DNA of 39,186 bases from an uncultured Nitrososphaerota archaeon (GTDB lineage Archaea > Asgardarchaeota > Njordarchaeia > Njordarchaeales > Panguiarchaeaceae): assembly GCA_964636085.1 (NCBI GenBank), contig CAZWPQ010000015.1:8326-47511 (forward strand). The letters run 5' to 3'. The notes beneath the pieces are model-generated. The model did no database searches. It had not been told where the DNA came from and saw nothing but the letters and a program-made list of their open reading frames with translations. Position 1 is the first letter of the stretch. The number at the start of each line of letters is the position of its first letter. Shown here piece by piece: positions 1 to 39,186 of this stretch. A program made the position numbers and the translations under genes.

Positions 1-126
1 GGATCATGCTGTGCTCTCTTAGCCGTTCGTCGTGGCTCTTCAATAGCCTAGTATGCTCCTCTAGGATCATGCTGTGCTCTCTTAGCCGTTCGTCGTGGCT
101 CTTCAATAGCCTAGTATGTTCCTCCA
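1..126. repeat. 63-bp coding tandem repeat, at least 2 copies
   Basis: ggatcatgctgtgctctcttagccgttcgtcgtggctcttcaatagcctagtatgYtcctcYa at 1-63 and 64-126, with 2 mismatches. It encodes three heptads: EEHTRLL KSHDERL REHSMIL. Confidence 0.95.
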
Positions 127-307
127 ACTTCGAGTCAATGGATTTTAGTATTTCGAGCATAGCCTGGTTCAGTTCCGCCACTAATTCAAGTATCTTCTTT
201 AAATCTCCAAATTTTTTGTCTAGATCCGCTATGCTATCCCTGATCTCACGTAGTAAATCCCCTGCCTTTCGAAATATAAGTCCACTCTCTGACGACAACC
301 CTTCCAC
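1..307 (-). CDS. Partial heptad-repeat coiled-coil protein (runs off the left window edge)
   Basis: Minus frame from GTG at 307 reads MEGLSSESGLIFRKAGDLLREIRDSIADLDKKFGDLKKILELVAELNQAMLEILKSIDSKLEEHTRLLKSHDERLREHSMILEEHTRLLKSHDERLREHSMI with no stop before the edge. The listed + ORF 6..311 is its antisense shadow. Confidence 0.8.
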   Translation of the reverse strand, partial: MEGLSSESGLIFRKAGDLLREIRDSIADLDKKFGDLKKILELVAELNQAMLEILKSIDSKLEEHTRLLKSHDERLREHSMILEEHTRLLKSHDERLREHSMI

Positions 308-540
308 CTAAAATCATAATGAATAGTGCTACACATAATAATAGTTTCTTTAGGGGTTATAAAATGTTAAAGAAATATGATATTGCTGTGGTTATCTGGA
401 ATATTAGGTTTGAAGAAGATTGTGATTATGGTGGAGGAAAATAGGGGATATTATATATTGCTATGAAGATTTGTTATTTTATTTGGTGTTTATCCTAGAG
501 ATATAGAAGACAAATCTTTGCGAGTTGGAATAGTTGATAA

Positions 541-2397
541 GTGTTTTTCATGGATCCACTCTCGTATTTCCCATATAGGCTCAGGTTTGATCAAGAAAAG
601 GTTATACAGAAGCTAATGTATAACCTCCATGAGGGATCCACAATACTTTTTCATGCCCCGACGGGTTATGGGAAGACTGTGGTTGTTTTGGCGGCAGTGT
701 TACCCATTGCATTGGATATGGATGTCCCTATAATCTGGACTGTTAGGACTGGAAATGAGACTGATAGGCCCATAGAGGAATTGAAGATAATATCTAAACA
801 CATCGGCTCGCCGATATATGGAATATCCATACGTGGGAAAAAGGACATGTGTCTCCTAGCGAGAGAAAAGAACATCACGGACTCAGAGGGGGTAAGTGTC
901 TTATGCGAAAAGATGAGGAACAAATGCAGATATTACGAGAATCTAGGCTATTATCCCCCACAATTAGACGAACCGAAAACATTCTCTGAGCTCCTCGATT
1001 TTTGTCGAAGGCATAAGATTTGCCCGTATTTCTACCAATTAAGATCGGCATCCATGGCAACCCTCGTATCTGCAAGCTATAACTATGTATTCTCTAACAG
1101 ATTTAGATGGGCTTTAAGGTCCTATATAGATTATCGAGACGCGATCTTGGTTGTAGATGAGGCGCATAATCTGCAACATGTCATGGCACATATAAATAGT
1201 GACAAAATAACAATCGGAACCGTTGATAGAGCGATAAATGAACTAAAACAATTCCCCATAAGAAAAAGCATTGAATTATTAAAGAAGGTTATAAAGCTCC
1301 GAGACATTCTGATCAAGGAAGGAAGAGAAATAATGGGAGAGGACGACATTTTCGACCCAAAAGAAATAGTTGAGAACTCGGGAATCAACGAGGAGGACTT
1401 CAATACTGCCTGGCGAATAGTATCAAGGATATACTCCAGAAAACTCGCTGAGGGCAAATCGCCAAGATCCTCCCTTAGACATCTTTTTTCATTCCTGTCA
1501 ACAGCTCTTGAGAACCTAAGAAATAGGGGGGTGGCGTTCATAAAGTACAAGGAGAAGAACCAGTATGCATTTGAGGTATGGGATATGCGTGCTTCAGAAA
1601 TCCTTAGGAAAATGTGGAGAATATTCTCTATTAGGATCCTCATGTCTGGGACTCTCAAACCCTTCAAGGCATTTGCTGATGTCGTAGGCGTCAAAAAATA
1701 TAAATCTGTTACTGGGATATTCCCAATACCAAAACAAAATGTGTTACCAATAATACTCAGGGGCGTCACTACAAAGGGTGAAGAGTTACCAGAGAAAATG
1801 CGTAGAAAATATGTAGATGCAATCAAAACGTTGCTAGAGGCGATAGATAGAAACACCGCTGTTTTCTTCTGTAGCTATAGGATAATGAATGCAATGATAG
1901 ATGATATAATTGAGAGCGTGGAAGGAAAGCAATTCTACATAGAAAAGGAGGGAATGAGGGGGGATGAGGCAAAGCATATAGTCCAGAGAATGAGGGAGAG
2001 GAGAGACATAGTTCTCTTAGCAAACATGTCTGGAAGGTTCGCTGAAGGTGTTGATCTGCCTGGAGAAGCCCTGGAGGCAATAATATTGGTGGGTATACCG
2101 TTCGAAAGATTAAACATTAGAACCACAATATACATGGACTACTACAAGGAACTCTATGGGGATGAAAAAGGAACTTACTATTCATACATACTGCCAGCGC
2201 TTAGAAGGGCGGCACAGGCCATGGGGAGAGCAATAAGATCAACTGAAGACAAGGCCATAATTATTGCGGCGGACGAGAGATATGGAGAAAAAAGAAATCT
2301 CGAGTTATTGCCTACATACTTCAGTAGAAATGCAATTAAAGTTGATATAAAAGGAGCAATTCAGCTTATAGAAGAATTCAAAACCAAGTCTAAATAA
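541..2397 (+). CDS. xpd: XPD/Rad3 (DinG family) ATP-dependent DNA helicase, Fe-S type
   Basis: Q motif (RFDQ), Walker A APTGYGKT, Fe-S cysteines (GKKDMC...LC...KC...CPY), DEAH box (VDEAHNL), MSGT, EGVD and QAMGRAIR motifs. Confidence 0.92.
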   Translation: MFFMDPLSYFPYRLRFDQEKVIQKLMYNLHEGSTILFHAPTGYGKTVVVLAAVLPIALDMDVPIIWTVRTGNETDRPIEELKIISKHIGSPIYGISIRGKKDMCLLAREKNITDSEGVSVLCEKMRNKCRYYENLGYYPPQLDEPKTFSELLDFCRRHKICPYFYQLRSASMATLVSASYNYVFSNRFRWALRSYIDYRDAILVVDEAHNLQHVMAHINSDKITIGTVDRAINELKQFPIRKSIELLKKVIKLRDILIKEGREIMGEDDIFDPKEIVENSGINEEDFNTAWRIVSRIYSRKLAEGKSPRSSLRHLFSFLSTALENLRNRGVAFIKYKEKNQYAFEVWDMRASEILRKMWRIFSIRILMSGTLKPFKAFADVVGVKKYKSVTGIFPIPKQNVLPIILRGVTTKGEELPEKMRRKYVDAIKTLLEAIDRNTAVFFCSYRIMNAMIDDIIESVEGKQFYIEKEGMRGDEAKHIVQRMRERRDIVLLANMSGRFAEGVDLPGEALEAIILVGIPFERLNIRTTIYMDYYKELYGDEKGTYYSYILPALRRAAQAMGRAIRSTEDKAIIIAADERYGEKRNLELLPTYFSRNAIKVDIKGAIQLIEEFKTKSK

Positions 2398-2557
2398 TCC
2401 CCATTCATGGATTTTTTAATATATCGGTAGTGGCCGCCTCCTGCCATGTACAGGCATTTGCTTTAGGTATTGTCTACCACATATATGGACTATGAGGAAA
2501 AAATCATACAGAGGTGTTTTTCGTATAATGAAGAATCACTATAAAGTTTGGGGAGGT

Positions 2558-3679
2558 CTAAAAAAGGATAGAACTCCCATTAATACTCCGAATGACACCC
2601 TTTTTCTGCTCCATTATTGGAAGCAACATTTTGTCAAGTTCATGGCTTATTTTTTTAACGATGCTCATATCGACTAATCCAGCCATTACTTTCTCATCTA
2701 TTATAAACCTATCTACTTTCTCTGCTATGGCTCTGACGAGTGTATGTATCGTGTCAGTTACTCTATCAAGAAATAGTATGACATATATGTTCTCTCCTTT
2801 CTCAATTACAACAACACAATCATTTAGCTGTATGCTTTTAAGCTCTTTATTCATTGTTTTCTCCATGAGCTTTATTATGCTCCATATCGCTCCCCCCATA
2901 AGCATGGTGTTTGAGTCGGAAACCTCTCCAAATCCCCATTTATACAATGGTATACCGCCCCCATCGGTGATCAGAAAACCATAGATATTGGGGCTATTTG
3001 AAGTATTTGGAGAAAGTAGTATGTATGAGAGTCTTAGAGATGGCATAAGGATAAGTCCTAAAATGATATATGTAACAAGTAAAATGGACATAGGGATTAG
3101 AAATATATATCCAATGGCTGCCACTATAAGCTCTGCAAAAAGGACGAATATTAATGGTGATAGATACCTTATGTATCCCCCCTTAATCATGCGTTGATCT
3201 TCATTTCTTGCATGCTGAAAATAACCAGACAAGAATAACCAATCTACTAGTGCCAGCGATACCACAAAGATCATGCGGAGAATAAATACAATACGGCTAT
3301 ATGAAAATATTATGGCTTCGTGGGGCGCCGTATAGGATAGGATGGAGAAGGAAATAATGTTCATTGTTATAAGCGAACAAAACAACCCATACGTCGTAGC
3401 GGAGATTTTCTCTTTCATATGGTCTATAAAGTCCGTATATGCCAATACTAAGGCAATCTTAAATGATACATATAGATAAATTATGGAGGGATAATAGAAG
3501 CCCTCACTACCATATGCAAGGACGAATATAGCAACTGTGCAAGCCACGAAAAGAACAAAAACGGTTATTGTTAGACGTAATGATTTAATTTCCATTGATT
3601 TTTTTGTTCCAAGGATCATAAAGTAAGAGAATAATGGAATAAAAAACATATAGATCCATACATTCATTTCCGACACCAT
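2558..3679 (-). CDS. Polytopic membrane protein (about 7 TM) with C-terminal longin/roadblock-like cytoplasmic domain
   Basis: About 220 aa of hydrophobic helices, then IYGFLITDGGGIPLYKW...LMGGAIWSIIKLMEKTMNKELKSIQLNDCVVVIEKGENIYVILFLD, the beta-beta-alpha-beta-beta-beta pattern of longin-like domains. Starts 13 bp after the upstream TPR-like gene. Confidence 0.7.
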   Translation of the reverse strand: MVSEMNVWIYMFFIPLFSYFMILGTKKSMEIKSLRLTITVFVLFVACTVAIFVLAYGSEGFYYPSIIYLYVSFKIALVLAYTDFIDHMKEKISATTYGLFCSLITMNIISFSILSYTAPHEAIIFSYSRIVFILRMIFVVSLALVDWLFLSGYFQHARNEDQRMIKGGYIRYLSPLIFVLFAELIVAAIGYIFLIPMSILLVTYIILGLILMPSLRLSYILLSPNTSNSPNIYGFLITDGGGIPLYKWGFGEVSDSNTMLMGGAIWSIIKLMEKTMNKELKSIQLNDCVVVIEKGENIYVILFLDRVTDTIHTLVRAIAEKVDRFIIDEKVMAGLVDMSIVKKISHELDKMLLPIMEQKKGVIRSINGSSILF

Positions 3680-3692
3680 TCTATTTTATGTT

Positions 3693-5165
3693 TTATACAG
3701 CCTTCAGAGTTTCACCTCTAACGAGCGTATGGGGAATTATAATAAAGCGTTTACTGTTTGCGTTTTTAGTCGAGAATCTTTTTCCCTGCAATAGGTAGGT
3801 GAGTAATATCGTAAGTATAAGGGCTTTGCGGTATTGATCCTTTATCAATTCTAGTATTCTTAGTATATCGAAATATGTTCTCTGCGCTTTCTCATCATTG
3901 CCTGAGCATAGGAATAGATTAAGTGCATTGCCCAACAAATATGCCATATATTCATTCTTGATTTCAAAACCAATACTTTCCCCAAACCTGTTTAGCATCT
4001 CGATGGCATAGTTAATATATCCCCTGCGGGCGATTGTGTTACATAGGTCGCATATTATCTTATTTCTAGATTCTATGCTTTTTACTCTTCCTGCAATAAT
4101 CTTTGGGCAACCAACAATGCCTGACTCCATGCAATCTCGTGCTATATTCAGGAGAATATTATCCCTTAGCTTGCTAGATTCAATTTTTTCTGCATATTTC
4201 AGGGCAGTATTCATGGCCTCGACGAACTTTGATATTTCGCCATATAGATGATAGTATAGCGATAATTCTTTATATAGGAGTGAAAGTATTTCTGGCGATG
4301 CATCCTCTAGCTCTCTGGAGTCTATTATTTTTATAAGAGGCGAAACCTCTGCCTTAAATTCGGGAGATCTCGCCATTCTTAATACATAGATGAGTAATCT
4401 ACATCTTTTATTCCCATTGTGGATCCTTCTTATTATTGTTGATAGTGATGTTAGTATGTCCCTAGACCATTCGTTTAGCCCAGCCTTCTGCATTTTTAGT
4501 GCTATCGCTGCGACTAGTGACAAATTTCTACATATCATGTCGCTGTTAATTTTCTCCATCTTTTCCATTTTAAATTTGTTATTAGTCTCCTTTACTAGAT
4601 CCAGAGACTCTCTAAACAATCTTATTGCTTTGCCATATTTACTGTTTCTTGCATATGCTACGGCTAGATCGGTTTTTAAAAGGATTTTTATGTATGGATT
4701 TGTGATGGAGTCTATACATTCCTCGGCCTTAGGAAGATCTCCTTTTTCTAGGGATAATAATGTTTTGACCCTAAGGATTTCATCTTTCAGACATACGAGT
4801 TTTGGGTTTGGGAGAACACCACTAGTACTATATCCATACTTCTCTAGAAAAGTAGGCCCATTCTCTTCCTCTGCAATACAATAATATGCTTCCTCAAGTA
4901 TTTCCTTTGCCTCATTGTTCAAACCCTTACGCGACAGATCTGCTACTAGATTTCTGACAGCCAAAACAAGTGCATCCTTATCTTCGATTTTCTTGATCCA
5001 GCTCTTGGCATAATTGAGTAAACCCAGCTGGGAAGACATAACAACGAGGGAACTCAAAATTCTGTCCCTGAGTTCTTTTGTCTCTATTTTATTAGCCTCG
5101 ATGAATGCTCTCTTTAAAATCTCTGTTGCGATCCTGTTTATAAGAGGATTCATCCTCACCATCAT
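3693..5165 (-). CDS. TPR-like alpha-helical repeat protein (copy A)
   Basis: Repeated helical units (LAVAYARNSKYGKAIRLFRESLDLV; LSLYYHLYGEISKFVEAMNTALKYAEKI). Start refined to ATG 5165, downstream of GGTGA; the ORF track extends to 5207. Paralogous to 11724..13241. Confidence 0.75.
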   Translation of the reverse strand: MMVRMNPLINRIATEILKRAFIEANKIETKELRDRILSSLVVMSSQLGLLNYAKSWIKKIEDKDALVLAVRNLVADLSRKGLNNEAKEILEEAYYCIAEEENGPTFLEKYGYSTSGVLPNPKLVCLKDEILRVKTLLSLEKGDLPKAEECIDSITNPYIKILLKTDLAVAYARNSKYGKAIRLFRESLDLVKETNNKFKMEKMEKINSDMICRNLSLVAAIALKMQKAGLNEWSRDILTSLSTIIRRIHNGNKRCRLLIYVLRMARSPEFKAEVSPLIKIIDSRELEDASPEILSLLYKELSLYYHLYGEISKFVEAMNTALKYAEKIESSKLRDNILLNIARDCMESGIVGCPKIIAGRVKSIESRNKIICDLCNTIARRGYINYAIEMLNRFGESIGFEIKNEYMAYLLGNALNLFLCSGNDEKAQRTYFDILRILELIKDQYRKALILTILLTYLLQGKRFSTKNANSKRFIIIPHTLVRGETLKAV

Positions 5166-5178
5166 TCCAATCACCCGA

Positions 5179-6963
5179 CTAATAAAGGGGGGATCTTCTA
5201 TAAACACTATGTGTTCGTAGTTTTGTCTTGTTCTCTTTTTCCTTGTATAATAGTGATCCTAATACTGCACTGGAAAGCGATACGGCAAGGAAGTTTACTG
5301 AGGCTGCAATTTTCATTATGTAGGACATTGTCAACAAAAAATCTTTTTCATCTTCAACAATGGTGGCTTCATTGATAATTTCTTTCTGGTCATTATCCTC
5401 ATAGTCCCCAATGTGCTCAGGTTCCTGAATAAAATCCTCGTCATCAGATATTCCGTCGCCGTCTGTATCCACGAGATATGGACTAGTACCATATACATAT
5501 AGTTCTAATTGGTCAGTCAAACCATCACCATCTGTGTCGCCATCAATTTTCAGTGTACGGGATGCAAGTTCGTCCAAAAGCTGTTTATTGCCAATCCCGT
5601 TATATGGAGTAGAGTAGCAGTACATAGTTGTATTAGCGACAAAAATCATCTCGAGAAATCCATCACCATTAATGTCTGCTAGGATACCATTACTTGTTGG
5701 TTCGGCTGTCAGGAGCAAAGAGTCCCAAGAGGATACGTTATAAATGAAATACGCATATGAGTCTGTGAGAAGAAATACATCCACATAACCATCTCCGTCC
5801 AAATCGCAGAGCTCCATATCCTTTATTGATGAACCATTTATAGAGAGTGTAAATATCGGATCCTTGGTATTCCAAACCTCTAATTCTCTATTTAGAGGGT
5901 CATAAAAAATAGCCTCAGGTTTTTCGTCTCCGCTGAAGTTGCCGATGAGAACATAATCAGCAATACCACAATTTATCACAAAATCACCCGACAAATAGCC
6001 ATTACTCTGTGTATTATTATCCTCTCTGAGTCCAGCTAGACCAGTAGAATTATCGACGACTACCTCATCATAGCCATCGCCATCCATATCGCCTATAACA
6101 ACATCGGGAACATCACCAGAGTAAGATATGTTCTCCCCAATTACGCATTTACTGTAATCGACAAAAATGGAGCCACTTGAATTCTGATATATTGGATACA
6201 GCAACACATAATCGTAACCACTAATATTTCTGAGCGCCATCACTAACTGATTCCCACTCAAATATGTAAGGTATGGATTCGATGTATAAGAACATGATTC
6301 AGGATACGACCCTATATTTACAAAATTCCCGTCCTCATCTATCAGGGTCATATGAACGCCATTATCCTCATAGATTCCAGAAAACAATGGGAGAGAAGCA
6401 TTCCCAAAGTAAGATCTCAGTGTTGGTGTCATCGATAATGTAGGCGTAGGGTTATTCCCTATTCTCAAATCTATATATGGTGGTGGCCTAGGAGCGAAAC
6501 GAATAGATTTGGAGATTTTTACGGGGCTCGTCGCGGAGTTTTCAGAGGAACCAATGAAAAGAATATGCAGATAAACATAGTAGCCGTCCCCACTAAGACT
6601 TACAAATTGTTCCAAAGTAACCACAGTCGTGTATACATGCGAAAGGTTACTGCCAAGAAAACCAAAGCCATAATCATAAACATGGATACTAGAATCTATA
6701 TACGAGATAACATCAAAAGACTCAACAATACCTCCTGTACTATTCAGAACGGCAATGTATGTGCCATTCCCCACCACAATATCATACATGGTACCATTAT
6801 GCAATAGGGCAATCGAATTCCCGCCATACATTCCAATATCGCTACTCCATAATAATCCGAAATCCCCACGGTTATTGGTACTCTCCGCGCTTAGCTCCAT
6901 ATGATTATCGCTGATGCAAAGCGTAAGGAACAACAAAATGAATAATAAATATCTACTCATCAT
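5179..6963 (-). CDS. Secreted, C-terminally membrane-anchored FG-GAP/VCBS-repeat protein with DxDxDG Ca-binding (TSP3-like) repeats (copy A)
   Basis: Signal peptide MMSRYLLFILLFLTLC after SD GGAGGGTG (start 6963; ORF track 7110). Repeats IGDMDGDGYDEVVV, IGNFSGDEKPEAIF, LCDLDGDGYVDVFL, LADINGDGFLEMIF; DTDGDGLTD..E...GTSP...DTDGDGISD; C-terminal TM helix and basic tail. Confidence 0.8.
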   Translation of the reverse strand: MMSRYLLFILLFLTLCISDNHMELSAESTNNRGDFGLLWSSDIGMYGGNSIALLHNGTMYDIVVGNGTYIAVLNSTGGIVESFDVISYIDSSIHVYDYGFGFLGSNLSHVYTTVVTLEQFVSLSGDGYYVYLHILFIGSSENSATSPVKISKSIRFAPRPPPYIDLRIGNNPTPTLSMTPTLRSYFGNASLPLFSGIYEDNGVHMTLIDEDGNFVNIGSYPESCSYTSNPYLTYLSGNQLVMALRNISGYDYVLLYPIYQNSSGSIFVDYSKCVIGENISYSGDVPDVVIGDMDGDGYDEVVVDNSTGLAGLREDNNTQSNGYLSGDFVINCGIADYVLIGNFSGDEKPEAIFYDPLNRELEVWNTKDPIFTLSINGSSIKDMELCDLDGDGYVDVFLLTDSYAYFIYNVSSWDSLLLTAEPTSNGILADINGDGFLEMIFVANTTMYCYSTPYNGIGNKQLLDELASRTLKIDGDTDGDGLTDQLELYVYGTSPYLVDTDGDGISDDEDFIQEPEHIGDYEDNDQKEIINEATIVEDEKDFLLTMSYIMKIAASVNFLAVSLSSAVLGSLLYKEKENKTKLRTHSVYRRSPLY

Positions 6964-7513
6964 AGACACCCTCCACAATCCAAATTGACCGCAAGAATGG
7001 GTAGGACCGGAGTATTCAAAAATATATGCGTAAATGCTTTCGAAAAAACAAAATCTGTCCCACCCGAGTTCGGGCCGAATATATAATTCATACCCGACAT
7101 CATCATACACCTCGATCTATAATACATAATCGCTCTGTTTAATATATATAAATTTGGAAAAAGTATTACGAAAAATATTACATCGATATATTTCATTAAA
7201 AAGAAAAATAAAGATTGTGTATATTGCCGATTAATCAGTGGTGTAACTTGGTCCATCAGGAGAAAAATTTTTCTTTTTTAGAATTATATGTAATTATAGT
7301 CTTCGAAAATAATTCATCTAGGGATTTTCCCCTAAATGTGTAAGATTTTCTAATATTGTATATATTTTTGGACCATTTTGTATTACAGTATGACAACTTA
7401 TTAATAACTTCGATACACATTTTCTTGTATTTATGAGAATATATATGTATCAACTTTCGACAATTTTTCGATCTTTATTGAGGGATTATGTGGTGTAGAA
7501 AGTTGAATGAGAT

Positions 7514-7897
7514 ATGATAGATAATTTTAAAGAAGAGGATAAAAGGAAAAAAATTGACGAGATTCTTAATAATGTGTCTATATCGGATATAATATCGCGT
7601 CTATTGAGTGGGCATATTGGTTTAGAATACATATTATATAGTGCGATAGGGAATATACTGGCTTCTAATCAGCGCCACTTAATATATGATAGGTTCCTAG
7701 ATAAGTTGTTGTCGTTATATCCTAGATTTCTTCCAAGGACAAAGTTTGTTGTATTTCTGCTTCCAGCGGAGACTATTGTGGCAAACGTTGGGGAGAGTAC
7801 TGTGGATAGACATGAAGAACGTTATGAGGTAATTGTTCCTCCGTATCGGGATGTTATAGAAAAGGCAGCCATAAGATTGAGGCCTAAAAAACGCTAG
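7514..7897 (+). CDS. Hypothetical protein (127 aa)
   Basis: ATG-initiated ORF with protein-like composition in an AT-rich region; no recognised motif. Confidence 0.6.
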   Translation: MIDNFKEEDKRKKIDEILNNVSISDIISRLLSGHIGLEYILYSAIGNILASNQRHLIYDRFLDKLLSLYPRFLPRTKFVVFLLPAETIVANVGESTVDRHEERYEVIVPPYRDVIEKAAIRLRPKKR

Positions 7898-7925
7898 GTT
7901 TGTTATGTGTTTTTGATATCAAATT

Positions 7926-9131
7926 TTAATCTTCGTATGGCTCGATGATGATTCTTTTTTTACCTGTCGAGTCCTCGATAAATATTGTCTTAACATAATT
8001 CATTCCCGCTAAAAAGTCTCTAACTTCCTCAGCACTTAGATAGAGTGCATTCCCCGCTCCAAATTTCTGTAGTTTTCTTACTTTCTCTGCATAAATTCTT
8101 CCTGTAAAGGCGATACCAGCGCCTGAAACTATCCTTGCCAATGCCCTATATGTGTATACTTCATAGAGTTTTTCATCCATATGTTTTATCACATCGAGGA
8201 TCTCTATAAATCCAAGAATCTTGTACAAGACTTTCTCCATAACTCTATTTTCTTTGCTCGTGATTTTCTCCTCCGTATGTGGGAATGTCACTTTGCTCCT
8301 GCCGATTGGGGTGAGTCTGGATTTTCGGATATACAGGCGTTCAAGTGAATCAGCAATTGATTTCAAGTCATCAATAACTTTGAGTAGCATGTAGGGTTTC
8401 TCTATTATATTATTAATTGCACTGAATGCCCTAGATATAATTTCGATGCGGCTCCCCCCTACCATTTTTCTTAGTTCATTAAGTAGAGACCTTGCATAGT
8501 CCCTTATATCTAAAGGCACGAGCTTTATGCCTTCTTCATCCTCGATTGGCTCGTATACAACATAAATGTTCTTTTTCTCCGAGGCGATGGATAGCCCAGG
8601 GAAATACAAATAATCCATACCCACCTTACTAATGTAGTACCTACCAAACTCATCGGGGAGTGTCATGAATGGGTAGACCATCGTGAGAGCCTCATGTTTT
8701 AACACATCCCTGATTTCATTGATCGACCTAGTAATGATGATTATGACTTCAGAGTTTATCCTGATACCATACCTACAGTACTCCTGATATGTGTACTGGG
8801 GGAAAGATATTGTCAATCGACTAAATAACCTTGCATACCAAAATACTGCCCTATTAATCTGTTCCTCAGACTCGACATCTATATTTGAAAAAACAATCGA
8901 CAATGAATCTCTTTCATCATCAAGGTCAAATTCTACACTACCACGAATCTCCGACTCTAAGATATTCCTAATTGTCCTAGTTATCTGCTTAGGCCTCGGA
9001 GCCTTCTTGAAAGTGATCGCATTAACAATTATTAGCCTTTTTTCTTCAACATCCTGCACGATATTCAGAGGCTCAGGCCTTATTAAGCTACTAGGAACCA
9101 AGACATTCTCTTGCCTGTATTGCTCTAACAT
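7926..9131 (-). CDS. Hypothetical protein with C-terminal AbrB/MazE/SpoVT-like swapped-hairpin segment
   Basis: About 400-aa ORF (likely ATG 9131 after GTGAGG; track 9164). C-terminus VRKLQKFGAGNALYLSAEEVRDFL...KTIFIED...RIIIEP resembles the AbrB-type RKxQxxGxSxxIxLP...IIIEP pattern. Confidence 0.6.
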   Translation of the reverse strand: MLEQYRQENVLVPSSLIRPEPLNIVQDVEEKRLIIVNAITFKKAPRPKQITRTIRNILESEIRGSVEFDLDDERDSLSIVFSNIDVESEEQINRAVFWYARLFSRLTISFPQYTYQEYCRYGIRINSEVIIIITRSINEIRDVLKHEALTMVYPFMTLPDEFGRYYISKVGMDYLYFPGLSIASEKKNIYVVYEPIEDEEGIKLVPLDIRDYARSLLNELRKMVGGSRIEIISRAFSAINNIIEKPYMLLKVIDDLKSIADSLERLYIRKSRLTPIGRSKVTFPHTEEKITSKENRVMEKVLYKILGFIEILDVIKHMDEKLYEVYTYRALARIVSGAGIAFTGRIYAEKVRKLQKFGAGNALYLSAEEVRDFLAGMNYVKTIFIEDSTGKKRIIIEPYED

Positions 9132-9926
9132 TGTCCTCACTACGCGTCTCCTAAAGCATTTCAAAAAAATACTGACTTAATAGTACAATGGCAAAATTTC
9201 ATATATAAATTTTTCCAAAAAATATTATGGATGACGAAATAAAAACATGAAATTCGAAGACACCACAAAATAGAAACAAAAATGAGTTTTAAAGTGGTCA
9301 ATATAAAGACTCAAATATTAAAAACATACATATAAATACATATTCTGATCGATTAAATGGGTAATGAGACGAATTATTAAGGATAACATCCCTGTATGGT
9401 GGCAATAAACTCATGTCATATCTTAGGAAATCATAGATAGTAGCATTCCTTTTTAAACTGGGAGCAACAAAATCTTGTATGTGGCTGCCTGTATCATTGG
9501 GACATTTTAAGAGGCATATGTATTCCGAATCTATATGAGAAAGTGGTGTATTTTGAATAAAACTCCCAAGATCGCTGTATCTGGTATGCCTTAAAATACC
9601 AACAAAATATACTATGTATATGTGGCCTTTTTTAGCCATAACCCCACATCCCACCACACCACGAATGATCTAAGATAAAAGCTACGAAAATCACGAAAGT
9701 TTTATACATTTCACCATACATTATAGTAATACATATGACAGAATTAAAGTCTCTGTAATACTCAAATATGACGTTTTGAATGTGTTCTGTAGTAATACAA
9801 TTGATAGCTATCCCAAAAACATATTATTGGTGATTATATTCTCTATTTTTGTAATATTTTTTGTTATATTTTTTGATAAGTTTTAAATAGGTTATCTTAC
9901 ATAATATATTATATGGAATATTATTA

Positions 9927-9934
9927 GGAGGTGA
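9927..9934 (+). promoter_or_regulatory. Shine-Dalgarno sequence GGAGGTGA
   Basis: Archaeal-type SD 7 nt upstream of ATG 9942; the same octamer occurs at 11711-11718 before the next gene. Confidence 0.75.
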
Positions 9935-9941
9935 GCCCCTT

Positions 9942-11687
9942 ATGAAGAGTGGCATAATGAAATATCTTTGTTTAGGGTTGTTGATATGTATGTTTGGGTT
10001 TGGGGTAGGCTCGGATAAGGGGGCCGCCAAGTTTAGTACTCGTGGTGCTTTCACGCTTGAATGGAAAACGAATGTGGAGATATCTAATGTTTATACGCTT
10101 GCATTGCTTAAGGATGGTGATTTATATAGCGTTGTGGCTGGTAATGGTACCTACGTAGTAATTGTTAATGCCTCTGGCTATGTTGAGTCGATAATTAGTG
10201 CTAGGGATTATCTGGGTATTAACCATTCATCTATTGATTTTAGTTTTGGCTACTTGGGTAGCAATATTACTCATGTCTATGCGACAGTTGTGGATGTTTC
10301 GCCCATTGCCTCTATTTATGGAAATGGCTATGGTGTGGATATATATTTGTTTTTCGTCTCTAGTGCTAAGGGTACATCAACAGGGGTTATTAATGTAGGC
10401 AAGATATTTGAGATGCCTAGGCCTATAGATGATATATCATCAAAATTTTTGATCTATGTGCCAGAGGCAAATAGGTTGCTCTCTCCAACTCTTAGGGCTA
10501 GTATAGGTAATGTGACTGGATATTTGTATTCTGCGACTTTTGTTTCTGGTGAGGTAGTGTTAACCCTAGTGCAAGAGGATCTTGACTTTATAGAAATGGA
10601 CACCTCGGCCATGTCTATCACCTATACTGTAGGGGACATTTTGAAGGAGCTGACTGGTAATGAGCTTATTATTGGACTTAGAAATGTTAGTGGCGAGGAT
10701 TATGTTATTGGCTTTGTTTTGTATGAGAGCACTGATGGATCAATAAATATTGACAATGATCACTGTGTTATTGCGGCTAACATTACCTTTAGTGGCGATT
10801 ATCCCGATGTTGTAGTAACAGATGTGGATGGAGATAATGAGAATGAGGTAGTTGTAGATAATGAGACGGGACTTGGTTTCTTTACTGCTACTTCCGACAC
10901 TTATAGTACTGGATACCTATATGCCGATGGCGGTATCAATTGTGGAGTTGTCGATAGATTAGTTGTTGGTAACTTTAGTGGCGATTCGCTTCCAGAATAT
11001 ATATTTTATGACCCGAACAACTCGGAAATCGAGGTCTGGAACTCAACTGCTTCAGTATTCTCCTTAAAGGTAAACGGTACACCAGTTGCTGATATAATTC
11101 TATGCGAACTGGATGGGGATGGATACGTAGATGTTTTCCTTATGACCGAAACCACCGCCTACTTTATCTATAATGGTGGATTGTATGATTCATTTGTATT
11201 GGATTCAAAGCCTACTAGCAATGGATTAATAGCCGACATAGATGCTGATGGTTACCTGGAGATGATATATGTTTCCAATGACACCATGGTTTGTTATCAG
11301 ACACCATATTCAAAAATCGGTAATACTCAGTTGGGAGACGAGTATGCGTCAAGGACATTAACTCTCAGCAAGGATACAGATCTTGATAGGCTTAGTGACT
11401 GGGAGGAACTGTATGTCTATGGTACAAGTCCCTACATTGCGGATACAGATGGCGATGGGATTTCCGACTGGGAGGAGATAAACATATATGGATCCTCACC
11501 AATAGACCCTGAAATAGCAAATAGTTCTAGAGAAGAAAGGGGGGTGAATCCCGTTCCCGAAGATTCTGGCAATTTGGTGAAGATAATTGATACTGTGATT
11601 GGTTGGGTAAGTTCGTTAACCATGATTATGTTCACCGTCATATCATATTCACTAATTATTGCTGCAAAGACTTATACTAAGAATTAG
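9942..11687 (+). CDS. Secreted, membrane-anchored FG-GAP/VCBS-repeat protein with TSP3-like Ca-binding repeats (copy B)
   Basis: Signal peptide; VTDVDGDNENEVVV, VGNFSGDSLPEYIF, LCELDGDGYVDVFL, IADIDADGYLEMIY; DTDLDRLSDWEELYVYGTSPYIADTDGDGISDWEE; C-terminal TM. Collinear with 5179..6963. Confidence 0.82.
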   Translation: MKSGIMKYLCLGLLICMFGFGVGSDKGAAKFSTRGAFTLEWKTNVEISNVYTLALLKDGDLYSVVAGNGTYVVIVNASGYVESIISARDYLGINHSSIDFSFGYLGSNITHVYATVVDVSPIASIYGNGYGVDIYLFFVSSAKGTSTGVINVGKIFEMPRPIDDISSKFLIYVPEANRLLSPTLRASIGNVTGYLYSATFVSGEVVLTLVQEDLDFIEMDTSAMSITYTVGDILKELTGNELIIGLRNVSGEDYVIGFVLYESTDGSINIDNDHCVIAANITFSGDYPDVVVTDVDGDNENEVVVDNETGLGFFTATSDTYSTGYLYADGGINCGVVDRLVVGNFSGDSLPEYIFYDPNNSEIEVWNSTASVFSLKVNGTPVADIILCELDGDGYVDVFLMTETTAYFIYNGGLYDSFVLDSKPTSNGLIADIDADGYLEMIYVSNDTMVCYQTPYSKIGNTQLGDEYASRTLTLSKDTDLDRLSDWEELYVYGTSPYIADTDGDGISDWEEINIYGSSPIDPEIANSSREERGVNPVPEDSGNLVKIIDTVIGWVSSLTMIMFTVISYSLIIAAKTYTKN

Positions 11688-11723
11688 GCCCCCCTCCTCC
11701 TATTTTTTTGGGAGGTGATGGGG

Positions 11724-13241
11724 ATGGCCGGGCTTGTTCGATCCGAGTTTTATGGAAAACTTGTAGATATTGCGAAAAGAATGATTTCTCTGTCGTTTGA
11801 CATTACGAAGAATATTAAGATACAAAAACTAAAGAATCATGCATTAAGTCTACTTGCACTGGCGCATGTGAGGATGGGGAATATCGATGCTGGCCTGAAA
11901 ATGTTGGGTGAAATGGACGATGATATTACAAGACTTAGAGCCCTTAAGAAGATATCTATAGAACTAGCAAAAGAGGGGAGGTTACTCTTGGCTATTAGAT
12001 TCATAAATAACTTCTTTATGGACGCCGCTGATGCTAGATTGATAAGGACGGACCTAGATCTAGGACTTATAAGCAATGTATCTAGTGAAACTCTCCAGAA
12101 GGTTTATTCTCTGGATGACCTAGGCATCAGAGACGAATTATTGAGACTAATGGTGCTACAATCAATAGAGGAAGGGAGACTTAGAAGAGCAAAGAAGATA
12201 GTTGACCGCATACTCAATCCGTACATTAAGGCAATGCTACTATCGAGAATTGGTGTTAAATATGCCGAGGACGGAAAAATTGGTCGATCGATACATATGT
12301 TTAATGGCGCTATGGATATTGTGAAGAAACTGTTCGACACTGTCTATATTGAGGGCCGCGATATTTATGACTCAAGAGTTCTATTCAAGAATATGCTGCT
12401 TGCGGAAACAGTTGCTCTTAGCATAATACAGGCAGGTCTTACTGGGTGGGGTAAAGAAATCCTCGACAAAGTGATTAATATAGCCAAAAAAATGGGTGAT
12501 AAAAAATTCAGGGCCAATATAATCTATGCATTAATAAAAAATGCGAGAAACATAGGATATGACATCGAGGTTAACAGGTTGATAGATTTTGCCATAATAG
12601 AGCTGAACAACATAAGCAATCTATATTACAAGACCCAAATACTGAAAGAAATAGCTCTATACTACTTCAAAATCGGTGACCTAAATAAGTTTGTAACATA
12701 CATGGACAAGACTATTGATACGGCACTCCAGTTCGAACCAGGAGAATTTAGGGACAAGCTTCTTGAATGCATAGCTCTTGACTGTATAGATGTAGGTATA
12801 TATGGCTGTCCGCAGCACATAGCTGAGAGAATAGACGATGCGAAAATAAGAGTAGATATCCTATGTAGGTTGTCTGAGGAAATGTTGGAAAGAGGTCACT
12901 ATAACTATGGCCTAGAACTATTGGACAGGGCTCAGAAAATCACGGATAAATATGTAGAACCAAACTATAGGCCATACATATACGGCAAGATCCTATCTGT
13001 ACTTGCCCAGGCAGGCCTATATGATAGAGTAATGAAGCTTTACGATAAATTCATGCATGAAATAGAAAGGCTTGAGGATAACTATAACAGAGCTGTTGTT
13101 CTTGGCATAGCGGCACTATTCATCATAGACAAGCTCCACAAAGAAAATGGAGACAGTACTGAGAATCTTATCATAAAAACTGAGCAGAATATACATAGCC
13201 CCGTGCGGTCATCGTATGGGATAGGAGTAGTGAATTTCTAG
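11724..13241 (+). CDS. TPR-like alpha-helical repeat protein (copy B)
   Basis: Helical repeats; shares ILNPYIK..L...G..Y and DC...GI.GCP..IA.R with copy A. SD GGAGGTGA at 11711 favours ATG 11724 (track 11715). Confidence 0.78.
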   Translation: MAGLVRSEFYGKLVDIAKRMISLSFDITKNIKIQKLKNHALSLLALAHVRMGNIDAGLKMLGEMDDDITRLRALKKISIELAKEGRLLLAIRFINNFFMDAADARLIRTDLDLGLISNVSSETLQKVYSLDDLGIRDELLRLMVLQSIEEGRLRRAKKIVDRILNPYIKAMLLSRIGVKYAEDGKIGRSIHMFNGAMDIVKKLFDTVYIEGRDIYDSRVLFKNMLLAETVALSIIQAGLTGWGKEILDKVINIAKKMGDKKFRANIIYALIKNARNIGYDIEVNRLIDFAIIELNNISNLYYKTQILKEIALYYFKIGDLNKFVTYMDKTIDTALQFEPGEFRDKLLECIALDCIDVGIYGCPQHIAERIDDAKIRVDILCRLSEEMLERGHYNYGLELLDRAQKITDKYVEPNYRPYIYGKILSVLAQAGLYDRVMKLYDKFMHEIERLEDNYNRAVVLGIAALFIIDKLHKENGDSTENLIIKTEQNIHSPVRSSYGIGVVNF

Positions 13242-14188
13242 ACATTTCTGTTTTTTGTTTCTTCTTTCCCTATGCATGTTGAGATAAAGTAAGTAATACA
13301 TGTAGCCGCGATTCTGCATGTGTTTCCAGTCGGATCAAAAAATGGTACGAGCTCAGTAATATCCAAAACCCGTACTTTTTCTATGTCATCAATCGCAGAT
13401 ATTATACCCACTATATGTTCTGGCCTTAGGCCAAGCGGGCTTGGAGCATTTACTCCTGGAGCATAAGATTGATCAATAGCATCCATGTCAAGGCTGATAT
13501 AGAGGCTATCTACTCTTTTGAGAATGCTGGAGATTTTTTCCTTGATTTCGTTTATTCCAACTCTGCCGCTGAGAATATCTATAGATCCTATGATATTCAC
13601 GCCAAGATTTTCAGCGCGCTTGATATAATATTTTGGATTCATGAAATCTCTTATGCCCACATATATTACGTTTCTTGGATCCAAACGATCTCTCATATTC
13701 CTTATAATGTCACCTATTACAGTACCACTAGTAACTGTGTCTTCCTTAACTTCTCGCATGTCCAAATGTGCGTCGAATACTAGGAGTCCAACATTCTTAT
13801 ATTCCTCTGCAAAGGCCTTAAAAATGGGTTCTGTTATTGAATGGTCGCCCCCAAGGACTATTAATTTATCACAGATAGATAAATATTGACTTACCCGCCT
13901 ATAGATCTCTGCCTTATTTTTGCTGACAGAGTTATAATATGTTGGGATATCTCCAAGATCTCTTATAGTACGATTACAAATATCTACTCCATTGATGAAT
14001 GTAGTCATGGAATATAGGGCATCTCTAATGCACCTAGGTGCGAATCTGGCGCCAGGTCTCCCTCTTGTTGATCCATCAAATGGTGCCCCGACAATCCCGA
14101 AATTGGGCCTATCTATATTACTACAATCCTTTATCCAGTCCCCAATTCGATAATCAAATTTGTCTATACTCATCCTCAAGAGAGCCAC
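13238..14188 (-). CDS. Arginase-family ureohydrolase (agmatinase / formimidoylglutamase-like)
   Basis: GAPFD...GRPGARFAP, GGDHS, FDAHLD and SLDMDAID...APGV.AP binuclear metal motifs. Substrate not resolvable by eye. Confidence 0.9.
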   Translation of the reverse strand: MALLRMSIDKFDYRIGDWIKDCSNIDRPNFGIVGAPFDGSTRGRPGARFAPRCIRDALYSMTTFINGVDICNRTIRDLGDIPTYYNSVSKNKAEIYRRVSQYLSICDKLIVLGGDHSITEPIFKAFAEEYKNVGLLVFDAHLDMREVKEDTVTSGTVIGDIIRNMRDRLDPRNVIYVGIRDFMNPKYYIKRAENLGVNIIGSIDILSGRVGINEIKEKISSILKRVDSLYISLDMDAIDQSYAPGVNAPSPLGLRPEHIVGIISAIDDIEKVRVLDITELVPFFDPTGNTCRIAATCITYFISTCIGKEETKNRNV

Positions 14189-14353
14189 CTCTGGATCCTA
14201 CTGGTCTATAATTCATATGTATATCCAAATATTAAACCATAAGTAAAAATAGTGGTACTATAGAAATTTGTGTATTCGTGTATTTATGTATGTCTTGGGC
14301 TGGCCGCAAAAACTGGGGCATTGGGTGTTGATCTAGAAAAAGGAGAAAAAATA

Positions 14354-14980
14354 TTAAGCATTTCTCTGTTTTTCATAGATTTTCTTTCCAAAGGCTTTTG
14401 CTGATTTATCCCATATCTCCATTATATGAAAAATGTATGTTGGGGCTCTAAGGGATATTTTTCCTGTTCTCGGGACGGCATGGAAAATATCGTGCATCGC
14501 GTTGGCATATTCGAAATATATGTCATTCGTATGTATTGTCACTTTGGCACATACCATGTATGATGTTTCCGGGGGAGTGAAAAATATTAGTATAGCTTCA
14601 TTAGACTCATTTATATTCGTCCACGTATTCTTTTTAGCCAAATCCAGTGTAAAGAGCTTTGAAAAATCAAGAACATCTGGTCTATATATCTCGTCCAATA
14701 GAAAATTTAACACATCCTCCATGCTGGGTTTTTTAGAGGCAAAAGCTACAATTTTTTCTAGGGTGGTCTCTATATATTCTTCTTTGGGAACAATACCAAC
14801 CATTTTTATGCTCGCATTAAGCCCTGCAGGCCCATAAGTCACTATGGCTGGAAGTGTCCTCGTGAACTCGAGATAGATGTAGGTTTTATCAATACTGCCG
14901 TGGAGCATTTCCTCAATTATTTTTCTTCTTCTCGTAAAAATATAATCGATCCATGCACGAGGAATATTTGATTCTGTCAC
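14354..14980 (-). CDS. Probable FMN-binding split-barrel (pyridoxamine 5'-phosphate oxidase-like) protein
   Basis: PAIVTYGPAGLNASIK, TWTNINE..EAILIFFTPP.TSYMV and YIFHIMEIWDKS fit a split-barrel layout. Confidence 0.55.
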   Translation of the reverse strand: MTESNIPRAWIDYIFTRRRKIIEEMLHGSIDKTYIYLEFTRTLPAIVTYGPAGLNASIKMVGIVPKEEYIETTLEKIVAFASKKPSMEDVLNFLLDEIYRPDVLDFSKLFTLDLAKKNTWTNINESNEAILIFFTPPETSYMVCAKVTIHTNDIYFEYANAMHDIFHAVPRTGKISLRAPTYIFHIMEIWDKSAKAFGKKIYEKQRNA

Positions 14981-14993
14981 TTTAGATCCCTAA

Positions 14994-15052
14994 ATGTTCA
15001 GAGCTTTTAACCATCATCACATTCTCAGAGCTCAGCTTGGCTCATCATGTTG
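14994..15052 (-). ncRNA. Box C/D guide sRNA (predicted tRNA 2'-O-methylation guide)
   Basis: Minus strand: AUGAUGA (C, 15048-15042) gccaagcugagcu CUGA (D', 15028-15025) gaau GUGAUGA (C', 15020-15014) ugguuaaaagcu CUGA (D, 15001-14998). Four consensus boxes with 13- and 12-nt guides, intergenic. Confidence 0.9.
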
Positions 15053-15101
15053 TATGGCGTCTCCAATTTTAAGTTATATTATTGTGTATATTTAAGTATT
15101 T

Positions 15102-15695
15102 ATGGCCAGTATAATATGCGATATGTTATTGGTGTGTATTGTGGCCACAAATAGTAAAATTAGGCATTATTATGCTGCACTTGGCACGGCATTGATGTTG
15201 CTTGGGTTGGTGGCGATATTTGAGTGGGCTCTGTCCCTATACGACTGGTATTGTAGATTAAAAAAGATAGAGGGGGAGGTAAAGATATTTGGTCTAGATC
15301 TAGGCATGATTTTTTCGATAGTTGTTTCAATATTGCTTATTCAAACAGCAATAATTTTTTATAGACTATATTACTTTGAGAGGAGAGATATATTTAGGTT
15401 ATCTAGCATCATAACTATTGGGTATGCATTGACAAGGCTGTGTATCAATGTTGGTCAATTACTGATGGATATATCCGATAATAATCCTTTCCTAAACGTC
15501 TATAATATTGTGGCTCCGTATATAAGCTCAATCGTATGGATACTTGTTGGGACTTCTCTCTACATAATTGGTGACATATTTCTAAATAATAGGCTTGTTA
15601 GAATATCATCATTGTTCCTTGTAGCCATTGTACTATATCCGTTTGGCCTCTTGCTTGCAGGGAAAGAACTTATGAAAGTATCTATTAAGTCATAG
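15102..15695 (+). CDS. Hypothetical integral membrane protein
   Basis: About 5 hydrophobic segments; co-oriented upstream of the ABC genes. Confidence 0.65.
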   Translation: MASIICDMLLVCIVATNSKIRHYYAALGTALMLLGLVAIFEWALSLYDWYCRLKKIEGEVKIFGLDLGMIFSIVVSILLIQTAIIFYRLYYFERRDIFRLSSIITIGYALTRLCINVGQLLMDISDNNPFLNVYNIVAPYISSIVWILVGTSLYIIGDIFLNNRLVRISSLFLVAIVLYPFGLLLAGKELMKVSIKS

Positions 15696-15753
15696 CCTCT
15701 TTTTTTATGATATTTTATGTATTTCTAGATATTGAAGAAAAGGGTGTGTATAT

Positions 15754-16566
15754 TTGCTAAGAAAGCTAAGAGTATTGATGGCTTTTACGTATAGAAATAT
15801 CTATATTGATTTCCAATATAAATTTAAAATGGTCGTGGATTTCTTATGGTCCCTAGCCAATGTAATAGCCTTTGGATTCATGGGCGTAGCTTTTCAATCC
15901 TTCTCGGATATGGACATAAACATAGTCCCATATCAGTTCTTCCTAATTAACACTCTTGTGTGGACTGTTTTCTCCAATCCCTTTATTGATGGGGCCTATA
16001 GCGTCACAGATGAGGCTAGCTGGGGGACAATTGGTTTTATGATAGCCAACAAGATAAAATTTGAGGATATAGCGTTAGGGAGATATTTTGCTACTGGTGT
16101 GAGATTCTTTATAATATTCTTTGCACTGACCCCCCTCGTATATGTTACTGGCGCCATTCACACCACCACAACAATATTCTTGGAGTCCCTGCTTGTAATC
16201 ACTATACTATTCTTCTTTCTGGGTGGCATAGTATTGATTCTTACAGCCCTAACGATAATGTATAAGCGTCTGGGAGAGTTTCCAAGAATAACCCTAACAA
16301 TTATAAGGATACTTTCGACATATTTCACCCCGTTGGCGACTTTTGGCCGTATACATCCATCACTACCAAATATCCTATATCAGTTCCCTATGACGTCGGG
16401 TATTGTGGAGCTCAGAAAAATGCTTATCTTGGGAGATAACTCAGCTTTTTATACTGTTTTAAGGATTTCTATACTTGGAACACTAGTTGTCTATACCATG
16501 GGTCTCTCTCTAATATATATAGCCACGATGGAGTCAAAGAGAAGGGGGACGATAGAGAAATACTAG
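15754..16566 (+). CDS. ABC-2 type transporter permease
   Basis: About 6 TM helices, DEASWGTI motif, LSTYFTP...P...YQFPMTSGIVELR; adjacent to the ABC ATPase. Confidence 0.85.
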   Translation: MLRKLRVLMAFTYRNIYIDFQYKFKMVVDFLWSLANVIAFGFMGVAFQSFSDMDINIVPYQFFLINTLVWTVFSNPFIDGAYSVTDEASWGTIGFMIANKIKFEDIALGRYFATGVRFFIIFFALTPLVYVTGAIHTTTTIFLESLLVITILFFFLGGIVLILTALTIMYKRLGEFPRITLTIIRILSTYFTPLATFGRIHPSLPNILYQFPMTSGIVELRKMLILGDNSAFYTVLRISILGTLVVYTMGLSLIYIATMESKRRGTIEKY

Positions 16567-16577
16567 TGGTGATCTGA

Positions 16578-17537
16578 TTGAAGGGAATAGAGGCTATTGA
16601 GCTCAGGAAAAGTTTCATTGATGGTGGTGAAAGAGTTGAAGTACTGAGCGGGGTTACTTTTTCAATCCCAAAGGGCTCAAACCTTGCAGTAATTGGTCCA
16701 AATGGTAGTGGAAAGACTACATTACTTAAAATACTATCTACTATATTGTCTCCGGATTCGGGAAGGGCGTATATAAGAGGTTTTGATATAATGGAGGAGG
16801 CTGATAATGTGCGCAAGATAATCACATATATAAATCCTGAGTTTAGGCTTCATGAGAGACTTACCGTGAAAAGGACGCTTAAATTTTTTGCCATTATACA
16901 AGATGTGGATTGGCAGTCTTCTATCCCACTACTAGAATTGTTTGGGATAAAACATATGCTTGATTCTCCTGTGGCCGCCCTGAGTACTGGACAGAAAGCA
17001 GCATTAAAGTTTATTATTGGTATGATGAAGAATCCAGAGGTATTGTTTATGGATGAGGTTTTTTCTGGCTTGGATATAAGTCGTGTTGAAAAACTTCTCA
17101 TGATTGTGGATACCCTACTTCAGGAGAAAAGTGTTGATCTAGTAATTGTTGATCATAATCCAGATGTGTTGGATAGGCTATGCGATAAGGTTATTGTAAT
17201 GGAGAGGGGCAAGCCCGTAACTAGAGTCTATTCAACAAAAGAATTACTGAGAAAATTCGATTACAAGTGGGACATAATAGTTACATGGATGAGAGAAATA
17301 GATCAGAATACGCTTGAAGATCTCAAGAGAAGCTATGATTGCAACTGCATCATTATAGGGCCGGATAGAGCCCGAATTTTCGTCAAGGATGACAATATAG
17401 TGAAGGAAATCACTGATTATTTGGTCAAAAATAGTAGAAATGTCATAGAGATTAATACAAGCCCCGTAACGCTAAAGGATTTATTCCTAGAGGTCATAAT
17501 GAAACAGACAAAATTTATGATAGATGAATCTCAATGA
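16578..17537 (+). CDS. ABC transporter ATP-binding protein (exporter type)
   Basis: Walker A GPNGSGKT, signature LSTGQ, Walker B LFMDE, H-loop VDHN. Confidence 0.93.
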   Translation: MKGIEAIELRKSFIDGGERVEVLSGVTFSIPKGSNLAVIGPNGSGKTTLLKILSTILSPDSGRAYIRGFDIMEEADNVRKIITYINPEFRLHERLTVKRTLKFFAIIQDVDWQSSIPLLELFGIKHMLDSPVAALSTGQKAALKFIIGMMKNPEVLFMDEVFSGLDISRVEKLLMIVDTLLQEKSVDLVIVDHNPDVLDRLCDKVIVMERGKPVTRVYSTKELLRKFDYKWDIIVTWMREIDQNTLEDLKRSYDCNCIIIGPDRARIFVKDDNIVKEITDYLVKNSRNVIEINTSPVTLKDLFLEVIMKQTKFMIDESQ

Positions 17538-17706
17538 AATAAGGATGTTCTTTTCTTTTTAATTCAACGTATATAGTGACTTCATAGGATATATAGGCTT
17601 ACCAATGGCCTTAGCCAGTTGGACACATATATGTAATTTTATGGGCTTAACTACTTAAATAAGGTTTTTTATAATGTTATACCCATAGTTTTGTATATAT
17701 ATTCTG

Positions 17707-18234
17707 GTGAAGAGATTGCGTGAATCGACACTTACGAAGGTGGAGTCGGAGCTTCTATCTATCTACAGGCCACATATAGTTTATCTTGTTATAGGGGCTA
17801 TAAGGAAGCACATGGCTTCCTTTGAAAGTAACGTAGGTAAATATATCCAGCTGGTCATAGATAATCTATTCGACCTTGTAGTTTCTGAGTACATTAATTT
17901 TGAAAAAAAGCTGGATAAAAATACTCGTGGCGAAAAATCATTGACAGAGAGAATTTTGGTTTTCCTAGAACGGTACATAGAAAGCGAGGAGTTTATAACA
18001 AAAGTGAAGGCGTTAAAATTCAACGACAAGGATGTCTTCAGTATTACATATAACTTTTTACTTTCGCACATAAACATGGAAAGTATGGATGAATTGTTCG
18101 AGATGGAAAAAATCGCAACTAAAATAGTACTGGAGCTGTTGTTTGCAGAAATTTGGCCTCTATTGCTACGGGAAATACAGCGTATTAAAATAAGCCCATT
18201 GCTGAAAAAGATAAGGCCCACGAAGAAGGAATAA
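17707..18234 (+). CDS. Hypothetical alpha-helical protein (175 aa)
   Basis: Open frame with protein-like composition; no motif recognised. Confidence 0.6.
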   Translation: MKRLRESTLTKVESELLSIYRPHIVYLVIGAIRKHMASFESNVGKYIQLVIDNLFDLVVSEYINFEKKLDKNTRGEKSLTERILVFLERYIESEEFITKVKALKFNDKDVFSITYNFLLSHINMESMDELFEMEKIATKIVLELLFAEIWPLLLREIQRIKISPLLKKIRPTKKE

Positions 18235-18242
18235 GAGTCGCA

Positions 18243-19955
18243 TTACTTAAGTATATTGGCCACCATTAAAATTGACAATGCGATTAGGTTATCTATATCC
18301 CCAATAATTTCTAGAAAGTCCTCCTTCTTGCCCATAATAATCCTAGCTACAGGTCCTCCATAGGAATCGTAGACGAAATATGTATCATCTTTTCTTGATA
18401 TGCTATAACGCTCTATGCCGTATCGATCCTCAACAACATACTTGCCACTCAAGGAACACTTTATTTTTCCTACAAATTCTCCATTCCAATTTTTTATTAT
18501 TGCGTCTGGCTTAACAAGGGCTATTGTGAATTCGATGTTTCCTATGGGGTCGCCTAGTCTGTCAAATATTGTTATCCTGCGGTTTATTATTCCCGAAACC
18601 TTGGCTCTACCGATAATATTTCTGTTCTCGTCCATTATTATGAACTCCTCAATTACTAATCCCAAGAACTTCTTCTTCTTAGCCACTAAGTATTTGTTAA
18701 ATGTAAACATCAATGGTTTTTCCGTAACGACAAGCTCTACTGTTTTTTCCTCTTCTCGCTGTATCTCGTGTTGCGGTATTGCTTCTTTTCTCTCAATATG
18801 CTCTACAAGGCTGGAATCGATATAGGCAACTTGCTCCAGAAAAGCTTTCCTACGTTCTTCATCGTCTATCTTCTGAATCACCTCATCATATGCTCTTCTT
18901 ATGGCTGATCTAAGTATTTCCAATCGCTCCTCTCTTGGGAAGGCTGAATTTATTCTGGAAATTTCTCCACTCATTAGTCCCCTGCTTTTACCTATTAATA
19001 CATCCCTCCAAGCATCATGGGGCAGTTTAAAGGAATAGTCAGGAGTACGGGAAAGATATCTACATACCCTATCAAGCAAATCGCTTAGTAATATTTGCTT
19101 TATGGTATACTCGCGTCCATATATGGCCCTCTTGGCCTCTGCAAATATGGCGTTTAGAAGATCCTGATGAACCTTATATCCAGGAATATCCGCAATGATT
19201 AGGAGGGTCAAAAGCGTCTCCTTCCTCTCTGGGTTCTCCCCCATGATTCTCCACAATATATCATCCACATAATCCAACATACCAGCAGGTATTCTTGACG
19301 CAAAATTTTCATCGAGAATATACCTCATGTTGATCTTTAGATCCCTTATTACTTGCCATATATACACAGGAAGCCCTTGAGCCTTCTCCACAACCATATC
19401 GATGGCTTTATCCTCAATACTTATCCCTTCCCTAAAGGCAAACCTAAGAAGAATCTCCCTCAAGTGGATATCGGACATTGCCCTGAGCTCCATAAGATCA
19501 AAGTACTGGACTGGATCCCCACCAAGCTTAGATGAGAGATACTCCATCTCCTCAACCCTTGCCGTCGCAATGATCATGCCGGCATTATTCGTAATAATGG
19601 ATCTGAGTGTAGTAGAGTTCATCCTAGGTATATCATCATAGAAAAGAATGATTCCTTCCTCCTCATGCCGATTTAGCACATATGTCCCATCAATAATTAG
19701 GCCAATCCCATACCCCTCATCCATAAGCCTCCTCAATATAACCGCCATAAGAGCAGTTTTTCCAGTGCCAGCAGCACCATAAAGTATTACCCTTTTGCCG
19801 GACTTTAAACGCTCCGCAGCCTCCTCAAGTATGAATCCCCGGTTATCATCAATCACAAACTCATCAAAAATATACTGTGGAAGTCTCAGTAGTCCCTCCT
19901 CACCAACAAGCTCTTCTAAGGAAGGTATCCTACGATAATACATGGCTAAGACCAA
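18243..19955 (-). CDS. STAND-like P-loop NTPase with C-terminal LURP-one/scramblase (tubby-like) domain
   Basis: Walker A GAAGTGKT, Walker B ILFYDD, IIATAR strand and GLP motif (EKAQGLPVYI). C-terminal about 150 aa of repeated beta hairpins (IMDENRNIIG, IFDRLGDPIG, IKNWNGEFVG, VYDSYGGPVA). Start may be ATG 19943. Confidence 0.7.
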   Translation of the reverse strand: MVLAMYYRRIPSLEELVGEEGLLRLPQYIFDEFVIDDNRGFILEEAAERLKSGKRVILYGAAGTGKTALMAVILRRLMDEGYGIGLIIDGTYVLNRHEEEGIILFYDDIPRMNSTTLRSIITNNAGMIIATARVEEMEYLSSKLGGDPVQYFDLMELRAMSDIHLREILLRFAFREGISIEDKAIDMVVEKAQGLPVYIWQVIRDLKINMRYILDENFASRIPAGMLDYVDDILWRIMGENPERKETLLTLLIIADIPGYKVHQDLLNAIFAEAKRAIYGREYTIKQILLSDLLDRVCRYLSRTPDYSFKLPHDAWRDVLIGKSRGLMSGEISRINSAFPREERLEILRSAIRRAYDEVIQKIDDEERRKAFLEQVAYIDSSLVEHIERKEAIPQHEIQREEEKTVELVVTEKPLMFTFNKYLVAKKKKFLGLVIEEFIIMDENRNIIGRAKVSGIINRRITIFDRLGDPIGNIEFTIALVKPDAIIKNWNGEFVGKIKCSLSGKYVVEDRYGIERYSISRKDDTYFVYDSYGGPVARIIMGKKEDFLEIIGDIDNLIALSILMVANILK

Positions 19956-20501
19956 TCCAAAATTTCAAACGAAACCCGAGACATAGATACAATATTTCAT
20001 ATACATTTTGAAAAATAAAAAGCCTAATCATAAAATAGGAATAAACTCACGGATATATCCAACCACAAGAATACTGGCCTTACTTTTATATATCTCCAAC
20101 ACTACTAAAACTTTAAACAAGATAGGTATCTCATAGACAACAATGATAATACTCTCAGTAATAGGAAATCCTGTAGTATGACGGTTAGGGATAAAGTGAA
20201 AACAGGCCTAAAGTGCTAAAGTAAAATCGCTTCCGTAAAAGATCCCCCTAAAAAATCTGGTGTACTGGATTTATATCTCCTAGTCCAAGAGTTTTGTCCA
20301 GAATTTCCTTCACTATACAGACATCTTAACAAGCAATTTTTAATATTATTCAATTAATCATTCAACCTAGATATTTTAATTTATTCAGTATAACTGAGGT
20401 TCTAGATATGGATATATTGGGTATGTCTTTTGATCCCAAAAATTAAGATGCCCCCCTCGAGTATTTGGGGGCTAGTGTTTTGGTAGTGTAAGCAATACGT
20501 T

Positions 20502-20813
20502 TCACCAGTTATCTGGTCTTTCAATCAAGAATGATATTACGCCGGCTAGAATACGGCGGTTGCTCGAAATAGCTTCTGCATATAAAGATGTCCATACTGC
20601 TGTTATTAGCGGTTTTGATTTCTCCTAGATGTTTAGTAGAAAGCCAAATTTGAAAAGTTTATTGTCGATACATAGAATAGCGATGTAATCATCGATGTTG
20701 ACTTCTTCTTGATCCAGCGAAATTATTTTCTTCATCCTTTCGATGAGATAGTTGTCTTGGCTTTCCACAAGCTCATTTAACAATTTTAGGAATACTTGTT
20801 TGATTCCAACGAT
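20502..20813 (-). pseudogene. Possible degenerate reading frame with internal TAG
   Basis: Frame reads IVGIKQVFLKLLNELVESQDNYLIERMKKIISLDQEEVNIDDYIAILCIDNKLFKFGFLLNI*EKSKPLITAVWTSLYAEAISSNRRILAGVISFLIERPDNW*. It lies in a 1-kb gap between genes and lacks a clear start. Confidence 0.35.
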
Positions 20814-21011
20814 TTATTATTTATATTTCTAGTCCCTATTGGGATCATTAAGTGATCAAAATGCGTTTTGAATACGACTGGCCAGTAATTTTTTTCCTTT
20901 CATGCGTGGTGTTTCTTTTGTTGATGTATATCTATTACGGTTTTAGGACGGCAATAGCTTTGATTGTTTTTCCAATAATCCCCGTGGTATCTTACCTCCT
21001 AGCTAGGTGGG

Positions 21012-21530
21012 TTGATAGGTATGATTAAACTAATAATACCAATATTAACTACATTGGCGTCCATTGTTTATTTGCATCATCTGTACAGACTAAGGGGCCT
21101 GAATGATGTAAAATTATTTGTGGCTATATCAACATCGATAGTAGTGCCCCTAGAGTCCCTTGGCGTATACTCTGGACGCTATAAGTATATATGGCATAAC
21201 TACCTGATAAACAGCTATTTCGTAGCCACGGGATGGATAATGAACATATACCCTATGATGCATATATCCCTCTTCATTTTAATCGGCAAAAGATATTTCA
21301 AAGCTAATGATATCTCCAGAGGAAAGAAGCTCCAAGCTAGCATACTTACAGGAATATTCGCAGTCCTATATGACCTTTTCCTAGACCCTGTCGCTGTTTC
21401 ATTAGGAATATGGGTATGGTCTGTCGAGGGGCAGTGGTTCGGTGTTCCAATAAGAAATTTCGTTGGATGGTTTTTTATAGCTTCAACGGTTACGCTCATC
21501 TACCTACTACTAGCATACGCAAAGAAATAA
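21012..21530 (+). CDS. Carotenoid biosynthesis membrane protein (DUF422 / CruF-like)
   Basis: E..GV.SG.Y.Y and YDLFLDPVAV..GIWVW....WFGVPIRNFVGWF signature. Appears short for the family. Confidence 0.75.
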   Translation: MIGMIKLIIPILTTLASIVYLHHLYRLRGLNDVKLFVAISTSIVVPLESLGVYSGRYKYIWHNYLINSYFVATGWIMNIYPMMHISLFILIGKRYFKANDISRGKKLQASILTGIFAVLYDLFLDPVAVSLGIWVWSVEGQWFGVPIRNFVGWFFIASTVTLIYLLLAYAKK

Positions 21531-21672
21531 CATCGCTAGATTTCATAGAAAATATACCATGTTTGTCTATTTGGCATGTAGAGTATATTCTCCATGTATT
21601 GTTCTATCATTAATGTTATATTATCTATACTCTTTAATAGTAGTATTTTAAATTAAATTATTAGGGAGCAAT

Positions 21673-22371
21673 ATGGATGACATTGAAGCTATAGTCGTAA
21701 GAGTAATCGAGTTGATCCCAGAAATAATAGAGAAAAAACCAGAACTGGCATTCAAAATGTTTGAGACACTAAAGAAGTATTTTGTCCCGCTAGAATTATT
21801 CAAAGAATATCTAAAAAAGCTCGACAAAATAGAGAAAAAAGTTGACAAAATAGAGGAGGATGTTGCTGGTCTCAAGAGGGATGTTGGGTCGTTGAAGGAG
21901 GATGTTGCTGGTCTCAAGAGGGATGTTGGGTCGTTGAAGGAGGATGTTGCTGGTCTCAAGAGGGATGTTGGTGATATGAAGGTAAGTATTGATAGGCTCA
22001 TGTTGTCGCTTGAGGAGGAGGCTAGGGAGTATATTAAATGGTGGCTTGGAAAGCATGATATTAAGGTTGACCCTAGGAGTGAGGTTATTTGTGGTATGGA
22101 GATTAACCTATTTGATGATAAGGGGGCATATGTTCTCATTGGTGATGCCACAGTTAGGGCTGGCCCTCGTGTTGTAGAGTGGATCTATAATAGGGCAAAA
22201 AAACTTGCTAAATGTGCTCCAAGATATAAGGATAGAGAATTCATTATCGTGATTTATGCTATGCATTTTACTCCAGACACTATTGAGATCGCAAAGAAAT
22301 ATGGTGTGTGGTTGCTAAGTGCCACGAAAGAAATTACAAAATTCAAAACAACACGAATAAATGCAATCTAG
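21673..22371 (+). CDS. Heptad coiled-coil protein with C-terminal PD-(D/E)XK-like domain (DUF3782-like architecture)
   Basis: Repeated KEDVAGL KRDVGSL heptads, then SLEEEARE, EINLF..., LIGDATVR and AKKYGVWL. Confidence 0.75.
   Translation: MDDIEAIVVRVIELIPEIIEKKPELAFKMFETLKKYFVPLELFKEYLKKLDKIEKKVDKIEEDVAGLKRDVGSLKEDVAGLKRDVGSLKEDVAGLKRDVGDMKVSIDRLMLSLEEEAREYIKWWLGKHDIKVDPRSEVICGMEINLFDDKGAYVLIGDATVRAGPRVVEWIYNRAKKLAKCAPRYKDREFIIVIYAMHFTPDTIEIAKKYGVWLLSATKEITKFKTTRINAI
21854..21971 (+). repeat. 42-bp coding tandem repeat, about 2.8 copies
   Basis: aggaggatgttgctggtctcaagagggatgttgggtcgttga repeated perfectly; encodes two heptads. Confidence 0.95.
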
Positions 22372-22545
22372 TACCCTCTAAACAAGTTCGTCACATCCAT
22401 AAACATAGTTCAATATTCTCTTTCAGATAAATTAGGCAAATGGTGGAATCTACGCGGCCTCAATGAGTATGCCAAAAATGAAGAGAGCCTTCTTGGAGAT
22501 AAAGAATTTCTCTTCCTGATACATGGACGTCAGATTTAGGTTTGT

Positions 22546-23463
22546 CTATATTATTCCCAACAATTGAAATGTTTTATTCAAGGCATTCCTAATCCTCTTT
22601 GCTATATCCCTCTCCACGATAACCCTATATTTCTTATCCCTCAAGCTCATGTATAGTTTTTCTAGCGTTATTTTTTTCATATCCTCACATATGGCATCTG
22701 GCTTTAGTGGCTCTATAGTTTTATCTGGAAAATCGCACTTGACTCTATCAATAAAGCCGACCTCGGTCCCAACCACAATTTTTTTAGCGGCACTATTTCT
22801 GATGTAATCATACATCTGTTTTGTACTTCCGATAAAGTCGGCCATACTCCTTACTGCTCTCGGACATTCAGGATGGACTGTCACACTAAAGCCCTTCTCT
22901 CTAAACTTGCTGATATCACTAGTATTAAACATTACATGAACATAGCAATGTCCATTCTCTGGGACGGGAATTATATTTTTACCAGTTCTCTCAGCCACGA
23001 ACTCCGCAAGGTTTCTATCTGGACCAAAAATTATTGTATCATTAGGTATTTCCTCAATCACCTTCACGGCATTAGCGCTAGTAACTATATAGTCGGCATA
23101 GGCCTTATGTATTGCTTTAGAATTAACATACATGACTACTATCGCATCCGGATGTTTCTTTTTCGCTGCAACTATATCCTCCACCGACAACATATCCGCC
23201 AGACGACATATAGCATCTTTATCAGGGATATAGACAGGGACATCTGGGTTAAGAACAGCGGCCTGTTCCGCCATAAAGTAGACCCCACAAAAGACTATCA
23301 TATCCCCCTTAGCATTCATAGCATCTAGCGATAATTTAAGCGAATCTCCAACAAAATGAGCGAGCTCTTGGATTTCTAAACTCTGATAAAAATGGGCCAA
23401 TATAAGGGCGTTCCTTCTTCTCGCTAATTCCCTAACATCATCAACTATTGACCTTCTAAACAC
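22546..23463 (-). CDS. nadA: Quinolinate synthase
   Basis: LILAHFYQ, FVGDSL, VFCGVYFMAE, C.LADM, YVNS, GPDRNL, C.VH, VHPEC, GTEVG, C.DMKKITLE. Confidence 0.97.
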   Translation of the reverse strand: MFRRSIVDDVRELARRRNALILAHFYQSLEIQELAHFVGDSLKLSLDAMNAKGDMIVFCGVYFMAEQAAVLNPDVPVYIPDKDAICRLADMLSVEDIVAAKKKHPDAIVVMYVNSKAIHKAYADYIVTSANAVKVIEEIPNDTIIFGPDRNLAEFVAERTGKNIIPVPENGHCYVHVMFNTSDISKFREKGFSVTVHPECPRAVRSMADFIGSTKQMYDYIRNSAAKKIVVGTEVGFIDRVKCDFPDKTIEPLKPDAICEDMKKITLEKLYMSLRDKKYRVIVERDIAKRIRNALNKTFQLLGII

Positions 23464-23574
23464 TCCATAAACACCCTTACATAAAAAACATATTGATAAT
23501 ATTAGATCTTACCTATATAAATCCTTAAGCCAAAAATGGAGGAATCTAGAAAATAGGAAAAAAATACAAAGCTT

Positions 23575-26500
23575 TCATAGTATCATTATTCCACCATTCA
23601 CATAAAAAGCTATATGCATAAAAGAAATTGCTAGGTGAGCAACCTCATTTTCCTTTCTTGGAATGAAACAGTAGCCCTGATGGATATTAACACAACCCAG
23701 AGGGTTGATTGATATGTCTTGCTCTCCCAGCGGATTATAAGTTACTCTTGTAGACACACTAAATACAGTATATGCCATTGCAGTCCTTCCTGTTTTGTCT
23801 ATGGCTATTATATAGACCGTATGGACGCCGTCAGACACACCACTAAATGTATAGCTTGTAGAGACGCCAACATCGATCCAGTCTCCATCATCAAGTCGCA
23901 CTAAATAGTGGTCTATCCCGCTACCGACGTCGGATCCACTCCATTCTATATATACATCGCTAGTAGTAACTACATCGCCGTCGGAGGGGGTGGATATAGA
24001 GACCGTTGGGCCCGTTAAGTCTACAATAACCTCGATAACGATCTCTATATAGTTGCCAGCAAAATCATATGCTCTTATATATAAATAATTAGGGCCTTCA
24101 GGTAGTCCAGAGAATAGGTAGCTCTCCGCCAATCCGACATCTATCCAGTTAGATCCATCATAGCTAACCTCATAATTATTTATAGATATAACATTGTCGG
24201 ATCCATCCCATGCAACCACCACATCAGATGTTAAAACGTATGAGCTATTAGTTGGCTGCAATATATTTAGTGTCGGTGAAGTCCTATCCACGATTAACAT
24301 CGTATATGTTTGCGAGTAGTGACCAGCCATATCAAAGCCTCTGATGTATATACTATAGATTCCTTCACCAAGTGTCGATGTATCTATTGTATACGATGTT
24401 ACATTGCCAATGTTTTGCCAAGAATCATCTATGAAAATTTCATAGTGATCCATACCACTTACACTATCACCTCCAGACCAACTTATTGTTATACTTGTGC
24501 TACCAGAATTAGATACATACATAGACTGGGCCGCAGATACCATTGGTGGTGATAGATCAATAGTTACAAGTACATAGTCATACACACTGGAGCCATCAGT
24601 GTAGTGTGCAACAACAGTAATATTATGTTGGCCTTCATTTAGCCCCTCAATCTCATAGCATGTTGCTAGACCCACATTGGTAGACGTACCACTATCAACA
24701 ATGACTTCATAATGATCAATACTTCCAGATGCCTGCCAACTCACCACAATTGTATTACCTCCTACATACGCCTGCCCAGTAGCACCTTGCTCTGTAGGGG
24801 AGACTATCTCTATACGCGATAGTAAGAAATTGAGTATGATACCCATACAGTCAGCCCTATCTGTGGCACTATTTATGGCCTCAAATGGGAATGCGAAGTA
24901 TACTAGTCTAAAATCACCACTATATGTAACGCTAGCTCCTAGAGTATTATCTCCTCCATAGCATAGTGCTAGTGTTGACCCTCCTGTTGGGGATATGTCG
25001 GATGGGTAATTATTGTTGTCGGCACCATCGCCCCCGCTGAGGAAGTATATCTTGCCATCAAATATTGTTCCAGATAATCCAGTAACATTATCAATATTTG
25101 TATTGTCGGCCTCATATATGGCTTTTAGGTATGTCTGGAACCAAGTAGTATTGTCACTATATATATCATAGCCGATATCCTGACCAGATATGAATAGGCT
25201 TCCGCCATCCTTTAGGAATTTCTCTAGTATGTTACGATCATCCTGCGTGAGTGTCGTTGTATAGTCCTTGCCAGTAAACCATATTACTACATCATAGGCT
25301 TTTAGTAAATCAGCAGAAGGGGCTTCAGATTCGTTATAATGCCATAGATCATAGTCCACACCCTCACTATATCCCAGATCATTTAGTGCCGATGTATAAT
25401 ATAGTTCATAGTCTTCACCTTTATCGTCGTCGATTACTAGAATATATGTTCCAGATGTCTTTACGAACACGGTTACGGAGGATAATGCAGTATTTCCATC
25501 ATTATCAGCGGCCTCAGCTATTAATGTATGGGAGCCAAAGCTCAGTGTGGAGGCATCTAAAGTAGTCTCCCAATATCCTGTGGATGGATTATACGACATG
25601 TCACTATAATATGATCCATCGACTTTCAATACAACACTTGTTATTGATCCATCCTCATCAGTAGCATTGACCTGAACAAGTGTATCGCCCTCTATAACAT
25701 CACCACTTAGGGGCGTAACGAAACTAACTATTGGTGCGCCAGGCTGAGGCATTAGGAAGTTTAATATTCTTTGCATACAGTCTGCTCTGTCAGCGGCGGC
25801 ATTTATTGCTTCAAACGGAAATGCAAAGTACACAAGTCTAAATGTGCCCTCATATGTGACGGCTGCACCGAGTGTTGTATCCGTTCCATAGTACATTGCT
25901 AGCACGGATCCGCCAGTTGGAGATATATCTGATGGATAGTTATTGTTGTCGGCACCGTCCCCCGCAGCGAGGCTATATGTGACGCCATCAAATATGGTGC
26001 CAGAGGAACCAGTTACTGTATCGACATTTGTATCGTCGGTCTCATAGACAGCCTTTAGATATGTCTCATACCATGTTGGATCATCGCCATATATATCATA
26101 GCCGATATCTTGACCTGATATAAATAGTGAGCCACCGTCATCTAAATATTCGGAAAGTACGGTTCTGTCGGTAGCGGTGAGTGTTGTTGAGTAGTCGTCT
26201 CCAGTGAACCATATTACAGCATCCCTTCCGTACAATACATCTGATGTAACAGAACCATCCGTCTGCACACACCATACTTCAAAATCTTTACCTTGAACAT
26301 AGCCTAGGTCGATCAAAGCCTGAATGTAGTATGTCTCATAGCTATCTCCAGTATCGTCATCTACGACAAGTATTGGTGCAATTTGGTTGTCGACCTCTAC
26401 GCTTATTATCGCTCTATCCTCACCGCCATTTGTTTGATTTGCTATAACAACGAGATCATATTGGCCATCGGAGTATATAGTTGTATCAAGGTATCCTTCG

Positions 26501-28659
26501 TAATAGCCACTGGTGGTGTTGTATTGGAGTGTTATAAACGGTCCTTGATAAGTATCATTTTCTAGTCTTGCTAGGACTGTATCTACGGATATGCCAGTAG
26601 TTTTGACATTTACTTGGGCGGATACCTTAGTTGTATCTCTTATTTTTGCACCGTTACTAGGCTCTACTATAGATACGCCTAGATTATCAATTCTATAGGT
26701 TGCTGTGATGCTGGTAATATTTCCTCCAGTATCGGACGCGTTTACTCTAATATCTATATCGCCATCATCATAGTATGTAGTATCCCAAGTATACTCGTAA
26801 TATCCCGTAGTAGCATTATAAGTCATATCATACCATGTCCCCTTTATCTCCACCTTGACCCATGCAATACCATCCTCATCAGTAGCGTTTACCTGTAGAA
26901 TAACAGCCCCACTTATCGTTGATCCAGGGGAGGGATTAATGATTTTGACTATGGGGTACCCAGACATGTATTCCAGTGGTAAATCAGAGACATCATCATC
27001 ACAATAATAGTACAATTGTTTTATTATTGTGTCCGTCGAATCATACATCTCAAACCTTAATGTATAGACGCTAGGTGTAGATGGCATATCCAAGTCTATA
27101 GAAATAATATCAGTATCCACACCACCACTAACAGAGGTCAACCCTGATTGTCCTAGAGAAAAATCATTTGATCCATCGCTACCAAATACCTTTACATATA
27201 CTGACATTGTTGAATCTGAGTCTAGATCTATATACACAGTGCCAGATTCATAATATCCATTGTTATTGCTATCAGAACCTGAGAATGATATATCATATGA
27301 CCATAAATCAACATTGTTGCCCGTTCTTTTCATTGTAAATTCATCCCATTGATGATGAGCCGACATAAGTATATTATCATAGCTTGAATCATATGATGAT
27401 GGGAAGTTTGCCGATAAACCATGTGCACTTGGATGGCCAGATAGATGCCCACCATACATAATAGATGCATTTACAGCATCTATGGTATCATCAATAAGGC
27501 TTATCAGGTCCGAATCAGAAACTTCACCCTTCAGTAGCTCTAAGAAATGAATTAGATCTTTCTCATTGGAGTAATAGAAGGTTTCTGCTCCACTTACAGC
27601 GTTGCTTATAGCTGTTGACAAAGAGCCATAGTTCCTAATCAATTCTCCCACCAACCTATCCAACTTCCTAAATGTCACCTTTGCTAAAGCTGACATATTA
27701 ATCGCTGACTGAGTAGCAGATGTATCCGTACCTTGACTACCACCATTATACGACTCCACATACTTCTGTGCTATTAATACTGCAAAATCCGCGGGGGACA
27801 TTGCAGGGTTATTAACGAGAGGATCTAATATGTCATCATATGGCCAGCCATCAGCACCCTCGGTCTCCTGCGAGAAGACAACATAATCCACATAGTCTCT
27901 ACATTGATACGCGACCTCAATCATACCCATTAGGCATGCATCAAAGCCGATAATATCTAGTTTTACTCCTAGGTTATTATATATTGTCTCAAGAGCGGTT
28001 CTTAGCTCATTTAGATTTATGTTATCGCCCCCGTTGTCATCGTCCCAACATACACCACTTAAACCACCACCGTGATCCCATAATATCAAGGCATAGTGTT
28101 CGGCAGGATAGTTATTTACGCACCAGGTCATAAAATCTACAATTGTTTGTGGATTACCCATATTTCTCTCTCCCCATGTCTCATTAGCATTGGTATCGTA
28201 GGGCTCGTCTCCTTGATCCACATAGAATAAGCGTGTGTCCGTCCAGTCTCCATAGCTAGTATCATATCCACTGATCCTATCCATAAGAACTATTATGGCT
28301 ACATCTGTTGTCGATCCAACCGATGACATCTCCAAGAAGTCTTCTATTCCATACGACTCTAGATTATTGGCGGCGTCAAGATATACCATAAATGTCCATT
28401 GTCTAGTTTGCCTAGCTTTAATCTTTGGGTATTTTGGTACTCTGAGATTATTAATATTTCCATCTTTATGAAATATTCCAAATTCCTCAGATCCAGGAGG
28501 GCCTAAGTGTGGATAGTATACCTCATGTCTTGATGTAGTATTATTTGCCATCCTTAAGGGATTGGTGTTCTGTTTCCCATCAATAATTTTGCCTGCTACG
28601 AATATGGTAGATACAAGAATAACTGATATTAGGATGGATCTCAAGTTTCTTGATACCAT
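23575..28659 (-). CDS. Large secreted clostripain-family (peptidase C11) protease with Ig-like domains and two repeated alpha/beta modules
   Basis: Signal peptide; WTFMVYLDAANNL, WDHGGG (catalytic His), GFDACLMG..E (catalytic Cys). Multiple P.V.I..P..G Ig-like repeats and two copies of ILV.DDD...VIWFTG.DY.TTLT...GGSLFISGQDIGYDI. Confidence 0.9.
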   Translation of the reverse strand: MVSRNLRSILISVILVSTIFVAGKIIDGKQNTNPLRMANNTTSRHEVYYPHLGPPGSEEFGIFHKDGNINNLRVPKYPKIKARQTRQWTFMVYLDAANNLESYGIEDFLEMSSVGSTTDVAIIVLMDRISGYDTSYGDWTDTRLFYVDQGDEPYDTNANETWGERNMGNPQTIVDFMTWCVNNYPAEHYALILWDHGGGLSGVCWDDDNGGDNINLNELRTALETIYNNLGVKLDIIGFDACLMGMIEVAYQCRDYVDYVVFSQETEGADGWPYDDILDPLVNNPAMSPADFAVLIAQKYVESYNGGSQGTDTSATQSAINMSALAKVTFRKLDRLVGELIRNYGSLSTAISNAVSGAETFYYSNEKDLIHFLELLKGEVSDSDLISLIDDTIDAVNASIMYGGHLSGHPSAHGLSANFPSSYDSSYDNILMSAHHQWDEFTMKRTGNNVDLWSYDISFSGSDSNNNGYYESGTVYIDLDSDSTMSVYVKVFGSDGSNDFSLGQSGLTSVSGGVDTDIISIDLDMPSTPSVYTLRFEMYDSTDTIIKQLYYYCDDDVSDLPLEYMSGYPIVKIINPSPGSTISGAVILQVNATDEDGIAWVKVEIKGTWYDMTYNATTGYYEYTWDTTYYDDGDIDIRVNASDTGGNITSITATYRIDNLGVSIVEPSNGAKIRDTTKVSAQVNVKTTGISVDTVLARLENDTYQGPFITLQYNTTSGYYEGYLDTTIYSDGQYDLVVIANQTNGGEDRAIISVEVDNQIAPILVVDDDTGDSYETYYIQALIDLGYVQGKDFEVWCVQTDGSVTSDVLYGRDAVIWFTGDDYSTTLTATDRTVLSEYLDDGGSLFISGQDIGYDIYGDDPTWYETYLKAVYETDDTNVDTVTGSSGTIFDGVTYSLAAGDGADNNNYPSDISPTGGSVLAMYYGTDTTLGAAVTYEGTFRLVYFAFPFEAINAAADRADCMQRILNFLMPQPGAPIVSFVTPLSGDVIEGDTLVQVNATDEDGSITSVVLKVDGSYYSDMSYNPSTGYWETTLDASTLSFGSHTLIAEAADNDGNTALSSVTVFVKTSGTYILVIDDDKGEDYELYYTSALNDLGYSEGVDYDLWHYNESEAPSADLLKAYDVVIWFTGKDYTTTLTQDDRNILEKFLKDGGSLFISGQDIGYDIYSDNTTWFQTYLKAIYEADNTNIDNVTGLSGTIFDGKIYFLSGGDGADNNNYPSDISPTGGSTLALCYGGDNTLGASVTYSGDFRLVYFAFPFEAINSATDRADCMGIILNFLLSRIEIVSPTEQGATGQAYVGGNTIVVSWQASGSIDHYEVIVDSGTSTNVGLATCYEIEGLNEGQHNITVVAHYTDGSSVYDYVLVTIDLSPPMVSAAQSMYVSNSGSTSITISWSGGDSVSGMDHYEIFIDDSWQNIGNVTSYTIDTSTLGEGIYSIYIRGFDMAGHYSQTYTMLIVDRTSPTLNILQPTNSSYVLTSDVVVAWDGSDNVISINNYEVSYDGSNWIDVGLAESYLFSGLPEGPNYLYIRAYDFAGNYIEIVIEVIVDLTGPTVSISTPSDGDVVTTSDVYIEWSGSDVGSGIDHYLVRLDDGDWIDVGVSTSYTFSGVSDGVHTVYIIAIDKTGRTAMAYTVFSVSTRVTYNPLGEQDISINPLGCVNIHQGYCFIPRKENEVAHLAISFMHIAFYVNGGIMIL

Positions 28660-28874
28660 TCTCTTCGCCAGGAATATGGATGTATTTATAGAAAATATGG
28701 AAAAATATTTATAAAGGAATCCTCAGACTTTTAAAAAATTGATTCTTAAATGGGATTTCTTGGGAATTTTTGTATGTATATTTGTGGCCTTAACTAATTT
28801 TTGTTTTGGTTTGTGATGTAGGTATAATTATTAATGTTTAATTCTGATTTATTCTAGTATTTACGTGTTGAGAA

Positions 28875-30332
28875 ATGACGCTTAAGCTGTATTTCTTTGG
28901 CGGTATTTCCGAGGTGGGGGGAAATAAGATTCTTGTGGATGATAATGGAACTAAAATATTTCTGGATTTTGGTATTTCCTACAGTAAGAAGTCTATGTAT
29001 TTTGACTTGTTTGTTGCTCCGAGATCCATAGGCCTATTGGAAGATTTGGGGATTATTCCTCGAATTAAGGATCTATACTCCCAGGCACTAGAGGACTATT
29101 TTTGTTGCGGGAAGGAGCTAGATTTTGATAAGGATCCAGAACCGCCCGTTGATGCTGTTTTTATCTCGCATGCGCATATGGATCATATTGGGCACATATC
29201 TTTGTTGTCAAGAAAAACTAGGATCTACATGGGTGATTGCGCCCAGAGGATATTGGAGGCTAGGGCAGAGGCCTATAGGGGGAGTAGATCTATTGACCTT
29301 GTTTATGATGGGTTATTTGATAATATAGGGACGTTTCATAGTTTTCAGAGGATCAATATTGGCCATACAGAGATAATACCAGTGCATGTGGATCATAGTA
29401 TTCCTGGGGCCTATGGTTTTATCATTAGGACATCCGAGGGGAAAGATATCGTGTATACTGGTGATCTTAGGTGGCATGGAGAGCAAAGGTTGACGGACGA
29501 TTTTGTGAGGGAGCTTGAGAAGATTGGAGATGTTGATTGTCTTATAACTGAATGTACGCATGTTGATTATTCTGGATATGTCTCGGAGGCCGAGGTTATG
29601 CAGAAAGCTAGGAGTCTCGTGGAGAGTTTTGATGGTAACTTTATTGTGGACTTCTCTAGAACGGACTATGATCGATTTTTTAGCTTTTGGCAGGTATCCA
29701 AGGACACGGACACGTATATGGTAGTGGATATCGATAGATGGTTTATCATAAGGACAATCATGGGTTGTAGGGGGATAATGAAAAAATTGGAAGAGTCGAA
29801 TTTGATTATATATCTCACCAAGAGGATGTTTAGGAAAGGGGCAGTCCTATCCTTTATAATGGATCTTGTCGAGAGAGATTCGGGCAGGGTGCTAAAAACA
29901 GATAGCTTAATAAACAGAGAACTCAAGGAGAAAGATAGTGAGATTGCTTTCCTACATGATTTTCTCAATAACGTAAGGAGGGAGGGCAAAAAGGCTATAA
30001 TCACAATTCCTAGGCCAGGAGCAGACATACTAATGAAGGTTATTGTGGGGGAAAACGTATATATACATGCATGTTCGGAGCCTATTTCTGAGGAGAGCGT
30101 GATTACTTTTGAGAAGCTACAAAATTGGCTAGAAATATTTGGCATTCCTATGTATCATATACATTCATCGGGACACATAACGCCTCTAGATCTTAGAAAA
30201 TTTGTACTCACAATCGAGCCGAAGAGTATAATACCTATACACGGGGAGAGGCCTGGTCTGTTGTCGCGCTTTATAAAGAAGGAGTCAATCAATTGGATAT
30301 TACCTCAGTATGGGTCTCCTATAGAACTGTAG
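28875..30332 (+). CDS. Metallo-beta-lactamase / beta-CASP ribonuclease (RNase J-like)
   Basis: GGISEVGGN, LDFG, SHAHMDH, VDHSIPGA, YTGDLR, HSSGH and IPIHGE motifs. Confidence 0.88.
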   Translation: MTLKLYFFGGISEVGGNKILVDDNGTKIFLDFGISYSKKSMYFDLFVAPRSIGLLEDLGIIPRIKDLYSQALEDYFCCGKELDFDKDPEPPVDAVFISHAHMDHIGHISLLSRKTRIYMGDCAQRILEARAEAYRGSRSIDLVYDGLFDNIGTFHSFQRINIGHTEIIPVHVDHSIPGAYGFIIRTSEGKDIVYTGDLRWHGEQRLTDDFVRELEKIGDVDCLITECTHVDYSGYVSEAEVMQKARSLVESFDGNFIVDFSRTDYDRFFSFWQVSKDTDTYMVVDIDRWFIIRTIMGCRGIMKKLEESNLIIYLTKRMFRKGAVLSFIMDLVERDSGRVLKTDSLINRELKEKDSEIAFLHDFLNNVRREGKKAIITIPRPGADILMKVIVGENVYIHACSEPISEESVITFEKLQNWLEIFGIPMYHIHSSGHITPLDLRKFVLTIEPKSIIPIHGERPGLLSRFIKKESINWILPQYGSPIEL

Positions 30333-30416
30333 ATCAGCATTGGTATCAGAACGAGCTCCATGATTTATATTTGGAAAAACATACTTTTTATTAAGATATA
30401 TCCAAAGGTGTTGAAT

Positions 30417-30737
30417 ATGCCTATCTTCGACAGGATTAAACCAGGAAAAATAGCCCAGGAAACTGGCATATATCTATGTGATAATTGTGGGGAAATAATA
30501 GCACTAGCGAAGGGAGAGAGGCTTCCCCCTTGCAAGTGTGGCTCTCCAACATGGATTCTTGTGGCTATTGCTGGTGAGGCTGGGAAGAAATATAAAACTG
30601 GTACAGAGAGTCCAGAGTCTGGTTTGTTTATCTGTACAAAATGTAAGAATGAGATAATACCCATTGCCAAAGGAAATGTCTTTCCCCCCTGTAAGAAATG
30701 TGGAGGTGAAGAATGGCAACTCATTCTATCGGCTTAG
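30417..30737 (+). CDS. Tandem zinc-ribbon protein
   Basis: Two units: KPG.....TGIYLCDNCG...LPPCKCG..W and KTG..SPESGLFICTKC...FPPCKKCG..W. Start refined to ATG 30417 (track 30360). Confidence 0.8.
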   Translation: MPIFDRIKPGKIAQETGIYLCDNCGEIIALAKGERLPPCKCGSPTWILVAIAGEAGKKYKTGTESPESGLFICTKCKNEIIPIAKGNVFPPCKKCGGEEWQLILSA

Positions 30738-30821
30738 CCGTTTTCTCTATGTTTTTATTTTTTCCCTAATGAGTAGTTATGATTTTGACTTATGCGATGG
30801 TGCCTCCAGTATTATTCTTAA

Positions 30822-32660
30822 TTAATCCCTAAAGAAAGTTGAGAGCCCCTCCTCATGTTCCATAATTAGTTTCTTTGCCTCAATTATAGCTTCATTGGTT
30901 CCAATCATCTTAAGAATCTTGACCATTTTTACAAGTAGGAGTGCCTTAATTAGACTCTCCTCCTGTATTACCTTTACGAATGGTTTCAATGAGTCATATA
31001 TACATCTTAGTATTTCTCTTTTTGTTTCTTCATGATAAAGCACAGCCATGTATGCTAGTGCCTCGGCCATACCGAGATATATTGTTGCGTACGTAAGGTT
31101 ATCATAGTTTGAATACATATCCATGCAATAGTTGGCATGCTCCTTTACTAATTTTGGTATGTCCTCCACATAGATCCCTCTGATTGAAAACATCATTGAT
31201 AACAAACCAATGATCCTTGAAACAGCAGTCTGGTATAATATTGTATTTATACTTCGTTTGAATCTAAGCAAGACAAGCCATTTTAATGTCGCAAGAAGAA
31301 TATCTCTATAGTGATCGACAAGTCTCAAAACCTTGTCGTGTTCAGATATATCCATCAGTATTGCCAACAGTATATTAAAAGTCAAATCTACGTTTTTTAC
31401 TTTTATCGCATTTGGTACATGTCTGGATTTCCTGTTTAGGATTTTGTAGTATTTATATTCGTTGCTAATGAATTTATCAAGTAGTTTGTATATGTGTTTC
31501 GCATTCATTCCATGTATATATAAAGCCCATATGATCAGCATTTGGACTATGAATAGGCGGTGAAAAGGAATTTCGCCACCACGGTTTAATGATTCCTTCA
31601 AGCCATCATATGCTTTCTGAAGATACTTTTGCCAGACCTCAAACTCTGGTGGGTTACAAACCTGGATTTCTAGGGTGTAGATCATACTAAGGATTCTAGT
31701 ACTCATCAACTCTGATATCTCAAGGAACTTTCTCAATAGGTACCCTTGGACATCCCTGATGGGGATATCCATAACCACTAGAGAGTAAATAAGACTGGAC
31801 TCCCTGTTTGTATTTTCTATCCTATCCAATAACTTTCTTTTTGCCTTATATATTAAGGCAACAAGTGTATCATTAGATACTGGTATTATATATGAATCCA
31901 AAACAGCCATCAAATAATCCCTTAATATATCATCTTCTATCTCCATTATCACACTCTTAATCATCCCGGCCGAGATCTTTTGACTCCTAGTTTCTGAACC
32001 CATAATGTTGATCGCGGAGATAGAAAATAATATCTTTGGCAAATCACCAAGGTGGAATAAATCTAATCCATGGTCTATAACAGAGCGAAAATCACCCTTC
32101 ATATACATCATTATTAGTGACTCTAGGTCTATAGCTCCTTTTCTCCCCTCCTTGGCTAATCCTACGCCGGATATTCTATCTTGCCTGAGGTGAAGACTAG
32201 GAATATCCAGACTCATATGTCTTTCTGAAATGGAGCGCTCTTTAAGTATTCTATCCGCTATAATTAGAAGTCTTTTAGTGCTAGGCAGTAACACGGATAA
32301 TGAATGCATTATTATTTTCTTGATTCTCCCCATGACTACAGTTTCTCTAAATACCTGTTCTGGACGATAACCAGTACTCGCAATCCTAGCCAGTGCGTTC
32401 TTTATACCCAAAAAAATTCTCGTGTCTTCATCGTCCGCAATCACAGCTAAGATATATCCTTCATGCTCTCCCAGATATACATAGTATCCCCTAAGATATA
32501 TTATTGGAGGGCTGGTAGATAGAATAGCCTTTATCTTACTATGTACTATACCAATAAGCTCTCTATATAATGTTTGACACAGCTTAAGAGGTACACAAAT
32601 GCTATCTATAAGCAATGCGTTTCCTTTGGAGTCAAACAGGATATATCCACAAATCAACAT
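30822..32660 (-). CDS. Hypothetical protein: N-terminal longin-like domain plus long helical region
   Basis: ICGYILFDSKGNALLI...IIYLRGYYVYLGEHEGYILAVIADDED, then a largely helical remainder. Likely start ATG 32660 (track 32696). Confidence 0.6.
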   Translation of the reverse strand: MLICGYILFDSKGNALLIDSICVPLKLCQTLYRELIGIVHSKIKAILSTSPPIIYLRGYYVYLGEHEGYILAVIADDEDTRIFLGIKNALARIASTGYRPEQVFRETVVMGRIKKIIMHSLSVLLPSTKRLLIIADRILKERSISERHMSLDIPSLHLRQDRISGVGLAKEGRKGAIDLESLIMMYMKGDFRSVIDHGLDLFHLGDLPKILFSISAINIMGSETRSQKISAGMIKSVIMEIEDDILRDYLMAVLDSYIIPVSNDTLVALIYKAKRKLLDRIENTNRESSLIYSLVVMDIPIRDVQGYLLRKFLEISELMSTRILSMIYTLEIQVCNPPEFEVWQKYLQKAYDGLKESLNRGGEIPFHRLFIVQMLIIWALYIHGMNAKHIYKLLDKFISNEYKYYKILNRKSRHVPNAIKVKNVDLTFNILLAILMDISEHDKVLRLVDHYRDILLATLKWLVLLRFKRSINTILYQTAVSRIIGLLSMMFSIRGIYVEDIPKLVKEHANYCMDMYSNYDNLTYATIYLGMAEALAYMAVLYHEETKREILRCIYDSLKPFVKVIQEESLIKALLLVKMVKILKMIGTNEAIIEAKKLIMEHEEGLSTFFRD

Positions 32661-32859
32661 CGACAACACATAAACAACAAGATAATTGCGCATCATTATA
32701 TATAAAGGATAGCAAATCGAAAAGAAAAAGACTCTTCGTAGTAGGCAATAGTAAACCCAATATAGCTGTTCTAATATAATTTCTATATTAAATTCTTTAT
32801 AAAAATATAATTCTTTATTAAAAATAATGAAAACAATTAAAAATCTTTGGTGTGCCTAA

Positions 32860-33396
32860 ATGGCACGGTATATAGGATATAAACCTTTAGTAGTTGTCGT
32901 TCCAAATGATTTTGGTCCTCCAATATATTATTCCCCCCCTGAGGATATGACTCTCTTATTTTCTCAGACGCTTTCTGCTATACTACTTGGTGTTAAAGAG
33001 CTTGATGAAGAACAAATTGGAGTCGGCCTAGAGTCACTGAAAATGTTCTTTAATGAATACGAGGACAGAAAAATGCTATATAGTGGAGGTGGAGCGCTCC
33101 TTATACTACCAGATACATACAAGGAAAAGGAATCATATTTCACAAAACTGAAAGAGATATTCAAGTACATGGGAATACCGCTAAAAATAAAATACTGGAA
33201 GGACTTTGGCTTAGACTTTTCAGTTTCAGTATTTGCTATTGATCTGAGCCTAAGAACAGAACTAGGTATCCTAAATTTCGTCATGAATAACTCGGAAGAT
33301 ATCAAAAAGTGGGAACTAAAGGCTGGAGAATATAAGCATACTGGACTGGTGTTACTTGGATCCGAATGGATAACGCCACAAAACGAGGAAGATTAG
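32860..33396 (+). CDS. Hypothetical protein (weakly uDENN/longin-like N-terminus)
   Basis: ATG ORF of 178 aa beginning LVVVVPNDFGPPIYYSPPED..LLFSQTLSAILL. Confidence 0.6.
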   Translation: MARYIGYKPLVVVVPNDFGPPIYYSPPEDMTLLFSQTLSAILLGVKELDEEQIGVGLESLKMFFNEYEDRKMLYSGGGALLILPDTYKEKESYFTKLKEIFKYMGIPLKIKYWKDFGLDFSVSVFAIDLSLRTELGILNFVMNNSEDIKKWELKAGEYKHTGLVLLGSEWITPQNEED

Positions 33397-33629
33397 TGGT
33401 TTAAACAATCAAAAAGTACACAAATTTTCTTATATATGTACTTCAGCTCTAACGTTTGTATTACAACACCATGTTTTTAGAATTTTCACCCATAATGGCC
33501 TTTAAAGATCAAAGCTAGAGCCAATCTTAGTCTCATTAATGGCGCTTCCTATGTATAATATATTACATTAAGTTATGTAAATACGTAGTAGTAAATATGT
33601 GTAAATTTATGATATTCTGGTAGGGTGGG

Positions 33630-34850
33630 ATGGATAGAAATTTATTGACTCTTTCTCTGACGGCCATCATAAATGCTTTTGTAGTGTCGATATTCTGGAC
33701 AATATTGCCTCTTTACATGTGGGATTTTGGCTTTGACCTTATGGATATTGCTATACTTTGGTCTGCTCAGACTCTAATGATGATTCTATTTTCGAGGTTT
33801 TTTGGTTTGATGGCTGATAGGTATGGGAAAAAACTATTCATATTGTGTCAGATGTTTTTATATGTAATTGCATATGTATATCTGTATATATTTATATCGG
33901 TGTATGGACAGCCAAGTCTTTTTGCTTTTGTTGTTTTTTCTGCTTGTGTTGGCCTTGGTGTTGCCATTGGAGGAGGCGCATTTATTGCTGCAGTAACCAC
34001 ATCATTGACGCGGAGGTATATAGGTAAGGCCACAGGGGTATTTTTAAGTTTTGATGCTATTGGGTGGACCATAGGTAGTTTTATATCTGGTTATGTTGTA
34101 GATAATTTTGGTCTTAGAACAGTATTTTTGATATCTCTGTCGCTTATTTTGTTGGGCATACCGCTTTTTTCTATGAGTTATGTAGAATCAAAAGACAGAA
34201 GTATAGATAACCAATTTGGTCTAGGTGGACTCTTTAGAAAGGCTTGGTCTTTTAGTATTCCAAGTAGACATGGCTATCTACTCCGTCTCTATTCAATAGT
34301 AGCCCTGCTTAATCTTGGATCGTCGTTTTATTTCTTGGCTTTCATAATTAAGTTCTATGTTATTGTAGGTACAAAGACAATGTATGGGGTAATAACTGGT
34401 TTTGCTGGTCTTATTGGGATGGCTACCCCCTATTTGGTGGGGAATGTAAGCCATAAGGTGGGATACGAGAGGCTATTGGTATATTCGTTGGGTGCGAGGA
34501 CTATATTCATGATATATCTATCATTTTCTTGGGATAAGAGCGTGGCAATAATTTTTTGGATACTACCACTATGGGGCGTCATAAATCTATCAATAATCTC
34601 GCTAACAACAGACTATGCGCTGGAGGGCTATGAGTCAGAGGCTCAAGCCATAAGAAATATTGTAATGTATGTATTTATGACTGTAGGCAATATTGTTGGT
34701 GGGTATATTTCCAGGTTCTTTGATTTTAGGAAAAACCTCATGGCCATGTCTACTATCTTGATTCTGGGCTCCTCAATATATCTGATGGGATTAGTACTGT
34801 CCTTCTCTCTTCTAAGAAATGTAAGGAAAGAAGTCTCTAATATTAGATAG
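33630..34850 (+). CDS. MFS transporter
   Basis: About 12 TM; motif A GLMADRYGKK and second-half equivalent GNVSHKVGYE. Confidence 0.9.
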   Translation: MDRNLLTLSLTAIINAFVVSIFWTILPLYMWDFGFDLMDIAILWSAQTLMMILFSRFFGLMADRYGKKLFILCQMFLYVIAYVYLYIFISVYGQPSLFAFVVFSACVGLGVAIGGGAFIAAVTTSLTRRYIGKATGVFLSFDAIGWTIGSFISGYVVDNFGLRTVFLISLSLILLGIPLFSMSYVESKDRSIDNQFGLGGLFRKAWSFSIPSRHGYLLRLYSIVALLNLGSSFYFLAFIIKFYVIVGTKTMYGVITGFAGLIGMATPYLVGNVSHKVGYERLLVYSLGARTIFMIYLSFSWDKSVAIIFWILPLWGVINLSIISLTTDYALEGYESEAQAIRNIVMYVFMTVGNIVGGYISRFFDFRKNLMAMSTILILGSSIYLMGLVLSFSLLRNVRKEVSNIR

Positions 34851-35298
34851 AAAATTTGATCTTTTGTAGAGGCACGCCTTGCCTGATTTAGGCTTCAAAT
34901 TACTTATTCTGTGCGAGGAGGGAAGAAACTCGTAGGATCGACAAGAATGGGGTTTAAGAGATAATTTTTTATCTAAGGTTTCCATATTTACATATATATC
35001 AATTTTTTAGCCGTTGCAGCTGAATACTTTATACCTAAGAGCAGGGAATACCCTGACTGGTCGCGCGTTGCCTAGTCTTAGAAAAGAAATACGGATAGGT
35101 ACAATAGCATTAATTATTATTGTGAAGATATAGAGAAGAATGATAAGTCTAGAGTGCCCATTCATTTTTGGAAGTAACCATACCGATTGTCTGTTCTCCA
35201 TGGTTGATATCTTCTCAGAAGGTTTGTTGAAGAATTGTTCATTTAATATGATTATTAAATTTTAAGATGTATTATATTAGAGTTAGAATGTTTGGTTA

Positions 35299-36027
35299 TT
35301 GTTAATCTATTGTGTTAGGCGAATATACGTGGGCTCAATTCATGATGATAAATATTACCTTGTATATTTAGAGGATTTAGAATACCCAGAGAAAATACTT
35401 AAGAAGATATCATCCACAACTAATGTATATGGTGTTGGTGTGGACTGTAATAATCCAAGGAAAATAAAATATGTGGTGATAAAATCAAGGCAAGGGATCC
35501 TGTTGCAAGATGAAATTCATTTGCAAGAAATAAGGGATAAATACCTTTTATCGGGCCCTCGGGTCCTTGTGGAGTATGGATTGAATGCTTTCTGTGATGA
35601 GATTCTTCTTGTTAGACCAGATGAAACGATGAGAAAGCGTGCGAGTGGCATTTTTCTGTGTTTGGAAGACACCATTGCGACTACATTTAAGCATGCAATA
35701 GAATGCAGACCATTATGGCTAAGATATGTTGTAATGATTTATATATACAGACGCGTTGACATGAAATATCTTCTAGATAGATGCCTTATGCTGGGTATTT
35801 GCGATGAAGTCAAGAAGTTTTTGGGCTTGATTTTTAAGACATTTAGAGGTAGATGGGAAGGTAAAAGATCCGTAAAAATTGCGTTAAGTCACCCCAGATT
35901 CAGACATATTATGGACTATTTTAATCATATCCACTGGTATGAGATAGATGCCGATGTAGAGTCCTATTGTGGACTAACACCAGAAATCATTGTATCCCTC
36001 GCTGGGAAACAGCTATATGGATATTAG
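35299..36027 (+). CDS. Hypothetical protein, possible AbiEi-like partner of the downstream nucleotidyltransferase
   Basis: CLEDTIA...VDMKYLLDRCLMLGI resembles AbiEi-type C-terminal helices. Its stop abuts the next start (TAGTGATG). Confidence 0.5.
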   Translation: MLIYCVRRIYVGSIHDDKYYLVYLEDLEYPEKILKKISSTTNVYGVGVDCNNPRKIKYVVIKSRQGILLQDEIHLQEIRDKYLLSGPRVLVEYGLNAFCDEILLVRPDETMRKRASGIFLCLEDTIATTFKHAIECRPLWLRYVVMIYIYRRVDMKYLLDRCLMLGICDEVKKFLGLIFKTFRGRWEGKRSVKIALSHPRFRHIMDYFNHIHWYEIDADVESYCGLTPEIIVSLAGKQLYGY

Positions 36028-36029
36028 TG

Positions 36030-36659
36030 ATGCGGATGAAAGCTTCTCCTTCATATTGGATGTCAATAATGATAAAGGTTACTGAATGGCTAACGGATAA
36101 GGATATTAGCTACACAATTTTTGGTAGTGCATGTTTCTCTCTGCTGGTAAGACCAGTATACACAAAAGATATAGATATCCTGATTAGACCATTTCCTGAG
36201 ATCGAAGAATCATCAAAATTTGCAATAGAATTACGCAATATACTTGGAGGAATAAGAGCATTTCCACTATTTGATGCTTTAGAGGGCGATAGAATAATCG
36301 TTGAAGTGGGGACACCAGATGGGTTAGTAGGGGTAGAGCTATGGTCGCATATTTTGAGGGAGAAAAAATCAATAATATTTATCGACAAGAGTATAGAGGT
36401 GTCGCATCAGGGTAAGACTTTGCGAGTTCTTCCACCAGAGTTATATCTAGCTACAAAACTCTGCGAATTAACGCCAGAGCCAATAGATAAAGAAAGAATA
36501 GACGAGCTACTTCATGTCTATGAAGATAAAATGGATATTGAATATGTTATCTGGGCCATAAAAATACTTAATTGTCCTAGCCTGGCAAAGGGGAATATAA
36601 ATTTATGGTACGGAGAAAAAAAGCCAAAAATACTAATAGAGATTCTAAGCCATATATAA
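36030..36659 (+). CDS. Pol-beta superfamily nucleotidyltransferase (AbiEii/DUF6036-like)
   Basis: YTIFGS...TKDIDILI (GS plus DxD), LRVLPPELYLATKL and DKERIDEL. Start refined to ATG 36030 or 36036 (track 35967). Confidence 0.75.
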   Translation: MRMKASPSYWMSIMIKVTEWLTDKDISYTIFGSACFSLLVRPVYTKDIDILIRPFPEIEESSKFAIELRNILGGIRAFPLFDALEGDRIIVEVGTPDGLVGVELWSHILREKKSIIFIDKSIEVSHQGKTLRVLPPELYLATKLCELTPEPIDKERIDELLHVYEDKMDIEYVIWAIKILNCPSLAKGNINLWYGEKKPKILIEILSHI

Positions 36660-36978
36660 CCCCCAATATTGTTTCAGAATAATGAATGTTGTTTATATAT
36701 TTATGCGAGCAGCTAGTGCCTCTATTGTTCGAAACTATGGTGCTAGGCTATTTAATGAAAATAGAATAGTGAGACTCTAAGGAATAACCTAAATGATGTG
36801 ACTATGTACAATGATTATCTGTCCACAATCTACAGTTTTTACAACAACAATCGCCTCTAGCAGAGATAAGTGAAATGATTTTTTACGCCAAGACTCAGAC
36901 ATAATTAAATGAAATAATGTATTTATATGAGGAGAAGAATCACATCGATCTCTAATATTGGTGCATGGGTGTTCAAAG

Positions 36979-37749
36979 ATGTGTGATCTATTAGTAGCAT
37001 CCTTTTCATCAGAATATACCGCTCCGAAGACGCTCCACGAATTCATGATAAGATGTGTAAGAAGAGGAGATCTCGACGGTTGGGGCGTCGGATTTTTCCT
37101 CAAAAATAGAGAAGGCGTAATAGTAAAAAACACAGACTTCGTTTTTAGGGAGAATACTATTATTACCGCATTTGATCTCGTAGCAAGGTGTATTGAAAGC
37201 GAAATTATTTTAGCGCATTTTAGACTAGCCTCAAGAAAAGAATTATATGGCGAAAAATATGCGCATCCATTTAAAGCCAAGTTTCTGGGGGCTGAGTGGA
37301 TATTCGCACATAATGGGTATTCCGAAAGCATACTAGAATATAGGACATCCAACAGGATAATACATAAGGATAGAACATTTGACTCGCCAAGAATATTTGA
37401 ATTCATTAGGGATAAGATGATAGAGTATCTCCATGGTGGCCCATTAAGAAGTCTATTCTATGCCGTTAAGAATGCTATAAAAGAGCTATATCACTCATAT
37501 GATGGCACATATAACTTTATTTTGGCGAACAGCAACGTCGTATTTATAAATTTAGATGGGCAGCATCCACATAACAACAGGATGTATATGATAGTAAGAA
37601 GGAAAACTGGGTACGACAGAGCAATAATAGTTACTACAGTGCCCAATCTAACTAATGAAGAATGGATAACTGTAAGACCTAGACGTAACCATAGAGGAAA
37701 ACTACTTATGATATCAGAGGGCGAATTACTATATAATGCTGATGTTTAA
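36979..37749 (+). CDS. Class II glutamine amidotransferase (YafJ/EgtC-like Ntn hydrolase)
   Basis: Start MCDLL gives an N-terminal nucleophile Cys (ATG 36979); DGWGV, LAHFRLAS, HPF, FAHNG and DS motifs. Confidence 0.88.
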   Translation: MCDLLVASFSSEYTAPKTLHEFMIRCVRRGDLDGWGVGFFLKNREGVIVKNTDFVFRENTIITAFDLVARCIESEIILAHFRLASRKELYGEKYAHPFKAKFLGAEWIFAHNGYSESILEYRTSNRIIHKDRTFDSPRIFEFIRDKMIEYLHGGPLRSLFYAVKNAIKELYHSYDGTYNFILANSNVVFINLDGQHPHNNRMYMIVRRKTGYDRAIIVTTVPNLTNEEWITVRPRRNHRGKLLMISEGELLYNADV

Positions 37750-38002
37750 AAACAGATAAATACACTAGAAACTTTTATGGTTATCATAGACAAGCACATC
37801 CGATGAGAAACTTCTTAAACTATGTTTTGTTGGCTTATAGTAATATATAAAATGTTCACTAAATGCATTCATAATACTGTATGCCCTAGTATGTGTATAA
37901 AAGTTAGCGTTCATACTCAATAACTTATATAGGTAATTTCATACATTCTTTTAATGGATAATGGAAGTTAAGAAATAGCAGGCTTATGCAAGTGTTCGTA
38001 CA

Positions 38003-38458
38003 ATGGCCCCGGTTTCGAGACTCCTAATATTCACAAAGGGGGGGCTATTAGGTATAATAGATTTCTCTAAGGAAAGAGTGGAGTTCCTACTTGAATGGCC
38101 CGAGGAAGTATCCATAAGCGGTATGGCCTTAGTTGCAACGTTGATGAGTATATTGGATAAGAAGGATGACCCCATAATAACGTTCAAGGATATAATGAAT
38201 TATGCCTCCCCAGATGTAAAAATCCTGTTCGGGGAAAAGGGAATAAAATTACTAAAGAAACCTCTGTGGATGGCGTATGTTGGGAAGGACTCAGACTATA
38301 TTGTAATAGCGGAGTACAACACGGAGAATGATAAGTATTTAGTTGTAGATTTCCTTAGACAATTAGTCTCGTTCCTTAAAGATATCCCCGAAGAGGCTAT
38401 ACTTGTATGTACAGAAACTCTTAAGTTCGCTTGGGAAGCATTTGGTATGTCCAAGTAG
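38003..38458 (+). CDS. Hypothetical protein, possible stand-alone longin/roadblock-like domain
   Basis: RLLIFTKGGLLGII...GMALVATLMSIL...WMAYVGKDSDYIVIAEY...FLRQLVSFL topology. Confidence 0.55.
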   Translation: MAPVSRLLIFTKGGLLGIIDFSKERVEFLLEWPEEVSISGMALVATLMSILDKKDDPIITFKDIMNYASPDVKILFGEKGIKLLKKPLWMAYVGKDSDYIVIAEYNTENDKYLVVDFLRQLVSFLKDIPEEAILVCTETLKFAWEAFGMSK

Positions 38459-38649
38459 GAGTAGACTGAGCATTAAGTGATATTTTCTGTTGTTCCCGAT
38501 TTTTCTGCATGTGTTTCTCTACGACAATAATATTATTTTATCGATCAGTTTCTATAACTTGTAGCTCTGTCCTAGAAACATGATGCTTGATTAAAAGGAA
38601 CATAAAAATTATTCATGATAGGATTTAATGACGATGAAATATTTGGCAT

Positions 38650-38705
38650 TGTCAGAAGAATCAGCGGTCAGCATGGAGTCGGTATCGACTCCGTTCATCA
38701 TTTGA
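38650..38705 (-). ncRNA. Candidate C/D- or K-turn-like structured RNA
   Basis: Minus strand AUGAUGA ac[ggagucg auac cgacucc]aug CUGA ccg CUGA uucuu CUGA: a C box, a 7-bp hairpin and three CUGA motifs, intergenic. No consensus C' box. Confidence 0.4.
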
Positions 38706-38972
38706 TGACATTTTGAAGTTATCTATATCCACAGATTTTATCAAATATCAACAATAAAAAATTGTGTTTATCGAAATAAGTACTTCATATTGGCGATATT
38801 ATAAACATGTTAGTGCATGAGCATTATAGGGGTAGCCCTGTAATAATATCAGTAGGTATATGCAGTGAATATTAGATCTATCCATTCTCGGTGGCCTTAG
38901 CAATATCGAGGCCATTTTGAGCAAAAAATATCTTTATGTATTTTAATATCTTCAAATGATACTATATATAGG

Positions 38973-39186
38973 GTGAAACTATTGAGTCAGAGCGCGGAAG
39001 TGATCGTTGAGTGGTTTATCGAGCACATAGACGAGGTCTTCGAGAAACATCCCGAGCTTAAAAAGAAACTATATGAAAAATTGAAGGGAGAAATCGAAGA
39101 AAAGGTAGTAACAAGAGAAGAAATAAAACAAATATTAATTGAGCTCAAGGAGCTTCGTGAGGACTTTAATAGGCTTAGTGCGGAGA
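38973..39186 (+). CDS. Partial coiled-coil protein, probable paralogue of 21673..22371 (runs off the right edge)
   Basis: GTG 38973 or TTG 38982 (after GGTGA): ...SAEVIVEWFIEHIDEVFEKHPELKKKLYEKLKGEIEEKVVTREEIKQILIELKELREDFNRLSAE, open to the edge. Confidence 0.75.
   Translation, partial: MKLLSQSAEVIVEWFIEHIDEVFEKHPELKKKLYEKLKGEIEEKVVTREEIKQILIELKELREDFNRLSAE

Follow-up and report, generated by a model that had tools for sequence, protein, structure and literature searches.

Genomic Context of the sRNA Locus

The window, i.e., the whole stretch of 39,186 nucleotides that was analyzed, carries on its minus strand a predicted box C/D sRNA, the core of which extends over 51 nt from box C to box D (positions 14998–15048) and was delineated by a box pattern scan. 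The mature RNA probably reaches a few nucleotides beyond this core at both ends. A spacer of 17 nt with a Shine-Dalgarno-like purine run (14981–14997, minus strand) separates box D from the GTG start of a 208-aa ORF on the same strand (14354–14980), while on the other side an AT-rich intergenic stretch (15052–15101), which is shared with a divergent ORF (15102–15695), probably contains TATA-type promoters as judged by eye. Further genes noted in the window encode an ABC ATPase together with a 270-aa neighbor (15754–17537, plus strand), a 508-aa protein without Pfam match (11715–13241, plus strand), a 570-aa protein with a weak match to STAND NTPases (18243–19955, minus strand) and a protein of 1694 aa (23575–28659, minus strand).

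An earlier sequence-only reading of this DNA had described the product of the downstream ORF as putatively FMN-binding. This assignment retains a weak lead to PNPOx_N (FMN split-barrel), stemming from 10% of one look-alike cluster, but finds no match in Pfam, NCBIfam or PDB. On two metagenomic contigs the sRNA is located directly upstream of an ORF of 62–63% identity, with a candidate start 17 nt past box D and a clear Shine-Dalgarno motif, GGTGA, in between. Co-transcription of the sRNA with the downstream ORF is therefore plausible from gene order. A functional tie is not implied, since in GTDB relatives the ORF is absent from a range of roughly 1.5 kb around the sRNA.

The host genome is a metagenome-assembled genome (MAG) of 2.4 Mb and 83% completeness. 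Njordarchaeia are predicted thermophiles, the phylogenetic placement of which is disputed (PMC12411855 vs. PMC12222021). Fibrillarin, Nop5 and L7Ae, the protein partners of box C/D sRNAs, are all encoded, as are Elp3, two PP-loop ATPases, among which there may be a tRNA thiolase, and one SpoU-family methylase of 248 aa, a length that we take to point to TrmJ rather than TrmL. rRNA genes are not present among the assembled contigs. Many of the tRNA genes contain introns, some of them at non-canonical sites, and are mislabeled by ARAGORN; genes reported as 'Pyl' and 'SeC' are read here as Gln(CUG) and Asn, respectively. Two near-identical genes for tRNA-Gln(UUG) are present.

Architecture of the Box C/D sRNA

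In the order C-D'-C'-D, the element comprises box C ATGATGA (RUGAUGA; 15042–15048), a D' guide of 13 nt (15029–15041), box D' CTGA (CUGA; 15025–15028), a spacer of 4 nt, box C' GTGATGA (GUGAUGA; 15014–15020), a D guide of 12 nt (15002–15013) and box D CTGA (CUGA; 14998–15001), all on the minus strand. Box C is kept in an alignment of orthologs, and boxes D', C' and D were recovered in a scan that allowed zero mismatches. The four perfect boxes, the sequences of both guides and the distance of 17 nt between the end of box D and the GTG at 14980 had been given in the same way by the sequence-only reading and were confirmed when the DNA was read again. Elements with four mismatch-free boxes are rare, with nine in the entire host genome including the sRNA described here and none in each of three locally shuffled versions of that genome.

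The arrangement agrees with that of archaeal box C/D sRNAs in general: the terminal motifs are a 5'-proximal box C (RUGAUGA) and a 3'-proximal box D (CUGA), a D' and a C' box lie between them, guides of 13 and 12 nt compare with a usual range of 10–13 nt, and 51 nt from box to box compare with 50–70 nt overall. Pairing of at least 8–10 Watson-Crick base pairs, including one at the N+5 position, is found with tRNA-Lys(UUU), which offers 10 bp around U34 and 9 bp around C13, as detailed below. No part of the window matched an Rfam family at gathering score (best hit sR3, 25.2 bits vs. 41), and the same holds true for six homologous loci; the sub-threshold matches of the sRNA are to the archaeal C/D families sR3 and snoPyro_CD. 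The folding energy is not unusual (z = -0.96). Archaeal C/D sRNAs are built on protein-bound K-turns, and for this reason folding energy is uninformative for this class; minimum free energy folding and a sigma-70 promoter scan are unsuited to an archaeal C/D RNA and its host. Judged by its sequence features, the element is a genuine archaeal box C/D guide sRNA that falls outside every named Rfam family.

The D Guide and Wobble Position U34 of tRNA-Lys(UUU)

The gene for tRNA-Lys(UUU) of the host is located on contig C24 (11089–11161, minus strand) and does not contain an intron. The D guide forms 10 Watson-Crick base pairs with nucleotides 31–40 of this tRNA plus a terminal G-U pair at nucleotide 30; the complementarity to the anticodon arm predicted by the sequence-only reading thus holds for this stretch but not for the full 12 nt of the guide. 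According to the N+5 rule as stated in PMC7089733, where 8–10 bp are given as the range for efficient methylation, the target nucleotide is U34, precisely the site that had been proposed. Pairing with any other host tRNA amounts to at most 6 bp, such that tRNA-Lys(UUU) is the sole tRNA target, and only five of 3000 shuffled D guides reached 10 Watson-Crick base pairs on any tRNA. A comparison with 23S rRNA from three relatives and one 16S rRNA did not reveal any match of 7 or more Watson-Crick pairs. Variants of the D guide in relatives mostly keep the pairing: an A to G exchange opposite U36 results in a G-U pair in genomes G002 and G007, the exception being G004, in which the guide is mismatched at A37. 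Taken together, the D guide very probably directs methylation of U34 in tRNA-Lys(UUU).

The D' Guide and Position C13

With the host's own tRNA-Lys(UUU), the D' guide forms 9 Watson-Crick base pairs at nucleotides 9–17, followed by a bulged A and two further pairs, and the N+5 rule points to C13. Pairing over 8–9 nt in the same register is also seen with the D arms of tRNAs for Lys(CUU), Ala(CGC), Thr(UGU), Tyr and Asn. The guide is, hence, not specific for lysine tRNAs, while tRNA-Lys(UUU) is its best tRNA target. A perfect 13-nt tRNA complement had been expected by the sequence-only reading, which had named its absence as a ground for refutation. Such a complement is indeed absent from all tRNAs found in the assembly, and the sole 12-nt match resides on contig C19 outside any tRNA. 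This outcome is not fatal to the C13 site because 9 bp are within the range of 8–10 bp for efficient methylation (PMC7089733). In addition, a perfect target may be hidden, since genes for tRNAs Leu(UAA), Pro(UGG) and Thr(CGU) are apparently missing from the assembly and one Arg gene contains an assembly gap. The D' guide did not match 23S rRNA of three relatives over more than 8 Watson-Crick base pairs.

By itself, the D' match is weak, as 246 of 3000 shuffles reach 9 Watson-Crick base pairs; placement of both guides on one and the same tRNA did not occur in any of 3000 shuffles. The proposal of C13 as a second site, possibly on the same tRNA, is supported by the 9 Watson-Crick base pairs on the best tRNA target, and it appears reasonably probable that the D' guide directs methylation of C13. 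Another suggestion, that the AGCU ending common to both guides hints at an internal duplication, had to be abandoned, as orthologous D' guides end differently; the shared AGCU is explained by the tRNA, which carries GCU at both positions 10–12 and 31–33.

Conservation Within the Njordarchaeales

Among 14 genomes of the order, eight carry the guide for tRNA-Lys and six the two-guide design, i.e., the host and G001, G002, G004, G007 and G011, always with the Lys guide at D and the D-arm guide at D'. In these six genomes, which represent three families, the D' guide has a constant core and register, with a G at N+5 facing C13, while flanks and spacer vary. Nine metagenomic contigs, some probably from the same species, add copies with identical D' core and register. 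This comparison across genomes argues more strongly for the C13 site than the D' match within the host does. In G003, the D' guide is degenerate (6 nt), and in G005 the Lys guide is situated at D' and combined with a different partner guide.

The variable 5' part of the D' guide changes in step with the D loop of tRNA-Lys(UUU) in the respective genome. In G001 and G004, pairing of the guide extends over 9 nt with tRNA-Lys(UUU) of the same genome and over 6 nt with other loop types, and in G002 over 10 nt with its own tRNA-Lys(UUU) compared to 8 nt with most others. For the G011 guide, 10 nt are paired with tRNA-Lys from two family mates, its own tRNA-Lys not having been found, and the guide of G007 prefers Lys(CUU) (10 nt) to Lys(UUU) (8 nt). 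This covariation of guide and D loop is suggestive of tRNA-Lys(UUU) as the target of the D' guide; it does not carry statistical weight because the genomes are related and only about three D-loop types exist.

The gene for tRNA-Lys(UUU) itself differs in intron content among members of the order (L143, L154, L155, L149, L150, L151). The host (G000), G003, G007 and G010 lack an intron. In G001, G002 and G004 it follows the anticodon stem on the 3' side, and in G005, G009 and G012 it is inserted at position 37/38. Where it begins with ACC, as in G005 and G009, the U34 guide pairs with the precursor as well as with the spliced tRNA. In G001, the genes for 23S (plus strand) and 16S rRNA (minus strand) are convergent and do not share an operon (C11, 390761–396110), with tRNA-Lys(UUU) about 2 kb away.

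Occurrence of the Wobble Guide in Other Archaea

Beyond the Njordarchaeales, the class of the Desulfurococcaceae MAG G400, which we infer to be the Thermoproteia, has box C followed by the core of the Lys guide in 115 of its 121 genomes, with no occurrence of a reversed control. When 30 of the loci in this class were inspected by eye, 29 continued as C/D sRNAs. Strict patterns applied to all GTDB genomes yielded roughly a dozen MAGs of Desulfurococcales, Ignisphaera and Thermoproteota that contain full sRNAs with the Lys guide, and a matching loop on tRNA-Lys(UUU) was present in four of five guide-bearing genomes checked outside the order. Partner guides of these crenarchaeal sRNAs are mostly D-loop guides in another register, directed at about C16/C17, or are unrelated; among 41 crenarchaeal sites, a C13-type partner was never encountered and a D-loop-type motif follows at 26. 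The strict pattern retrieved full sRNAs only from Njordarchaeales when applied to 400 genomes of the host phylum, a search that elements with degenerate boxes escape. Candidate Lys-U34 guides with degenerate boxes were seen in one family with small genomes that belongs to the same phylum but not to the Njordarchaeales (L327 in G014, C1 near 574.66 kb; L006 in G025, C2 near 85.35 kb). A MAG labeled as Woesearchaeota (G404; L183, L254) contains a perfect Lys-U34 sRNA together with a GC-rich, crenarchaeal-looking tRNA-Lys and is possibly mislabeled or mis-binned.

The dual targeting of a lysine tRNA had been put forward as possibly new. For the wobble guide this does not hold, as it is widespread and contained in published sRNAs, while the C13 partner was found only in Njordarchaeales. 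We tentatively suggest, as a proposal for which the case is still somewhat short of balanced, that U34 methylation of tRNA-Lys(UUU) may be RNA-guided in nearly all Thermoproteia and Njordarchaeales and that the latter add a lineage-specific guide for Cm13. A guide common to crenarchaea and Njordarchaeales does not decide the placement of the latter, because it would result from thermophily, from transfer, from convergent evolution toward a 10-nt target and from old inheritance alike. The high conservation across the Thermoproteia would make a clean knockout test in Sulfolobus feasible.

Proposed Function and Alternative Explanations

We consider a trans-acting double-guide sRNA for U34 and C13 of tRNA-Lys(UUU) as the best explanation of the pairing and conservation described above, and a likely one. 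As established for the class, L7Ae would bind the C/D and C'/D' motifs, upon which Nop5 and fibrillarin would assemble. The D guide would open the anticodon arm of tRNA-Lys(UUU), pair with nucleotides 31–40 and position fibrillarin at the 2'-OH of U34, while the D' guide would pair with nucleotides 9–17 of the D arm and position fibrillarin at C13, preferentially on this tRNA; tRNAs whose D arm contains GCUCAG may serve as further substrates of the D' guide. The substrate is probably a nascent or unfolded precursor tRNA, since both target sites are paired in the folded molecule. Um34 would probably be formed on an Elp3-derived xm5U base. It would favor the C3'-endo sugar conformation and thereby stabilize the U-rich codon-anticodon helix of lysine codons at high temperature. 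The C3'-endo conformation is also favored by s2U (PMC4033218).

Other explanations concern mainly the D' guide. That it acts as a general D-arm guide for C13 of Lys(CUU), Ala, Thr, Tyr and Asn tRNAs, sharing of one tRNA by both guides then being partly incidental, is compatible with the double-guide reading and represents a serious, if doubtful, possibility: pairing over 8–9 nt with five other host tRNAs, the preference of the G007 guide for Lys(CUU) and the precedent of a multi-tRNA guide, Pae sR64 (PMC6009581), all fit, but the longest D' run is with the own tRNA-Lys(UUU) in the host, G001, G002 and G004, and loops of the Lys(CUU) type reach only 6 nt in G001 and G004. Less likely, in our view unlikely, is a functional D guide for U34 accompanied by a D' guide that is an orphan or merely a helper holding the tRNA open without C13 methylation. 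An orphan second guide occurs in about 80% of the tRNA-targeting Pyrobaculum sRNAs (PMC6009581), the partner guide varies by lineage and is degenerate in G003, and the D' match on its own is not significant. Against this stands the fixation of the D' core and its N+5 register in six genomes from three families and in nine contigs; a pure helper would not require a fixed N+5 register.

A target near nucleotide 39 of 16S rRNA instead of tRNA appears improbable for the D' guide of the host species. It could be judged on the 16S rRNA of the congener G001, that of the host being missing from the assembly, and here the extra A that is bulged on tRNA-Lys lengthens the pairing to 9 Watson-Crick pairs and one G-U pair. 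Orthologous guides, however, form only 7 Watson-Crick base pairs at this 16S site, and the G001 guide pairs over 7 nt with its own 16S rRNA compared to 9 with its own tRNA-Lys. Hardly credible at all is the view that no sRNA exists and that the downstream gene carries a box-like sequence by chance in its 5' UTR or promoter. The missing Rfam match at gathering score and the inconspicuous folding energy would be in line with it. The zero-mismatch scan against shuffled genomes, the pairing with tRNA, the class-wide occurrence of the guide, the conservation in orthologs and the occurrence of homologous guides in sequenced, expressed sRNAs all speak against it.

Comparison With Known Systems

The closest counterparts are Sac-sR26 from Sulfolobus acidocaldarius, TtesR106 from Thermoproteus tenax and IHOsR154 from Ignicoccus hospitalis, in which an identical 10-nt guide core for the anticodon loop precedes a D or D' box with unchanged register. 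Each of them is covered by RNA-seq reads (PMC4644070, Additional file 1), and tRNA targets were not catalogued in that study (Dennis et al., 2015; PMC4644070). In TtesR106, the guide core is located at D as in the host sRNA, with a D-loop-like guide at D'. Partner guides of the three sRNAs differ from that of the host sRNA, such that orthology does not extend to the entire sRNAs. Given the identity of the guides, tRNA-Lys would be a likely target also for these catalogued sRNAs. In the literature searched, we found neither an assignment of any guide to U34 of tRNA-Lys nor a report of Um34 in archaeal tRNA-Lys or of Cm13 in archaeal tRNA.

The host genome contains other wobble guides as well. 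A guide on contig C7 (near 78.25 kb, plus strand) fits U34 of Gln(UUG), and a C/D guide on C1 (near 154.0 kb, plus strand) fits C34 of Trp(CCA). On C6 (near 58.3 kb, plus strand), the D guide of a further sRNA fits C34 of Leu(CAA), while its D' guide forms 11 Watson-Crick base pairs with the apparent intron of a Met-type tRNA (C6, 60176–60277); the genes for Leu(CAA) and the Met-type tRNA form one cluster about 2 kb from this sRNA. Other Njordarchaeales carry wobble guides (L206, L210, L211, L212, L214) that are read as directed at U34 of Val(UAC), Thr(UGU) and Glu(UUC). In the host genome, the Lys guide belongs to a group of position-34 guides.

Protein-only enzymes, TrmL in bacteria and Trm7/FTSJ1 in eukaryotes, generate the same product at position 34 without guide RNA, and tRNA-Lys(UUU) is not among the substrates that a review table names for them. 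RNA-guided wobble ribose methylation is exemplified by sR-tMet from Haloferax (Cm34) and by the guide in the intron of euryarchaeal pre-tRNA-Trp, which in addition serves two sites on one tRNA (Cm34, Um39) as proposed here. These guides are intron-encoded or act on C34, whereas the host sRNA gene is free-standing and the host tRNA-Lys(UUU) intronless. A trans-acting C/D sRNA for Um34 of a U34-containing tRNA is found in Sulfolobus sR14, which is directed at tRNA-Gln(UUG) and was described along with a guide for G18 (Ziesche et al., 2004, cited by Wolff et al., 2020, PMC7668247); it differs from the host sRNA in acting on another tRNA and in lacking a C13 site. For S. acidocaldarius tRNA-Gln(UUG), Um34/s2Um34 was detected by mass spectrometry in agreement with the predicted guide, and the legible part of the table in the same publication does not contain a row for tRNA-Lys (PMC7668247).

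In the Pyrobaculum survey (Lui et al., 2018; PMC6009581), the wobble guides sR27, sR45, sR46, sR26 and sR51 each act on position 34 of a single tRNA, with Trp, Gln, Val, Thr and Glu but not Lys as targets in the main text, and guides for two sites on the same tRNA are rare (sR46, sR61, sR123, sR126). The mechanism proposed for the host sRNA is itself textbook, and the sRNA adds to a well-known class. By this addition, Lys(UUU) would join the archaeal tRNAs with predicted guide-RNA-dependent wobble ribose methylation, and the C13 partner would contribute a minor, lineage-specific variation as well as another example of the rare design in which two guides of one sRNA serve one tRNA.
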